A stretch of 64,000 nucleotides of DNA from Deltaproteobacteria bacterium. GTDB lineage: Bacteria > Myxococcota > Kuafuiibacteriia > Kuafuiibacteriales > Kuafuiibacteriaceae. Shown here one piece after another: positions 1 through 64,000 of this stretch; the stretch's first letter is position 1, and each line of letters opens with the position of its first letter. The stretch spans positions 96,001-160,000 of the forward strand of contig JAVJQW010000023.1 in the NCBI GenBank assembly GCA_040218735.1, written 5' to 3'. The translations under genes were made by a program, and so were the position numbers. The notes under the pieces were generated by a model. The model had not been told where the DNA came from, did not search any database, and was given only the letters and a program-made list of their open reading frames with translations.

Positions 1-3000
1 ACGCAGCTCAACCCGCACATCGAAGCGGCGAACGCCGCTGTCACCTTCCCGGTGCGCTCCATACCTTGGACCGCACCGCGGCGCGTCGCGGGCGTGAGCT
101 CGTTCGGATTCAGCGGAACGAACGGCCACGTCATCGTCGAGTCCACGCCGGAGGAGCTCATCGAACGCAGCGACGTCCGCTCGCCGTGGGAGACCTGCTT
201 CGTCCCGATCTCCGCGCCGACCGACTCCGGCCTGCGCGCCCTCGCGGGGCGCCTCGGCGAGCACCTCGAAACGCACCCCTCGACGCGCCTCCCGGACTTC
301 ATGTTCACGATCGGCGCGGGGCGAAGCCACGGCTTCCGACACCGCGCCGCTATCCGCGCGAAGGATCGCGAAGAGCTCACCCACGCGCTCGCGACGCTCG
401 CCGACGGCGAGGAACACAAGACGGTCCTGCGTGGGCACGGTCCCGGCCAACGCCCCGGGAAGGTCGCGCTGATGTTCACCGGGCAAGGCGCCCAGTACGT
501 GTCGATGGGGCGCGAGCTCTACGCCAAGAACGCCGTGTTCCGGCGCGCGCTCGACGCGTGCCAGGAAGCGGGCCGCCCGTTCCTCGACCGACCGCTCCTC
601 GACGTCATGCACGGCGAAGGCGACGGCCCGATCGCCGAGACCGAGTGGACCCAACCCACCGCCTTCGCGGTGAGTTACGCGCTCGCCGAGTTGTGGCGCT
701 CGGTCGGCGTCGAACCCGAGGCGGTCATCGGCCACAGCATCGGTGAGTACGTCGCCGCCTGCCGCGCCGACGTCATGGATCTCGAGAGCGCGATGCGCTT
801 GGTCGCCGCGCGCGGACAACTCATGCAGCGCCTCCCCGCGGGCGGCGCGATGGCGTCCATCTCCGACGCACCCGACGTCGTCGCGCAGACGATCCGCGAC
901 ACCAACAGCGCCGCCGTCATCGCCGGTTACAACGGCCCACGATCCACCGTCGTGTCGGGCCCCGAAGCCGCCGTGGACGCGCTCGTCGAAGCGCTCACCT
1001 CCAGGTCCGTGAAGGCGACCAAGCTGAAGGTCTCGCACGCGTTCCACTCCCCCTTGATGGAGCCGATGCTCGACGCGTTCCGCGAGGTCGCCGACCAGGT
1101 CCGCTTCCGCCCCGCGTCGATCCCCGTTGCGTCGAACGTCACCGGGCGCCTCTACGAGACCGGGTGGGCGCCCGACGCCAAGTACTGGGTCGACCACATC
1201 CGCTCCGCGGTTCGTTTCCAGCCCGGGCTCGAGGCGCTCTACGCCGACGGCGCGCGCATCTTCGTGGAAGCGGGCCCGCACCCCGTGCTCCTCGGCCTGG
1301 GGCGCTCGTTCATCGAAGACGCCGCGTGTGTATGGTCGCCGTCCCTCCGCCGCAGCGCCGGCGAAGAACGCACGTTCCTGCAGAGCGCCGCGGAGCTGTA
1401 CGCCGCAGGCGTCGAGCTCGACTTCGAGCAGCTCCTCGCCGGCGACGGCGTGCGCCGCATCCCCCTGCCCTCGTACCCGTTCGAGCGCAAATACTACTGG
1501 CCGAAGGTCGACGCGAAGGCCGCGTCGAGCGGGGGACGACCGATCCAGCACCCGCTCGTCGTCGAAGCCAGCGACGCACCGCCGCTCGGGATGCGCTGCC
1601 GCATCGATCTCGCCTCGGAGCACACCGCGTACCTCGAGGACCACCAGGTGCACGACGTCCCGGTCTTCCCGGCGACGGGCTACGTCGAGGCGGCGATCGC
1701 CGCCGTGGGTGCAGTATTCGAGAGCGACGTGCGCCAGCTCGAGGACGTCGAGCTGATGCACCCGCTGCGAATCGCCGACGACAAAGAGGTCTACGTGATC
1801 GTGTCGACCGAGTCCGCGGACCGCCCCGCGTTCTCCGTCGTGTCCGGCGTAAAGGCGGACCGCAAGCAGTGGACGACACACTGTCGCGGCGTCGCCGTCC
1901 TCACACCGCCGAACGAACCGGAGCGCGCGCGCCTGTCGCGGCTGCGCGAGCCGATGGTCCACGACGTCGATCCCGACGCGCTCTACGGCTTCCTCGACGC
2001 GATGGGGCTCGACTACCAAGCCGCGTTCCAGAACGTGACCGAGCTCGGCCGCGCCGCCGACGGGCGCCAGTCCCTCGGGCGCGTCAAACTCTCGCAGAGC
2101 GAAGCCGTCGATGCGAAGGACTACGCGGTGCACCCGGCGCTCCTCGACGCCGCCCTGCACTGCCTCGCGACACCGACCGACGAAGCGAGCCCGGACGCCG
2201 AGATGCCGGTGCGCATCGACCGACTCGTCGTCCACCGCGGCGGCGAGCGTGAAGCGTGGGTCCACACCCAACGACGCGACGACGACGCGATGAACGTGAC
2301 GTTGATCGATCCGGACGGCGAGATCATCGCGGAGCTGACCGGGCTGCACACCGCGACGGTGAGTCGCGCGCTGCTCGAGAAGATGGTCGGCGCCGAGAAA
2401 CCCGAAATGATCTACGCGCCGACCTGGCAGGAGACGCAGGCGGGTGAGTCCAAGGATCGACGCTGGATCGTGATCGGCGACGCGGCCTACGCGAACGAGC
2501 TCGGGGCGAAGGCCGTGTCGGTCGACGACGGCTTCGCGGCGCTCGACGCCGCGTTGGAAGACGTGGACGGTGTGCTCGATCTTCGTGCGCTCGGTCTGAC
2601 GGATGCAGACGCGCCACCGCCGTCCGTCCTCGCCGCGAACGTCGCGCGACTCGAGCTCGTCAAACACCTCCTCGAACGAAACGAGAAGCTCCACCTCGTC
2701 CTCGCGACGCGCGGAGCGACGCGCATCGAGAGCGGGGAGCGCGTCCTTCCGTTGCAAGCTGCCTTGCTCGGACAGGCGCGGACGATGATCGGTGAAGCCG
2801 TCGGCGTAGCCGTGTCCGCGATCGACCTCGAAGACGCCGAGCTCTCCCCCGCGCAGGCCGTCGAACAGCTACGGCGCGCGCTGACGGTGACCGAGCCCGA
2901 GGTCGCGTGTCGACAGGATCGTCTCTACGTCCCGCGCGTCGACAAGTGGACTAAGCAACGTGCGTTGACGATCCCCGAGGGGGAGTCGTTCGAGCTCGTC

Positions 3001-5970
3001 ACGCGCGCCGCGGGCATCCTCGAGAACCTGGAGCTCGTCGAGCGCGAGCGTCGCGCTCCGAAGGACGACGAAGTCGAGCTTGAGGTTACCGCGGTCGGGC
3101 TCAACTTCCGCGACGTCATGAACGCGATGGGCGCCTACCCCGGCGGCGTCGAGCCAATCGGCTCGGAGTGCGCCGGCGTCGTGACCGCGGTGGGATCCGC
3201 GGTGAAGTCGGTGAAGGTCGGCGACGCGATCGTCTGCCTCGTCGCGGACGGCGCGTTCCGCCGCTACGCGATCGCCCAGGAGACCTTCGTGGCTCCGGTG
3301 CGCGCGCCTGTGGCGCTGACGGGGGCGGTGACGCTCCCGATCACGATGATGACGGCGCTCCACGGCTTGGAGACCTTGGCCGACCTGAAGCCGGGTGAAG
3401 TCGCGCTGATTCACGCGGGCGCCGGTGGTGTCGGCCTCGCCGCAATCCAGCTTGCGCTGCGAACGAAGGCGAAGATCATCGCGACCGCGGGGAGCCCGCG
3501 CAAACGCGACTACCTGCGGCGCCTCGGCGTCGAGCACGTGTTCGACTCGCGGAGCCTCTCTTTCGCGGATGACGTTCGTGCGCTCGTCGGCGAGCGCGGC
3601 GTCGACCTCGTCCTGAACTCACTCGCCGGTGAGTTCATCGACGCGAGCCTCGCCCTCCTCCGCGAAGGCGGACGCTTCGTGGAGATCGGCAAGGTGCGCG
3701 TGCTGAAGCCGGACGAGGTCCCGGCGGGGGTGCGTTACTTCCACTTCGACACCGGCCTCGAGTGCCTCGAGAAGCCGGGGCTGTTCGCCGAGATGTGGGC
3801 GACCATCGAGTCGCGCATCGCGGAGGGCTCGGTACGCCCGCTCGCGCACGAGACGTACCGCCTCGAAGCGACCGTCGACGCGTTCCGCACGATGGCGCGC
3901 GGCGCCCACGTCGGGAAGAACGTCATCGTCGTCGACCCGGACTACGAGGTCGGCCCGCGCGAAGACGGCACCTACCTGGTCACCGGCGGAACCGGAGCGC
4001 TCGGACTGACCTGTGCGGCGTGGCTCCTCGAACGCGGAGCCGGGCACGTCGTGCTCATGAGCCGGCGCGGCGTCACCCCCGAGACCGAGGCCGCCGTGCG
4101 CGACCTCGACCCGGACGGCCGCCGCGTCTCGGTGGTTCGCGGCGACACGTCGAGCGCCGACGACGTCACGCAGCTCGTCGCGGGGATCGAGAAACGGCAC
4201 CCGCCGCTGCGCGGTGTGCTGCACGCCGCCGGGCTCCTCCGCGACGGCATGGCCGCGTCGCAAGACGAGGGGACCTTCGCGGCGGTCTTCGCACCCAAGG
4301 TCGACGGGACGTTCCACCTCGGGCGCGCCACCGAGTCGTGTGACCTCGACTTCTTCGTCGTGTTCTCGAGCATCGCGGCGCGCTTCGGAAACCCGGGGCA
4401 GAGCAACTACGCCGCCGCAAACGCGTACATGGACGGCTGGGTCGCGCAGGCCCGCGAAGCCGGCCGCGCCGCGCAGACGATCGCGTGGGGTCCGTGGGGT
4501 GAGATCGGCATGGCCGCCGACGAAGCGGCCCTCCGCGGCCTCACCGCGGCGGGCCTCGTCCCGATCGCTCCCGCCGATGGCGTCGCCGCGCTCGCGCAGC
4601 TGATCCGCGGCGGCCGCGAGGCCTCCGTCGTCCTCGGCGTCGACTGGTCCAAGTTCGTCGACGGCCCGCTCGGCGCGCTGCCGGTGTGGTCGAAGCTTAC
4701 GGCGACACGACAGAAGAAGACGTCCGCGCGCGCGAAGGACGGCGCGCTCGACGCCGCGCGCGCCGCGAGCGGCGAGGCGCGGCAAGCCGCCGTCGTCGAC
4801 TTCCTCCGCGACCAGGTGCGCTCGCTCCTCGGCGCCGAGGACGACTACACGATCGACGAGGCGGCCGAGCTGCGCGACGTCGGTGTCGACTCGCTCATGG
4901 CCACCGAGCTGAGGAACCGCCTGTCGACCGCGGTCGGCGCGTCGCTGCCCGGCGCGGCCATGATGGAGCACCCGACGCTCGGCGGCCTCGCCGGATACCT
5001 CGGCGGCATGCTCGGCGAGGGGCACAGCGAAGAGCCTCGGTCCCAAGCCCCTCAGCCCGAGGCACCGACCGCGACGGCAGCGCTGCAGGTGGACATCGTC
5101 GACCTCACCGCCCCCGCCGCACCGCTGTTCTGTTTCCCGCCCGCGGGCGCCGACGCGGCCGTGTTCACGCCGCTCGCTGCGCGGCTGAAACCGTGGCGCA
5201 TCGCCGTCGTGGAGGCCGCGACCTCCGCGTCGAACGAGGCCCCGACCTCGCTCGACGCGCTCGTCGCCGCCGCGATCGGAGCGGTGCGCGCCGTGCAGCC
5301 GCGAGGTCCGTACCGTTTGTTCGGCCACTCCTTCGGCGGGATGATCGCGCAGGAGGTCGCCGCCGCGCTCGAACGTGACGGCGACGAGGTCGCGTTCCTC
5401 TGGAAACTCGAAGCGCCGGTGAGTTTCTCGGACGACCCGCTGCGCGAGGTTGGACAGGCGCGAGCGACGAGTGGCTTCGCGCAGCGCGTCGGGGTCGCGG
5501 CGGCGGACCTCGACGGCGTCTTCCGCGAGATGGGCGCGTTCGCCGTGGCCTTCGACGCCATGGTCTTCGACAGGCTCACGACCATGAGCCCCGAGACGTT
5601 CCAGCGAATGTTCCCGCGCGTGCGTGACCTCGAAGGCGACGACTTCACCCGCGAGCTCGCCCGGTGGACTCACGAAGAAGGCTGGCTCCCCGCTGCGCTC
5701 TCGCCCGACGTTTGTGTCGACCGGGTCCGCAAGGTCCGCCAGACACTCGCGTGGGTCGCGGGCTACCGGCCGTCGTCGGTGAACGCACGACAAGTCACGG
5801 GGCGCGCGACGGTCGGCGCACCGTTCGGTACCGGCGACTGGAGCGACTACGCCACCGGCGCCTTCGAACAGATCGACGTCGAGGGCGACCACATCTCCTG
5901 CGTCATGTCGCCGGGGATCGACGCCGTCGCCCGCAGCCTCGACGCGCTGCTGCGCGAGGCAGGAGTTTGA
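1..5970 (+). CDS. Type I polyketide synthase, 5'-truncated by the window edge: KS(C-term)-AT-DH-ER-KR-ACP-TE
   Basis: KS C-term AGVSSFGFSGTNGHVIV; AT GHSIG and HAFHS (malonyl-type); DH HQVHDVPVFP and HPALLDAALH; ER LIHAGAGGVG; KR GGTGALG, HAAGLLRDG and GQSNYAAAN; ACP GVDSLM; TE GHSFG...GDH. The frame is open from the window start. Confidence 0.96.
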   Translation, partial: TQLNPHIEAANAAVTFPVRSIPWTAPRRVAGVSSFGFSGTNGHVIVESTPEELIERSDVRSPWETCFVPISAPTDSGLRALAGRLGEHLETHPSTRLPDFMFTIGAGRSHGFRHRAAIRAKDREELTHALATLADGEEHKTVLRGHGPGQRPGKVALMFTGQGAQYVSMGRELYAKNAVFRRALDACQEAGRPFLDRPLLDVMHGEGDGPIAETEWTQPTAFAVSYALAELWRSVGVEPEAVIGHSIGEYVAACRADVMDLESAMRLVAARGQLMQRLPAGGAMASISDAPDVVAQTIRDTNSAAVIAGYNGPRSTVVSGPEAAVDALVEALTSRSVKATKLKVSHAFHSPLMEPMLDAFREVADQVRFRPASIPVASNVTGRLYETGWAPDAKYWVDHIRSAVRFQPGLEALYADGARIFVEAGPHPVLLGLGRSFIEDAACVWSPSLRRSAGEERTFLQSAAELYAAGVELDFEQLLAGDGVRRIPLPSYPFERKYYWPKVDAKAASSGGRPIQHPLVVEASDAPPLGMRCRIDLASEHTAYLEDHQVHDVPVFPATGYVEAAIAAVGAVFESDVRQLEDVELMHPLRIADDKEVYVIVSTESADRPAFSVVSGVKADRKQWTTHCRGVAVLTPPNEPERARLSRLREPMVHDVDPDALYGFLDAMGLDYQAAFQNVTELGRAADGRQSLGRVKLSQSEAVDAKDYAVHPALLDAALHCLATPTDEASPDAEMPVRIDRLVVHRGGEREAWVHTQRRDDDAMNVTLIDPDGEIIAELTGLHTATVSRALLEKMVGAEKPEMIYAPTWQETQAGESKDRRWIVIGDAAYANELGAKAVSVDDGFAALDAALEDVDGVLDLRALGLTDADAPPPSVLAANVARLELVKHLLERNEKLHLVLATRGATRIESGERVLPLQAALLGQARTMIGEAVGVAVSAIDLEDAELSPAQAVEQLRRALTVTEPEVACRQDRLYVPRVDKWTKQRALTIPEGESFELVTRAAGILENLELVERERRAPKDDEVELEVTAVGLNFRDVMNAMGAYPGGVEPIGSECAGVVTAVGSAVKSVKVGDAIVCLVADGAFRRYAIAQETFVAPVRAPVALTGAVTLPITMMTALHGLETLADLKPGEVALIHAGAGGVGLAAIQLALRTKAKIIATAGSPRKRDYLRRLGVEHVFDSRSLSFADDVRALVGERGVDLVLNSLAGEFIDASLALLREGGRFVEIGKVRVLKPDEVPAGVRYFHFDTGLECLEKPGLFAEMWATIESRIAEGSVRPLAHETYRLEATVDAFRTMARGAHVGKNVIVVDPDYEVGPREDGTYLVTGGTGALGLTCAAWLLERGAGHVVLMSRRGVTPETEAAVRDLDPDGRRVSVVRGDTSSADDVTQLVAGIEKRHPPLRGVLHAAGLLRDGMAASQDEGTFAAVFAPKVDGTFHLGRATESCDLDFFVVFSSIAARFGNPGQSNYAAANAYMDGWVAQAREAGRAAQTIAWGPWGEIGMAADEAALRGLTAAGLVPIAPADGVAALAQLIRGGREASVVLGVDWSKFVDGPLGALPVWSKLTATRQKKTSARAKDGALDAARAASGEARQAAVVDFLRDQVRSLLGAEDDYTIDEAAELRDVGVDSLMATELRNRLSTAVGASLPGAAMMEHPTLGGLAGYLGGMLGEGHSEEPRSQAPQPEAPTATAALQVDIVDLTAPAAPLFCFPPAGADAAVFTPLAARLKPWRIAVVEAATSASNEAPTSLDALVAAAIGAVRAVQPRGPYRLFGHSFGGMIAQEVAAALERDGDEVAFLWKLEAPVSFSDDPLREVGQARATSGFAQRVGVAAADLDGVFREMGAFAVAFDAMVFDRLTTMSPETFQRMFPRVRDLEGDDFTRELARWTHEEGWLPAALSPDVCVDRVRKVRQTLAWVAGYRPSSVNARQVTGRATVGAPFGTGDWSDYATGAFEQIDVEGDHISCVMSPGIDAVARSLDALLREAGV

Positions 5971-5972
5971 CG

Positions 5973-6764
5973 ATGGGACGCACCAACCGCTTTCAATTCT
6001 GGCTCAACGGCGACCCGCCCAAGAGCCTCGGCACCACCGCCAACGGTGACGTCGAACGCCCGGCGCACGATCGGTGGATGGCGCGCCCCCTCGACCGCCA
6101 GCTCGAAGACGAGCAGCTCACAGCGCTCGTCCCGGCGATCGTCGAAGGCGACTTCCCCGGCCTGTCGCTCTCCGGCTTCCGGCGCCTCACCTCGGGAGCG
6201 GTCGAAGCCCTCGCGCCGTGCACTCGACTCCGGCACCTCGACCTCTCGGGCACGAAGGTCGACGACGGCGCGGCGCCCGCGCTCGCCGCGCTCGACAACC
6301 TCGCGACACTCACCCTCGCGGGCACACGCGTTGGTCTCGAAACCGCGCGCGCCGTCGCGCGGCTCCCGAAGCTCGAGGCCCTCGACCTCGGCTGGACGCG
6401 CGTCCCCGAGGCCGGGATCGTCGAGCTCGCGGGGTGTTCGTCGCTGACGTCGCTCCGACTCTGCGGCCTCTCGGTGCGCGCCGACGCGATGAAGGTGATC
6501 GCATCGCTCCCCGCGCTCCGTTCGCTCGACCTCCAGGAGGCGCGCTTCGACGACCTCTCCGCGCTCAGCGCGTGCACGCAGCTCGAATCGCTGTCGATCG
6601 GCTACACCAGCGTCGATGACGACGCGGTCGAAGGCCTCGCGAAGCTCACCGGCCTCCGCACGCTCATGGTGCGCGCGACGCGGTTGACCGACGCGGCCTT
6701 GGATCGACTGAGCCGAGCGCTCCCCGCGCTCGGTGCGAAGAACGCGGCGGGGCTCCAGCGCTGA
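5973..6764 (+). CDS. Leucine-rich repeat protein
   Basis: Repeated LxxLxLxxTxV units (LRHLDLSGTKV, LEALDLGWTRV, LRSLDLQEARF); ATG 2 nt after the PKS stop. Confidence 0.85.
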   Translation: MGRTNRFQFWLNGDPPKSLGTTANGDVERPAHDRWMARPLDRQLEDEQLTALVPAIVEGDFPGLSLSGFRRLTSGAVEALAPCTRLRHLDLSGTKVDDGAAPALAALDNLATLTLAGTRVGLETARAVARLPKLEALDLGWTRVPEAGIVELAGCSSLTSLRLCGLSVRADAMKVIASLPALRSLDLQEARFDDLSALSACTQLESLSIGYTSVDDDAVEGLAKLTGLRTLMVRATRLTDAALDRLSRALPALGAKNAAGLQR

Positions 6765-8135
6765 TCAGAACCAAGCGTGGAGTTGAACGAGGGTCTCGTT
6801 GTTGAAGGCCTTCGCGACCTCGTCGTTGAAACGCACCTGCGCGATCACTTCGATCGACGTGAACGGGTGCGCGACGATGCCCACGGTGTATCGATGGATG
6901 TGGTCGTCGGCGTTCGAGATGTCCGGGTCCATCCAGTCGTAGCGCATCTGGAGGAACAGCCCCTCCACCACCAGGAAGTCCACCTCATGGAACGAAGTCA
7001 GCGAGGTCTTCGACCCCGCCGCGTCGTCCGTGGTGTGTCTCAGATCGTACTCACCGAGATAGACGACCGGCGCGACCCCGACGGGTGACCACGGATGCCT
7101 GGCCTCGTGTAAGTTCAGCGCCCAGTTCGCGCCGACCCACAGGTCACTCCTCCCGTCGCGCGACTCGAACATGAACGAACCTCCGGCTTGCCACCACAAG
7201 TCACGATAACCGGCGGTGAGCGCGGTCCCGAAGCCGTTGTCGAAGTCGAGCACGGAGAAGCGCTCCGTCCCCGTCCTCGACCGAGTCACCGGTGGCCCGG
7301 GTATGAACAGCGAGGCGTTTGCGTAGAGGTAGTTGGGATTGAGCCCGACCTCGAACCCGGTGACTTGCCGTTCGTTGTCGAAGGTTTGGTTCTGCCGAAT
7401 GAAGGCCGTGTGATCGTCGAGCCTCCACCCGAACGCCGGGAGGAACTGACCGAGCTTTCCGTAGAGTTGATACGGCAAGTTGTCGAACAGCGCCCAGTAC
7501 TCACGAACGAACGCGCGATCCACGAACCCATCGAACTCTTCGGACCGGCTCCCGAGGAACCCACCGTTGACCAGGAACGTCAGCCGCCCGCCCGTCGGGT
7601 CACCCGGGTTGTACGGTGACGCCGCGAGGTAGAGGTCGGTCTGCATCGGGAAGAACGCGTTATCGGCATCCTCGGGGAAGTAACCCATCACCCGGACGTC
7701 GAAGCCGACCCGGAAGTACGGCGTCGGATCCATGCCCGCGTAGCGCGCGGCGCTCAGCGGACCGGGCGGCTCCGAGTGCGGGGGGACCTCCGCGGTGACG
7801 TCCTCGTCTTCTCCGGGCATCGACGCCGGGCGCGACGACGGCGCGTTCGGCTGCCAGTCGTCCGTCGGACGCGGACCGAACATCGCGAGGATCTCACGCC
7901 CGTAGAAGACACCAGCGGTGTTCCGCATCCCGCCGCCCGTGGGGTTCACGTGGCACGTGCTGCAGTTCAGGCTGCACTTCCGCTCCGGGAGCTCCGGGTT
8001 CTTCCAGTCGAACGGCTCGACGTGGCAGTTGTCGCACTGTCGCGCGGACAGCGCCGCGAACTGGGGCAACGCAAACGCCGTGGACGGAAGCGCGAGCGCG
8101 ACGACGACGAGGAGGAGGGGCAGACGACGAATCAT
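6765..8135 (-). CDS. Outer-membrane beta-barrel fused to an N-terminal diheme cytochrome c domain (Cyc2-like architecture)
   Basis: Signal peptide MIRRLPLLLVVVALALPSTAFA; CDNCH and CSTCH; amphipathic beta-strand C-terminal region ending LHAWF (terminal Phe). Confidence 0.75.
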   Translation of the reverse strand: MIRRLPLLLVVVALALPSTAFALPQFAALSARQCDNCHVEPFDWKNPELPERKCSLNCSTCHVNPTGGGMRNTAGVFYGREILAMFGPRPTDDWQPNAPSSRPASMPGEDEDVTAEVPPHSEPPGPLSAARYAGMDPTPYFRVGFDVRVMGYFPEDADNAFFPMQTDLYLAASPYNPGDPTGGRLTFLVNGGFLGSRSEEFDGFVDRAFVREYWALFDNLPYQLYGKLGQFLPAFGWRLDDHTAFIRQNQTFDNERQVTGFEVGLNPNYLYANASLFIPGPPVTRSRTGTERFSVLDFDNGFGTALTAGYRDLWWQAGGSFMFESRDGRSDLWVGANWALNLHEARHPWSPVGVAPVVYLGEYDLRHTTDDAAGSKTSLTSFHEVDFLVVEGLFLQMRYDWMDPDISNADDHIHRYTVGIVAHPFTSIEVIAQVRFNDEVAKAFNNETLVQLHAWF

Positions 8136-8527
8136 GGTGCGTCCTCCGTGATCCGGGGCGCGCCGGCGGCGATCCACGCGCCGAGGATCGCCTTCTCCTC
8201 CGGCGTCAGCGGCGTGACGGACGAGGGGGGCATCGAGCTCGCGTCGACGGCGCGCGCCTGAATGCGATCGAGCTTCTCCAGCGCGCCGTCCAGGCCCCCG
8301 TCGTCGAGGTCGGCGACCGTGTACTTGTCGAGCCGGAACCCGCTCGGCGCGAAGTTCTCCGGCGGGTCGGTGTGGCAGTACGCGCATCGCTGCGCGAGGA
8401 TGCCTTCGACCTCGTTGTCCCAGCTCGGCGCCACCTCGATGGGCTCCGGAGCGCTCCCGAAGCCCGGACACCCCGCGAGCAGCAACATGAAAACGCCGAG
8501 GATCGGCGCGTAGCTCCGCTTCGACAC
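8132..8527 (-). CDS. Monoheme c-type cytochrome lipoprotein
   Basis: Lipobox LLAGC; CAYCH; distal MPP (candidate Met ligand); 4-nt overlap with the barrel gene. Confidence 0.8.
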   Translation of the reverse strand: MSKRSYAPILGVFMLLLAGCPGFGSAPEPIEVAPSWDNEVEGILAQRCAYCHTDPPENFAPSGFRLDKYTVADLDDGGLDGALEKLDRIQARAVDASSMPPSSVTPLTPEEKAILGAWIAAGAPRITEDAP

Positions 8528-8581
8528 GTCTCGTCCCCCTACCGTCTATCGGATCCGAACACCAGGCAGAGGGGGTGACGG

Positions 8582-9004
8582 ATGCGTTTGCACGGACCAC
8601 AATCCGGCGCCGTGCCCGAGGTCGGTCCCGTCCACCACGTCGCCGTGAAGACGAAGCGCGTCGAAGCGCTCACATCGTTCTACCGGGACGTGCTGGGTCT
8701 CGCGGAGAACACGCGCCACGAGGACGAGCGCGGGCTCCGCAGTGTCTGGCTCGATGCCCACGGCACCACGCTGATGATCGAACGCAGCGACACCGACGGC
8801 CACCGACCGCACTTCGCCGCCGACCCGCCTGGCCTCCACCTCCTCGCGTTCGAGATCCCCGCGGACGCCCATGACGCCTGGCGCGATCACCTCGCGGCCC
8901 ACGAGGTCGCGGTCGTGCATACCAGCCCCTTCACGCTCTACGTTACGGACCCCGACGGGAATCGGATCGGCCTCTCCTCGCACCCGGAGCGGCGACAACC
9001 GTGA
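8582..9004 (+). CDS. VOC/glyoxalase family protein
   Basis: VHHVAV...FYRDVLGL...HLLAF...YVTDPDGNRIGL; the true start may be the GTG at ~8612. Confidence 0.85.
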   Translation: MRLHGPQSGAVPEVGPVHHVAVKTKRVEALTSFYRDVLGLAENTRHEDERGLRSVWLDAHGTTLMIERSDTDGHRPHFAADPPGLHLLAFEIPADAHDAWRDHLAAHEVAVVHTSPFTLYVTDPDGNRIGLSSHPERRQP

Positions 9005-11286
9005 GCTCGGTCGGCCACCTGCTCGACGCCACGAAACGCACGGCCGTCCGCGCGACGTTCGCCGCCCACGTGATCGTCGCGGTCGTCCTCGCGTTCGTCC
9101 CGCTCTTCGACGCGCTCGGCTTCGAGCGAGCGTTCGTCTCCGGGCTCCTCACGGCGCTGACGAGCCCGATCGTCGCGAGCTCACTGCTACGACGCGCGCG
9201 CGACCGTGGCGGCGAAGACCCGGCGCGGGTGTTCTTCCACGCGCTGCTCGTCAACGCGTTCATGCTGCTCCCCACCGTCGTCGCGGGGTACCTCGTGGAG
9301 TGGGTCGCCCAGCCCTGTGACCCCGAGGAGGGCCTGGCGTTCGTCGTCCTCGTCGCGGGCGGGAACGCCGTGATGGGCACGGCGCTCGGCGTCGCCGGCG
9401 GCGCGCTCGCCTACCGACGCGGCGTTCCCTTCCTCGCGATCACCGCAACCCTACTTGCGTTCCTCTTCGCCGCGCTGTCGCGGCTCTACGATCAACCGCA
9501 GATCTTCGTGTACAGCGCTCCGTTCGGATACTGGCCGGGCTCGATCTACGACGAGGAGCTCGCCGTCGATCCGAGGCTCGTGGGTTTCCGCGTCTACTCC
9601 ACACTCCTCGCCTTCACGATCCTCGCGACGGCCCGGCTCTTCATCGATCGTCGAACCCTCCTCGTCACGACGCAGCGGCTCCCGCTCCTCACGCTGCTCG
9701 GCGCGGTCACGCTGGGTGTGCTGACCTACCGCGCACACGACGCGGGTGATGCGCTCGGGTTCGATCTCGACCGGCGCTCGATCGAGCAACGCCTCTCCCA
9801 CGTGGAACGGACGGAGCACTTCGTCATCCACATCGACCCGACCGTCACGAGCACGCAGGCCCGACTCATTCGCGAGGACCACGAGTTCCGGTACGCGCAG
9901 CTCGAGACGTTCTTCGGCGGCGGGCCCGACGGAAAGATCAAGAGCTTCGTCTACCGCGACACCCAGCAGAAGGCGGCGTTGATGGGCGCGGGGCGGACCC
10001 AAGTGGCGCGGCCGTGGGAGCGCGAGATCCACCTCAACGGGTTCGACTTCCCGCACGGCGTCGTCAAACACGAGCTCGCCCACGTCTTCGCCGGGCGCAT
10101 CGCGAGTGGGCCCTTCAAGGTGCCGACCACCAGCGTCGTCTTCGTGAACATCGGCATCGTGGAGGGCATCGCCGTCGCCGCCGACTGGCGCGTGAACGAG
10201 CTGACCGTGCACGGGTGGACCCGCGCGATGAAGGAGCTCGACCTGCTCCCGGATCTCCGTCGCGGCCTCGACGTCGCCGGGTTCTGGTCGCTGTCGTCCT
10301 CGCGCGCGTACACGGCGGCGGGGTCGTTCGTCCGCTACCTCGTCGACACGTACGGCATGGAGAAGTTCGCGGTGCTCTACCGCGACAACGACTTCGACCG
10401 GGCCTACGGCCGCTCCCTCGACGCGCTCGTCACGGAGTGGGAAGGCTTCGTCGAACAGCTCCCCCTGTCACCCGACGATCTGCTGATCGCGGAGCACCGC
10501 TTTCGACGACCGAGCATCTTCCAGAAGGTCTGCGCGCACCGCGCCGCGAACCTCGCCAGCTCCGGTTACGCGAAGCTCGGCTCGGGCGACGTCGACGGCG
10601 GCATCGAAGATCTGGAAGCGCTCGTGCGCTACGCGCCGGGGAGCACGCGACCGCTCCTCGCGATCAGCGCCGCGCTCGCGACGAAGTCACGTCTCGACGA
10701 GGCCGAAGCCTACGCGCAGCGCGCGCTCGACGCGGAGGGCACCACCGAGAAGTCGCGCGCCCAGGCGAAGGAGACCCTCGGAGCGCTCGCCTGGCGCAGG
10801 GGTCGGATCGAGGACGCGCGCGGGCGGTTCGAAGAGGTCCTCCGCCTCCACCTGTCGACCCCGTCGGATCGACTCCAGGCCGCGCGCCTGCACGCGCTCG
10901 AACGACCGCCCGATGTGCAAGCTGTCTTGCGCGACTACTTGACCCAAGGCCTATCGCCGGCCGCCGCGCTGGTGCGGCTCGGGGCGTTGGTCCGTTTGTA
11001 CCCGGACGACCCTCTGGCGGCGTACCTGTACACCCGCGCGTTGGAGAACGCGGACCTGCACGAGGAGGCGCTGGCGCAGATCGAGTCGGTCGGGCCGGAT
11101 CTCGCGCCGCCCCTCGCGGTCGAAGCGCGGCTGACCCGGGGGCGGCTCTTGTTCGGGACCGGGCGCTTCGAGGCGGCCCAGAGCGCCTTCGATGCGGTCG
11201 CGGCGGACGCCGAGAGCCCCGGCATCGCTCAGATGGCTCGGGACTGGTCCGCGCGCAGTCGGTTCGCCCGGGGGGACCCGGAATAG
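9001..11286 (+). CDS. Polytopic membrane protein with a gluzincin-like (HExxH...E) metallopeptidase domain and C-terminal TPRs
   Basis: Several hydrophobic helices in the N-terminal ~250 aa; HELAHV followed by IVEGIAV; YTAAGSFVRYL motif; TPR-like helical repeats. Confidence 0.75.
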   Translation: MSSVGHLLDATKRTAVRATFAAHVIVAVVLAFVPLFDALGFERAFVSGLLTALTSPIVASSLLRRARDRGGEDPARVFFHALLVNAFMLLPTVVAGYLVEWVAQPCDPEEGLAFVVLVAGGNAVMGTALGVAGGALAYRRGVPFLAITATLLAFLFAALSRLYDQPQIFVYSAPFGYWPGSIYDEELAVDPRLVGFRVYSTLLAFTILATARLFIDRRTLLVTTQRLPLLTLLGAVTLGVLTYRAHDAGDALGFDLDRRSIEQRLSHVERTEHFVIHIDPTVTSTQARLIREDHEFRYAQLETFFGGGPDGKIKSFVYRDTQQKAALMGAGRTQVARPWEREIHLNGFDFPHGVVKHELAHVFAGRIASGPFKVPTTSVVFVNIGIVEGIAVAADWRVNELTVHGWTRAMKELDLLPDLRRGLDVAGFWSLSSSRAYTAAGSFVRYLVDTYGMEKFAVLYRDNDFDRAYGRSLDALVTEWEGFVEQLPLSPDDLLIAEHRFRRPSIFQKVCAHRAANLASSGYAKLGSGDVDGGIEDLEALVRYAPGSTRPLLAISAALATKSRLDEAEAYAQRALDAEGTTEKSRAQAKETLGALAWRRGRIEDARGRFEEVLRLHLSTPSDRLQAARLHALERPPDVQAVLRDYLTQGLSPAAALVRLGALVRLYPDDPLAAYLYTRALENADLHEEALAQIESVGPDLAPPLAVEARLTRGRLLFGTGRFEAAQSAFDAVAADAESPGIAQMARDWSARSRFARGDPE

Positions 11287-11326
11287 AAGTCGACAGGATG
11301 GCGTTTGGGCGTTAGTGGTACCCACG

Positions 11327-11791
11327 ATGAAGCGGTGGTCGATCCTGGCTTCCTTCGCCCTCCTGAGCGCCTGCGCGCACGCGAAGATTCCGCGCACGAA
11401 CATCGACGACACCGAAGCCAACCGCGAGATCATCGCCTTGGTGGAGCGCTACCACGAGGCGCTCGAGTCGCTCGACGCGGACGCCGTGCTCTCGATGGTG
11501 AGCCCGAGGTTCTACGAGGACAACGGCAACACCAACGACGCGGACGACTACGACTACAACGGCCTCAAGATGCAGTTGGTCGAAGACTTCAAGCGGACGC
11601 GCGCGCTGCAGCTCGACGTTCGTGTCGACGCGGTCGAGGTCAAGGAGAGCGAGGCGTACGCCGAGCTGTACTACCGAATCCGCGCGCAGAACGAGTACCC
11701 GTCCGGCGTAAAGTGGGAGACGGGTAGCGACCGCACCCGGCTCCGCTTCGAGCGCGCCGACGGCAAGTGGCTCATCGTCGCCGGCCTCTGA
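11327..11791 (+). CDS. NTF2/SnoaL-like lipoprotein
   Basis: Lipobox LSAC after MKRWSIL; NTF2-like pattern ending ...RFERADGKWLIVAGL. Confidence 0.75.
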   Translation: MKRWSILASFALLSACAHAKIPRTNIDDTEANREIIALVERYHEALESLDADAVLSMVSPRFYEDNGNTNDADDYDYNGLKMQLVEDFKRTRALQLDVRVDAVEVKESEAYAELYYRIRAQNEYPSGVKWETGSDRTRLRFERADGKWLIVAGL

Positions 11792-11913
11792 AACATCCCA
11801 GTGCGTTTCGTTCGAGTCCGCTCGCGGGCTCGCCGGAGAGCTCCACGTCCTCGCCGCGCACGCCCGCGACGCACACGGGCGCCCTGGGGCGCCGCAGAAG
11901 CTGCGGGCCCCGG

Positions 11914-11936
11914 TTGATTTTGAGAACTACTATCAA
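11914..11936. promoter_or_regulatory. Fur-box-like operator upstream of the TonB operon
   Basis: GATTTTGAGAACTACTATC (11916-11934) matches 13/19 of GATAATGATAATCATTATC; flanked by TTGAT...ATCAA; AT-rich island ~75 bp before the first gene. Confidence 0.6.
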
Positions 11937-12009
11937 ACTCGTTTACTGAGCAACCCCGATCTCGTTGACTTGGGCCCGGCCGCGCACCCGGCGGGCCACA
12001 CGAGGGATC

Positions 12010-12729
12010 ATGATCATCCAGTTGCTCGCGCTGACGCTTACGATGACTTCCGCACCGGGAGCGGGGCGCCCCGAGGCCGCGCTCGAAGCGCTCCGCGCCG
12101 CCAATACCGTCCGGTCTGAAGACGCCCAAGAAGCCGCGGCCCACCAACGTGAAGCGGCGGAGCTCGAGCTGCTCAGGACAACCCTCGAACAAGAGGCCGA
12201 GCGTCTTCGCTCCGAGCGCCGCCGACGCGCAGAACGAATCGCGACGCTCGAAGCACGCCGGTCCGCGCTCGAACCAAAGCAAGACGGGGCGGGCGCGCTC
12301 CGAAGGCTGCTCATCGCCCAGGCCGAGCGACTCGAAGCGGCGCTGGACCGCATGGCCCGCGCGACCTTTCCCGGCGTCGTCCCCGAGCAGCGACGCGCCG
12401 TCGGCGCCGTCGCACGGTTCGAAGCCGCCTCCGCCCGCCTCGACGCCGCGGAGCGCAACGCGACGCGCGCCGGCGTCGAGATCGCGACTGGTCAGCTCGA
12501 AGGTAACGACCGGTCGGTCGAGCTCCTTCGCCTCGGCGGCGTCGCGGGTTGGTGGCGCGGGCTCGACGGCGACCAGGTCGGCATCGCCAAGATGGTCGAC
12601 GGCCGACTCGTCCTGGGCGTCGTCACGGGACCGGACGCCGAAGCCATTCGCCGCGCGATGACGGTCGCGAAGGGGCGCGCCACGCCTCAGCTCGTGCTGC
12701 TCCCCTTCGACCACGCGAGGACGCCGTGA
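12010..12729 (+). CDS. DUF3450/TtpB-like periplasmic protein of a TonB2-type system
   Basis: Signal peptide, coiled coil, VELLRLGGV motif, C-terminal PQLVLLP; first gene of an exbB/exbD/tonB cluster. Confidence 0.7.
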   Translation: MIIQLLALTLTMTSAPGAGRPEAALEALRAANTVRSEDAQEAAAHQREAAELELLRTTLEQEAERLRSERRRRAERIATLEARRSALEPKQDGAGALRRLLIAQAERLEAALDRMARATFPGVVPEQRRAVGAVARFEAASARLDAAERNATRAGVEIATGQLEGNDRSVELLRLGGVAGWWRGLDGDQVGIAKMVDGRLVLGVVTGPDAEAIRRAMTVAKGRATPQLVLLPFDHARTP

Positions 12730-13988
12730 TGCGCAGCGCGATGTTGCTCCTCCTGCTCCTCGTCCCCAACCTCGCGACCGCCGACGTGTTCGGCGAAGCC
12801 AAGAAGCGACAGACGGAAGCCGAGCGCCGACTCGCCGCGAACCGCCAGACACGCGCGGACCAACGCGCCGAAACCCAGCGGCGACTGACCGCGGCCTACG
12901 ACGCCATCGCGGAGCAGCGACGCGCCATCGAAGCACTCGAAGCGCGCGAGAAGAACCTCGCGGACGAGCTCGTCGAGCTGGAGCGCAGCGCGACGCGCGC
13001 CGACCGCGAAGCCGCGCGCATCCGACGCGTCCTCGAGATCGCGGCGCGCCGAACGATGGAGGACGAAGCGGACATCGCGGCGGGCCTCGACCAACGGCTC
13101 GGCGCGCTCGAGTCGACACTCGTCTTCAGACGCGAACAGACCGAGGTCATCGATCGTAGCGGCGCGTCGGTCACGGCGACCGTCCTGCGCGCCGGCGGCG
13201 CCGTCTACGCGGTCGGGGCACCCGAGGCGACGGGCCTCGTCACCCAGGAGGGCGGTCGACTCCTCGTCACCGGTCCGGACCTCGACCAAGCCACGCGCGC
13301 TGCGCTGGCGGACGCCGCCGCGGGACGAGGCGCGAAGCTCCCGATCGACTTCGGCGGTTCGATGTCGAAGCGGCGCACCCGCCCGAAGACGATCGCGACC
13401 TGGCTCGAAGACGGCGGCCCGTTCGTCATCCCGATCCTCTTGGTCGGGCTGCTCGGCCTGATGCTCCTCGTCGAGCGCCTGGTCTACCTGTTCGCGCGTC
13501 GCCCGAGCCCAACACTGCTCGGGCGGGTCATCAGCCACCTCGAAGCCGGTCGCGTCGAAGCAGCGCGCGAGGCCGTCGGCACACCGCAGTGCGACCTCGA
13601 CCGTGTCGTCGCCGTCGCCGTGGACGGCTTCGGCCGCGAACGCGCGCAGCGCGAAGCGGACCTGGAGACCGCGCTCCTCGCGGAGGAGCCGCGGCTGGAG
13701 CGCTCGCTCGCGCTCATCGCCGCGACGGCGGCCGTCGCCCCCCTCCTCGGGCTGCTCGGGACGGTGACGGGGATGATCACGACCTTCGAGGTGATCACGG
13801 TCTTCGGCACCGGCAACCCGCGCCTGCTCTCGGGCGGCATCTCGGTCGCGCTGATCACGACGCAGCTCGGGCTCATGGTCGCGATACCGCTCGTGCTGGG
13901 GCACGCGTTCGTGAGTCGTGCGGTCGAGCGACGACAGGCGTTGCTCGAAGAGGCGCGCAGCGCGCTGCTCGGTGAGGACCCGTCGTGA
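12729..13988 (+). CDS. TtpC-like MotA/TolQ/ExbB proton channel protein with an extended periplasmic N-terminus
   Basis: APLLGLLGTVTGMITTF...GGISVALITTQLGL; signal peptide and coiled-coil N-terminus. Confidence 0.9.
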   Translation: MRSAMLLLLLLVPNLATADVFGEAKKRQTEAERRLAANRQTRADQRAETQRRLTAAYDAIAEQRRAIEALEAREKNLADELVELERSATRADREAARIRRVLEIAARRTMEDEADIAAGLDQRLGALESTLVFRREQTEVIDRSGASVTATVLRAGGAVYAVGAPEATGLVTQEGGRLLVTGPDLDQATRAALADAAAGRGAKLPIDFGGSMSKRRTRPKTIATWLEDGGPFVIPILLVGLLGLMLLVERLVYLFARRPSPTLLGRVISHLEAGRVEAAREAVGTPQCDLDRVVAVAVDGFGRERAQREADLETALLAEEPRLERSLALIAATAAVAPLLGLLGTVTGMITTFEVITVFGTGNPRLLSGGISVALITTQLGLMVAIPLVLGHAFVSRAVERRQALLEEARSALLGEDPS

Positions 13989-14377
13989 TCGATCGCGCCA
14001 TGACCTGGTTCGAGGGGGGCGGCCCGATCATGGTGATGATCCTCGCCGTGGGCCTCGTCCTGTACGCGGTGCTCACGGAGCGAATCTTCGCGCTCTACTT
14101 CGCGACGCCCGAGACCGCCGACGATCGCAGGAAGAGCCTCCTCATCGTCCGCGCCCTCGTCGCCGCGGCGCCGCTCCTCGGGTTGCTCGGCACCGTGTCC
14201 GGGATGATCGACAGCTTCGACGGCCTCGTCGGCGGCGGGCAGATCAACAGCATCGGTCGCGGCATCGGCTACGCGCTGCGCACGACACAGTACGGCCTCG
14301 CGATCGCCGCGCCCGGGGTGATCCTGGAGCGGATCATCTCGCGCCGCAGCGCGCGCCTGGAGGTCGCGGCGCGATGA
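13985..14377 (+). CDS. exbB: ExbB (MotA/TolQ/ExbB family), short
   Basis: APLLGLLGTVSGMIDSF...GIGYALRTTQYGL. Confidence 0.85.
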   Translation: MIDRAMTWFEGGGPIMVMILAVGLVLYAVLTERIFALYFATPETADDRRKSLLIVRALVAAAPLLGLLGTVSGMIDSFDGLVGGGQINSIGRGIGYALRTTQYGLAIAAPGVILERIISRRSARLEVAAR

Positions 14378-14784
14378 GACGTGTGCTCGGCGGGAAGAAG
14401 GAGCGCCGCGGCGCCGGGGTCGACATGGCCCCGCTGATCGACATGGTGTTCATCCTCCTGATCTTCTTCATGGTCACGACGAGCTTCGTGCAGGAGACGG
14501 GGGTCGACATCTCGCGCCCCGAGAGCGCGACCGCGACCTCGATCGAGCAGGGCTTCGTCCCCATCACCATCGACGCCTCGGGCGCCGTCCACGTCGCCGG
14601 CCGCGCGATCCCCGCCGACTCCGTGCGCGGCGTCCGCACCGCCCTCGAAGACAGCGGCAAACGCCGCATCGTGATCCAGGCCGACAAGGACGTCCGCACC
14701 CAGCTCCTCCTCACGGTGCTCGACACCTGCAGGATCGCCGGCGCCGAGCAGGTCGACGTCGCAGCCATCCGGGACGGTTCGTGA
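14374..14784 (+). CDS. exbD: Biopolymer transport protein ExbD
   Basis: VDMAPLIDMVFILLIFFMVTTSF; IVIQADK. Confidence 0.93.
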   Translation: MRRVLGGKKERRGAGVDMAPLIDMVFILLIFFMVTTSFVQETGVDISRPESATATSIEQGFVPITIDASGAVHVAGRAIPADSVRGVRTALEDSGKRRIVIQADKDVRTQLLLTVLDTCRIAGAEQVDVAAIRDGS

Positions 14785-15428
14785 TGAAGAGCCTGTTCGC
14801 CGCCGCGCTGAGCGTCGCTCTCAACGGAGGGATCGTCGTCGCACTCGCCAACGCGAGCGGCTCGGCGACGGACCGCGAAGCGCCGCCCCGCCCGGTCACC
14901 CTCTCGACGATCGAGCCCCCGCCGCCACCGCCGCCGCCCGTCGAGCGCGACACTGCGGCCCCCTCCACCGCGATCCCGCTCCCGACCGCCGGGAAGCCGC
15001 CGCCGCTGGAGCTGCCGCCGATGGCGTCGGGCTCCGAAGGCATCGCGCTCGAGATGGCGAGCGGCGCTCAGTTCGACTGGGGGATGGGGTTCGAGCTCCC
15101 GAAGTACTCGGCGGAGGCCCTCGCGGCGGAGTCCGAAGGCGACCTCGGCCGCGAGCCCCCCGTCGCCGTGTTCCAGCCGGATCTGGAGCGTCACTACCCG
15201 CGCAACGCGATGCAGGCCCGGGTCGAAGGGCGCACGGTGGTGCAGATGAAGATCGACGCGCGCGGGCGCGTCACCCAGGTCATCGTCCTGAAGAGCGAGC
15301 CGAAGGGTGTCTTCGAACGCGCCGCCGCGAGCGCCGCACGTGAGATTCGCTTCCAGCCCGCGAAGAAGAACGGCCGACCGATCGTATCGAGGGTGAAGTT
15401 GGAGTTTGTGTGGACACTCGACAAGTGA
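14781..15428 (+). CDS. tonB: Energy transducer TonB
   Basis: N-terminal TM helix, poly-Pro linker, YPRNAMQARVEGRTVV...FERAA...FQPAKKNG TonB C-domain. Confidence 0.9.
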   Translation: MMKSLFAAALSVALNGGIVVALANASGSATDREAPPRPVTLSTIEPPPPPPPPVERDTAAPSTAIPLPTAGKPPPLELPPMASGSEGIALEMASGAQFDWGMGFELPKYSAEALAAESEGDLGREPPVAVFQPDLERHYPRNAMQARVEGRTVVQMKIDARGRVTQVIVLKSEPKGVFERAAASAAREIRFQPAKKNGRPIVSRVKLEFVWTLDK

Positions 15429-16684
15429 AACGAAGCCTGCTGTCGGCCGCCCTCACGTTGTGTTGCGTCGCGGCCCCGGTCGTGGCGCGCGCCGACGACG
15501 AAGCCGAACCGCGCGAGGTCCCGGAGGCGCTGCTCCTGTACCTCTCGGCCGCGGAGAAGTCGCTCGCCGCCAACAAACCGAAGGAGGCGCTGGCTTATCT
15601 GCTGAAATACGACGGCGAGGACGACGCCCTCCGTCAGCTGCTGATCGGCCACGCGCGCTACGCGCTGCGCGACTACCGGCGAGCGGAGGGTGCGTACAAG
15701 AAGGCGCTCGACCTGGACGGAGCGCTCAAACCCGCCGCCCTCGGGCTCGCGCGTTCCTACGTCGAGCGTCAGGTGTGGCCGGCGGCGGCCGAGGTGCTCG
15801 GGAAACACGTCGACGTCGGCGCCGACCCGGCGCCGTACGTCGGGCTCTACGCGCGCGTCGCGTACGAGATGGGTGACCACCGACTCGCGACCGTGTTGAT
15901 CGAACGCGGCATCGTTCGGTTCCCGAGCGATCAGATCTTCCGCCGCCTCGATGTGGCGCTCCAGATCGAACGCCGCGACTGGCCGCGGGCCTACGAAGGC
16001 GCGATGGATCTGTTGCGCAAGAGCCCGAACGACGGCACGGCGTGGCGACAGCTCGCCGCGGCGAGCCAACGCGACGGCCGCGACGGCGTCGACGAGCTCG
16101 CGACGCTCGAAGCCGCCACGATCGCCAATCCGAAGGACGAAGCGCTCCTCCGGCAGCACCTCTTCGCGCAGTACGCCGCCGGTCACTTCGACCACGCGCT
16201 GACCTCGGTGGGGCGCCTGATCAAAAACGCGGACGTGAGGACGCTCGAGCTCGCGGTGCGGATCGCGGACGCCGCCGGCGAGACCAAGCGTGGCCGCGAG
16301 TGGCTCGCGCGCATCGCAGCGAAGGATCGAAGCCGAACGGTGGAGCTGCTCGACGCACGCCTCTCCGCACGCGACGGCGACCCGGCGCAGGCGCAGCAAG
16401 CGCTCGAACGCCTCATTCAGCGCGGTGACGCCGACACGCGCGTGCTGCTCTGGGCCGGACAGATCGCGGAGTCGGCCGGAGACCTCGCGAAGGCCGAGGC
16501 GCGCTTCAGCCAAGCGCGCGACGTCGGTGGGCCGGACGTCGGCGTGGCCACGATGCACCTCGCTCGGCTCTACCACCGGCTCGAGCAATCGGACCGGGCG
16601 CTCGAGCTCCTCGCGACCTACCTCGCGGCGTACCCCGGTGACACCGCCGCGCGGCGACTGCTCGGCGCGCTTCGAACGCGCTGA
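15425..16684 (+). CDS. Secreted TPR protein (TtpD-like)
   Basis: Signal peptide, multiple TPR helices; GTG overlaps the tonB stop. Confidence 0.8.
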   Translation: MKRSLLSAALTLCCVAAPVVARADDEAEPREVPEALLLYLSAAEKSLAANKPKEALAYLLKYDGEDDALRQLLIGHARYALRDYRRAEGAYKKALDLDGALKPAALGLARSYVERQVWPAAAEVLGKHVDVGADPAPYVGLYARVAYEMGDHRLATVLIERGIVRFPSDQIFRRLDVALQIERRDWPRAYEGAMDLLRKSPNDGTAWRQLAAASQRDGRDGVDELATLEAATIANPKDEALLRQHLFAQYAAGHFDHALTSVGRLIKNADVRTLELAVRIADAAGETKRGREWLARIAAKDRSRTVELLDARLSARDGDPAQAQQALERLIQRGDADTRVLLWAGQIAESAGDLAKAEARFSQARDVGGPDVGVATMHLARLYHRLEQSDRALELLATYLAAYPGDTAARRLLGALRTR

Positions 16685-16695
16685 CCGCGCCCGCG

Positions 16696-17715
16696 TCAAC
16701 CGAAGATACGTTCGACGAGCGCCTCGGCGCCGCCGTCGGCGAGCGCCTCCAGGCGCGCCGTGTAGTGGCGGTAGTCCTTGTACACGCGACGCGACGCGGG
16801 GAGACGCTTCAGCTCGAAGTCGACGATGCGCGTGATCGCGAAGCGCGCCGCGGCGAGCCGCAGCTCGTGGGGGAGCGCTCGGCGCTCGGCCTTCGTCAAC
16901 GGGCGCGTGCGATCGTAGGCCTCGAGGAACGCGCGCACGCGTCCGAGGTGGAAGCGCCCGGCCGGGCCGCCCATCTGTTTGGTGGTCGGTTGCCAGCACC
17001 AGTCGTTGAGCGTGACCGCGACGTCCCAGACGAGGCGCTCGGTCGACGCCATCTCGAAGTCGATGCACCCGACGAGGTCGTCGTCGCGGAACTTCGCGTT
17101 GTCGATGAACAGGTCGCCGTGCACGGTTCCGACGGGGAGGTCGTCCAGCCGGCGCTTCTTCTGGCGGGTGATCTCGGCGGTGAGCGCGGTGACGTCGTCC
17201 GTGAAGCGCTTCGCGAGGCGCTTCTTCTGGAGTGCGCGCTGGATGCGGCGCATCTTGGCGTCGAGCGAAGCGAGGTTGAACTCGTTGTGGCGCGTCCGCA
17301 CGAAGGTCTTGGTCGACGTGTGGAGCGCGCCCGCGTAGCGGCCAATCTTCGTGACGTGGCGCGGCCGCACTTCGAAGACCCCGAGCTCACGCCCCGGCAT
17401 GTACTCGAAGAGCGAGACGTAACGACCGCGCGAAGCCCACGGCGTGAACGTCCCGCGCGCGACGTTCTTGATGAGTCGAGGGACCGCGACCCCTTGGCGA
17501 TCGAGGTGAAGGAGGAGCTCCTTCTCGTAGATCATGTCGTCGACGCGTTTCTTCTCCGTGATGCGGAGGAAGTAGCGGCGACCGTTCACCTGCACCCAGT
17601 ACGACGTGTTGATCGATCCTTCGGCGATGCCGCCGAAGTCCTCGAGGTCATCGAGGTGATAGAGAGACAAGATCGATCGGATCTGGTCTCGGTCTAGAAC
17701 GACGTGCACGGCCAC
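16696..17715 (-). CDS. thrB: Homoserine kinase type II (APH-like)
   Basis: GIAEGSINTSY; GTVHGDLFIDN; IDFEMA; DVAVTLNDWC; C-terminal KDYRHY. Confidence 0.85.
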   Translation of the reverse strand: MAVHVVLDRDQIRSILSLYHLDDLEDFGGIAEGSINTSYWVQVNGRRYFLRITEKKRVDDMIYEKELLLHLDRQGVAVPRLIKNVARGTFTPWASRGRYVSLFEYMPGRELGVFEVRPRHVTKIGRYAGALHTSTKTFVRTRHNEFNLASLDAKMRRIQRALQKKRLAKRFTDDVTALTAEITRQKKRRLDDLPVGTVHGDLFIDNAKFRDDDLVGCIDFEMASTERLVWDVAVTLNDWCWQPTTKQMGGPAGRFHLGRVRAFLEAYDRTRPLTKAERRALPHELRLAAARFAITRIVDFELKRLPASRRVYKDYRHYTARLEALADGGAEALVERIFG

Positions 17716-17785
17716 GGCTGGTCGTCCGACTGTAGCGCTCGCAACCGCGCGGGTCGACAACGCGCGCTCGCGTGAGGATTGGGGT

Positions 17786-18694
17786 ATGCTCGTCGGCGTG
17801 GCGGACCTGCGTCTCGGTGCTCTCCTCCTGAAGGCGCAAATCTTGTCCCCCGCTCAGCTTCAGGAGGCGGAGGCGGAGCAGATCAGGACCGGGGTTCGGC
17901 TCGGCCAGATCGTCGTGGAGCGCGGGTGGGTGCGGGAGCGCTCGTTCTACGACGCGCTCGCGAAGGCGGCGCGTATCCGGCGCCTCGATCTCGCAACCGT
18001 CCGTACGGACAGGCGGGCCATCCGCGCCGTCGATTCGATCTGGGCGCTCGACCACGGGATGGTGCCGCTGTTCGTGGACGGGGCACAGCGCACGCTGGAG
18101 GTCGCCGTCACGGATCCGACCGTGCGGGAGCCGCTCGTCGAGTTGGAGCAAAAGACCGGCCTCGCGGTCGTCCCCATCCTGGGAAGCGAAGGGGAGATCG
18201 GCCAGCTGATCCGACACCAGTTCTTCGAGGAGCCGCTCGACGGTCGCCCGGAGGCGTTGTCCGAGGCCCCCACGGAGGGCCGCCCCGCCGCCCAACCGCC
18301 GCAGAGCCCCCGCCTTCGCTCACCCCACGAGGCGGAGGCCGGTGCGCCGGCGTGGGGCAACCCGCCGAGTCACCCCACCCAGCCCCCCGCGTGGGGCAAC
18401 CCGTCCACGCAGCCGGGTCCCGCGCAGGCCGCGCAGCAGGCGCCGAACTGGGGCAACCCGTCCACGCTCGCCGGCACGAAGGCCGTGCCGGGTGCACCGT
18501 CTTGGGGCAACCCACCGACGGCTTCGGGCGCGCGTGACGCTCAGGACGCCGAGCTCCTCAACCAGCTCCGGCCGGTGTTCGAGGGGCACCAGGAGAACGC
18601 GCGCATCCTGCAGGCGGTGTTCGAGCTGTGTGTTCGTCGCGGGGTGATCACGCGCGAGGAGTACCTCCGCCGACTCGCCGCCGCGGATGACTGA
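17786..18694 (+). CDS. Stand-alone MshEN/GspE-N domain protein (putative c-di-GMP receptor) with a Pro-rich WGNP repeat linker
   Basis: RLGALLLKAQILSPAQLQEAEAEQ and RLGQIVVERGWV tandem MshEN motifs; VAVTDP; no ATPase domain. Confidence 0.8.
   Translation: MLVGVADLRLGALLLKAQILSPAQLQEAEAEQIRTGVRLGQIVVERGWVRERSFYDALAKAARIRRLDLATVRTDRRAIRAVDSIWALDHGMVPLFVDGAQRTLEVAVTDPTVREPLVELEQKTGLAVVPILGSEGEIGQLIRHQFFEEPLDGRPEALSEAPTEGRPAAQPPQSPRLRSPHEAEAGAPAWGNPPSHPTQPPAWGNPSTQPGPAQAAQQAPNWGNPSTLAGTKAVPGAPSWGNPPTASGARDAQDAELLNQLRPVFEGHQENARILQAVFELCVRRGVITREEYLRRLAAADD
18343..18520 (+). repeat. Four [AP]PxWGNP peptide repeats
   Basis: APAWGNPP, PPAWGNPS, APNWGNPS, APSWGNPP; tggggcaacc occurs four times in the DNA. 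Confidence 0.9.
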
Positions 18695-18721
18695 CGCGCC
18701 CTCCCCTGCTAAGCCGGCGCG

Positions 18722-19759
18722 GTGGTCGTCGCCTTCCAGCAGCTCGTCGGACAAGACGAAGCGACGCGACGGCTGACGGCGCTCGCGAGCTCCGGTCGAG
18801 TCCCGCACGCGCTGCTGTTCATCGGTCAGAACAGCGTCGGCAAACGCACCGCCGCGCGCATCCTCGCGCAGGTGTTGCTGTGTACGGGAGATCGATCGCC
18901 GGGGACGGCGTGTGGTGTGTGCCCGGGTTGTCAGAAGTTCGAAGGTGGCAACCACGGCGACTACACCGAGGTCGCGACCGAGGAGCGCAACCTGAAGATC
19001 GCCGCGATCCGCGACGCGACCCGACAGCTCGCGCTGCGCCCCGTCGAAGGCGGCAAGAAGGTGCTGCTGATCGACGACGCCGAGAAGATGGTGTGGCAGG
19101 CGCAGAACGCGCTCCTCAAGACGCTCGAAGAGCCTCCGGGCGACGCGCACCTCATCCTCGTGACGTCACGCCTTCGTTCGATCCTCCCGACGGTCGTCTC
19201 GCGGTGTCAGCGGATCGCGTTCAAGCCGATCCCCACCGAGCGCGTGGCGCAGATGGTCGCGGAGCGCCTCGGGGTCGACGAGCGGCAAGCCATGTTGCTC
19301 GCGGCGCTCGCGTCGGGATCCCTCGGGCGTGCGGTCGAGCTCGATCCGACGGAGGTCATCGAGCGGCGCGACCAGGTCGCGGAGCTGGACGAGAAGCTGG
19401 AGCCGAACCGCGCGAAGAGCGCGATCGAAGCGCTGGAGGGAGCGTCGACGATCGCGAGCGACCGCGCCGAGCTCCTCGCGTGCCTGCCGGTGCTCGAGAC
19501 GTGGCTGCACGACCAGATGTTGATCGCCGCGGGGCCGCGCGGTCGGAGCGTGGCGAACCTGGACCGCGAGGCGGATCTGGTGCGCCTCGCCGAGCGGCGC
19601 GGGTTGCCGCGGATCCTGCGCAGGCTCGACACGGTGCTGGAGGCACGGCGCCAGCTGGAGCTCCCGTACAACTTCAACCCGCTGATGATCGCGGAGCAGA
19701 TGTGCCTGCAGCTCGCGGGGCACGTGCCATTCGAGGTCGCCGACCGGCAGGCGTTGTGA
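18722..19759 (+). CDS. holB: DNA polymerase III subunit delta'
   Basis: HALLFIG..VGK; LLC...ACGVCPGC zinc cluster; AQNALLKTLEEP; LPTVVSRCQ. Confidence 0.93.
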   Translation: MVVAFQQLVGQDEATRRLTALASSGRVPHALLFIGQNSVGKRTAARILAQVLLCTGDRSPGTACGVCPGCQKFEGGNHGDYTEVATEERNLKIAAIRDATRQLALRPVEGGKKVLLIDDAEKMVWQAQNALLKTLEEPPGDAHLILVTSRLRSILPTVVSRCQRIAFKPIPTERVAQMVAERLGVDERQAMLLAALASGSLGRAVELDPTEVIERRDQVAELDEKLEPNRAKSAIEALEGASTIASDRAELLACLPVLETWLHDQMLIAAGPRGRSVANLDREADLVRLAERRGLPRILRRLDTVLEARRQLELPYNFNPLMIAEQMCLQLAGHVPFEVADRQAL

Positions 19760-19774
19760 CACTCTCCCGCGGTC

Positions 19775-21802
19775 ATGAGCGATCGCACCATCGTCACCGC
19801 GGCGCTCCCGTACGCGAACGGGAGCATCCACATCGGGCACCTCGTCGAGTACACGATGACCGACGTGTACGTGCGGGCGCTTCGCCTCTCCGGTGAAGAC
19901 GCGTACTACATCTGCGCGGACGACACGCACGGAACCCCCATCGAGCTCAACGCACGCAAGGCGGGTGTCACGCCGGAGGAGTTCGTGGCGCGGTTTGCGG
20001 AGGAGCACGTCCGCGATCTCGAAGCGTTCGGGATCGAGTTTGCGAGCTTCTATTCGACCAACGCCCCCGAGAACAAGAAGTGGGCGGAGGAGATCTACGG
20101 GAAGCTGAAGGACGGTGGGTACGTCGAGAAGCGGACGCTGAAGCAGCTCTACGACGAGGAGGCGAAGCGGTTCCTCCCCGATCGTTTCGTGAAGGGCACG
20201 TGCCCGAACTGCAAGACGCCGGACCAGTACGGGGACGTGTGTGAGTCGTGCAAGAAGACGTACGACCCGACGGATCTGATCGACCCGTATAGCGTGATCA
20301 CCAAGACGACGCCGGTGCTGAAGGACTCGGAGCACCTGTTCGTCTCACTCGCGAAGTTCGAGGACTTCCTCCGGACGTGGTCGTCGACCGAGGGGCGCCT
20401 CCAGCCGGACGTGAAGAAGTTCATCGACACGTGGTTGGAGGGGGGCCTCGCGGACTGGTGCATCTCGCGAGACGCGCCGTACTTCGGGTTCGAGATCCCC
20501 GGCGAGCCGGGCAAGTACTTCTACGTGTGGTTGGACGCGCCGGTCGGGTACATCTCCTCGACGGAGAACTGGGCGAACACCAGCGGTCAGCCGGCGGCGG
20601 TCGACGAGGTGTGGCGGGAGAAGAAGGGGCGTGTCGTCCACGTCATCGGGAAGGACATCATCTACTTCCACACGCTCTTCTGGCCCGCGATGTTGCAGGC
20701 GGCCGGGCTGAAGACACCGGACCAAGTGCACGTGCACGGCATGTTGATGGTCGACGGCGTGAAGATGTCGAAGTCGCGCGGCACGTTCATCAACGCGGCG
20801 ACGTACCTGGAGCACCTCGATGCGATCTATCTTCGTTACTACTTCGCGTCGAAGATCGGCGCGTCGAGTGACGACATCGATCTGAACCTCGAGGAGTTCG
20901 TGAACCGCGTGAATGCGGAGCTCGTGAACACCCTCGCGAACCTGGTGTCGCGCGGGGCTTCGTTCCTCGTGAACAAACTCGGCGGCAAGTACGGGAAGCT
21001 CCCGGCGGATGCGGGTCCGCACGTCGAAGAGGTGAAGCGGCTCCTCGGTGAGGCGGAGGCGGCGTACAAGGCGTTCGATCTCGCGCGCGGCGTGCGCGCG
21101 GGTGTCGAGATCGCGGTGCTCGGCAACAAACTCTTCCAGGACGGCGCGCCGTGGAAGCTCATCAAGGAGGACGAGGCGAAGACGCTGGAGCTCGTCACGC
21201 TGTGCCTCAACATCGCGCGGGCGGCGACGGTCGCCGTCGCGCCAGCGGTGCCGATGTTCGCGGACAAGGTGTACGGGGTGCTCGGGCTCGAGGGCGCGCC
21301 GAAGTCGTTCGCGGAGGGGGCGAGCTTCGATCTGGTGGAGCGCGCGGCGGGGACGCCGGAGCGCCTCGTGGATCGCATCGACCTGAAGACGGTGAACAAG
21401 ATCGTGGATGCGTCGAAGGTCGAGGAGGCGCCGAAGGGTCCGGTGCTCCGCGAGGGCGTGGAGCCGATCGCCGAGGAGATCACGATCGACGACTTCATGA
21501 AGATCGATCTGCGCGTCGGGTTGGTGCAGAACGCCGAGCACGTCGAGGGCGCGAAGAAGCTGCTGCGCCTGACCATCGACGTCGGCGAGGATCGGCCGCG
21601 CAACGTCTTCGCGGGGATCCGCGAGGCGTACGAGCCCGAAGAGCTCATCGGGAAGAAGGTCGCCGTCGTCGCGAACCTCGCGCCGCGCAAGATGAAGTTC
21701 GGGATGAGCGAGGGCATGGTCATCGCGGCGGGGCCCGGCAAGAAGGAGATCTGGGTGTTGAACGTGCCGGACGACGCGCCGCCCGGATCGCGCATCCGCT
21801 AG
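19775..21802 (+). CDS. metG: Methionine--tRNA ligase
   Basis: [13 protein letters not shown]; CPNC/CESC knuckle; KMSKS; C-terminal tRNA-binding OB domain. Confidence 0.98.
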
Positions 21803-22773
21803 TGGCCGAAGAGGCACCCATCGCGGAGCGCGTCCGCAGCGGTTCGGCCGAAGCCCGCCTCGAGGCGCTCCTCGCGGCGATGGAGCAACCGCCCGACGAA
21901 GCGCTCGTCGCGGCGGTGACCGCCACCCTCGACGACGAACACCCCGGGCTCCGACAGGCGGCGCTCGAAGCGGTCGGTCGCTTCGCGACGTTCGGGGGCC
22001 ACACGTTCGAGCTCGCGGTCCTCGAACGCGCGGTGCAGCTCACGATGGACGACAGCGCGCGCGTGCGCGCCGAGGCGGCGTCGACACTCGCGCAGCTTCA
22101 CGACGATTTGGACCACGCGCCTCGCCTCCAAGCGCTCCGGCGACTGCTGCGCGACGACGAGCCTGGCGTCCGACAGGAAGCCGCCGCTGCGCTCGGCGAT
22201 CTGCGCGATGCGGAGGCAGCGGATGCGCTCGCAGAGCGACTGGAGGACTCCGACGCGGGCGTGCGCTTCGAGGCCGCGTTTGCGCTGGCGGGGCTCCGCG
22301 ACGCACGCGCCCGACCGCACCTCGAGGGCGCGCTTCGCCAGACGCGGGTTCGACTCGACGCGATGAAGGCGTTGGGGATGCTCGGCGACGAAGCTTCGAT
22401 CGATCCTCTCGAGCGATTCGCGTCGCGGTGGTTCCTGGGCTGGGCGGATCGCCTGACGGCGTACGCAACGCTCTACCGGCTGGGGCGCCGTGGCTACGCC
22501 GAGAAGATCCTCGCGCGGACGTCATCGCGCAACGTCCAGGAGCGCACGTACGCGGTCGCGCTGATCGGATCGCACACGATCGAAGAGGGCGCGACGTTGT
22601 TGGTCACGTTGGCCGAGGACCCGGCGGCGCCCCTACGCGAGACGGCGATCGATGCGCTCGGCGCTCTGGGTCGCGAGGAGCACGCCGGCGTCCTGGAGCG
22701 GATCGCCCGAGACGACTCCGCCGATCCCACGACCCGACGCGTCGCACAGGACGCGCTACTGAAGCTGAGCTAG
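21802..22773 (+). CDS. HEAT repeat protein
   Basis: Repeats such as DDEPGVRQEAAAALG and DSDAGVRFEAAFALA; GTG overlaps the metG stop. Confidence 0.85.
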   Translation: MAEEAPIAERVRSGSAEARLEALLAAMEQPPDEALVAAVTATLDDEHPGLRQAALEAVGRFATFGGHTFELAVLERAVQLTMDDSARVRAEAASTLAQLHDDLDHAPRLQALRRLLRDDEPGVRQEAAAALGDLRDAEAADALAERLEDSDAGVRFEAAFALAGLRDARARPHLEGALRQTRVRLDAMKALGMLGDEASIDPLERFASRWFLGWADRLTAYATLYRLGRRGYAEKILARTSSRNVQERTYAVALIGSHTIEEGATLLVTLAEDPAAPLRETAIDALGALGREEHAGVLERIARDDSADPTTRRVAQDALLKLS

Positions 22774-25700
22774 CGGCGACGCCGCAGGAAGATCGGCGCG
22801 AGCAACAACACCACCCACAGACCACCGCGGTCCTGCGCCGTGGCGTTGCACCCGCAGCCGCCGTCGTCGTCTCGTGTGCCGATCATGCCCCCGCCGTCCG
22901 GGCTGACGCCCGCGTCGGGCTCGTCGCCGGCGACCATCAAGATCACCGAGTCGCTCTCGTCGCCGGGTCCGGCTTCGTCGCTGTCGCTGGTGACGGAGCC
23001 CGAGAACGTGAGCGCGCCCGACGCGTCGTCGTCGACGGTGAAGTCGAAGCGCACAGGTCGGTTGCGGTCGGGGTTGAGCAGCCCGATCGTGCACGTGTCG
23101 GTGGCCGACGGATCTTCGAAGCAGCCGCGGGACTCCACGATCGTGACGCCGTCCGGCAGCGTCACCGCGACGACGACGTTGGTGGCGGCGCCCGGCCCGG
23201 CGTTGGCCGGCGTCAGCGTGAGCGTGCCGGTGTCGCCGGGCTCGGCCTCGGTCGCGTCGAGCTCGGCGACGAGCGACAGATCGACGTCCGTCGGCGGCAA
23301 GACCTGAAGCGTCACCGTACCGCTGTCGTTGGTCGTGTCGTTTCCGTCGCTCGACGTCGTGGCGACGACACTCACCGTCACCTCGGTGTCCGTCGCGACC
23401 TCGCCGCCGACGAGGACCAACGTGACGTCGGTCGCGACCGATGCGCTGACCGTGCCGAGCTCGCAGCGCGGCGCGCCGTTCGGATCGTTGTCACAACCCG
23501 CGGTGTTCATCAGGGTGAGCTCGTCGGGGAGCGTGAACGTCGCGACGACGTCGGCGGCGTCGGCCGGACCGGCTTCGACGCGGAGGTTGAACGTGGCGGC
23601 GTCGCCGGTCTCGACCGCGGCCGGGCCGGTGAGCGTCACGACGACGTCGGAGCGGATCGTCGGCGTCAGCGTCATCGTGTTCGTATTGCTCCCGGGGAGC
23701 GGGTCGACGGCGTCCGCACTCGCGGTGAGCCGCGTCGTGAAGTCGGCCGTCGCTGATCCCGCGACCATGCCCGTGAACTCGATGCGGCTCCGTTCGCCGG
23801 GGAGCATCGTGCCGAGGCCGCAGGTCGGTGCGCCCGCCGGGTCCTCGTTACAACCCACCGTCGTGACCATCGTGAGCTCGGGCGGCGCGTTCAGCGCGAC
23901 GCTGACGTTCGTCGCGTCCGAGGGCCCGTTGTTCGTCACGAGCACCTCGAAGGTGACCGGACCGCCGGAGACCACCTCTTCGCGCGGCGGCACGATCCCC
24001 AGGAGCAAGTCGGATTGCGGAACGAGAGGGATCGTCCCGCCCGCGGTGTCGTTGCCCGCGTTGCCGTCCGTGTCGTTGCTCACGACGACGACGTTGAAGC
24101 TCGGGCTCCCCGTCGCACCGGAGGGGACGTCGTCGGTGATCGTGAACTGCGTCGAGCTCCCGGCCGCCGACGGCGCGTTGGCCAACGTGCAGGTCGGGAC
24201 GCCCTGCGGGTCCTCGACACAGCCGCTCGTCACGGGGGACGTGAGCTCGGAGGGGAGCGTCGTCGTCACGACGCCGCCGCTCGACGCGGACGGGCCTTGG
24301 TTGGTGACGACGACCGTGAACACCACCGGGTCGCCGCCCGGGACGATCGTCGAAGGCGCGCTGCTCACCGCGATGGAGAGATCCGAGATGAGCTCGATGA
24401 ACCGCGTGATGCTCCCGGTGTCGTTGCCGGGGACGGACTCGGGGGAGTCGGACTGCGCCGTGCCCGAGAGCGTCACGGTTCCGGTGGTGTCGTCGTTGGT
24501 CGTGGCCACCACCGTCACGGTCTGGGAGCCCCCCGCCGGGATGTTGCCGAGCGAACAGCTCGGGACGCCGGCGGGATCCTCGGCGCAGCCGGTGGTCGTC
24601 GCGCCGGTGAAGAGCGGATCGAGCGGGAGCGCGAGCGTCGTGTTGACGGCCTCGCCGGGGCCGGCGTTGGTGACGATGACGTCGTAGCTCAGCGGCAAGC
24701 CACCTTGCGCGCTGGTCGACGACGTGACCTGCACCGAGAGATCGACCGGCTCCACGACGGGCACCATCACCGTCGCGCCGTTGTTGGTTCCGTCGGGGTC
24801 GGTCTCGGTCGTCGTCGCGTCGATGTTGAACGCGAGGAGCGCGGGGCCCGCGTAGTTGGCGGGGACGGCGTAGGTCGAGTCGATCGTCGCGGTGGTGTTC
24901 CCGTCCATGTTGCCGAGCGCGCAGGGGAACGGCGTGTTGCACCCGCCGGTGTTCGATACGAAGTTGAGCCCGGCGGGCGGCGTCGCGGTGACGTTGACGG
25001 AGGTCGCGATGTCCGGCCCGAGGTTGTCGATCTGCGAGGACAGCGTGACGGTGCCGCCGCGGAAGGTCGTGGGGGGACCGACCGCCGTGACCTGGAGGTC
25101 CGCCATACAGGCGTTCGGGTCCACGTCGACGACCACGGAGGTGCGCTCGTCGGCGCACCCCTCTGTTCCGAGCTGCCAGTCGAAGAACCAGTAGTAGTAG
25201 GTGTTGGTGGTGTTGAAGGTCTGGCCGGTGATGACCAGGTTCCCGTCGGTCGAAGTCATCGGGTAGGTCACGCCGGAGTTGATGCGGAAGACGGTGGGCA
25301 CGGTCCCGAGGAGATCGAGCACGTACCCCGTGCCCGGCGGGATGGTGAAGTTGAGCGGAATCGTCACGGCGCCCGCGGCCGGCGCGACCGCGTTCGCAGT
25401 CTGGAGGACGGTGCCGCCCTGCGGGACGCGGTCGCTCAACAACCGGACGACGACGTTGCCGGCGCCGTTGGTGTAGATCGTCACCGACGTGAGCGTGACG
25501 GTGTTGATGACGTTGAAGATCAACCCGTAGGGATCCGTGGATCGAAGATCCGGCGACAGGTATGCGCCCGTGCCCGCCGACATGTTGGGCAACCCGACCG
25601 TCGCGATGTTGTTGAGGCGTTCGACGTAGTACGTCGACATCGCCGTCAACGCGGGCGTCGTGAAGCTCGCCCCCATCGCGACCGCGGCGCCGCCGGTCGC

Positions 25701-26192
25701 GACGTTGAACCACGCGTACGCCGACGAGGGTTCGGGCCCGACCTGGATGGTGGCGGTCGTGCCGGGGCAGACCGCCGGCATGGCCACGATCGGGACGCGC
25801 CCGGGACTGATCGGGATCGACACGGCGACGTTGTCGTTCGCGGGGTTCGTGTCGTTGGGGAGCGCCGTGGTGACGTCGATGCCGACCGTGCCGCCGTTGA
25901 AGGTGTCGATCGGACCGATCGTCGCGTCGAGCGTGCCGTTGGCCGGGACGGGCCCGGCGACGGTCGCCGAGAGCATCGCCGGTGTCGCGCCGGTGATCAC
26001 GGCGCTCACCGGGACGTTCGTGATCGCGGACTGCGTCGGGTTGGTCAGCGTGACGACGACGTCCTGCTGCGAAACACCGCACGCGTCGGGCGCGGGCATG
26101 GCCACGCCGCTGACCCCGATGTCCTGAGCGTAAGTTTCGAGCGGCAGTGCGAAGACGAGCGCCGCGAATCCGAGGAGGGGAGAAGTCCGCAT
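22770..26192 (-). CDS. Large surface protein: CARDB/Ig-like N-terminal modules, six DUF11-like repeats, MYXO-CTERM anchor
   Basis: Signal peptide MRTSPLLGFAALVFALP; repeats xDLxV...VTNxGP...GCxEDP...CxLG...ND; C-terminus GGCGCNATAQ-hydrophobic-RRRR. Confidence 0.88.
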   Translation of the reverse strand: MRTSPLLGFAALVFALPLETYAQDIGVSGVAMPAPDACGVSQQDVVVTLTNPTQSAITNVPVSAVITGATPAMLSATVAGPVPANGTLDATIGPIDTFNGGTVGIDVTTALPNDTNPANDNVAVSIPISPGRVPIVAMPAVCPGTTATIQVGPEPSSAYAWFNVATGGAAVAMGASFTTPALTAMSTYYVERLNNIATVGLPNMSAGTGAYLSPDLRSTDPYGLIFNVINTVTLTSVTIYTNGAGNVVVRLLSDRVPQGGTVLQTANAVAPAAGAVTIPLNFTIPPGTGYVLDLLGTVPTVFRINSGVTYPMTSTDGNLVITGQTFNTTNTYYYWFFDWQLGTEGCADERTSVVVDVDPNACMADLQVTAVGPPTTFRGGTVTLSSQIDNLGPDIATSVNVTATPPAGLNFVSNTGGCNTPFPCALGNMDGNTTATIDSTYAVPANYAGPALLAFNIDATTTETDPDGTNNGATVMVPVVEPVDLSVQVTSSTSAQGGLPLSYDVIVTNAGPGEAVNTTLALPLDPLFTGATTTGCAEDPAGVPSCSLGNIPAGGSQTVTVVATTNDDTTGTVTLSGTAQSDSPESVPGNDTGSITRFIELISDLSIAVSSAPSTIVPGGDPVVFTVVVTNQGPSASSGGVVTTTLPSELTSPVTSGCVEDPQGVPTCTLANAPSAAGSSTQFTITDDVPSGATGSPSFNVVVVSNDTDGNAGNDTAGGTIPLVPQSDLLLGIVPPREEVVSGGPVTFEVLVTNNGPSDATNVSVALNAPPELTMVTTVGCNEDPAGAPTCGLGTMLPGERSRIEFTGMVAGSATADFTTRLTASADAVDPLPGSNTNTMTLTPTIRSDVVVTLTGPAAVETGDAATFNLRVEAGPADAADVVATFTLPDELTLMNTAGCDNDPNGAPRCELGTVSASVATDVTLVLVGGEVATDTEVTVSVVATTSSDGNDTTNDSGTVTLQVLPPTDVDLSLVAELDATEAEPGDTGTLTLTPANAGPGAATNVVVAVTLPDGVTIVESRGCFEDPSATDTCTIGLLNPDRNRPVRFDFTVDDDASGALTFSGSVTSDSDEAGPGDESDSVILMVAGDEPDAGVSPDGGGMIGTRDDDGGCGCNATAQDRGGLWVVLLLAPIFLRRRR

Positions 26193-26263
26193 GGCGGACA
26201 GCATAAGGGGGAACGTGAGCGCACGACACGGGGCGGCGGTGCGCACATGTGGGAGGTGATCGC

Positions 26264-27739
26264 TCAGTCGATCGCGAAGCAGTAGATGCGACCGATCGCG
26301 AGCGTGCCCGCGAGGCTCGTCTCGTCGCAGCCGATCGTGGGGTGCGCGTCGTTCCACGTCCCCTGGTTCTTCGGCGAGTCCGTGTCCTCGTGACCGACCC
26401 ACGCGGTGTCGTTCGGTGAGCTCGACGTCCAGTCCGCGCAGGTCTGCGGCGGGTCGGTCTTGTCCGACGCGCCGACGAGCCGGCCACCGCTGTCGGAGCC
26501 GGTGAAGATGTCGTGCGCGCGATCGAACAGCGTGGCGTTCGGGTTGATCGCGTCGACCTCGAATCCACACGCCGACTTCATGAGCGGCGCCGCGATCCCG
26601 GTGCCGCCGTTTTCGTGGTGGATGAACGCGAGGTCACCCACGGACGTGCCGTCGTAGTTGAACCAGGGGCCCGCGCCGATGCGATCCCGCGCGTCGACGC
26701 GCCCGAACGTCGGGTCCGCGAGCGCCGAGAGGTACGCGCGCCACGTGCGCCCACCCGCGCCGGCCGCGGAGGCCGCCGCCTGACAGATCGCGTCGGCGCC
26801 GGCGAGGCCGCCGAGGTTGCCGCCCATCGGGCCGCTCCCCTGCTCCGTCATGAAGAACGACATGTTCGCGGCGGGTGTGCACTCCCGCATCTCGCCGCCG
26901 TCGCGCGGGCCGCCGTCGCGGAAGCCGGCGTCGCGAACGCCGCCGTCGCGGAAGCCGGCGTCGCGCACGCCGCCGTCGCGCGGGGGCGGCGTCTCGGTGG
27001 AGAAGCAGTAGATGCGACCGATCGCGAGCGTCTCGCCGAGGCTCGTCTCGTCGCAGCCGGTCGTCGGGTGCGCGTCGTTCCAGGCGCCGGTGTTCGTCGG
27101 GTTGTCGGTGTCCTCGTGGCCGACCCACGCGGTGTCACTCGCCGCGCTCGACGTCCAGTCGGCGCAGGTCTGCGGCGGATCGTCGGGGCCGTTGCCGCCG
27201 ACGAGCCCACCCGACACGTCGGTGCCGGTGAAGATGTCGTGCGCGCGGTTGAACAACGTCGCGTTCGGGTTCTCGGCGTCGATCTGATAGCCGTCTTCGG
27301 CGAACATCAGCTCGCCGCGGATGCCGCCGTTGTGGATGGAGGCGCCGTCGCCGATCTGCTCGCCGCAGTAGTTGAACCACGGTCCCTGCCCGATGCGATC
27401 GCGTGCGTCGATGCGGCCGAAGGTGGGGTCGTCGAGCGCCGAAAGGTACGCGACCCATCCGCCTCGTGTGCTGCCGGCCGCGCTGGCTGCGGCCGCGCAT
27501 ATCGCGTCGGCGCCGGCGAGGCCGCCGAAGTCACCGCTGCGGTTGCCTTCGCGCGTGAAGAAGAACGTCATGTTCGGCGACTGCTGCGAGCAGTCGACGC
27601 CGGGCCCCGCGTCGCGCGGACCGCCGTCGCGCCCGGGCGGGCCCGCGTCGCGTTCCGGAAAACCGCCCGCGCTTCCGCAGGCGACGAGCAGTGCTGAGGA
27701 GGAGAGCAGGAAGAGGTGTCGTCGCACTGAAAGGATCAT
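26264..27739 (-). CDS. Lipoprotein with two tandem endostatin/C-type-lectin-like (DUF1554-like) domains
   Basis: Lipobox LLVAC; two copies of GGLAGADAIC...AYLS...ARDRIGxGPWFN...HDIFTG...GRIYCF. Confidence 0.8.
   Translation of the reverse strand: MILSVRRHLFLLSSSALLVACGSAGGFPERDAGPPGRDGGPRDAGPGVDCSQQSPNMTFFFTREGNRSGDFGGLAGADAICAAAASAAGSTRGGWVAYLSALDDPTFGRIDARDRIGQGPWFNYCGEQIGDGASIHNGGIRGELMFAEDGYQIDAENPNATLFNRAHDIFTGTDVSGGLVGGNGPDDPPQTCADWTSSAASDTAWVGHEDTDNPTNTGAWNDAHPTTGCDETSLGETLAIGRIYCFSTETPPPRDGGVRDAGFRDGGVRDAGFRDGGPRDGGEMRECTPAANMSFFMTEQGSGPMGGNLGGLAGADAICQAAASAAGAGGRTWRAYLSALADPTFGRVDARDRIGAGPWFNYDGTSVGDLAFIHHENGGTGIAAPLMKSACGFEVDAINPNATLFDRAHDIFTGSDSGGRLVGASDKTDPPQTCADWTSSSPNDTAWVGHEDTDSPKNQGTWNDAHPTIGCDETSLAGTLAIGRIYCFAID
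26890..26985 (-). repeat. RDGG/RDAG pentapeptide tandem repeat (15-bp unit) linker
   Basis: PRDGGVRDAGFRDGGVRDAGFRDGGPRDGG. Confidence 0.9.
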
Positions 27740-28710
27740 AGCCCATCGCGCCACCAGGCGGCGACGCGGTCTGCGACGTGCGCGTGACTCGGCGCACTCG
27801 GGTGGAAATCACCCGGGATGTACCAGGTCTCCCAACCCTCGGGGGGATCGTCGCGACCGGGGCGAATCAGGTCGATGTCGAGGTCGGCGAGCGGGTCGTT
27901 GGCGCACAGCGCGGGGGTGCCGCGGATCGCCCAGTCGACGACGGCGAAGCGGGCATCGCGCGCTTCGGCCTCGCGCTGCATCTCGGTGATGAGCGCGCGC
28001 GTGAGCTTCGGGGTCGGCGGCGGGCCGCGGTGGGTTCGGACGAGGCGAACGTAGGCCCACAGGTGTGAGTAGCTCCGGTCGGCGCTGCGGACGGGCCGGT
28101 GCACTTGTTTGACACCGTCGGGGCTCAGCGCGAACGCGGGCTTGGTGCCGGGGAAGCGACGCTCCGGCATCCACAGGCGACGGTCTTCGTTGGCGTTGCG
28201 ACGGATGTGATCACACACGAAGCCGTACACGACGGCGCGTGTGTCGAACCGATCGGCGAAACGACGGAGCTGCACGAGCGCCTGGTCGGTGCCGAAGCCC
28301 TGGACCGCGACGTTCACGATCTGCAGATCGAGGCGCCGCTCGAGCTGGCCCGCGATCGATGCTTCGTAGGAGACACCGTGTCCGAACATGAACGAGCCGC
28401 CGATCAGCAGCATCGTCGGGCGCTTCGGATCGAGCGCGGTCGTCGCCGTAGGGACGCGGATGCCCGCGGCGTCGAAGTACATCGTGACCTCGACCCCCGC
28501 GTCGCCGAAGGCGAGCGTCGCCGAGTTGTCGGGGACGTAGGACCAGCCGGTCGCGTCGTCGAACTGGGCGATCGTCTCTTCGTCCGCGGCGAGCACGCCC
28601 TTGAACGGGCGGCCCGTCACGCGGAGCGCCACTTCGAAGACGAGGGCGCCCAACGCGAACGTCAAGATGACGATCGCCGCCGAAGCAAGAGCGGCTCGGG
28701 CACGGCCCAC
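27736..28710 (-). CDS. Membrane-anchored SGNH/GDSL hydrolase-like protein
   Basis: N-terminal TM; LLIGGSFMFGHGV block I; NVAVQGFGTDQ; DFHP block V. Confidence 0.7.
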   Translation of the reverse strand: MGRARAALASAAIVILTFALGALVFEVALRVTGRPFKGVLAADEETIAQFDDATGWSYVPDNSATLAFGDAGVEVTMYFDAAGIRVPTATTALDPKRPTMLLIGGSFMFGHGVSYEASIAGQLERRLDLQIVNVAVQGFGTDQALVQLRRFADRFDTRAVVYGFVCDHIRRNANEDRRLWMPERRFPGTKPAFALSPDGVKQVHRPVRSADRSYSHLWAYVRLVRTHRGPPPTPKLTRALITEMQREAEARDARFAVVDWAIRGTPALCANDPLADLDIDLIRPGRDDPPEGWETWYIPGDFHPSAPSHAHVADRVAAWWRDGL

Positions 28711-28753
28711 CGCGGATCTGTTTGCCGCCGATCGAGCCGGCGTGCAACCGGGC

Positions 28754-31339
28754 TCAGCTCACGCCGACCTGGGCGTCCGAGAGCTTCGCGTACACGTCGG
28801 CTCCGATGCGGTCCTTGACCTCGGCGATGTTGCGCCAGTTGCCGGCGAGCTCGTGCGGCGTGCGCTCGTGCTCCGCGTGCAGGACGGCCGACAGGTCGCG
28901 GTAACCGATCCCGTCCGGGTAGTTGTGTCGCTCGAGGAGCGCGTCGAAGACCCGGTCGTCGTACCAGCCGTTGTCGTACTCGAGCGAGGCTGCCGTGAAG
29001 AGGAGCGCCATCGTTTTGCGTTCCGCCGGGTCGAGGCCCCGGACGCGGCGGTTCGTCGACTGCGCCATCACGGCGTTGATGAACTCGTAGTGCAGCTCGG
29101 CGCGGAACGCCTCGATGCTCGCGTGGGAGAAGTGCGGGTTGAACGCAAACGTCCACGCGCCGGCGCGGTCCTTCGCGATCTTCACCATTGGATCGTCGGG
29201 ACCGAGGTTCTCCGAGAAGCCGTTCGAGGTGAGCGTCCGGACCTGGTAGCCGCCGTGGGTGATCGGGTTGTAACGACCGAACGTGTCGAGCGACTGCACC
29301 GCCGCGAAGAGCTTCGTCCCGTCGAGGCGATCGACCGGCACCGAGGGCGCCTTGGGACGGAACTCGTTACGGACGTCTTCCTCCGCCTTGATGCGACCGC
29401 CGTCCCAGACCGCCTGACCGCCGTCGGGGACGCCGTTGGCGTCGAGGTCCCAGAGCATGAGCTGCTCGAGGCGACCGGGGTTCGTGTAGTTGATGTCGAC
29501 CGTGTGGCTCCACGAATCGGTCGCGCGGTCGAGCGCCTTGCCGATGCTGTCCGTGCCCGTCCACGGCTTCAGCTTCACCATCGCGTCCATCATGCCGGTC
29601 ATCAGCATCATGTTCTCGGAGTAGTTCATGACCTTCGGACCGCCGTCGCGGTTGTAGTTGAAGTAGGTCGACTCGTACGTGTTGATCAGCTGCGCCGACT
29701 GCGGGTTCGGGTAGCGGTTGCGGATCATGAACGAGCGGTCGGTGGTGGCGCACGCGCCGATCGAGAGGATTTTGCTCCCCACCATCTCCGGTGCGTTGGC
29801 GATGCTGTTCTCGATGTTGCGGCCGAGGTTCGAGTGGCCGTCGTACTGGATGACGTCGATGTCCGGATCGTCCGCGGCCTGGAACATGTTTCGGCCGTTC
29901 ATCGGCGCGACGTAGACCTTGACCTGCTTGCAGATCGCGTCGGCGTCGCCCTGGTTCACGTCCTTCACGAACATCGCGTAGCCGCGTTTGTCGGAGGTCG
30001 CCTCGCGGAAGCCGTGTTTCTCGACGAGCATCTTCTTCGAGCCGACGTGGATGAGGTCGTCCTCCTCGTGACCGCACATCAGCACGAAGTTGAGCGAATT
30101 CTTCGCCGCCTGCGGCTGCCCGTTGGCGTCGTAGGAGATCTGGAAGATCGAGTCGTAGTCCGGCGTCTCGGGCGCCACCAACGGGACGAGCTCCTTCTCG
30201 AAGCGCGTCTTGTCGGCCGGCTCGAGCTGGTCCTTGCCCTGGTTGAGGCCCGACACGAGGATGCTGCGCACGTCGAAGTACGGGCTCGTCTTGACGAGGT
30301 CCGCCGTGAAGTCGAACGCGGCGCGCTTCGTCGCGGCGTCACCGACCGTCGCGAGGCGACGACCGAGCGCACCGGCGCCGGCGTAGAGCGCCTTCTTCTT
30401 GGCCTCGCCGTACGTCTGCGCGGACTGCGTCGAGCCGCGGGTCGACACGTCGATCTTCCAGTTGTTGAGCGTGCCGACGTCCTGGCCGGCCTGGTCGATG
30501 ATGCGGATGCGCCAACGGCCGTTGACCTCTTTGCCTTCGAGCGCGCGCATCTGCGTGTCGTCGAGCGTGAACGTCTTCTTGATGTCGTCGGAGCTCCCGC
30601 CGCCGCGCGCGTGGAGCTGCACCGCGCTGCGGTCCGGCGCGACGAGCTCGACCGTGAGGTCGCCGACGTAGGTGTGCGAGATGTCGAGGTCGACCTTGAT
30701 GTCGGCGAGGCGGCCGCTCGCGTCGATCTCGATCGCGTCGCTGACCCAGCCGCCGTTGTCCGGGATGGAGAGGTTCGGCGCGCTCGCTTTCGTCTCGGAC
30801 TGACCCGGGAGCTGAACCGTGAGGACCTCGGTCTTCAGGTTGTCGAGCGCAGCGAGGAGGTGCGTGCGCGTGTCCGCCGGGAGGTCCGCGATCGGGTCGC
30901 CGCCGAGCTTCGTCAGCGCGAGCGCGAGCTGGTGGACGTTGTCGATCTTCACCGACGGATCCGACGGCGGGTCCTGGTTCGGGTGCGTGAGGATGTCGCC
31001 GCTCGGCGTGACGTAGAACGGCTCGACCGCGTTGTTCTGGAGGAGCTGATAACTACCGGCGCGTGAGACGAGCGCATCGAGTGTCTTCAGTCCCGCGGCG
31101 GCGTCCGCGCGCGAGATGCCGTTCGCGGCGAGGCGGTCGGCGAGCGCGTCCATGCCCTGCGACTGGAGCGCGGCGTAGACGTCGGCGATGCTGCCGCTGC
31201 CGATCCGTTTGGCGGCGGCCTCGAAGCCGGCCTCCAGTCCGTCGAGCGCCGCGACGCCGAGCTGGCTCCGGGAGACGGGGTCGTTCGGGACGGTGATGTT
31301 GCGATCGAAGACGTTCGACTTGAGGGCCAGATTCGGCAT
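28754..31339 (-). CDS. Hypothetical protein with a proprotein-convertase P domain and a possible clan CD (His-Cys) peptidase-like domain
   Basis: P domain SIPDN...VDLDISHTYVGDLTVEL...GRWRIRIIDQAGQDVGTLNNWKI; IQYDGHS...LSIGAC; no S8 catalytic motifs and no signal peptide. Confidence 0.65.
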   Translation of the reverse strand: MPNLALKSNVFDRNITVPNDPVSRSQLGVAALDGLEAGFEAAAKRIGSGSIADVYAALQSQGMDALADRLAANGISRADAAAGLKTLDALVSRAGSYQLLQNNAVEPFYVTPSGDILTHPNQDPPSDPSVKIDNVHQLALALTKLGGDPIADLPADTRTHLLAALDNLKTEVLTVQLPGQSETKASAPNLSIPDNGGWVSDAIEIDASGRLADIKVDLDISHTYVGDLTVELVAPDRSAVQLHARGGGSSDDIKKTFTLDDTQMRALEGKEVNGRWRIRIIDQAGQDVGTLNNWKIDVSTRGSTQSAQTYGEAKKKALYAGAGALGRRLATVGDAATKRAAFDFTADLVKTSPYFDVRSILVSGLNQGKDQLEPADKTRFEKELVPLVAPETPDYDSIFQISYDANGQPQAAKNSLNFVLMCGHEEDDLIHVGSKKMLVEKHGFREATSDKRGYAMFVKDVNQGDADAICKQVKVYVAPMNGRNMFQAADDPDIDVIQYDGHSNLGRNIENSIANAPEMVGSKILSIGACATTDRSFMIRNRYPNPQSAQLINTYESTYFNYNRDGGPKVMNYSENMMLMTGMMDAMVKLKPWTGTDSIGKALDRATDSWSHTVDINYTNPGRLEQLMLWDLDANGVPDGGQAVWDGGRIKAEEDVRNEFRPKAPSVPVDRLDGTKLFAAVQSLDTFGRYNPITHGGYQVRTLTSNGFSENLGPDDPMVKIAKDRAGAWTFAFNPHFSHASIEAFRAELHYEFINAVMAQSTNRRVRGLDPAERKTMALLFTAASLEYDNGWYDDRVFDALLERHNYPDGIGYRDLSAVLHAEHERTPHELAGNWRNIAEVKDRIGADVYAKLSDAQVGVS

Positions 31340-31346
31340 GAGGGGT

Positions 31347-31374
31347 TTATCGGCGAGAAGCCCCTACAGTTGCG
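31347..31374 (-). promoter_or_regulatory. sigma28-like promoter CGCAAC-N14-GCCGATAA
   Basis: Exact GCCGATAA (FliA -10 consensus) 7 nt before the ATG at 31339; related motifs at 35352 and 37862. Confidence 0.55.
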
Positions 31375-31405
31375 CCGGATGTAGACGCGAATCGCGTCGG
31401 ATGAC

Positions 31406-31675
31406 TCAGTCGTCGGAGAGCGTGGGGATCGGCGAAATCGTTGATGTTTTCACCCGCGAGTGGCCGCTCGGGCACTGCGCCATCGCCTGCTGGTAACGCG
31501 CCCGACACATCTGCTGCTCGTCGGAGGTCTCGAGCAGCTCCGACTCGGGGTCACCGGTAGGCTGGAAGGGCTGCTGCTGACACATCCTGTACGCCTCGTC
31601 GGCGCGCTGCGCGCAGGTCTGGTTCGTGGCGCAGCCGGCGAGACCGGCGAACAGCAGCAGGGCGAGCCATCGCAT
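31406..31675 (-). CDS. Small Cys-rich lipoprotein
   Basis: MRWLALLLFAGLAGC lipobox; four further Cys. Confidence 0.7.
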   Translation of the reverse strand: MRWLALLLFAGLAGCATNQTCAQRADEAYRMCQQQPFQPTGDPESELLETSDEQQMCRARYQQAMAQCPSGHSRVKTSTISPIPTLSDD

Positions 31676-31944
31676 CGGGCCGGACTGTAGGGGACGTTTT
31701 GGGTCGAGTCACGGACCGGAACCGAAAACCCTCCGCGGCACGATGGGAGAGCACCCGACCCCGGTCCGAGACTCTTGGGTCGAACCGTGATTCGTTAGTT
31801 CGGTCCGACGTAAGAGCACGGTGGGTACCGCGGAACATCACTCGGGTTTCGGGGCGGATGACGACAACTGGTGAGGGCCGCGGCAACGAGTTGTCACCCC
31901 AAACGGTTGACGAACTGTCACCCGGGGCTTTGGCATCCGCCGCG

Positions 31945-32727
31945 ATGACCGGCGCCTTCTTCGACACGCACGCGCACATCGACGGCCCCGAGTTCGACGA
32001 GGACCGCGACGCCGTCATCGGCCGCGCGCGCGAGGCTGGGCTGACGCACATGGTTCTGATCGGCGCGAGCGACGGGTTCGACAGCAACCCGCGCGCGGTC
32101 GCGCTCGCAGAGCAACATGACGACATGTTCGCGACGGTCGGCCTGCACCCGCACGACGCGAAGCTCGTGAACGACGACACGCTCGCGAAGCTCGAGGCGA
32201 TGGCGTCGAAGGACAAGGTCGTCGCGATCGGCGAGACCGGGCTCGACTACTACTACGACCAGTCCCCGCGCGATGTGCAGCGCGACGCGTTCCGCAAGTT
32301 CCTTCGGATGAGCCACGCGACGAAGAAGCCGTGCGTCGTCCACACGCGCGACGCCGAGGACGACACGATCGAGATCCTGCGAAGCGAAGACGCTGCGGGG
32401 TGCGGCGGCGTCATCCACTGCTTCACCGGCACGCAAAAGCTCGCCGACGCGGCGATCGACCTCGGCTGGTACATCTCGTTCTCCGGCGTCCTCACCTTCC
32501 GAAACGCCGACCCCCTCCGAGCGATCGCCAAGGACCTCCCGAAGGACCGCGTCCTCGTCGAGACCGACTGCCCCTACCTCACCCCCGTGCCGCACCGCGG
32601 GAAACGCAACGAGCCGTCGTTCGTCGTGCACACCGCGGCGTGCCTCGCGGACCTGTGGGACGTCGACGCCGAAGAGGTTCGGCGCATCACGGGTGAGAAC
32701 GCGCTCAGGTTCTTCGCGCTGAGCTGA
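31945..32727 (+). CDS. tatD: TatD family hydrolase
   Basis: FDTHAH; VGLHPH; AIGETGLDY; VHTRDA; GVIHCF; VETDCPY. Confidence 0.95.
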   Translation: MTGAFFDTHAHIDGPEFDEDRDAVIGRAREAGLTHMVLIGASDGFDSNPRAVALAEQHDDMFATVGLHPHDAKLVNDDTLAKLEAMASKDKVVAIGETGLDYYYDQSPRDVQRDAFRKFLRMSHATKKPCVVHTRDAEDDTIEILRSEDAAGCGGVIHCFTGTQKLADAAIDLGWYISFSGVLTFRNADPLRAIAKDLPKDRVLVETDCPYLTPVPHRGKRNEPSFVVHTAACLADLWDVDAEEVRRITGENALRFFALS

Positions 32728-35224
32728 CCGCGGCGCGGAGCGCCGAGCTCGTCGGGAAGTCGAGCGCGTCGAGCGTGGCGCGATGGGTCTTCTTGCCCGG
32801 CTTGTCCATCGTCATCTGCACGCTGCACGCGCCTTCGCCCGCGCCCCAGTCGAAGACCAGCCGCACCGTCTCCTCACGCGTCTTCTTCGTGATGACGAAC
32901 CCATCGGGCTTGGCCTCGAAGCGGGCGTCGCCCGGGGCGTAGCGCCAGCCGGCGAGCTCGCGCGCGTGTTCGAGGACGCGGTCGGCGGGCACGCCATGTT
33001 TGGCGACGGCGTTGTGGACCGCCTTCGCGCGCGCCTGCGGGGTCGGCGCGTCAGAGCGCGCGAGGACAGCGTCGACCGGCACCCCCGCCCACTGAGCGAG
33101 CGCGAGGCGGACGGCCGGGCTCGAGGTCAGCGGTTCGTAACCCCCACCGAACCCGCGGCCGTCGAGGTCCCAGACTTTCTTCGGAGCCTCGGCGTCGAAG
33201 AACGTGACGTCGACCTTCTTCGGCGACGCCGTATCGAAGAGCTCGAACACCGGCTCGCCGTCCTCGATGCGGGTCGGCGCGATGTCGCGCCGGCCGAGCC
33301 CGGTGTCGATGCGGACGCGGTAACGATCGAGATCTCCCAACCCGAGGTGGTCACCGCCGAGGCGGACACGCCAACCGTGTTTCGTGCCGTTGGAGATCTC
33401 CTCGATGCGCGCGCCGCGCTCGTCGATCGTCGCGAGTGTCACGAAGCCGTCCGCGTCGGGTGTGACGTCGCCGCGCTGCAACCGGTCGACCACCGCCGAC
33501 GCGCTCCCTTCGCCGCGCCGCAACCCCTGCCGCGCGTACGCTTGGACGTCCGCGCGGAACCGCGTCCTGCTGATCTTGCCCTTCGCGACCTTGTCGATCT
33601 GCGCGTCGCGCCAGCGGTTGAGCGTCGTCGCGTACAGGTGCGGGCACGGCCGGTTGATCCGCTCCGCGAGATCCGCGACCGCCTCGCGTTTCACGTCCGG
33701 CGCGTCCTTCAGCGCAACCTCGAGCAGCGGCGCCGCCGCGTCGATCAACTGCTGGGCGACGGCTTCGTCCCGCGCGGCGTCGGGCACGAGCGGCTTCATC
33801 GCAGCGGCGAGCGCGCGTGCATCGCCGCCGACCCTGACCAACGCCGCGAGCCCCGCGAACAGATCGTAGCGCGCCGGGTTCTCGACCTTCAGGCGATCGA
33901 TCGAATGCACCGCACCCGGCTCCGCCGTCTCGCCGATCTCTCGCGCGAGCTTTCCGAACGCGACCGCAGCCTCGCGGTTCGAACGCATCACCGTGTCGAC
34001 CTCCGACGCGCTCAGCCCGATGTGAAGCAACGCGTTCTCGGCCATCCGCCGCTCGAAGGGTCCGACGATCGCCTTGTGCTGGAGCTTCCGGTCCGACCAC
34101 TGCGCGAGGTTCTTGCGCTCCTCGCGCGTCGCGGCGCGCGAGAAGAACGAGAAGTACGTGTCGACGACCTGCTCGAAGATCTGCTCGGGCTCCTTCGAGA
34201 AGCCGAGCGACACGTGTGAGTTGCCCTGGTGCGGGTGGGTGCGGTCCTGCGCCTGGATCGTCCCGTGATCGATCGACTGGAGGAACGCGATGTTGTCGTA
34301 CGTCGGCGAGCCCTGCGGCGTGCGCATCCAGTAGCGGTCCGCCACCTCGATCGCCTTCTTCTTGTTGAGGTGCGCGAACAAACCTTGGAGCGACAGCGGC
34401 TGCGGCCTCCCGAGCTGCAAGCGAACTTGCTCACCGACGTCGAGCAAGAAATCCCGAACGCCGCCACGCCCCGTCGACGTGAGCTCGAGCAGGTGCGCCG
34501 CGCGGTCGAAGCGCCCGCACTCCACGAGGTACCCCGCCGTGCGCTCCGTCCACTTCCCGCTGCTGGTCTGACGATACCGAAAGCGCTCCTTCGTCCCGGC
34601 CACGGCCACCGACCGCGGGCTCTCGATGCCGTTGAGGTGATCCGTGAGCTGGTGAATCGCGTCGTGGACCGCCTGGCCGACGTCCATGCGCCCGTGACCG
34701 TGCGCGTCCTCCTCGGTCTGCCCGAGCGGCGCGGCCCCCGTCGCGATGCCCTTCACGCGCAGGAGCGCGGAGGTCTTCTGGCCGCCGCGCTGCGAGACCA
34801 ACGGCCGCCCGACGACGCCCGCGCGACCATCGCCCTTCACGATGTCGAGCTGATCCGCGTACCGCGTCGCCATCACCTGCCGCGACGACGCCTCGTCCGG
34901 CTTCGCGCGGCGGAGGATCGTGTTGCTCGCGAGCGCCGCCTCCTGCTCCGGGGTGAGGAGGCCGTACTTGCCGACGTCGAACCCGTGCTCCGCGAGCACG
35001 AGCGGATCCACGAACCACAGCTCGGCGCCGTCGTCCGGCACCGCGTCGACGGGGATGACGAGGTGCTCCGCGACGTCCGCGTCGAACCGGTCCGGGAGGA
35101 GCGGCCCGTCCCACAGCTCGTCGATCGCGGCGCGCTTCGGCGCGCTGCCCCAGTACGACTCCGCGTCCCCGCGCGGCGCCGCATCGACCGGCGGCTTCAC
35201 GCCGCCGCGCGGGACCTTCACCAC
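32705..35224 (-). CDS. Divergent SelO/YdiU-like pseudokinase (putative protein AMPylase) with a long C-terminal extension
   Basis: GDGRA; RVKG; GHGR; NGIESPRSVAV; QGSPTYDN; SIDHG, in SelO order. Start placed at GTG 35224 (the ORF is open to 35275). Confidence 0.65.
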   Translation of the reverse strand: MVKVPRGGVKPPVDAAPRGDAESYWGSAPKRAAIDELWDGPLLPDRFDADVAEHLVIPVDAVPDDGAELWFVDPLVLAEHGFDVGKYGLLTPEQEAALASNTILRRAKPDEASSRQVMATRYADQLDIVKGDGRAGVVGRPLVSQRGGQKTSALLRVKGIATGAAPLGQTEEDAHGHGRMDVGQAVHDAIHQLTDHLNGIESPRSVAVAGTKERFRYRQTSSGKWTERTAGYLVECGRFDRAAHLLELTSTGRGGVRDFLLDVGEQVRLQLGRPQPLSLQGLFAHLNKKKAIEVADRYWMRTPQGSPTYDNIAFLQSIDHGTIQAQDRTHPHQGNSHVSLGFSKEPEQIFEQVVDTYFSFFSRAATREERKNLAQWSDRKLQHKAIVGPFERRMAENALLHIGLSASEVDTVMRSNREAAVAFGKLAREIGETAEPGAVHSIDRLKVENPARYDLFAGLAALVRVGGDARALAAAMKPLVPDAARDEAVAQQLIDAAAPLLEVALKDAPDVKREAVADLAERINRPCPHLYATTLNRWRDAQIDKVAKGKISRTRFRADVQAYARQGLRRGEGSASAVVDRLQRGDVTPDADGFVTLATIDERGARIEEISNGTKHGWRVRLGGDHLGLGDLDRYRVRIDTGLGRRDIAPTRIEDGEPVFELFDTASPKKVDVTFFDAEAPKKVWDLDGRGFGGGYEPLTSSPAVRLALAQWAGVPVDAVLARSDAPTPQARAKAVHNAVAKHGVPADRVLEHARELAGWRYAPGDARFEAKPDGFVITKKTREETVRLVFDWGAGEGACSVQMTMDKPGKKTHRATLDALDFPTSSALRAAVSSARRT

Positions 35225-35351
35225 GGGGACCTCATCGGCGTGCCCAGCTTGGAACGGGGCGCGGACCGCTGGCAATCACGAGAATGCGCAGGTGGCCCGG
35301 CGTGGCCTGAGACATTCGCGCGGTCGGCGCGGTGGTTTCGCCCCGAAAACC

Positions 35352-35379
35352 CGCAACGAAATCAGCTGTCTGCCGAAAC
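35352..35379 (+). promoter_or_regulatory. sigma28-like promoter CGCAAC-N14-GCCGAAAC
   Basis: Same hexamer and 14-nt spacer as the site at 31347-31374. Confidence 0.5.
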
Positions 35380-35393
35380 TCAGCTTGTCCGCC

Positions 35394-35762
35394 ATGACGA
35401 CCCCGGCCAAGCCTCCCGCGAGCATCGAAACGCTCTTCGAGGAGCTCCTCGCCCCCGACGCGGCCGGTGAGAGCCGCTGCACGCGCCGCGAGCTCGAGGA
35501 CGTCATGGCGGTGATCTTCCTGAAGAGCCACCAACGCACGCCGATGTCGTCGGCGAACGGCGACGCCTTCATCGGCGCGTTCTTCACCCGCGTGGGGCTC
35601 CAGAGCGAGGACCAGCTCGACCAGCTCGATGAGCTCATCCGAGACTACTTCGTCGCCCACCCGCTTCGACAAGACGTGCTCGAAGACGTGCTCGAGGTGA
35701 TGCGGCCCGCCGCCTCCCTTCGGAACGTCCGCGCCGGATACGCGATCGGCGGCGCGTTCTGA
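35394..35762 (+). CDS. Small acidic helical hypothetical protein
   Basis: GC3-rich codons; its stop overlaps the next ATG (TGATG). Confidence 0.65.
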   Translation: MTTPAKPPASIETLFEELLAPDAAGESRCTRRELEDVMAVIFLKSHQRTPMSSANGDAFIGAFFTRVGLQSEDQLDQLDELIRDYFVAHPLRQDVLEDVLEVMRPAASLRNVRAGYAIGGAF

Positions 35763-37345
35763 TGTCGAAGATCCTGCCCTCCGTCGCTGCGGCCCAGCGC
35801 TACCGCGAGCAGACCGTGGACTGGGACGGCCTCGCCAGCGCAGTCCACCGCGCGCGCGGCCGGGCCGGCGTCGAACCCGGAAAGCCGGGCGTGGTGGAGT
35901 TTCAGCAGGGACGCGCCGCGGCGATCGAGCAAACCTACTTCAAGGAGAGCGGGCTCTTTCAGTCACGAATCGCGTATGCGATCTCCAACCCGGCCGTCGA
36001 CGTCGACGTCCTGGTCGAAGACCTGAAGGCGACCCTCGCGCCATCACTGGTCGAGGCGTCGAACAGCACGAAGCCGGGCGCCATCCAGAACGTGACCGTC
36101 CTCGGCGGAGGGCCGGGCGGGCTCGCCGCAGCGATCGCGTTGAAGAACATGGGCCTCGACGTAACGCTCGTGGAGCGCAAGCCGATCGCCGAGCGGCGCG
36201 TCTTCCCCATCTTCAACTCGCGCATCAACCTCTTCAACGACCTCGAGGCGCTCGGCGTCTACGGCTCCGTGATGGAGCAGTCGAGCTACACCGAGCACGT
36301 CGTGTTCCGAAACATGATCGCCGGCTACGAAGCCAGCCTGGAGCCGCTCCACGCAGCACGAGGCCAGGGGCACTTGACCGGCCCCGAGCTCACGGAGCTC
36401 GCCAAGGAAGGGACACCCCCGAAGATCGTCTTCGACGGCGACTTCAACAACCTGCAGGATCCGATCAGCCGACCGAGTCGTGCGCAGATCGCGTACGGGG
36501 ACATGGTGCACGGGCTCGCAGAGCGCGCGCAGGAGCTGGGTATCCACATCGTCGACGAGGCGCTCGCCGACGTCGTCCCGAACGACGCCGGCAAATACGA
36601 CGTCGTCGCGACGCGCAAGGACGGAACGAAGGTCGCGCTCGGCACTCCGGATCGAATCGTCGTCGCCCCCGGCAACCTGAAGCACTTGGGGCCGCTCGCG
36701 AACGAGTTCACGCACCTGAAGGAGTCCGCGCTTCGGAAGTTCTGCGCCGGGCTCGCGAACATCGCCGTGGGCAGCGTTCAGCGCCGCGTGATCAAGCAGG
36801 TCGGGGACGACACGCTGCGAACGGTCGTCGTCGGCCACGGACAGCGTTCCGCGGCGTGGATGCTGACACAGCTCCCCGAAGGCTGGTCCGGGGACGAGGC
36901 GGACCTCGCTCGCTACTGGAAGAACGAAGTCGGCGAGGCGCTCGCGCCGGAGCACGCCGCGCAGCTCTCGGACGACAGCATCGAGTTCGTCTCGCCGAAG
37001 CCCTTCGACGTCCAGCTCACGCGGCTCCGCAACATGTCGGCGAACAACCAGGTCCTCGCGATCGGCGACGCCGCGCACAAGGCGCACTTCCTCACCAGCT
37101 ACGGCGTTCACCTGGCCGTGGGTGGGGACATCCAGGCGCTCCAGGCGCACGTCGAGGCGTCGAACGCCTACGGGGAGGACGTCGGGTTCTGGGAGTTCGA
37201 CCGCATCATGCAGGAGAACGCAGCCGTGTGGTGTGGCGGGAGCCTCGACGAGTTCGAACACGACGACACGCCGTGGAACCTGCGCGCGCTGACGTTCGAC
37301 GACCGACAGGCACGCCCCGGCCGCTTCGCGCGCAAACCGCTCTGA
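35762..37345 (+). CDS. FAD-dependent oxidoreductase/monooxygenase with an N-terminal extension
   Basis: VTVLGGGPGGLAAA...VTLVE Rossmann motif starting at ~aa 110; AIGDAAH. Confidence 0.8.
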   Translation: MSKILPSVAAAQRYREQTVDWDGLASAVHRARGRAGVEPGKPGVVEFQQGRAAAIEQTYFKESGLFQSRIAYAISNPAVDVDVLVEDLKATLAPSLVEASNSTKPGAIQNVTVLGGGPGGLAAAIALKNMGLDVTLVERKPIAERRVFPIFNSRINLFNDLEALGVYGSVMEQSSYTEHVVFRNMIAGYEASLEPLHAARGQGHLTGPELTELAKEGTPPKIVFDGDFNNLQDPISRPSRAQIAYGDMVHGLAERAQELGIHIVDEALADVVPNDAGKYDVVATRKDGTKVALGTPDRIVVAPGNLKHLGPLANEFTHLKESALRKFCAGLANIAVGSVQRRVIKQVGDDTLRTVVVGHGQRSAAWMLTQLPEGWSGDEADLARYWKNEVGEALAPEHAAQLSDDSIEFVSPKPFDVQLTRLRNMSANNQVLAIGDAAHKAHFLTSYGVHLAVGGDIQALQAHVEASNAYGEDVGFWEFDRIMQENAAVWCGGSLDEFEHDDTPWNLRALTFDDRQARPGRFARKPL

Positions 37346-37351
37346 CGCGCA

Positions 37352-37801
37352 TCACTCCAGCACGAAGTCGAGGATTCGCGGTCGCCAGGTCTTCTCGATC
37401 TTCGAGAAGGACGTGGCCGGTCCGGTGAGGACGAAGTGTGTCAGGACGCCGTCGTCCACGCGCAGCAGGTGTTGCTGATGCAGCGTCAGGTGCTCGTCCA
37501 CGCGAAGCGCGACGGTCGCGCTCACGCCGGACTGGCCGTCAGAGAACTTCACTTCGGCCTGCCCGAGGAGCTCACACGTCGGTCCGCGCGAGCGCGCCAT
37601 GTCCACGACGTGGCTGAGCGCCTCCAGCGCGGAGTCCTTGGACGCGTGGCGGCTGTACACGAGGCTGACGTCGGGGCTCGGTTTGACCTTGCTGCCCGTC
37701 GGGAGCTTGGCGGTGGGGGACGGCGCCTTGATGGTGACCACGACCTCGCTGCGACACCCGTCGGGAACCGAGAGGTGACCGGGTTTGACGACTTCGCCCA
37801 T
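37352..37801 (-). CDS. DcrB/DUF1795 (PsbP-fold)-like protein
   Basis: Pattern xVPxG...SLVYSR...HQQHLL...HFVLT...W..IL resembles DcrB-related proteins; recognised by eye only. Confidence 0.5.
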   Translation of the reverse strand: MGEVVKPGHLSVPDGCRSEVVVTIKAPSPTAKLPTGSKVKPSPDVSLVYSRHASKDSALEALSHVVDMARSRGPTCELLGQAEVKFSDGQSGVSATVALRVDEHLTLHQQHLLRVDDGVLTHFVLTGPATSFSKIEKTWRPRILDFVLE

Positions 37802-37861
37802 CGCTTGGACCTAGCTCTGATTTCTCCTGGGGACAAACGTCCACGGGGCGGCCCATTCGGG

Positions 37862-37890
37862 CACAACGATCCGCCGTCATTCGGCGATAA
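37862..37890 (+). promoter_or_regulatory. sigma28-like promoter CACAAC-N15-GGCGATAA
   Basis: Variant of the motifs at 31347 and 35352; followed by a GGAG RBS and the ATG at 37921. Confidence 0.45.
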
Positions 37891-37920
37891 CCTGAGCACT
37901 CTGTACCGGAGTAACACGCC

Positions 37921-38454
37921 ATGACGATCAGCAAGACCCCACCCCCGCTCCCCAAGATGCTCGAAAACGGCGCACTGGTCGCGTCCGAAAAAGAGTGTCC
38001 GTGGTGGCCCGAACCGCTGCACGTTGCTCACGCCGTCGAGGTCATCGAGGGCCGCACCGTGCACCGTGGGTCGAACCACCGCCCGGGCGAGCAGGGCGTC
38101 AACCAACTCAACTCGGAGTGGGTCGGTGGCGCGCGCAATCACCTCCTCAACTACGTCATCCCGTTCAGCTCGGGCTCCCACTCCACGAATCGCAGCGCGT
38201 CGCACGGCAACACCGGCCTGGTCTCCGCTGCGCTCACGCGTCTTCGCGACGATCAGGTGGTGCACCAATCCCTTCCGCTGACGGAGGCGATGGAGGACGG
38301 ACTCGCACGCGACCAGCGCGACGTCATGGCGGCGGTCGCGCTCCTCGTCGCCGTCGACGAGCGCACGCGGACCACGACGTTCTACCCGGACACGTTCGAG
38401 AAGGCGGACCCGAAGGTCGACGTCGCCAAGATCGAGAAACCGGCCGCAAATTAG
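37921..38454 (+). CDS. Hypothetical protein
   Basis: GGAG RBS, GC3-rich codons, no recognisable motif. Confidence 0.6.
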   Translation: MTISKTPPPLPKMLENGALVASEKECPWWPEPLHVAHAVEVIEGRTVHRGSNHRPGEQGVNQLNSEWVGGARNHLLNYVIPFSSGSHSTNRSASHGNTGLVSAALTRLRDDQVVHQSLPLTEAMEDGLARDQRDVMAAVALLVAVDERTRTTTFYPDTFEKADPKVDVAKIEKPAAN

Positions 38455-38476
38455 CGTCGGATCGACCGAGACCGCC

Positions 38477-40885
38477 TCACCGCACGGGCGCGAAGAACCG
38501 AAGCGTGGGTTCGCGCGACGCATTGCACACGACCGCGAGCTCCGTCGCGCCGTCGCCGTCGAAGTCCCCCGCGGCAAAGTCCTCCAGCGGCGTACAGTTG
38601 TCGCTGCGCGCCACGTTGCAGTCCTCGACGACGACGCCGCGTTCGACCTCGCCGAGCGCCGCGTTGCTCGCGCCGAGCCAGACGTGGATCTCGCCGCTCG
38701 CGCGGTAGAGCACCGCCGCGTCGAGGTGACGATCGGCGTTGAAGTCCCCGAGCTGGACGCGCTGCGGATCCACGGGCAGCGCCCTCCCCTCGAAGGCCCG
38801 CGGGGAGAGTTGCAGCCCATCTTCGCTCGAGTCACGCGCGGAACCGTACAGGACGCGAATCACCCCCGGGTCGTCCGGGCCGCTCCCGCCGACGTTGAGC
38901 TCTGCGACCGAGAAGACGTCGTCGTAGGTGTTGCAGCTCGGGTCGCCGAGGGCGCAGGAGAACGCACCGCTCGCCAAGTCGCGCACGGACATCGCGTCAC
39001 CGAGCGGCTCGGTGCCGCCGCACTGTAGCGACGAGCGACCGTTGGCGAGGCGACGCCCGTACTTCAGGACGCTCCCCCCGAGACCGCCGATGAAGAGATC
39101 CGGCACCGTCGGGTTCGGCGCGTCGCCCCCGAACGCACCAAGCGCGATCGCGCGCGGCTCCGCGCCGTAGCGTCCGCACTCACACGTATCGAGACCAAAG
39201 AGCGCGCCCGGCGCCGCGCGCGACGTCAGGTGGAGCAACACCTCCGGCCCGGACTCGGACGCGACGGTGAGATCCGCGAGGCCGTCATCGTCACGGTCGC
39301 GCGCGACGATGTCGACGCGCGTCCTGAAGCGGACCGCGTCGATCTCACACACGCACCCCGCCGGTCCCGGACACATCGCAGCGGTCGCGTCCTCTTCGAC
39401 GCAGACACCCTCGTAGCAGATCTCCCCCGACGCACACGCGCCGGGATCACAGGCCGCGTTCGAACCACAGAACCAACCCGAGCAAAGCGTCGGGAGCGCA
39501 CCCGTCGCGCCGTCGTGCGGAACCAACGTGCCGTCCACGAGCTCGAAGACGTAGACGCGGAGCGTCGAGTCCTCGGCGTCGCGCCCCGTCGTGGCGACGG
39601 CGACCATCGGACGCGCCGCGGGGCGACCGACCGCGGTGGCTTCTTCGTAGTGGAAGCCGTGCACCGCCACTGCGGTCCGATCCGGGAGCGCCTGCACGAT
39701 CGGCTGCGCACGCGCGGGGTGCCACAGCTCCAGACGTGCGCTGATCGTGTCGTCGCGGACGATGGCGACCTGGTCACAAGCGTCGACATCGCCCGCGGCG
39801 CACGCAGCCGGATCCCCAGGGAGGACGCTCGACGACGCGGGCGTGAACCCATCGCCCAGCGGGACGTCCGACGTACACGCGAACGACTCGATCGAATCCA
39901 CGCACGTCATCGCGTACTCGACAGGGGGCGTGGTCCGACCGAGCACCTGCGCGGTGACGTGCACTTCGCTCTCGCAAGCGTCGAGATCGATCGGGGCCTC
40001 GGCGCGCCCTTGGCCGTCGGTGAGCACGATCTGCCGGAGCGGGCCCGCCGCGCCATTCGCCTGTTCCACGGTGAAGAGGATCGGGACGTTCGAGAGATCG
40101 TCGCACTCCACGATCGACTGCTCGCAGCTGAAGCAACCGCTCATGCCCCCGGGCTGATCTTCGCAGCGCAACGCCGACAAACAGACGGCGGGTCCCGGCG
40201 CGAGGCGTTGGTTCTTCGCGCCGGCGAGGGTGCCGCGCCCGTCGCACGGCGCAAGGACGAACGCGTCCGGCGCGACGGGTTCGAGGTTCACGACCCGCAC
40301 TGCGTCCTGAGGATCGGAGAGGAGCTGACACGCATCCTTCACCGCGCGGTCGAGTTGGCCATTCAGGTGCGAAGCCTCCTTCGTCCGCAGACACAACGTC
40401 CCCGCGAGGAGCGTCGCGGTGACATTCGAAGCCCGCGCGTCGGGCCTGCGTGCGTCTCCGCGCGCCTCGACGTAGAGCATCGTCGCGCCCCACGGGTTGT
40501 TCGGGTTCGTCTCGTCCGGCTTGCCGAGCTCCAGGTTCCACTTCGCGTCTTCGAACGGATACGGCTGTCGGTTCCGGAAGCGCAGCACGGTGTCGAGGTT
40601 CGGTGACGTCTCGATCGTCTCGGGGTCGATGTGGCGCACCGGCGGGAAGACGCCGACCGACCGCCCCTCGACGAACTTGGGCACCGACGCGCCCTCCACG
40701 ATCTTCAGCGGGACGAACGCGGTCACCGCGATCTCCGAGGTCGCCGCGGTCGCCGCCTCCGAGGGGAAGGTGATCGACAGCTCACCTTCGACGTCGCTGC
40801 ACGCGACCCAGAACATGGCGAAGATCACGACGGCGCTCTGAGCTCGCACGACCCGAATTCTAGAGTCGACGACAGGGGCGGTCAC
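38477..40885 (-). CDS. Cys-rich lipoprotein with FG-GAP/VCBS-type repeats
   Basis: WVAC lipobox; DRDDDGLADL, GDFNADRHLD, GDFDGDGATEL; start uncertain. Confidence 0.72.
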   Translation of the reverse strand: MTAPVVDSRIRVVRAQSAVVIFAMFWVACSDVEGELSITFPSEAATAATSEIAVTAFVPLKIVEGASVPKFVEGRSVGVFPPVRHIDPETIETSPNLDTVLRFRNRQPYPFEDAKWNLELGKPDETNPNNPWGATMLYVEARGDARRPDARASNVTATLLAGTLCLRTKEASHLNGQLDRAVKDACQLLSDPQDAVRVVNLEPVAPDAFVLAPCDGRGTLAGAKNQRLAPGPAVCLSALRCEDQPGGMSGCFSCEQSIVECDDLSNVPILFTVEQANGAAGPLRQIVLTDGQGRAEAPIDLDACESEVHVTAQVLGRTTPPVEYAMTCVDSIESFACTSDVPLGDGFTPASSSVLPGDPAACAAGDVDACDQVAIVRDDTISARLELWHPARAQPIVQALPDRTAVAVHGFHYEEATAVGRPAARPMVAVATTGRDAEDSTLRVYVFELVDGTLVPHDGATGALPTLCSGWFCGSNAACDPGACASGEICYEGVCVEEDATAAMCPGPAGCVCEIDAVRFRTRVDIVARDRDDDGLADLTVASESGPEVLLHLTSRAAPGALFGLDTCECGRYGAEPRAIALGAFGGDAPNPTVPDLFIGGLGGSVLKYGRRLANGRSSLQCGGTEPLGDAMSVRDLASGAFSCALGDPSCNTYDDVFSVAELNVGGSGPDDPGVIRVLYGSARDSSEDGLQLSPRAFEGRALPVDPQRVQLGDFNADRHLDAAVLYRASGEIHVWLGASNAALGEVERGVVVEDCNVARSDNCTPLEDFAAGDFDGDGATELAVVCNASREPTLRFFAPVR

Positions 40886-41030
40886 GCCCCGTCATCCCAC
40901 CACGTCGCGAAGAGATGATTCCGTGCTTGACGCAAACACCGTGAACGGCGGGAGGAGCACGAGCTCCTGCGCCGCGGTCGAGGCGCGCCTCGGTTGCCGC
41001 TGGAGACGGTGCGTGCTGATCTGCTCGGAC

Positions 41031-42392
41031 ATGGAATCGATCAACCCCGCGACCGGGAAGACTATCCAGACCTATCCCGTGATGAGCGACGACGAGGTCA
41101 ACCGCCGCGTCGCCGCCGCCCAAAGCGCGCAGCGCGTGTGGCGCACCACCACCCTCGCCGAACGCACGAAGCTCCTGACTCGGCTGGGCGAGACGCTGAA
41201 GGCCAACCGCGATCGCTTCGCGGATCTCATGGCCGCCGAGATGGGTAAGCCGCGCGCGCAAGGGCTCGCGGAGGTCGACAAGTGCGCGCTCGCTTGTGAC
41301 TACTACGCCGAGAAGGCCGACGAGCTGCTCGCGCCCGAGGCCATCAGCTCCGACGCTTCGCTGTCGAAGGTGAGCTTCCAACCCATCGGGACGATCCTGT
41401 CGATCATGCCGTGGAACTTTCCGTTCTGGCAGTTCATGCGTTTCGCCGCGCCCGCGCTCGCCGCTGGCAACGCGATCGTCCTGAAACACGCGTCCCGCGT
41501 GAGCGGATGCGCGCTCGCGATCGAAGACACGGTGAAGCAGGCCGGCTTCCCGGAAGACATCGTGCGCACGCTCCTCATCCCCGGCGCGAGGGCGGAGAAA
41601 CTCATCGCGGATCCGCGCATCGCGATGGTGACGTTCACCGGAAGCTCCGACGTCGGCAAACGCATCGGCGCCGCCGCGGGCGGCGCGCTCAAGAAGTGTG
41701 TGCTCGAGCTCGGCGGGAGCGATCCCTATGTCGTCCTGTCCGACGCCGACCTCGACAACGCCGCCGACGCCTGCGCGACGAGCCGCCTGATCAACAACGG
41801 TCAGAGCTGCATCGGCGCGAAGCGTTTCATCGTCGTCGCCGAGCATCGCGCTGCGTTCGAAGAGCGCGTCGCCGCGAAGCTCGCCGCCGCCACGATGGGT
41901 GATCCGATGAACGACGACACGAAGCTCGGCCCGCTCGTCGGCGTCCCGGCGCGCGACGAGCTGCACGCGCAAGTCACGAAGAGCGTCGAGGCCGGCGCAC
42001 GCATCGTCGTCGGCGGCGAGGTCCCCGACCGCGATGGCGCGTGGTACCCCGCGACGCTCCTCGCCGATGTGAAGCCCGGGATGCCCGCGTACCACGAAGA
42101 GCTGTTCGGCCCGGTCGCCGCGCTGATCGAAGCGAAGGACGACGCCGACGCGCTCCGCATCGCGAACGACACCCCGTTCGGCCTCGGGGCCGCGGTCTTC
42201 ACGAAGGACACGACCCGAGGCGAGAAGATCGCCGAGTACGACCTCGACGCCGGCTGCTGCTTCGTGAATACGTTCGTCCGCTCCGACCCGCGGCTCCCGT
42301 TCGGCGGCGTGAAGGAGTCCGGATTCGGGCGCGAGCTGGGCCCCTACGGCATCAAGGAGCTCGTGAACATCAAGACGGTCTACGTGGCCTGA
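41031..42392 (+). CDS. NAD(P)-dependent succinate-semialdehyde dehydrogenase (Sad/GabD1-like)
   Basis: SINPATG; IMPWNFPFWQ; FTGS; LELGGSDP; GQSCI; EELFGP; PFGGVKESG. Confidence 0.92.
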   Translation: MESINPATGKTIQTYPVMSDDEVNRRVAAAQSAQRVWRTTTLAERTKLLTRLGETLKANRDRFADLMAAEMGKPRAQGLAEVDKCALACDYYAEKADELLAPEAISSDASLSKVSFQPIGTILSIMPWNFPFWQFMRFAAPALAAGNAIVLKHASRVSGCALAIEDTVKQAGFPEDIVRTLLIPGARAEKLIADPRIAMVTFTGSSDVGKRIGAAAGGALKKCVLELGGSDPYVVLSDADLDNAADACATSRLINNGQSCIGAKRFIVVAEHRAAFEERVAAKLAAATMGDPMNDDTKLGPLVGVPARDELHAQVTKSVEAGARIVVGGEVPDRDGAWYPATLLADVKPGMPAYHEELFGPVAALIEAKDDADALRIANDTPFGLGAAVFTKDTTRGEKIAEYDLDAGCCFVNTFVRSDPRLPFGGVKESGFGRELGPYGIKELVNIKTVYVA

Positions 42393-42546
42393 TCCGGCGC
42401 GACGGGAAGATAGGTGCGGAGGCCGAGCTCGAGGGGGGACCGACCCAGCCCCCGCACCGATTGGGACGGGCTCCAGCCTACGGGTCTCGGCCTGGGATTC
42501 AAGGTGAGAACACGTCGGTGCAATGGCGGGGACGTGCGCAAGCCCG

Positions 42547-43809
42547 TCAGCGCAGGATCCAGTCCCGCGGTGAGAGGCCGTCGCGCGCCGCTGCGAGGTC
42601 CGTGTTCGGATCCACGAGGGGCGCACTCGGGCGCCCGTGCGTCGACACGTACGCCTCCGCCCGCACCTCGACGCCCGTGAGCCCACGTGCGGTGAAGTCG
42701 TCGCGGATGTGCCGCGCGAGCTGACGGATCATGTCGGGTTCGGTCGCGAACATCTTCGTCTGGATCTCGGAGAGGTAGTCGCGCGGGTAGGCTTCCCAAC
42801 GTCGGCCGGTGTCATCGGTGACGTGAAAGACGACGAACCCCGCCTTCTCCTTGAGCATGACTCGCCACGCGAAGCGGCTCGCCTCCTCGGTGCGCCCGGC
42901 GTCGCCCGGGTAGAGGTGGTGGCGGAGCGGCATCAGGACCTGCACGGCGAAGTACACCCCGAGCAACGTGACGGGCACACGCGCTCGAGTGTCGCGACGC
43001 ACCGGTGGCTTCACGCGACGCGGCCAGCTCGGCGCGAAGAACAGCGTCGCGTTCACCATCATGAGCCACGGGAAGAGGCCGAGGTTGAACATCGCGATCG
43101 TGAGGACGTGGAACACGACGACGACCGCGAACGCGTAGGGCCGCGACCGACGCCACAACAACCAGCCGACGATCGTGAGATCGAAGAACGCCGCGCCCCA
43201 GCTCGCGACGTACGGCACCCAAGACCAAGCGAGCATCGGACCGATCACCGGGAGATCCGAGTTGGCCGCGAACCAGATCGTCAGCGGCTGCGCGTCGAAC
43301 AACCACTCTGCGTCGAGCTTGGCGACACCCGCGAAGAAGTACACGAGCCCGACCTGCGCGCGCAGCGTCCACAACACCCACCCCGGGACCTCCGCGGGTC
43401 CATCGCGGCGCTTCAACGTGAAGGCGCGGTCGAGCGGGAGGAAGATGCCGAGGAACGCGATGAGGCTGACGAGGTAGTAGTGGTTCAGGTAGTTCGCCGC
43501 GTCGATCAGCTCGACGTACGTGAACAGCAGGAAGAACGCCGCCATCGCGACGCGGTAGTAGACGCCGGCCGCGACGAGCAGCGCCGCCACCGCCATCGCC
43601 GCGAACACCGCGTACATCCCGGCCGGTGGGAGCGGACGCACCCACGCGAAGCCGTAGTACGTGAAGTGCATCGACGGCTGGATGTAGAGCGCTTCGATCC
43701 AGCCGTTGAGCCAGAACCGAATCACCCCGGCGAACATCAGCAGCCCGAACGCAACGCGGTACAGGCCGATCGACGCGGCGTCGACGGCGGACTCGAGGCG
43801 CTGCAACAT
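42547..43809 (-). CDS. HTTM-domain / vitamin K-dependent gamma-carboxylase-like membrane protein
   Basis: YLNHYYL; YFFAGVAKLDAEWL; LMPLRHHLYPG; RFAWRVMLKEK; PDMIRQLA. Confidence 0.88.
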   Translation of the reverse strand: MLQRLESAVDAASIGLYRVAFGLLMFAGVIRFWLNGWIEALYIQPSMHFTYYGFAWVRPLPPAGMYAVFAAMAVAALLVAAGVYYRVAMAAFFLLFTYVELIDAANYLNHYYLVSLIAFLGIFLPLDRAFTLKRRDGPAEVPGWVLWTLRAQVGLVYFFAGVAKLDAEWLFDAQPLTIWFAANSDLPVIGPMLAWSWVPYVASWGAAFFDLTIVGWLLWRRSRPYAFAVVVVFHVLTIAMFNLGLFPWLMMVNATLFFAPSWPRRVKPPVRRDTRARVPVTLLGVYFAVQVLMPLRHHLYPGDAGRTEEASRFAWRVMLKEKAGFVVFHVTDDTGRRWEAYPRDYLSEIQTKMFATEPDMIRQLARHIRDDFTARGLTGVEVRAEAYVSTHGRPSAPLVDPNTDLAAARDGLSPRDWILR

Positions 43810-43817
43810 CGCCGGAG

Positions 43818-44867
43818 TCAGTCTCCGTCGTTGTCCGAGAACGTCGTCGTAACGCCGAGCTGGCTCGCGAGGTCCGCGGCGACCAGACGGAGCAGCGCGC
43901 GCAACGCGATGAACGCATCCTCCACGAGCGTGGGGCTGTCGACGATCGCCGAGGAGAGCGGCTCCGGCACCCGGTCCAACGCCGCGCGCGAGGCGGCGAT
44001 CTGGCCGAGGATGCGCTGATCGAGCGTGGGGTTCGCGCCGGCGACCAGCGCCTCGATGCCGCCGCTCTCGTTCGATCCGTAGTCGCCGGTGTAGACCGCG
44101 GCGACGCCTTCGAGACCCGCGCGTACGTCGGCGAGCGCCGCGCCGCTGCGTCGGACTTCGATCGCGTCGAGCTGCGGCACGCCGCCGTCACGACGACCGA
44201 GCGGGAGCGCGAGCCGCTCGCCTTCGAGTAGCTGAAGGACCTCGATGACGGAGTTGACGAGATCGTCGACCGCCATCGACCCCTCCGCCGCGAACTCCGT
44301 GCGGTAGCCCTCGCCCTTCCAGGCGTCGGCGAGGCGATTCGACTGCGTGACGAGGTCGACCGCGAGCGCGTCGATGTAGAGGCAGCGTCGACTAGGCTCG
44401 GCGTCCCCGAGCTCCGACGCGACGTCACCTTCCCACAGCAGATACTCCAGCACCGGGAGGCCGCGCGCGGCGACGCCGAGGCCCGAGATGTACGTGGCGT
44501 CGATCGGTGCGTCGCCGTTCAGGACCTCGAGCAGATCGTCTTCGCGCAGCGGCAGGAACTCGACGGCGTTCTTGATGCGCAGGTCGCGCACGGGACCGAG
44601 CTCGTACGCCTCCGCGATCCTCCAGGGCCGGCGCACGTCCTTCCACGCGATGCGCGCGGCGTCGAGCGCGGTCGAGGTGCGGGTCTCGCAGAGCGTCGAG
44701 GTCGCGCGTTCGAGCTCCAACGCTTCGGCGGCGAGGTCGTCGTAGCTCGGGATGATGACGGCGTCCGCGAGCTCGAGGACGAGGGATTCACGATCGACGG
44801 AGGACTGCGTGACGGGATCCGAGCACCCCGCGACCAGGACGACGATGAGCGGCGCGAGCTTTCTCAC
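43818..44867 (-). CDS. Imelysin-family (M75-like) lipoprotein
   Basis: LVAGC lipobox; ARIAW; RGLPVLEYLLW; C-terminal FSDNDGD. Confidence 0.85.
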   Translation of the reverse strand: MRKLAPLIVVLVAGCSDPVTQSSVDRESLVLELADAVIIPSYDDLAAEALELERATSTLCETRTSTALDAARIAWKDVRRPWRIAEAYELGPVRDLRIKNAVEFLPLREDDLLEVLNGDAPIDATYISGLGVAARGLPVLEYLLWEGDVASELGDAEPSRRCLYIDALAVDLVTQSNRLADAWKGEGYRTEFAAEGSMAVDDLVNSVIEVLQLLEGERLALPLGRRDGGVPQLDAIEVRRSGAALADVRAGLEGVAAVYTGDYGSNESGGIEALVAGANPTLDQRILGQIAASRAALDRVPEPLSSAIVDSPTLVEDAFIALRALLRLVAADLASQLGVTTTFSDNDGD

Positions 44868-46219
44868 AGCGACCCCAAGAAGGACACGATCGCGGCGCGG
44901 TCGTCGACACCGAGGTTGCGGAACACCTCCTTGGAAGTTTCCGCCTCGCCGCCGTGCCAGAGGATCGCCTCTTCGAACGTCGCCGCGCGCCCGTCGTGCA
45001 GCAGCTTGGTGTGGCGGTTCACGGTCTCGAGCAGGCCGATCCCCCACAGCGGCGGCGTGCGCCACTCGGTCCCCGACGCCATCGCCTCGGGGCGGTCGTC
45101 CGCGAGGCCCGGTCCCATGTCGTGGAGCAAGAGGTCCGAGTAGGGGTGGATCGTTTGGCCGGCGAGGACCGCGAAGTCGGCGTCTTCGTGGGTCGTCAGC
45201 GTCGCGACGTGGCAGGCCGCGCATCCTGCCTCGGTGAAGAGCGCTTCGCCGCGGAGGACCTGCGGGTCGTCGACGTCACGCCGCGCCGGGACCGCGAGGA
45301 GCCGACCGTAGTCGGTGACGTTGTCGAGGATGACGTCGAGGAGCTCCGGGTCTCCGCCGGAGATCGCATCGCTACACGGCGCCTGCGCGGCCGTGCACTC
45401 GCCGTCCGCGAAGAGCGACGACGTGATGCCGATGTCCCCGAGGAACGCGGCCGCCGACTGCTGGCGAATCGTCGGCTGCCCGCCCTTCCACCCGAAGCGT
45501 CCGAGCGCCATCGTGTCACGTTCACGATCGTAGGCGACGTTGGCGCGGCCCGAGATGCCGTCGCCGTCGGCGTCGTCCGGATCTTCGAGCGCGTAGATGT
45601 CTTCGGCCGGGACCGCTTCGAGCAACCCGAGCCCGTACACGACCGGCGCGACGCGTGGGCTCACGAGCACGTCGTCCGCGAGCGGGCCGTAGCCGAGCGC
45701 GTCGATCGTGAAGGTCGGCTTCTGCAGCGTGTACGCCGTCCCGTCTCCGTAGGTGCCGTCGGTCGTCTCGTACGCGACCACGGGTGTCCCCTCCGCGGGC
45801 ACGCCGAGCACCGCGTACGGCTGGAGCTGTCCGCCGTACGTCGGCTCGGGTTCGCCGCTCGATACACTCAAGCGAAGGAGCATCGTCTCCATCGGCTCGC
45901 CGAGCGCGGGGGGCTGCCCGCGGCCGTCGCGGACGTGGCACTGCTCGCAGGAGCGTGCGTTGAACAGCGGCCCGAGGCCGTCGCGCGTTTCGGTGGAAGC
46001 GGGCGCGGTCACCCACGGGTCGCGGAAGAGTGCACGCCCTTTGAAGAACGTGCGCTCCGCGTCGCGTTCGAGGCCGGGTGCGTTGCGTGAGTAGGCGTCG
46101 GGCCCGTCGTCGAACACCGTGGCGGCCCCACCGGAGTAGGGATCCGCGGCGGCGGGCGCAGCGGGTTCTTCACCGCTGCACGCGCCGACGAGCAGGAGGA
46201 GCCCGAGCGCCCGTCGCAT
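44864..46219 (-). CDS. Di-heme oxidoreductase (DHOR/DUF1111) lipoprotein
   Basis: GLGPLFNARSCEQCH; GRFGWK; GCAACH; PYSDLLLHDMG; WRTPPLWG; LHDGRA. Confidence 0.92.
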   Translation of the reverse strand: MRRALGLLLLVGACSGEEPAAPAAADPYSGGAATVFDDGPDAYSRNAPGLERDAERTFFKGRALFRDPWVTAPASTETRDGLGPLFNARSCEQCHVRDGRGQPPALGEPMETMLLRLSVSSGEPEPTYGGQLQPYAVLGVPAEGTPVVAYETTDGTYGDGTAYTLQKPTFTIDALGYGPLADDVLVSPRVAPVVYGLGLLEAVPAEDIYALEDPDDADGDGISGRANVAYDRERDTMALGRFGWKGGQPTIRQQSAAAFLGDIGITSSLFADGECTAAQAPCSDAISGGDPELLDVILDNVTDYGRLLAVPARRDVDDPQVLRGEALFTEAGCAACHVATLTTHEDADFAVLAGQTIHPYSDLLLHDMGPGLADDRPEAMASGTEWRTPPLWGIGLLETVNRHTKLLHDGRAATFEEAILWHGGEAETSKEVFRNLGVDDRAAIVSFLGSL

Positions 46220-46224
46220 CCCGA

Positions 46225-47430
46225 CTACTCCGGCAGCTCGACGCTGATGTTGCCGAGGCCCAGCGCCGGACCGATCTCGGCGATCTTGTCGCCCTGGTCG
46301 AAGAGCAGGTTCACGGCGTCGCTGACCTTCGTCCAATCGGCCGAATCGCGCGTGACGATCGCCTGATCGAACGGCACCGGGATCCCGTCCACCGCGGCCT
46401 GGGTGGCCGACAGCGCCGCGTCGAGATCCGCCCCGAGCGTCGCGTCCGCCTCCGTCACGAGGTCGAGGATGCTCGCCCCCGACGTGCCCGCCCAGTTGCC
46501 GCGCAGCACGTTGTCGACGCCCATCGCGTTCATCTGAATGTCGACGTGGGTGTTGTCGCTGAAGCACGAGTGCTCGTCCTCCTGGTCGTTGGTGTCGAGC
46601 GCGACGTCCATCCGCTCGGCCGCCAGCTCACCCTTGCTCAGGATACCCACGGCGCCAATGATCTTCTTGAGGCTCTCGTCCGGGTCCGCGGCCTCGAAGT
46701 CCGCGCGGTAGTTCGCAGCGTCGGGGGCCCATGCGTCGACCATGGCCGTGAGGTCGTCGATCAGCAGCTCGGTGACCGCGACGAGGTACTGGCCGCGGCG
46801 ATCGCCGTTCGGCGCGGTGGCGTTCGCGTCGGTGAGGAAGTCGGTGTACGCGCGCTGCCCAGGGCCGTTGGCGTTGCGGTCCTGCCCCCAGAGGAGGAAC
46901 TCGATCGCGTGGTACCCGGTGGACACCGCCGCCTCCGCGTCGAAGGCGCCGCCGTCGCGCATCACGACGTCACCCTCGCCGCCCTCGTTCAGCGAGGAGA
47001 GGCGCGCCTTGCTGATGTCGATGCTCGTGTCGTTGACGATGCCCGCGAGCGTGGAGCCTTCGACGTAGTCGATGTACGCCTCGTCGAGCGGCCACGCGTT
47101 GAGCTGGCCCTCGGGGCCGTCCGTCGGGTTGTCGATCGGGCCGTCGTAGAAGCGGTAGGCCTCGGTCTGACCGTACGGGACGCGGGCGTCGAGCCACGCC
47201 TGCTTCGCGGCCATGTGCGTGGCCTCGCTCGGCGCGGCGACGAACGCGTCGATCGCGACCTTCATCGCCTGTGCGGTCGTGAGCGACGCCGAGTAGGAGG
47301 TGTGCACCACCTCCGCGTAGCGTGCGATGACCGCCTGGCGCGACGTGCCGACGTTGTCGTCGTCGTCGTCCCCGCCGCTGCAGGCGACGAGCGTGAGGGG
47401 GAGGATGTAGAGGAGCTTCTTTTGCAGCAT
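46225..47430 (-). CDS. Iron-regulated imelysin-family lipoprotein (IrpA/LruB-like)
   Basis: LVAC lipobox; QTEAYRF; LNAWPLDE; TGYHAIEFLLWGQD; EDEHSCFSDNT. Confidence 0.92.
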   Translation of the reverse strand: MLQKKLLYILPLTLVACSGGDDDDDNVGTSRQAVIARYAEVVHTSYSASLTTAQAMKVAIDAFVAAPSEATHMAAKQAWLDARVPYGQTEAYRFYDGPIDNPTDGPEGQLNAWPLDEAYIDYVEGSTLAGIVNDTSIDISKARLSSLNEGGEGDVVMRDGGAFDAEAAVSTGYHAIEFLLWGQDRNANGPGQRAYTDFLTDANATAPNGDRRGQYLVAVTELLIDDLTAMVDAWAPDAANYRADFEAADPDESLKKIIGAVGILSKGELAAERMDVALDTNDQEDEHSCFSDNTHVDIQMNAMGVDNVLRGNWAGTSGASILDLVTEADATLGADLDAALSATQAAVDGIPVPFDQAIVTRDSADWTKVSDAVNLLFDQGDKIAEIGPALGLGNISVELPE

Positions 47431-47446
47431 GGAGTTTCTTCCTTCT

Positions 47447-48796
47447 TCAGAACATGAAGCCCGCGCCCACGTTGAGGACGGTCTCCGTGTGGCCCATTCC
47501 CTTTTGGAAGCGGACCACCGCGTCGGACTTCAAGATGACTTGGAGGATCGGCCGGTACGAGAGGCCGACCACGAGATCGGTGCGGGCGAGCGCGGCGTCG
47601 GCCGCGGTTTTGTCGCGCCCTTCGAGCTTCGCCATGGTGTCGTAGTGCTCGACCCGCGCGAACGGGAGGATCTGGTGCTCGGTGTCCACGAGGGAGAGCA
47701 CGTCGTAGGCGATCTCGCCGTACGCGCCGTAGGCCAACGACGCGACGTCGGGGCCCACGAAGTTGCCCGCCGCATCGACCGCGGTGCGCAGCTCGGCGGT
47801 GTCACCGATGGTGAACGCCGCCGCGACGACGCGCGCTTCGATGCCCTTGTAGCGGGTGCGTCCGTCGACCGCGAAGCCGAGGACGGGGACGCCGATGTCG
47901 AGCGCGTTGCCGTCGATGTCGAACAGGTCGGGCGCGTTGGGGCCGGCCTGGCCGTAGTACCCGGCCGCACCGAACACCGTGCCGAGGATCGGCTCGTACT
48001 CGACGCGCGCCGTGACCGCCGGTGAGGACGCGCGCGCGAGGACGAAGTCCTGTCGACCGCCCGCGACCGCGCGGTTGCGTTCGAAGCCGAGCGGGTTGAA
48101 GCCGGTCGTGAGGTACACCTCGTAGTCGAGGCCCTCGGCGAGCGAGCCGAACAGGCCGACACCACCCTCGCGCCAGGTCGACGGGATGATGTTGCGTTCG
48201 ACGGCCGGTCGGTCGACGCCGTGGAAGACCGTGGGCTCGTGCCACTGGTTGATGAAACCCATCGGCATCAGGACCATGCCGAGCCGCACGTTGATGGCGT
48301 CGGTGAGGAGGAACTCGAGCGTCGCCTGTTCGAAGCCCGCGTAACCCGGGAGATCGGCGCCGCCGGCGAGCGCGTGTTCGACTTCGAGCTCGGCGTAGAA
48401 ACGGATCCAGTCCGTGAAGCGGTGCGCGACGAAGAGGATGATGCGACGCAGGTCGGCGACGCCGTCCGGGTCCTCTTGGTTCGCGAGGATCGATTGGTAG
48501 TAGACGATCTCGCCGTAGCCACCGATCGCGGTGTTGGCGGCGATGGCAAAACGGTACGCGCGGAGGCCGCGGGTCAGGTCACGGCGGAGGCGCTCGATCT
48601 CCTCCTGCTCGGAGGTCATCACCGACGAGCCGTCCGGTTTGGCGTCGGCGACGGTCTCGGGCTCCTCGTCCGGGAGCTCGATGATCGGGCCGTCCTCCTC
48701 CCCTTCGGAGGTGAGCGCTGCCGTCGCCGTGTCGACGGTCTGCGCCCCCGCGGTGCTCGTCGCCACGAGCGCGGCCAGGATCCATCCCTCCCACAT
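47447..48796 (-). CDS. Outer-membrane porin-like beta-barrel
   Basis: IGGYGE; ELEVEH; NQWHEPTVFHGVDRP; IIPSTWRE; ends GAGFMF. Confidence 0.8.
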   Translation of the reverse strand: MWEGWILAALVATSTAGAQTVDTATAALTSEGEEDGPIIELPDEEPETVADAKPDGSSVMTSEQEEIERLRRDLTRGLRAYRFAIAANTAIGGYGEIVYYQSILANQEDPDGVADLRRIILFVAHRFTDWIRFYAELEVEHALAGGADLPGYAGFEQATLEFLLTDAINVRLGMVLMPMGFINQWHEPTVFHGVDRPAVERNIIPSTWREGGVGLFGSLAEGLDYEVYLTTGFNPLGFERNRAVAGGRQDFVLARASSPAVTARVEYEPILGTVFGAAGYYGQAGPNAPDLFDIDGNALDIGVPVLGFAVDGRTRYKGIEARVVAAAFTIGDTAELRTAVDAAGNFVGPDVASLAYGAYGEIAYDVLSLVDTEHQILPFARVEHYDTMAKLEGRDKTAADAALARTDLVVGLSYRPILQVILKSDAVVRFQKGMGHTETVLNVGAGFMF

Positions 48797-48812
48797 GTGC
48801 CGGTTCGCTGTT

Positions 48813-48834
48813 AATGATTCTGAGAATCATTTGC
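48813..48834. promoter_or_regulatory. Fur box
   Basis: Perfect 9-1-9 inverted repeat AATGATTCT-G-AGAATCATT (48813-48831); 48816-48834 matches 14/19 of the Fur consensus; ~17 bp upstream of the porin ATG. Confidence 0.8.
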
Positions 48835-48902
48835 AACTTATTTTCCCCGTAGGTCGGCGGGTCCTGCGCGGATCCTCGATTGAATTCAGTGGGTTGTATC
48901 GT

Positions 48903-49562
48903 CTACAGCAGGTCGCGGAGCGCCGAGAGCTCCCCGGCGACGAGCTGAGGGAGGCGTTCGGGGGGCTGTCCGAACCGGTTGACCCAGTACACCGTCAGCC
49001 CCGCCGTCGAGGCGCCCGCGGCGTCCCAGGCGTTCGCGGTGCAGAACGCGACCTTGGACTTTTCGACGCCGAAGCGCTCGCCCGGGAGATCGTAGACGGG
49101 CGGGTCCGGCTTGTACGTCGCGATCGGATCGACGGAGAGGATCGCGTCGAGCCGTTCGGTCAGTCCGGCGTGGGCGGCGGCCGTCTCGAGCATCGCCGGC
49201 GATCCATTCGATAGAATCGCGGTACGCACGCCCTGGGCCTTCAGCGCATCGAGCACCTCGGGCACCTCGTCGTACGCATCGATCCGTTCGTAGAGTGACA
49301 ACAGCTCGTCACGCAGCGAGGGGTCGTCGATCTTCACCGCCGCCATCGCGTAGTCGAGCGCCTCGGACGTCACGGTCCAAAAGTCCACGTACCGCTTCAT
49401 CAGCGCGCGCAGCCAAGTGTACTCGAGCTGCTTCGTCCGCCAGATCGCCGACAGCGCGTCGGCGTGCTCGCCCAGCTTCGGCGCGAGCTTTCGCGCCGCG
49501 GAGTGCACGTCGAACAACGTCCCGTAGGCGTCGAACGCGACGACCTCGATCCCCTCTTTCAT
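48903..49562 (-). CDS. Haloacid dehalogenase type II
   Basis: FDAYGTLFD; WRTKQLEYTW; ILSNG; YKPDP; NAWDA. Confidence 0.92.
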   Translation of the reverse strand: MKEGIEVVAFDAYGTLFDVHSAARKLAPKLGEHADALSAIWRTKQLEYTWLRALMKRYVDFWTVTSEALDYAMAAVKIDDPSLRDELLSLYERIDAYDEVPEVLDALKAQGVRTAILSNGSPAMLETAAAHAGLTERLDAILSVDPIATYKPDPPVYDLPGERFGVEKSKVAFCTANAWDAAGASTAGLTVYWVNRFGQPPERLPQLVAGELSALRDLL

Positions 49563-49978
49563 TCGGACTCCTTCAACGCATCCACGAGCGTCGTCCACGC
49601 GAGCGTCGCGCAGCGGGTGCGGCTCGGGAACGCACGCACGCCGAGCAGATCGGCGAGCGCTTCGTCGTCCTCGGTGTTGCCGCGCGCGAGGAGCGTCGTG
49701 AGGCGCTCGGCGAGCGCGCGCGCTTCGTGGGGTGAGCGGCCGTCGACGAGCGTCGTCATCTTCGACGCCGACGCCTTGGCGATCGCGCACCCCCGGGACT
49801 CGAACGCCACGCGCACGATGCTGTCGCCCTCCACCTTCAGATCCACGTCGACCCGATCTCCGCACAGCGGGTTGGAACCGCGCGCGGAGTGCGTCGGATC
49901 TTCGAGGCGCCCCTCGTTGCGCGGGGCCTTCTCGTGTTCGAGCACCCAGGCCCGGTACAGCGCGCGTGCGTCCGTCAT
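49559..49978 (-). CDS. sufU: SufU/NifU-like sulfur-transfer protein
   Basis: NPLCGD; GCAIAKASAS; RTRCATLAW. Confidence 0.9.
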   Translation of the reverse strand: MTDARALYRAWVLEHEKAPRNEGRLEDPTHSARGSNPLCGDRVDVDLKVEGDSIVRVAFESRGCAIAKASASKMTTLVDGRSPHEARALAERLTTLLARGNTEDDEALADLLGVRAFPSRTRCATLAWTTLVDALKESE

Positions 49979-51156
49979 CCGAAGATCCCTCGCACGTCGT
50001 CCAACCCGGCGACGAGCCGATCGATCTCTTCCGCCGCGTTGTACATCGCGACGGAGAGCCGCACGGTCGCGGGCACACCGAAGTGCTCCATCACCGGCTG
50101 CGTGCAGTGATGACCGGCGCGCACCGCGACGCCGTGGGTGTCGAGGATCGTCCCGACGTCGTGCGGGTGCACCCCCTCCACCGCGAACGACACCACGCCG
50201 GAGCGCTCCTTCGGAGTCCCGATCAACCGCACGCGCGACGACAGCTGCTCCACCGCGTAGTCGAGGAGCGCACGTTCGTGGTTCGCGACCGCGACGAGGT
50301 CGGCGGCTTCGAGGAAGTCCATCGCAGCGGCGAGCCCGACCGCGCCCGCGACGTTCGGCGTACCGGCCTCGAAGCGGTGCGGCACGTCGTTGAACGTCGT
50401 CTCGTCGAACGACACGGTGAGCACCATGTCGCCGCCGAATTGCCACGGCGGCAACGCTTCGAGGTCACGGCCGTAGAGGGCGCCGATCCCCATCGGCCCG
50501 TACATCTTGTGCCCGGACAACGCATAGAAGTCGCAGCCGAGCGCCGAGACGTCGACCGGGCCGTGCGCGAGTCGCTGCGCGCCGTCGACCACGGTCACCG
50601 CGCCGACCTCACGCGCCGCCGCGATGAGCGTCGCGATGTCGTTCACCGAACCGAGGCTGTTCGACACGTGGTTCATCGCGACGATCTTCGTGTTCGGACC
50701 AAGCAACGAAGGGATGGCATCGAGCCGCCAGTCTCCCGCGTCGTCGATCGGGAGCACGCGAAGCGTCGCGCCGGTGCGCAGGCAGAGCTGCTGCCAAGGG
50801 ACGAGGTTCGAGTGGTGCTCGAGCTCGGTAACGAGCACTTCGTCGCCGGGGCCGACCTTCGACCCGTACGCGACGAGGTTGATCGCCTCCGTCGTCCCGC
50901 GCGTGAACACGATCTCGGCGGCGTCCTTCGCGCCGAGGTACCGCGCCACCCGCGCGCGCGCGCCCTCGTACGCCTCCGTCGCCTCGACGCTCAGCGTGTG
51001 CACGCCGCGGTGCACGTTGGCGTTCGAGGTCCGGTAGTACCTGTCGACCGCGTCCAGCACCGCGCGCGGCTTCTGGGTGGTGCTCGCGTTGTCGAGGTAG
51101 GCGACGGGCTTGCCCTCGACCGTGCGCTTGCAGATGGGAAACTCGTCCTCGAGCAC
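49975..51156 (-). CDS. sufS: Cysteine desulfurase, SufS family
   Basis: YLDNASTTQKP; EHHSN; SGHKMYGP; FEAGTP; RAGHHCTQP. Confidence 0.95.
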   Translation of the reverse strand: MLEDEFPICKRTVEGKPVAYLDNASTTQKPRAVLDAVDRYYRTSNANVHRGVHTLSVEATEAYEGARARVARYLGAKDAAEIVFTRGTTEAINLVAYGSKVGPGDEVLVTELEHHSNLVPWQQLCLRTGATLRVLPIDDAGDWRLDAIPSLLGPNTKIVAMNHVSNSLGSVNDIATLIAAAREVGAVTVVDGAQRLAHGPVDVSALGCDFYALSGHKMYGPMGIGALYGRDLEALPPWQFGGDMVLTVSFDETTFNDVPHRFEAGTPNVAGAVGLAAAMDFLEAADLVAVANHERALLDYAVEQLSSRVRLIGTPKERSGVVSFAVEGVHPHDVGTILDTHGVAVRAGHHCTQPVMEHFGVPATVRLSVAMYNAAEEIDRLVAGLDDVRGIFG

Positions 51157-51212
51157 CGCGCCGAACGTAGCGCGCCGCGGACGTTCCGTCGAACGGCGAC
51201 GTCGGCTCTAGC
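51148..51212 (+). repeat. Direct repeat copy 1 (~64 bp)
   Basis: ctcgagcaccgcgccgaac-gtagcgcgccgcggacgttccgtcgaacggcgacgtcggctctagc, near-identical to 52922-52985. Confidence 0.9.
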
Positions 51213-51221
51213 GCGATTGAC

Positions 51222-51413
51222 GTGGGGCAGTTCCGCGGCTCTTGTACGCCCGTGGAGCTCACCGCCGAAGAGGAAGGGATAGCGCGTAGTCGAGGCGTCG
51301 CAGTGTTCGCGGATCGCTTGATCCTCGAGGGCGACCCGGCCCGCCTCGAGCTCGCCGAGCGCCTCCGCGCCGTCGCCGACCACCTCGATCAGCGCTTCAA
51401 AAGCCGTTGGTGA
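51222..51413 (+). CDS. Short hypothetical ORF or gene fragment
   Basis: 63 aa inside the insert; protein-like composition; may be a remnant. Confidence 0.3.
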   Translation: MGQFRGSCTPVELTAEEEGIARSRGVAVFADRLILEGDPARLELAERLRAVADHLDQRFKSRW

Positions 51414-51453
51414 GCGATGGACACCGCGAGCGAAGCGCGCGACCTGAGACGAC

Positions 51454-52668
51454 TCAGCGGAGCCCCGCCTTCCGCATCCTCGCGACCGTCGCGTCACTGC
51501 AACGCACCTTGTGGGAAGCGCCACGTAGTCGCTTGGCCTCTTCGAGCGGCGTGTGACCGCGGGAGTCCTTCACCGCTTTCGCGCCGGCCTCCAGCAGGAC
51601 CTCGACAACCGCGGCGTCGCAGCTTCGCGCGGCCTCGTGCAACGGCGTCGTCGACACGGACACGGGCGCCCGAAACGTTCGGTTCACATCCGCACCCGCC
51701 GCGACCAGCGCGCGGACGACCCGTAACTCCTTCGTCCCCGCCGCGTGAAGGAGCGGCGACTCGACGTCATCCTGCTCCGTCTCGACCGGGGCGCCCGCCG
51801 CCAGCAGCAGCTCCACCGCGCGCGCGTGACCGAACGCCGCGGCGAGGTCGAGCGGCGTGAGGCCGTTGGTGTCACGCACCGCGAACTCCGGCTCTCGGGC
51901 GAGGAGGAGCGCCAGCACCTCGGCGCGCCCCTGCGCCGCCGCAAGGCCCACCGGCGTCTGCTTCGTCAGCTCGTCCTGGGCGTTCACGTCGGCGCCCGCG
52001 GCGAGCAACCGCCGGACGATCGCGATGTCGCCCGTCACGGCGCCGGACAGCGGCGTCTCGCCGTAGAGCGTGCCACGGTCCACCGGGACGTCTGCCGCCA
52101 GGAGCCGCTCCACCACCTTCGTGTGCCCTCCGACCGACGCGAGGAACAGCGGCGTTGCACCGGAGCGGCCCTTCGACACCTCGACTTTCGTGTGCGCGAG
52201 CGGATCCGCGTGCGCGTCCAGCAACGCCGACACGACGGCCTCGTGTCCAAGCCGAGCGGCCGCCAGGAGCGGCGTGATGCACCCTTCGATCCGCACGTCG
52301 GGATCGGCGCCGCGCTCCAGCATCGCGATCACCCGAGCTTCGTCGCCGCTCCGCGCGGCCTCTACGAGCTCGACCGCCTGGACATTCGGTGCACACGGCC
52401 CCCACGCGTCACCGCCTTCGCACCGAGCGCTACCAAAAGACTCGAGCTGCGCGCCTTCCGCATACGAACTGCACGACAGGCACGGCTTTCGAGCGTCCGG
52501 CTCGCAGACATCCTCCTTGCACGCGACGACGGCGAGGCAAAGCGCGACCGCGCGAAGTCGATATCGGATGCGCGGGCAACCAAGCCCTTGTCCGCGCTCG
52601 CGCGCATCTTCGGTCGATGCATGTTCGACGCGATCCGGCGACGGGTCGATGCGGGCGGTGGTGCGCAC
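51454..52668 (-). CDS. Ankyrin repeat protein with a lipoprotein-like signal; start uncertain
   Basis: About seven TPLxxAA ankyrin repeats; LCLAVVAC lipobox-like; the nearest in-frame GTG lies within the antisense strand of the IS91 remnant. Confidence 0.8.
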   Translation of the reverse strand: MRTTARIDPSPDRVEHASTEDARERGQGLGCPRIRYRLRAVALCLAVVACKEDVCEPDARKPCLSCSSYAEGAQLESFGSARCEGGDAWGPCAPNVQAVELVEAARSGDEARVIAMLERGADPDVRIEGCITPLLAAARLGHEAVVSALLDAHADPLAHTKVEVSKGRSGATPLFLASVGGHTKVVERLLAADVPVDRGTLYGETPLSGAVTGDIAIVRRLLAAGADVNAQDELTKQTPVGLAAAQGRAEVLALLLAREPEFAVRDTNGLTPLDLAAAFGHARAVELLLAAGAPVETEQDDVESPLLHAAGTKELRVVRALVAAGADVNRTFRAPVSVSTTPLHEAARSCDAAVVEVLLEAGAKAVKDSRGHTPLEEAKRLRGASHKVRCSDATVARMRKAGLR

Positions 52669-52885
52669 CCCGGAGCGATCGTCGTGGGGCAGAGATTCTC
52701 CAAGACCCTCGCGCCCTTTCCTCACCTTCACGTCCTCGCCTTGGACGGAGCGTACGTCGAGGTCGGCGACGAGGTCGACTTCCGCGTCGATCCCGGACCG
52801 ACACCCGACGATATCCTCGGTCTCGGCCGTAGCGGTCTCGCGCCATCCCGCGGTTATCTCGAGGAGGACGACCAGAACGAGGAGA
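52588..52885 (+). pseudogene. IS91-family (Y2/HUH rolling-circle) transposase fragment
   Basis: PGAIVVGQRFSKTLAPFPHLHVLALDGAY resembles the IS91-family GxxxxxQxFGxxLxxxPHxHxLxxDGxY motif; the Zn-binding N-terminus and catalytic YxxxY are absent. Confidence 0.7.
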
Positions 52886-52921
52886 CCTCGACGGCTGGTT
52901 CGCCCCCGCCGCCTACGACCG

Positions 52922-52985
52922 CTCGAGCACCGCGCCGAACCGTAGCGCGGCGCGGACGTTCCGTCGAACGTCCGCGTCGGCTAGC
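52922..52985 (+). repeat. Direct repeat copy 2 (~64 bp)
   Basis: ctcgagcaccgcgccgaaccgtagcgcggcgcggacgttccgtcgaacgtccgcgtcggctagc. Confidence 0.9.
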
Positions 52986-52994
52986 CTGCGTGCG

Positions 52995-54599
52995 GTGAAG
53001 TTCGGGCCCATCGCGGTGGAGGACGCCGAGGGTACCTACCTCGGGCACACCCATCGCCTCCCCGACGGCGCGCTCAAGAAGGGGCGCCGGCTCACCGCGG
53101 ACGACGTGCAGCGGCTCGTGCGCGCGGGGATCACGACGGTCGTCGTCGCGCGACTCGACAAAGACGACGTGCACGAAGACGACGCCGCCGCCTCCGTCGC
53201 CGCGCGGGTGTGCGGTGGACACGTGCGCATCGCAGAAGCGACGACCGGCCGCGCGAACCTGTTCGCCGAGCGGCGCGGTGTCTTCGTCGTGGACCGCGCC
53301 GGGGTCGACGCGCTCAACACGATCGATCCGGCGATCACGTTTGCGACGATCGAACCCGACCGCATCGTGGAGGCGGGGGACCTGGTCGCGACCGTGAAGA
53401 TCATCCCGCTCGGTGTTCCTCGGTCGTCGATCGCAGAAGCCGAACGCACCGCCGCGCTGATCTCCATCGCACCGCTCGAAACACGACGGGCCGGACTCGT
53501 CCTCACCACGCTCCCCGGCGTGAAGGACCAACAGCTCACACGCGCCGAGCAGAGTCAGCGGCAGCGACTCGCGGCGCTCGGGTCCGCGCTGACCCACGTG
53601 GAGCGCGTCCCGCACGACGAAGGCGCGGTCGCCGCGGCCATCCAACGCTTGGACGCCGCTGGCTGTGATCCAATTCTGCTGCTCGGCGCTTCGGCGATCA
53701 CGGATCCGCAAGATGTCTTGCCGTCCGCGATCCGCAGCGCGGGCGGAGAGGTCCGCCACGTCGGGATGCCGGTCGACCCCGGCAACCTGCTCGTGCTCGG
53801 CACGTTCGAGACGCGCACGGTGATCGGCGTGCCGGGCTGCGCGCGATCGCTCGCGCGCAGCGGCTTCGACCGCGTGCTGGAGCGAACGGTCGCGGGCATC
53901 ACGATCGCGCCACGCGATATCATGGGTATGGGCGTGGGAGGGCTCATGAAGGACATCGACGCACGACCTCACCCTCGCCAGACCGACTCGACCAAACCGT
54001 CGTACCAAATCGGCGCCGTGGTGCTCGCCGCCGGACAGTCACGGCGGATGGGCGCGCAGAACAAACTCCTCGCAGAGGTGGGTGGACAGCCGATGGTGCG
54101 CCGCGCAGTGACGACGCTCGTCGCCGCGAACGTCGCGCCGATCGTCGTGGTCGTCGGACACGAAGCGGACCGTGTTCGCGCGGCGCTGTCCGAGCTCGAT
54201 GTCGACTTCGCCGACAACCCGAGTTTCGCCGACGGCCTCAGCACTTCGATTCGCACCGGCGCGGCGGCGCTCGAAGGTCGCGTGGACGGCGCGCTGTTCA
54301 TGTTGTCCGACATGCCGTGGGTGACGGACGCACACCTCAGGTCGCTGATCGAGGCGTTCGATCCCGAGGCGGGACACACGATCTGCGTCCCGACGCACGC
54401 CGGTCGGCGCGGCAATCCCATCCTTTGGGCGGCGCGCCACTTCCACGACATGCAGCGACTCACCGGTGACGTCGGCGCGCGTCCGCTGCTCGCGGAGCAC
54501 GCCGCGCAGATCGCGGAAGTCGAAGTGGACGATCGGGGTGTGCACTTCGACGTCGACACGCCGCAGGCCCTCGCCGAGCTCGACGACCCCACGGCCTGA
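52995..54599 (+). CDS. Molybdopterin-binding domain fused to a MocA-like molybdenum cofactor cytidylyltransferase
   Basis: [10 protein letters not shown] and GVPGCARS; C-terminal [38 protein letters not shown]. Confidence 0.9.
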
Positions 54600-54714
54600 G
54601 ACACAGCGCGTCATGCGTCCAAAACCCACTCGGGTCGGGTGGTGCCTATCTCTGCCCTCCCCTATCCTCGCGGCCCCGTCCCGGGGGGGACAGAGGCCGA
54701 AAGAAGGTTTGCGA

Positions 54715-55182
54715 ATGCAAGTAACGATGACCGTGAACAACAAATCGATCACACGCGACGTCGAGCCGCGGATGCTGTTGGTCGAACTCATCCGCCAAGA
54801 GCTCGCGCTGACGGGGACGCACGTGGGCTGCGATACGAGTCAGTGCGGTGCGTGCACCGTCATGGTCGACGACAAATCCATCAAGAGCTGCACGATGCTC
54901 GCCGTCGAGGCCGACGGCCGCAGCGTGAAGACGATCGAATCGCTCGAAACGAACGGCGAGCTGCACCCGATGCAGGCTGCGTTCAAGGAGTGCCACGGGC
55001 TGCAGTGCGGCTTCTGCACACCAGGGATGGTGATGAGCACCGTCGACCTCCTGCAGAACAACGCCAACCCGAGCGAAGGCGAAATCCGAGAGTGGCTCGA
55101 GGGCAACATCTGCCGGTGCACCGGCTACCACAACATCGTGAAGGCCGTTCAGCACTGCGCTGGCGGTTCGAAGGGGGCGTGA
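54715..55182 (+). CDS. coxS: Molybdenum hydroxylase small (2x[2Fe-2S]) subunit, CoxS/CutS
   Basis: [12 protein letters not shown]; KSC; LQCGFCTPG; GNICRCTGY. Confidence 0.93.
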
Positions 55183-55183
55183 C

Positions 55184-57538
55184 ATGGGTGCCATTGGACA
55201 GCCAATCAAGCGCAAGGAAGACCATCGCTTCCTGACCGGCCGCGGCCGCTACACCGACGACATCGTTCGTCCGAACCAGGCGTACGCGCACTTCGTTCGG
55301 TCGCCGTACGCACACGCGAAGATCAACGCGATCGACACCGCCGACGCGGCCGAGGCCGAAGGCGTCATCGCGATCTACACGGGCAAGGATCTGGAGGGGA
55401 TCGGCGGCATTCCGTGCGGCTGGCAGATCCACAACAAGGACGGGAGCCCGATGGCCGAGCCGGCGCACCCGGCGCTGGTGAGCGACAAGGTTCGCTACGT
55501 CGGTGACATGGTCGCGATCGTCGTCGCGGAGACGAAGGTGCAGGCGAAGGCCGCCGCGCAGCTCGTCGCCGTCGACTACGACCCGATCGACGCGGTCGGG
55601 AGCATCGGCGCCGCGATCGCCGAGGGCGCCGCGCAGGTGCACGACGACGTGGCGAACAACCGCTGCTTCGACTGGCACCTCGGTGAGAAGGACCCGGTCG
55701 ACGCGGCGTTCGCGAAGGCGGACCACGTCGTCGAGATGGACGTCGTCAACAACCGCCTCATCCCGAACGCGATGGAGCCTCGCGCGGCGATCGCCGAGTA
55801 CGACGTGTCGTCGGACATGACCACGCTGTGGACGACGTCGCAGAACCCGCACCTCATTCGACTGCTGCTCGGTGCGTTCGTGCTGTCGATCCCGGAGCAC
55901 AAGCTCCGCGTGATCGCGCCGGACGTCGGCGGTGGGTTCGGCTCGAAGATCTACCTGTACGCCGAGGAGACGGTCGTCACCTGGGCGGCGCGCAAGCTCG
56001 GTCGTGCGGTGAAGTGGACGGCCGATCGTACGGAGGCCTTCCAGGCCGACGCACACGGGCGTGACCAGGTCGGCCACGCGCGGCTCGCGCTCGACAAGGA
56101 CGGCAAGTTCCTCGGGCTGCACATCAAGAACAAGGCGAACATGGGCGCCTACCTGTCGACGTTCGCGCCGGCGGTTCCGACGTACCTGCACGGCACGCTG
56201 TTCGCGGGGGTCTACACGACGCCGGCGATCTACGTGGAGGTCGAGGCGGTGTTCACGAACACCGCGCCGGTCGACGCGTACCGCGGCGCCGGGCGTCCCG
56301 AGGCGACCTACCAGCTCGAGCGACTCGTCGACAAAGCGGCGGATCAGCTCGGCATCGATCGCATCGAGATTCGCCGGAAGAACATGATCCAGAAGGACCA
56401 GTTCCCGTACCAGACGCCGGTCGCGCTCGAGTACGACACGGGTGACTTCGTGGCGTGTCTGGATCTGGCGCTGAAGGAGGCCGACTGGGCCGGGTTCGAG
56501 GCGCGTCGCGCCGAGGCGAAGTCGCGCGGCAAGCTGCGCGGCATCGGCTGCTCGACCTACCTCGAAGCGTGCGGCATCGCGCCGTCCGCGCTCGCGGGTG
56601 CGCTCGGCGCGCGCGCGGGTCTGTACGAGTCGGGTTCGATTCGTGTCCACCCGACGGGCTCCGTCACGGTGTTCACGGGCACCCACTCACACGGTCAGGG
56701 TCACGAGACGGCGTTCGCGCAGCTCGTCGCGGATCACTTCGGCGTGGACGTCGACGCAGTCGACATCCAGCACGGTGACTCGGCGCAGACGGCCTTCGGT
56801 ATGGGGACCTACGGTTCGCGTTCGTTGGCGGTCGGCGGCTCGGCGATCGTGCAGGCGGCGGACAAGGTCATCGCGAAGGGCAAGAAGATCGCGGCGCACC
56901 TGCTGGAGGCTTCCGAGGCGGACATCGAGTTCGCGGACGGCAAGTTCACCGTGAAGGGCACCGACCGGGAGAAGACGTTCGGCGAGATCGCGCTGGCGGC
57001 GTACGTGCCGCACAACTACCCGATCGAAGAGGTGGAGCCGGGGCTCGAGGAGACGGCGTTCTACGACCCGAAGAACTTCACGTTCCCGGGTGGCTGCCAC
57101 ATCTGCGAGCTCGAGGTGGACCCGGAGACGGGCACCATCGAGGTCTGCAACATCGTCGTCACGGATGACGTCGGCCGCATCATCAACCCGATGATCGTCG
57201 AAGGTCAGATCCACGGCGGCGTGGCGCAGGGCATCGGCCAGGCGCTGCTCGAAGGCTGTGTCTACGACGAAGACGGTCAGCTGCTGACCGGTTCCTACAT
57301 GAACTACACGATGCCGCGCGCGGCGGACTTGCCGATGATGAAGGTCGGCAACCACGTCACGCACTGCACGCACAACCCCGTCGGCGCGAAGGGCGTCGGC
57401 GAGGTCGGCTCGATCGGCGTGACGCCGGCGGTGATCAACGCCGTCGTCGACGCACTCAAGCCGGTGGGCGTGAAGGACATCGAGATGCCGGCGACGCCCC
57501 AGCGCGTTTGGCAGGCGATTCAGTCGGCGCAGGGCTGA
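55184..57538 (+). CDS. coxL: Molybdenum hydroxylase large subunit, form II CoxL-like
   Basis: DVGGGFGSK; [10 protein letters not shown] (form II motif, not AYxCSFR); HGQGHET; GAKGVGE. Confidence 0.92.
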
Positions 57539-57554
57539 GGGAGGAACTTAGGTC

Positions 57555-58355
57555 ATGCAGAATTTCGAGTTTCATCGGCCCAAGACCGTCGAGGAGGCGG
57601 TCGCGGCGCTCAAGAAGACGGACGGCGACGGGAAGCTCCTCGCGGGCGGCCAGAGCCTCATCCCGGTGCTGAAGCACGAGCTGGCGATGCCGTCGGCGTT
57701 GATCTCCCTCGCCGACATCGGTGGGTTGGATCAGATCGCGGCGGAGGGCGACGCGGTCGTCATCGGCGCGAAGTGCACGCACGCCGAGGTCGCGGCGTCG
57801 GACGTGGTGCAGGGCGCCATCCCGGCGCTCGCGAAGCTGGCGTCGCACATCGGTGACCCGCAGGTTCGTCACCGCGGTACGCTCGGCGGCTCCGTGGCGC
57901 ACGCGGATCCGGCGGCGGACTACCCGGCGGCGGTGCTCGCGCTCGGCGCGACGATCAAGACGGACCGTCGGGAGATCAAGGCGGACGACTTCTTCACCGG
58001 CTTCTTCGAGACGCCGCTGGAGGACGACGAGATCGTCACGGGCGTGAGCTTCCCGAAGGCGGAGAAGTCGGCGTACGCGAAGTTCGCGAGCCCGGCATCG
58101 AAGTACGCGATCGTCGGGGTGTTCGTGGCGAAGACGAGCGGCGGCGTGCGGGTCGCGGTGACGGGTGCGGGTCCGAAGGTGTTCCGCGTGACGGAAATGG
58201 AGACAGCGCTCGACGCGAACTTCAGCTCCGACGCGATCAAGGACATCAAGGTCTCGGCGGACGACCTCAACGGTGACGTCGAGGCGAACGCGGAGTACCG
58301 CGCGCACCTCGTGACCGTGATGGCGCGCCGCGCGGTGGACGCAGCGAACGGATGA
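57555..58355 (+). CDS. coxM: Molybdenum hydroxylase FAD subunit, CoxM/CutM
   Basis: LAGGQSLIP; QVRHRGTLGGS; DPAADYP. Confidence 0.92.
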   Translation: MQNFEFHRPKTVEEAVAALKKTDGDGKLLAGGQSLIPVLKHELAMPSALISLADIGGLDQIAAEGDAVVIGAKCTHAEVAASDVVQGAIPALAKLASHIGDPQVRHRGTLGGSVAHADPAADYPAAVLALGATIKTDRREIKADDFFTGFFETPLEDDEIVTGVSFPKAEKSAYAKFASPASKYAIVGVFVAKTSGGVRVAVTGAGPKVFRVTEMETALDANFSSDAIKDIKVSADDLNGDVEANAEYRAHLVTVMARRAVDAANG

Positions 58356-59242
58356 AGTCGGTCGACGCCGTCGCCGAGCTGCTGGCCGGCGGTTCCTACA
58401 TCGCAGACCGCAGTCTGGCGACGGCGCTCTTCCTCTCCCTCTCCCTCGAGCGCCCGCTGTTCCTCGAAGGGGACGCGGGCGTCGGCAAGACGGAGGTGGC
58501 GAAGGTGCTGGCGTCCCAGCTGGGGCGCCGGCTCATCCGCCTGCAGTGTTACGAGGGCCTCGACGTCGCGTCCGCGGTGTACGAGTGGAGCTACACCGAA
58601 CAGATGATGGCGATCCGCCTGGCCGAGGCTTCGGGCGGCGTGGATCGCGACGCGCTCGCGAAGGACATCTACGACGCGCGCTATCTTCTGGAGCGCCCGC
58701 TCTTGCAGGCGCTGCGGCCGCAGGACGGCGGACCGCCGGTGTTGCTCATCGACGAGCTCGACCGCACCGACGAGCCGTTCGAGGCGTTCCTCCTGGAGCT
58801 GCTGTCGGACTTCCAAGTGACGATCCCCGAGCTGGGGACGATCGAAGCGGCGGCACGGCCGATCGTGATCATCACGTCGAACCGCACGCGCGAGATTCAC
58901 GACGCGCTGAAGCGTCGCTGCTTCTATCACTGGATCGGCTACCCGGACGCCGCGCGGGAGAAGATGATCCTCCGGGCGAAGGTCCCCGAGGCTTCGGAGG
59001 CGTTGGTGGATCAGGTGGTGGGCGTGGTGCAGAAGCTCCGCGCCGACGACCTGTTCAAACCGCCGGGGGTCGCGGAGTCGCTCGACTGGACGCAGGCGCT
59101 CATCTCGTTGAACGAGACCGAGCTGTCGCCCGCGACGATCGACGCGACGCTCGGCGTGGTCCTCAAGTACCAGGACGACATCGAGAAGATCCGCGGCGCG
59201 CGCGCGGCGCAGATCGCCGCCGAGCTCGACGAAGCCTCTTAG
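58352..59242 (+). CDS. MoxR-family AAA+ ATPase, CoxD-like
   Basis: LEGDAGVGKT; RLQCYEG; LLIDELDR; TSNRTREIHDALKRRC. Confidence 0.92.
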   Translation: MKSVDAVAELLAGGSYIADRSLATALFLSLSLERPLFLEGDAGVGKTEVAKVLASQLGRRLIRLQCYEGLDVASAVYEWSYTEQMMAIRLAEASGGVDRDALAKDIYDARYLLERPLLQALRPQDGGPPVLLIDELDRTDEPFEAFLLELLSDFQVTIPELGTIEAAARPIVIITSNRTREIHDALKRRCFYHWIGYPDAAREKMILRAKVPEASEALVDQVVGVVQKLRADDLFKPPGVAESLDWTQALISLNETELSPATIDATLGVVLKYQDDIEKIRGARAAQIAAELDEAS

Positions 59243-59278
59243 GGGGTCGCCATCAGCGACAAGCTCACCGAGAACGTC

Positions 59279-60418
59279 ATGCACTTCGGGCGCCTGCTCC
59301 GGCGCGCCGGTCTGCCCGTCGGCCCCGCGCAGGTGTGCGACGCGGTGGAGGCGGTGTCGGTCGTGAACGTGCACGACCGCTCGCAGTTCTACTGGGCGTT
59401 GGCGGCGGTGTTCGTGAAGCGGCGCGAGCACCTGGAGCTGTTCGCGGAGGCGTTCGCCACCTACTGGAAGGATCCGTGGGGCGCGGACCAGCTCCTGTCG
59501 ATGATGCTCGACAAGGCGCAGCGTGAGACGACCAAGCCGCAGACCAAGCGCAGGATCCAGGAGGCGTGGAGCGCGCCGGTGCCGGTCAAGACGCGGCCGC
59601 GGCAAGAAGACTTGCAAGAGGAGCGCGTCGACACCGTCGTGACGTTCGCGGCGGACGAGGTGCTGCGCACGAAGGACTTCGAGCAGATGACCGCCGAGGA
59701 GATCACAAAGGCGAAGCTCCTCATCCAGCGGATGCGTTTCGACGTCGCCGATCTACTGACGCGACGGCGGAAGACGAGTCACCGCGGGCCGATCGATCTG
59801 CGGCGCACGATGAAGCAGAACGTGCGAAGCGGCGGCGACCTCATGCCGCTGTCGTTCTACGAACGCAGAAAGCGCCCGCCGACGCTGGTCATCCTCTGCG
59901 ACATCTCGGGCTCGATGGAGCGCTACAGCCGGATGTTCCTCCACTTCATGCACGTCCTCACGAACCACCGCGACCGCGTGCACGCGTTCACCTTCGGGAC
60001 GCGCCTGTCGAACGTGACCCGAACCCTCGAACACAAGGACGTGGACATCGCGCTCGAGAAGCTCGGCCAAGAGGTCGTCGACTGGTCCGGCGGCACGCGC
60101 ATTCGTTCGGCGCTGAGTGAGTTCAACAAGAAGTGGTCGCGACGGGTCCTGGGCCAGGGCGCGATCGTCCTGCTCGTGACGGACGGTCTCGACCGGGACC
60201 TGGAGTCGGGCTTGGACTTCGAGGTCCAGCGCCTGAGACGCTCATGCCGGCGGCTGATCTGGCTGAACCCCCTCCTCCGCTTCGACGGCTTTCAGCCCCT
60301 GGCCTCCGGGGTGAAGGTGCTGTTCCGCCACGCCCACGAGCACCGCCCCGTGCACGACCTCGCGAGCCTCGAGAGCTTGGTGCGGGCGCTCGCGACCCCT
60401 GGTCGACCGACCGCTTGA
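59279..60418 (+). CDS. VWA-domain protein, CoxE-like
   Basis: CDISGSM; FGTRL; DWSGGTRI; TDGLDR; IWLNPL. Confidence 0.92.
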   Translation: MHFGRLLRRAGLPVGPAQVCDAVEAVSVVNVHDRSQFYWALAAVFVKRREHLELFAEAFATYWKDPWGADQLLSMMLDKAQRETTKPQTKRRIQEAWSAPVPVKTRPRQEDLQEERVDTVVTFAADEVLRTKDFEQMTAEEITKAKLLIQRMRFDVADLLTRRRKTSHRGPIDLRRTMKQNVRSGGDLMPLSFYERRKRPPTLVILCDISGSMERYSRMFLHFMHVLTNHRDRVHAFTFGTRLSNVTRTLEHKDVDIALEKLGQEVVDWSGGTRIRSALSEFNKKWSRRVLGQGAIVLLVTDGLDRDLESGLDFEVQRLRRSCRRLIWLNPLLRFDGFQPLASGVKVLFRHAHEHRPVHDLASLESLVRALATPGRPTA

Positions 60419-60449
60419 CGCACCGGGTTCGTTCGCGCACGGTGCGCGA

Positions 60450-61652
60450 GTGCATAGTACAACTCAATACTCTGCACCCGTGCTCCTCGCCGGGCTTATC
60501 GCGTGCGGGGCGCCCACGCTGCACGAGGTCGGGCCGGATCCGGACGCCGGGCCGGCGCCCGTCGTGCGCGACGGCGGCACCGAAGCGCCCCGGGACGGGG
60601 GCACCGCGCCGGACGCTGGCGAAGAACCGCCGCGGGACGCGGGCACCACCCCACCGCGCGACGGCGGGACCGAGGCGCCCCGCGACGGTGGCGTCGAGCC
60701 GCCCCGCGACGGCGGCGTGCCGCTCGGGCTGCTCTGCTTCTCGGACATCTGGGATCCGAACGTCGGCGGCCCCGACTACGATCAGTTCGCGCCGACCTAC
60801 GCGTCGCACTGCTTCGGCACCAACCACCAGGACATCACGGGGATCGAGCGCGTCGTGTTCGTGGGTGACTCCGTCACGGTGGGCACGCCGCCGACGCCGT
60901 ACGAGGAGTACTACCGCGGCGTCCTCGCGGACCGCCTCGCGCAGCACTTCAACCTCGAAGCACCGAGCGACGCGTGGAAACGCGCGAGCCTCATCAACGG
61001 GACTTCACTGGTTCAAGACTCGGGCGACTTCGCGAGCTGCGCAAAGTGGGGCGCGCGCACCGACGACCTCATCGAGGACAACAGCCAACTCGAGGACTGC
61101 CTCCCGGCCGAAGAGCGAAACAAACGCACGCTCGTGATCATGACGATCGGTGGCAACGACATCGCGTCGATCACCAAGAACGGGGCGCCCTCCGGCGGTC
61201 ACACGCTCGCCGAGGTCACGATGCAGACCCAGGAGTTCGTCGCGAAGCTCGAAGACGCCGTCGCCTGGGTGAAGGACCCCGCCAACTTTCCGAACGGCGC
61301 CGACCTCGTCTTCGCGAACATGTTCGAGTTCACGGACGCCACCGGTGACGTCGGCTCCTGCCCCGCCGCCGGCGTCGCGGGCTTCGACGAGCCGTGGGCG
61401 GATCCGCAGGCGCTCGAGGACCTCGTGGTGTGGGCCAACGAGGAGTACATGCGCATCGCCGTCGACCACGGCGCCGACCTCATCTTCATGCTCGAGCACT
61501 TCTGCGGCCACGGCTTCCACCACGACGACCCGATGAACCGCTGCTACCGCGGCCCGACGTCCGAGCGCTGGTTCGACGTCAGCTGCATCCACCCGAACCC
61601 GACCGGCCACGACGTCATCGCCGACATGTTCATGGCGGTCGTCGACGAGTAA
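60450..61652 (+). CDS. SGNH/GDSL hydrolase lipoprotein with an RDGG-repeat linker
   Basis: LIAC lipobox; VFVGDS; TIGGND; CIHPN; PRDGG repeats. Confidence 0.8.
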   Translation: MHSTTQYSAPVLLAGLIACGAPTLHEVGPDPDAGPAPVVRDGGTEAPRDGGTAPDAGEEPPRDAGTTPPRDGGTEAPRDGGVEPPRDGGVPLGLLCFSDIWDPNVGGPDYDQFAPTYASHCFGTNHQDITGIERVVFVGDSVTVGTPPTPYEEYYRGVLADRLAQHFNLEAPSDAWKRASLINGTSLVQDSGDFASCAKWGARTDDLIEDNSQLEDCLPAEERNKRTLVIMTIGGNDIASITKNGAPSGGHTLAEVTMQTQEFVAKLEDAVAWVKDPANFPNGADLVFANMFEFTDATGDVGSCPAAGVAGFDEPWADPQALEDLVVWANEEYMRIAVDHGADLIFMLEHFCGHGFHHDDPMNRCYRGPTSERWFDVSCIHPNPTGHDVIADMFMAVVDE

Positions 61653-61659
61653 CCAAGAC

Positions 61660-63219
61660 TCACTGCAACAAACGGAGGATCCCGTTGGCGCCGACCAGAT
61701 ACACGTCGCCGCCGAAACGATGCACGGTGCGCAGCCCGTCGAGCTCACTCGCGAACGGCCCGGTGTCGAGGAGGACTTTGGCCACGCGGCCGTCCGGTCC
61801 GAGCTCGACCAGCTCCGAGCGCCCCGCGGTCCACGCGAACACACCCGATTCCGACGCCGCCACGACCGTGACGTCCGAGAGAGACTCCGGCGCCCCGCCC
61901 GCCACGGGGACCCGGAAGTACCCGCCGCCGTTCGCGCGATAGTAGGCGTACCCGCCCGCGACCCCCACGACGAAGCCCTGCGTGGATACGAGCTCTTGCC
62001 GCGCACCCGTGCGGACGTTCGACTTCGCGACGAAGCGCCCATTCACGGGGGACCACACCACCTCGTCACCGACGACCACCAGTCCGTCGGTTTGGAACAG
62101 CTGGTCTTCGAAGAGCGACGCCGGGCTCCCGTCGAGGGGAACGCGGTAGAGCCCCGTCGTGACGATGCTGTCGTAGTCGACGAGGTTGCAGACCAAGCTG
62201 TCCGCGTGGCCCGCGAGCGCCTGGCACCAGACGCTCGACGAGCTCGGCCCCGCGCCGCCGACCTGGCGGGGGACGTCGCGCCAGGCGGTCAACAGCCCGT
62301 CGGCCGGCCCGCGCAGCAACATCCCGCTCGCGAGCGCGGCGTAGACCTGCCCCCCGGCGACCGCGAGCCCGTCCAGGTAGTCACCGTCGAAGTCCCGGTA
62401 CGCGATGCGCGTCGAGCTCGACGCGAGGTCGACCGCCCAGACCGTCGCGGCGCCGCTGTCTCGGCCATCGCGGGCGACATACACCGTCCCGCCCGCCGCC
62501 ACCGCGAGGCCCGCCGGTCCGAACTCCGCGACGGGTCCCTCGATGCAGACGATCCCCGCCCCCGAGCACACCGCGCCTCCCGGACACGTCCCGCACGACA
62601 CACCCTGAACGCTCCCGCACACGCGGCCGGTGCCGGCGCAGACGTCGACGCAGAGCCCGTCGGTGCATGCGCTCTGGGCTGGGCAGTCCTCGTTCCGCAC
62701 ACACTCGACACACCCGCCGCCCGCAAACGACTCGGGCCACGCGGGGGGCAACGCGTCACCGCAGACCATGTTCAGGTCAGTGCAGTCGAGGCTGCTGTCG
62801 CACGCGCGCGTCGCGACGCACGAACCGCCGATACACGGGAGCTCGTTGCACTCCGCGGCGGAGTTACACGCGGCGCACCGCCCCGCCCCGCGATCGCAGA
62901 CGAGGCCCGCGCTCGTGCACTCGAGGTCGCTCTGACACGGCGTCGCCGACGCACACACGCCTTCGTCGCAGATGGAGTCGATCGGACAGTCCGAGGTCAC
63001 GCGACACTCGACGCACGCACCGCGGATTCGATCGCACACACCTTGCGCGCAGTCGGCGCCGGTCTGGCAGGGCGTGGGTTGGACGACGACGCCGCCGTCG
63101 GCCTGGGCGCCGGCGTCGCGCGGCGTGCCGGTCGGCGCCACGTCGATGCGTCGTTCGGAGGAGCACGCCGCGGCGAAGCCGATCAGCGTGAAGAGGAGAA
63201 CGCGAGGGAGGTGCGTCAT
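61660..63219 (-). CDS. Lipoprotein with Cys-rich (Dickkopf-like) repeats and a C-terminal beta-propeller-like domain
   Basis: FAAAC lipobox; CxxxxDC...C...C repeats; beta-rich C-terminal half. Confidence 0.72.
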   Translation of the reverse strand: MTHLPRVLLFTLIGFAAACSSERRIDVAPTGTPRDAGAQADGGVVVQPTPCQTGADCAQGVCDRIRGACVECRVTSDCPIDSICDEGVCASATPCQSDLECTSAGLVCDRGAGRCAACNSAAECNELPCIGGSCVATRACDSSLDCTDLNMVCGDALPPAWPESFAGGGCVECVRNEDCPAQSACTDGLCVDVCAGTGRVCGSVQGVSCGTCPGGAVCSGAGIVCIEGPVAEFGPAGLAVAAGGTVYVARDGRDSGAATVWAVDLASSSTRIAYRDFDGDYLDGLAVAGGQVYAALASGMLLRGPADGLLTAWRDVPRQVGGAGPSSSSVWCQALAGHADSLVCNLVDYDSIVTTGLYRVPLDGSPASLFEDQLFQTDGLVVVGDEVVWSPVNGRFVAKSNVRTGARQELVSTQGFVVGVAGGYAYYRANGGGYFRVPVAGGAPESLSDVTVVAASESGVFAWTAGRSELVELGPDGRVAKVLLDTGPFASELDGLRTVHRFGGDVYLVGANGILRLLQ

Positions 63220-63289
63220 GCGTCGGGGATCGCACGACGGGGGTGATGGAGGCGAGCCTTGACTCGCCCCCATCGAAACAGCCGTGGGT

Positions 63290-64000
63290 CTAAAGGCCGA
63301 GCTCGCTCTTGAGCGCGTCGACGCGGTCCGTCTTCTCCCACGAGAACTCCGGGTTGCCGAAGTGCCCGTAGGCGGCGGTGCGCGCGAAGACCGGCTTCTT
63401 GAGGTCGAGCGTCGAGATGATGCCCTTCGGGGTCATGTCGAAGAGCTTGTTGATCGCGTCGGAGATCTTCTGCTCGTCGACGTTCGCCGTGCCGAAGCAA
63501 TCGACGTGGACCGAGACCGGGTCCACGACGCCGATCGCGTAGGCGAGCTGCACTTCGCAGCGCGACGCCGCGCCCGAGGCCACAACGTTCTTCGCGATGT
63601 AGCGCGACATGTACGCGGCCGAGCGGTCGACCTTGCTCGGGTCCTTGCCGGAGAACGCGCCGCCGCCGTGGCGGCCCATGCCACCGTACGTGTCGACGAT
63701 GATCTTGCGCCCGGTGAGCCCCGCGTCGCCGTGGGGCCCGCCCACCACGAACCGGCCCGTGGGGTTGATGTGGTACTTCACGTCCTTCGCGAGGTGCTCG
63801 GCCGGGATGGTCTTCTTGATGACCTCCTCGATGATGCCCTCGTGAATCTGCGCGTTCTCGGCGTCCTCGGCGTGCTGCGAGGAGATGACGACGGTCGTGA
63901 CCTCCTTCGGCTTGCCGTTCTCGTAACGCACCGTGACCTGGCCCTTACCGTCGGGGCGAAGGAAGGGGAGCGTGCCGTTCTTCCGAACGTTCGTGAGCTG
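63290..64000 (-). CDS. metK: S-adenosylmethionine synthetase, 5'-truncated by the window edge
   Basis: [30 protein letters not shown]; [16 protein letters not shown]; TAAYGHFG. Confidence 0.97.

Follow-up and report, generated by a model that had tools for sequence, protein, structure and literature searches.

A probable sigma-28-type promoter motif linked to non-flagellar type III secretion genes in a Myxococcota genome

Dedicated sigma factors in described systems

HrpL is an ECF sigma factor of Pseudomonas syringae and Erwinia, and its 'hrp box' promoters mark both the type III secretion system (T3SS) and dispersed effector genes. In the 11.6-Mb genome of an uncultured myxobacterium (Myxococcota), we found a bipartite motif that is probably the promoter of a divergent sigma-28-family sigma factor (the C45 sigma) dedicated to a non-flagellar T3SS. 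We read the C45 sigma and its motif as a functional analogue of HrpL and the hrp box: a single alternative sigma with a single type of bipartite promoter would be dedicated to T3SS genes and dispersed effectors, and a sigma-54 activator gene adjoins the core T3SS genes here too. Unlike HrpL, which is a two-domain ECF sigma, the C45 sigma has three domains and is sigma-28-like. Also, the motif is unrelated in sequence to the hrp box, and leaders here are predicted to be very short or absent.

The C45 sigma is in the same family as FliA: its best NCBIfam match is TIGR02479 (FliA_WhiG), and sigma regions 2-4 align. As with FliA and its anti-sigma factor FlgM, its gene accompanies a type III export system, stands ahead of 'late' axial-type genes and is joined by one for a small protein (145 aa) that is predicted to bind the sigma, and the -10 element is also GCCGATAA. 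On the other hand, the C45 sigma scores below the family's curated cut-off (158.8 against 189.6 bits) and is only 25% identical to the genome's true flagellar FliA. Its -35 element is GCAAC rather than the TAAA of FliA-type promoters (as given in PMC8325347), and TAAA-N14-16-GCCGATAA has 0 sites in the genome. Flagellar genes lack the motif upstream, and the regulon, which is much larger than that of FliA, consists mostly of effector-like proteins; we detected no similarity to FlgM in the putative anti-sigma.

Re-use of a flagellar-clade sigma for a new regulon has a precedent in the WhiG-RsiG system of Actinobacteria, where, as PMC8325347 describes it, sigma-28-family members serve sporulation (WhiG in Streptomyces) or type IV pili (WhiG in Rubrobacter), and WhiG is held by a helical anti-sigma. 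In that account WhiG retains TAAA/GCCGATAA specificity, while the C45 system has a changed -35 and a regulon linked to a T3SS. Finally, Myxococcus xanthus has a 'needle-less' T3SS*, whose effectors are reported as unknown in two accounts (PMC10433427, PMC12075869), neither of which names a sigma factor. In Myxococcaceae-like genomes, sctJ/L/N/O directly follow the gene for an ortholog of the C45 sigma (41-44% identity; in G117, sctJ, sctL, sctN and sctO come immediately after it), and the conserved 189-aa gene next to that ortholog has a motif promoter. Unlike in the C45 regulon, the motif is rare in these genomes (2-9 copies; 3 exact copies in G117 vs 1 in the control).

The motif and the four sites in the window

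What we computed directly is the enrichment, spacing, position and conservation of the motif, its linkage to the sigma gene, and the gene content. The consensus is (T-rich)-C.CGCAAC-N14/15-(G)CCGATAA(C), with about 100-130 copies in the genome. Across the whole genome, CAAC-N(s)-GCCGATAA has 14 copies at s=14 and 11 at s=15, as compared to 0-1 at each of 20 other spacings from 6 to 27, so that CAAC at N14/15 accompanies 25 of the 108 copies of GCCGATAA. Similarly, GCAAC-N(s)-CCGATAA has 27 copies at s=15 and 19 at s=16 (the same spacing, as this -10 core begins one base later) and 0-1 elsewhere. With a refined weight matrix and a score of at least 18, there are 64 matches at spacing 14 and 59 at spacing 15, as against 2-10 at each of 14 wrong spacings (82 total); this matrix was trained on sites with the true spacing, and only the plain-pattern counts escape such circularity.

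The sites lie just upstream of genes. At scores of at least 18, 96 of 123 have a GC3-supported gene start no more than 150 nt downstream, while 24 of 82 wrong-spacing matches have one within 100 nt downstream. A start codon occurs 5-12 nt past the -10 in 49 of 95 target genes, against 11.7% of 3,000 random positions treated identically, with gene calls and start codons based on a crude GC3 rule. This position suggests that the mRNAs from about half of the promoters are leaderless or nearly so, which we consider somewhat more likely than not. A genome-wide scan, as the preliminary description had suggested, thus shows the motif to be strongly enriched and strictly spaced.

The motif was first noticed in a 64-kb stretch of this genome (the window), where a preliminary description flagged four sites and proposed a co-regulated set of effectors under an alternative sigma factor. 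All four sequences are present where it placed them (Table 1). The core of the proposal stands on computation, with two sites (P1 and P3) in the regulon; the other two are at chance level, and the SelO-like gene and the FAD pair are not supported as members.

Table 1. Features in the window, and the candidate sigma gene
Feature	Position	Strand	Remarks
P1 promoter	31347..31374	-	CGCAAC-N14-GCCGATAA; before the P-domain protein
861-aa effector-like protein, target of P1	28754..31339	-	Pfam PF01483, 68 bits
SelO-like protein (distant), ~816-856 aa	32705..35275	-	without motif promoter
Lone GCCGATGA (fourth site)	35232..35239	-	within longest open frame of the SelO-like gene
Candidate P2	35352..35379	+	CGCAAC-N14-GCCGAAAC; ATG at 35394
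122-aa protein and 527-aa FAD/Rossmann protein	35394..37345	+	stop/start overlap
Possibly DcrB-like 149-aa protein	37352..37801	-	divergent from P3
P3 promoter	37862..37890	+	CACAAC-N15-GGCGATAA; before the 177-aa protein
177-aa protein, target of P3	37921..38454	+	without hydrophobic N-terminus
Divergent FliA/WhiG-family sigma, 317 aa	G000:C45:32961-33911		on another contig

P1 and P3 score 24.6 and 24.0 with a two-block weight matrix, well within the trusted set. At P1, the ATG (31339) begins 7 nt past the last A of the -10. The ortholog in a genome of the same genus (G108, L162; 78% protein identity) keeps the -35, the -10 and the 7-nt gap, while the spacer sequence has diverged, and its promoter has a matrix score of 26.8. 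The P-domain call for the P1 target is borne out by Pfam (P_proprotein, PF01483): the proprotein-convertase P-domain occupies residues 212-297, after an N-terminal extension of about 210 aa without a hydrophobic signal (N-terminal hydrophobicity 1.1). Loci in three other genomes (G032, G040, G073) that share its C-terminal domain contain motif matches, apparently upstream. At P3, a 30-nt leader that includes GGAG precedes the ATG at 37921; the 177-aa product matched no Pfam family.

P2 is not supported as a promoter of this family, and the lone GCCGATGA is rejected as one. P2 has a good -35 and a weak -10 (10.0 + 3.5 = 13.5); trusted sites keep the T of the -10 in 83 of 85 cases and the final A in 80 of 85, and the P2-type CCGAAA shows no excess at the true spacing in a genome-wide count. 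For the genes that follow P2, neither 19 genomes of the same family nor a wider genome contig collection yielded an ortholog, and Pfam matches in the FAD protein are confined to residues 110-145, the N-terminal Rossmann motif. We consider the pair accessory genes, whose membership in the regulon is doubtful. No -35 accompanies the lone GCCGATGA at spacings of 13-16, and its -10 variant (CCGATGA) is not enriched at the true spacing genome-wide. By the motif-promoter criterion, the SelO-like gene is outside the regulon. Its label holds only indirectly: it has no direct Pfam or PDB match and its predicted fold model is of poor quality, but a homologue with 34% identity (P0004) passes PF02696 (32.4 bits vs a cut-off of 22.8). 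The DcrB-like label of the 149-aa protein is also weak. This protein has no Pfam match, and no minus-strand motif scoring at least 9, but BLAST links it (E = 0.004) to a Pfam-positive DcrB paralog at C9:269724 that is itself a motif target.

Target genes and type III secretion

Motif targets include SctI-like, SctD-like and SctP/FliK-like genes and TPR chaperone-like proteins. In the sctN...sctV region, the motif lies ahead of SctP-like, lipoprotein and chaperone-flanked genes. Since the core export genes are free of the motif and adjoin a sigma-54 activator gene, control may be a cascade of two tiers. The preliminary description had noted that DUF1795 proteins include T6SS effector adaptors, but we did not find the sheath protein TssC/VipB in this 96.5%-complete genome, and it is the T3SS cluster genes that carry the motif. 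This suggests that the delivery route is a non-flagellar type III system rather than a T6SS. The completeness of this T3SS is uncertain: no T3SS-type secretin scored above the cut-off in the genome, the only YscJ/FliF match in Pfam is the flagellar copy, and no needle family was detected.

Of the 100 top target entries, which cover 99 distinct genes, 60 have no Pfam match. The matched families include Ank, calpain, PLD, APP1, DUF1521, DUF3626, NlpC/P60, C11, M10, kinases and DcrB, of which Ank, calpain, APP1 and PLD are eukaryote-like domains. Many of the enzymes sit behind N-terminal extensions of 90-230 aa (longer in a few). As had been proposed, the motif favors genes without signal peptides: 13 of 95 targets begin with a hydrophobic stretch, as compared to about 36% of control ORFs. 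Nevertheless, lipoprotein or Sec-like signals do occur among the targets, as do ordinary enzymes (a porin, a symporter, and PhoX, which has a TAT signal), and some targets look like housekeeping genes (Fpg-like glycosylase, thioredoxin-like, PhoX, symporter). So not all targets are T3SS substrates, and some matches are false. On balance, we lean toward secreted effectors as the identity of the targets, and they may be delivered by contact and act in predation.

A different reading accepts a sigma-28-like regulon but gives it a role in development, stress or the cell envelope, with products that are mostly cytoplasmic or periplasmic and with the T3SS-like genes as only one branch. The exported and housekeeping-like targets would fit this, as would the many targets without a recognisable family and the lack of a detected secretin or needle family, and PMC8325347 presents cases in which sigma-28-family members were recruited to unrelated regulons. 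We think that it is unlikely. The sigma is embedded in or beside T3SS genes across the phylum, and T3SS parts as well as chaperone-like genes are among the direct targets; the depletion of hydrophobic N-termini, the long extensions on many enzymes and the eukaryote-like domains also argue for effectors.

The sigma factor and its predicted small partner

A search for a fliA-like sigma, as suggested by the preliminary description, turned up three FliA/WhiG-like sigmas (C45, C59 and C6), and the one tied to the motif is the C45 sigma. Its residues 64-284 align to solved WhiG and FliA chains, and the closest are WhiG 6pfv and 6pfj (E about 5e-30). A motif promoter lies directly after its gene, before the SctI-like gene, and a second precedes the neighboring gene for a conserved 216-aa protein with terminal helices (nothing marks it as needle-like: no Pfam or PDB match; model pLDDT 52). 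Among 37 sigma loci of relatives (GC content 45-70%), 23 carry a site scoring at least 16 at either of these two fixed places and 13 have one at both. At one locus (L019), a motif is followed by a 227-aa gene, TPR, a 146-aa gene and the sigma gene, and then by a second motif and the SctI-like gene; the motif ahead of the sigma-bearing run suggests autoregulation. In the genome studied here, no motif precedes the sigma operon, in which the sigma's partners are a TPR class-II-like chaperone and the conserved 145-aa protein.

Across 201 Myxococcota genomes, which as relatives are not independent samples, the presence of the sigma tracks the abundance of the motif, and that of the flagellar FliA paralog does not. 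Within the family, 14 sigma-bearing genomes have 1-28 exact motif copies and four without the sigma have 0. In the phylum, 25 of 27 genomes with at least 10 copies encode the sigma, while only 2 of 69 sigma-less genomes reach 10 copies. There are exceptions: G022 (97% complete) has 18 copies and no sigma match at 1e-20; G108 (75% complete) has 34 copies and no sigma; and family f17 has the sigma with just 0-4 exact copies. Together with the strict spacing and the proximity to start codons, this linkage supports the earlier proposal of a sigma-28-type sigma with a non-canonical GCAAC -35, and we are fairly confident that the C45 sigma recognises the motif.

In ECF promoters the -35 typically contains 'AAC' and the -10 opens with 'CG', and a group 4 ECF sigma might instead read the motif as GCAAC-N16/17-CGATAA, with an indirect link to the sigma-28-like gene, whose locus would merely be ECF-controlled. 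The motif fits that pattern, CAAC-N16/17-CGATAA is strongly enriched in the whole genome (43 and 33 copies vs 0-4 at other spacings), and G022 has its copies without a detectable sigma ortholog. But ECF sigmas usually regulate their own genes, and none of the 100 top target genes codes for a sigma factor. The full -10 is identical to the consensus for sigma-28, GCCGATAA (as given in PMC8325347), and the motif flanks the sigma-28-like gene and co-occurs with it. We therefore regard an ECF reader as quite improbable.

It is very improbable that either of the other FliA-like sigmas reads the motif, even though the flagellar FliA (C59:399958-400605) and the C6 copy (C6:119474-120115) have higher FliA_WhiG scores (198.9 and 188.2 bits) and should recognise a GCCGATAA-type -10. 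Orthologs of the flagellar FliA (79-81% identity) are found in G004, G024 and G088, each with 0 motif copies, and are absent from the motif-rich G032 (21 copies), G040 (19) and G112 (28), while C6-type orthologs are found in G108 and G112 only. Also, the flagellar cluster at C59:370-410 kb has no motif scoring at least 12, and C41:340-362 kb has a single one (13.2). Chance or a repeat element without promoter function is hardly credible: by eye, about 40 of the 108 GCCGATAA copies fall in a REP-like repeat family, and two flagged sites are at chance level, but the strict spacing, the non-homologous spacers, the unrelated downstream genes and the conservation of sites at orthologous positions across genomes of 45-70% GC contradict it.

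The 145-aa protein is a candidate anti-sigma. Its predicted complex with the C45 sigma has an ipSAE of 0.76 (0.77, 0.76 and 0.76 in separate runs; best of three controls 0.03). Of 157 solved complexes, 116 reached the mark, as did 2 of 215 mismatched pairs; FliA-FlgM complexes are already solved, and likeness on the sigma side may raise this score. Agreement in contacts between the runs is 62% or more, and the 145-aa chain has a pLDDT of 66 or above.

If the C45 sigma is the reader, then this re-purposed flagellar-type sigma would act at the dispersed promoters, including P1 and P3, on two groups of targets. The first would be 'late' parts of the T3SS: the SctI-like rod, the SctD-like and SctP/FliK-like proteins, the 216-aa protein and the TPR chaperone-like proteins. 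The second would be a large set of proteins, mostly without signal peptides and many of them extension-bearing enzymes, which we take to be secreted effectors. By analogy with FliA and FlgM, the 145-aa protein might hold back the sigma and be exported once the T3SS works, although we hold this export checkpoint only tentatively. Given one promoter that marks both T3SS and effector genes, the effectors could be listed from the genome.

A two-block promoter family in the window and across the genome

The genome that contains the window (G000; 11.6 Mb, 69% G+C, 70 contigs, 96.5% complete) has many copies of a bipartite motif, CGCAAC-N14/15-(G)CCGATAA, and they are concentrated at two spacings. 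As a plain pattern, CAAC followed by GCCGATAA occurs 14 times with 14 nt between the blocks and 11 times with 15 nt, and it occurs at most once at each of the 20 other spacings from 6 to 27 nt. Similarly, GCAAC with CCGATAA gives 27 and 19 copies at the true spacings versus 0-1 elsewhere, and CAAC-N16/17-CGATAA gives 43 and 33 copies versus 0-4 at other spacings. We also built a two-block weight matrix on 85 trusted sites, whose consensus is a T-rich stretch, C.CGCAAC, a spacer of 14 or 15 nt, and (C)GCCGATAA(C); the CGA, T, and AA positions of the -10 are conserved in 80-85 of the 85. With a score of at least 18, there are 123 sites at the two true spacings (64 and 59), and the 14 wrong spacings that we scanned have 2-10 each (82 in total). 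Because the matrix was trained on the true spacings, the plain-pattern counts are the clean test. For most of the 123 sites (96), the start codon of an ORF with GC3 support follows within 150 nt; 24 of the 82 wrong-spacing hits are followed by a GC3-supported start within 100 nt. Given the excess over the controls, we estimate that there are about 100-130 real sites.

Many of these sites are unusually close to the start codon. Measured from the final A of the -10, the distance is 5-12 nt in 49 of 95 target genes, with modes at 7-8 and 11 nt, while the same procedure with random positions gives 11.7% (n = 3000). If the geometry of the -10 is like that of other promoters of the sigma-70 family, then many of the target mRNAs would begin at the start codon or a few bases from it, and the very short gap suggests leaderless mRNAs across the regulon. 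The longer leaders, such as that of site 3, contain GGAG.

The preliminary description had gathered four sites from the window into one promoter set. All four sequences are in the window at the positions reported (see the table), but only half of the set holds together. The matrix gives 24.6 for site 1 and 24.0 for site 3. For site 2 it gives just 13.5 because the -10 half is poor, and the scan found no -35 for site 4. We considered whether sites 2 and 4 could be variant promoters, and we ruled this out: genome-wide, GCAAC with a CCGAAA or CCGATGA -10 is not enriched at the true spacing. So two of the four flagged sites are true members of the family, and the other two are at chance level. The promoter at site 1 is kept in a same-genus ortholog (locus L162), with the same -35, -10, and 7-nt gap to the ATG and a different spacer. 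In three other genera, the loci of proteins that share the C-terminal domain of the P-domain protein contain motif hits, which apparently lie upstream. The one RNA run found, X1 (6% of sampled words), gave only short contigs at 90-99% identity with no information about start, strand, or level; these evidently come from a relative.

Not every copy of the -10 belongs to this family. Of the 108 copies of GCCGATAA in the genome, about 40 (counted by eye) lie in an unrelated REP-like repeat. This is a G+C-rich inverted repeat that ends in ...CTTGC..GCCGATAACGGCC and that is often found at gene ends, in tandem arrays of ~85-90 bp units.

Coordinates of the features discussed in the text. Positions without a contig or locus name are in the window; C-numbers are contigs of G000 and L-numbers are loci from relatives.
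Feature	Position	Strand	Remarks
Site 1 (P1), CGCAAC-N14-GCCGATAA	31374-31347	-	ATG at 31339, seven bases past the -10
Site 2 (P2), CGCAAC-N14-GCCGAAAC	35352-35379	+	
Site 3 (P3), CACAAC-N15-GGCGATAA	37862-37890	+	
Site 4, lone GCCGATGA	35239-35232	-	
Cys-rich lipoprotein gene, 89 aa	31406-31675	-	
TatD-family hydrolase gene	31699-32727	+	
SelO-like protein, ~856 aa	32705-35275	-	without motif
149-aa gene	37352-37801		DcrB relative, distant at best
C45 sigma, 317 aa	C45:32961-33911		
Genes accompanying the sigma module	C45:35776-39719; L160:3855-7490		L160 is from the distant family f19
Third FliA-like sigma domain	C6:119474-120115	-	open frame of 814 aa
Sigma-54 enhancer-binding protein gene	C23:284938-286440	-	adjoins sctN/sctO
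1620-aa protein	C23:290938-295800	-	C-terminal BURPS668_1122-family deaminase-toxin domain; between sctO and the SctP-like gene
FHIPEP genes	C23:323241; C59:395676; C41:146084; C70:143580; C38:16372; C9:330842; C16:73260		the C9 gene is outside the window
GCAAC-N15-CGACGATGAT	L159:9990; L158:9812		G117, score 13.0; G149, score 12.2
Locus L176, 199-aa protein	G117:C1:1075367-1078394		
REP-like repeat, examples outside the window	C60:189427-189862; C21:459341-459696; C20:63719-63903; C1:15326-15512; C45:121815-121938		

A FliA/WhiG-like sigma factor as the proposed reader

G000 encodes three FliA/WhiG-like sigma factors, on contigs C59, C45, and C6, and we propose that the one on C45 reads the motif. 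The best families for the C45 sigma are FliA_WhiG, WhiG, and FliA; the top one (TIGR02479) scores 158.8 bits, which is under the curated cut-off of 189.6. Residues 64-284 align to WhiG (6pfv, 4.6e-30) and to FliA (9wsm, 6pmi, and 1rp3), spanning regions 2-4, and Pfam detects regions 2 and 4. It is 25% identical to the flagellar FliA of the same genome. Given the FliA_WhiG-type best families and the presence of region 3, we ruled out that it belongs to the two-domain ECF class (group 4). The earlier proposals of an alternative sigma of the sigma-28 kind and of a non-canonical -35 are both supported: the three-domain C45 sigma is homologous to solved sigma-28 proteins and the motif's -10 is GCCGATAA, and the 85-site consensus has C.CGCAAC instead of TAAA.

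The motif and the C45-type sigma tend to be found in the same genomes. We counted exact copies of GCAAC-N15/16-CCGATAA in 201 Myxococcota genomes, with the reversed pattern as a control. (An unpublished genome, G195, is counted in these tallies, and no result depends on it.) G000 has 46 copies and the control has none. Within its family, orthologs of the C45 sigma (50-80% identity) are found in 14 genomes, which have 1-28 copies of the motif, with a median of 9; four genomes that lack the ortholog (G004, G014, G024, and G088) have none. Across the phylum, 25 of the 27 genomes with at least 10 copies have a C45-type sigma, and of the 69 genomes without a sigma hit, just G108 and G022 have that many, with the caveat that these counts are not independent because the genomes are related to each other. 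G108, which is in the same family as G000, has 34 copies, and we did not find the C45 sigma in this genome, which is just 75% complete. G022 (family f15, 97% complete) has 18 exact copies and no match to the C45-type sigma at E ≤ 1e-20; either its sigma is more diverged or another reader is present. There are also exceptions of other kinds: family f17 has the C45-type sigma yet 0-4 exact copies, and the Myxococcaceae-like family f9 has 2-9.

The other two sigma factors do not fit this distribution. The C59 sigma adjoins flhA in the flagellar cluster, and G000 also has flagellins. Three motif-free genomes have orthologs of this flagellar FliA, and the motif-rich G032, G040, and G112 do not, so it is unlikely to be the reader. 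The flagellar cluster on C59 has no motif scoring 12 or above, and there is just one near the flagellins on C41 (13.2). Canonical sigma-28 sites (TAAA-N14-16-GCCGATAA) are absent from the G000 genome, and we did not find a clear sigma-28 site upstream of the flagellins. The C6-type paralog is unlikely as well, as it has orthologs in G108 and G112 only. Separately, the C6 sigma domain has a weak match to the model for the defence-associated sigma MzaA, and a REP-like element lies downstream of it.

The C45 sigma sits in a small module with the motif on both sides. The order is a TPR chaperone gene, a gene for a 145-aa protein, the sigma, a motif promoter (score 28), and an SctI-like gene; upstream, a divergent motif promoter (26.5) precedes the gene for a conserved 216-aa protein. 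In G000, the motif is absent before the sigma operon itself. In a relative (L019), the genes of the module are all on the same strand behind a motif promoter, so the sigma would switch on its own operon there. We examined 37 relatives' loci, whose GC content ranges from 45 to 70%; a site with a score of at least 16 is at one of the two fixed places in 23 of them and at both in 13. The TPR gene is present in 32 of these 37 loci and the 145-aa gene in 12, and the 216-aa gene is in 29 of the 40 loci examined. In G000 and in the distant family f19, the module is also accompanied by a gene for a Ser/Thr protein kinase and by two or three small genes from unknown families.

The 145-aa protein is a candidate anti-sigma. 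It is strongly conserved among close relatives (alignment A1), and in the predicted complex it lies on region 3 and the end of region 4 of the C45 sigma, with an interface formed by residues 150-226 of the sigma and residues 83-95 and 111-144 of the partner. The ipSAE for this complex is 0.76 (0.77, 0.76, and 0.76 in the individual runs), while the best of three controls is 0.03; the mark that we used is attained by 116 of 157 solved complexes and by 2 of 215 mismatched pairs. The runs share at least 62% of contacts, with a partner pLDDT of at least 66. As there are solved complexes of FliA with FlgM, likeness on the sigma side may add to the score. Overall, the modeling supports binding of the 145-aa protein to the C45 sigma. 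Pfam found no similarity to FlgM in the 145-aa protein, and that it might be exported by the type III system is pure analogy.

Type III secretion genes and the wider target set

Besides the SctI-like gene, the motif lies before other genes with links to type III secretion. G000 has two T3SS ATPases, a flagellar one and one on C23. The C23 region begins with a sigma-54 activator gene, sctN, sctO, and a 1620-aa protein that ends in a deaminase toxin. It continues with an SctP/FliK-like gene and a 249-aa lipoprotein, each behind a motif promoter; sctQ, sctR, sctT, and sctU; a TPR gene; a 407-aa protein behind another motif promoter; a second TPR gene; and sctV. The core export genes of this region do not have the motif, and the adjoining enhancer-binding protein gene hints that they depend on sigma-54. 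Outside of C23, an FHA/YscD-type protein and small TPR proteins also lie behind the motif. SctI-, SctD-, and SctP-like genes, genes in the T3SS cluster, and about 90 dispersed genes have it in common. In G000, we found no T3SS-type secretin above the cut-off, and the only YscJ/FliF match is the flagellar one. Alongside its two ATPases and its single YscJ/FliF match, the genome has six full-length and one partial FlhA/SctV (FHIPEP) genes. Given this surplus, several of the FHIPEP copies seem to be without a full export apparatus.

The link to type III secretion also appears in G117, a Myxococcaceae-like genome. There, the sigma ortholog is directly upstream of sctJ, a FliG_C-like gene, sctL, sctN, and sctO, and beside it the gene for a 189-aa homologue of the 216-aa protein lies behind a motif promoter (23.8). 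G117 has 3 exact motif copies versus 1 in the control, so the motif is of limited use as an effector tag in Myxococcaceae-like genomes. One of these three copies precedes a 199-aa protein whose N-terminus (MSRIDGG...) resembles the MPRIGGGG start of the 145-aa protein. In both G117 and G149, there is a second, weaker motif-like site near the 5' end of the coding region of the sigma ortholog. As for the 216-aa protein, it may resemble the C-termini of needle proteins, but we do not retain it as a needle: it has no Pfam match at E up to 5 and only spurious sequence matches in PDB, and its AlphaFold model has a mean pLDDT of 51.9, with moderate confidence in the terminal helices only.

To characterize the targets, we compared the 100 top entries (99 distinct genes) to Pfam at E ≤ 1e-3; 40 had a match and 60 did not. 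The matches include ankyrin repeats, DUF1521, DUF3626, and the window's P-domain protein; calpain-type, clostripain-type, C39-like, and matrixin proteases; PLD, an APP1-type lipid phosphatase, esterases, and alpha/beta hydrolases; NlpC/P60, a peptidoglycan-binding domain, and a Tse3-N-like domain; Ser/Thr and ABC1 kinases, a circularly permuted ATP-grasp, and a DUF294 nucleotidyltransferase; and two DcrB proteins. In many targets, the catalytic domain begins 90-230 residues in from the N-terminus. Hydrophobic, signal-like N-termini are found in 13 of 95 targets versus about 36% of some 1500 crudely called ORFs, and the first 25 residues are enriched in Asn, Gln, Pro, and Thr. A minority of targets carry a lipoprotein signal or a Sec/Tat signal or resemble ordinary proteins (PhoX, a porin, and a symporter); some of these are probably false positives or periplasmic parts. 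The preliminary description had called the P-domain, SelO-like, and FAD proteins of the window effector-like enzymes with N-terminal extensions and no signal peptide, and the P-domain protein is indeed like this: it has no Sec/Tat signal (hydrophobicity 1.1), and its P-domain starts at residue 212. The window's 177-aa protein, encoded behind site 3, also has no Sec/Tat signal (hydrophobicity 1.5).

Other genes in the window have weaker ties to the regulon, or none. The SelO-like protein has no direct match in Pfam or PDB, even when its profile is compared to PDB; there is a weak Atlas lead, and a homologue that is 34% identical to it, P0004, passes PF02696 (32.4 bits versus a cut-off of 22.8). 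So it is putatively SelO-like only by transitivity through P0004. Its structural model has a pLDDT of 56.6 (under 50 for the N-terminal 230 residues) and no Foldseek match in PDB at E ≤ 0.001. The gene pair for a 122-aa protein and a 527-aa FAD protein has the chance-level site 2, and we found no ortholog of the FAD protein in 19 genomes from the family and no relevant locus in the wider set of genome contigs. The preliminary description had also placed a DcrB/DUF1795-like gene among these and noted that DUF1795 proteins include T6SS effector adaptors. We cannot support such a role here: the 149-aa protein does not match PF08786 at E up to 5 (by BLAST, it hits a Pfam-positive DcrB paralog with E = 0.004), and the T6SS sheath protein TssC/VipB (PF05943) is not matched in this 96.5%-complete genome, which speaks against delivery by that route and leaves an adaptor role for DcrB proteins unsupported. 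G000 has four DcrB-family genes, two of them with the motif. Finally, genes for a Cys-rich lipoprotein and for a TatD-family hydrolase lie between two of the effector-like genes; in the longest ORF, the Pfam match for TatD does not begin until residue 88, so the real start is probably later.

Relation to known systems and meaning

On this computational evidence, the motif set is a real and conserved alternative-sigma regulon that includes two of the flagged promoters, and most likely a retuned paralog of sigma-28 drives late T3SS genes along with a large set of effector-like genes. The C45 sigma belongs with sigma-28 by homology and by its -10, and the system would work like the FliA/FlgM switch. 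Three features of the family are lacking: the sigma fails the curated cut-off, and the regulon has neither the TAAA -35 nor flagellar targets. We also compared the regulon to that of HrpL and the hrp box, a system from plant pathogens. Here too, one bipartite promoter would serve T3SS genes and dispersed effector genes, but the C45 sigma is not a two-domain ECF factor as HrpL is. That sigma factors of the sigma-28 family can be re-used for other regulons is illustrated by WhiG (PMC8325347).

A broader reading is possible, and we would put its chances somewhat short of even. The flagellar checkpoint, in which secretion is coupled to sigma-28 and its anti-sigma, would have passed to the non-flagellar T3SS of Myxococcota; the sigma would then have been retuned to a new -35 (GCAAC); several uncultured lineages would have grown the regulon to more than 100 mostly leaderless genes; and the ortholog of the C45 sigma would be an unrecognised regulator of the T3SS* of Myxococcus xanthus. 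The non-flagellar T3SS of Myxococcota is discussed as a possible intermediate between the flagellum and the injectisome in a review (PMC10433427). In that review and in PMC12075869, the effectors of T3SS* are given as unknown and the word "sigma" does not appear. Our literature search found no link between a sigma-28-like factor and a myxobacterial T3SS, and the ortholog in M. xanthus may already have been named SigF in another context.

If the regulon is as we describe it, then a simple sequence rule, similar to the hrp box, would list the cargo and the late parts of a T3SS across a large and mostly uncultured group of Myxococcota, in which neither the regulator nor the effectors have been described. 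Secretion and toxicity assays could start directly from the list of roughly 95 candidate genes, in which ankyrin, calpain-like, PLD, lipid-phosphatase-like, kinase, protease, and peptidoglycan-hydrolase domains are represented along with about 60 proteins from no known family. Under the broader reading, the motif would be a tag that can be read from the genome, and it would provide the first catalogue of effectors for the T3SS of a myxobacterium. Leaderless mRNAs across a whole regulon would be unusual for a secretion system. The regulon would also show that a sigma of the flagellar type, perhaps together with an inhibitor that is exported, remained with a non-flagellar T3SS lineage, which would bear on how the injectisome arose from flagella.
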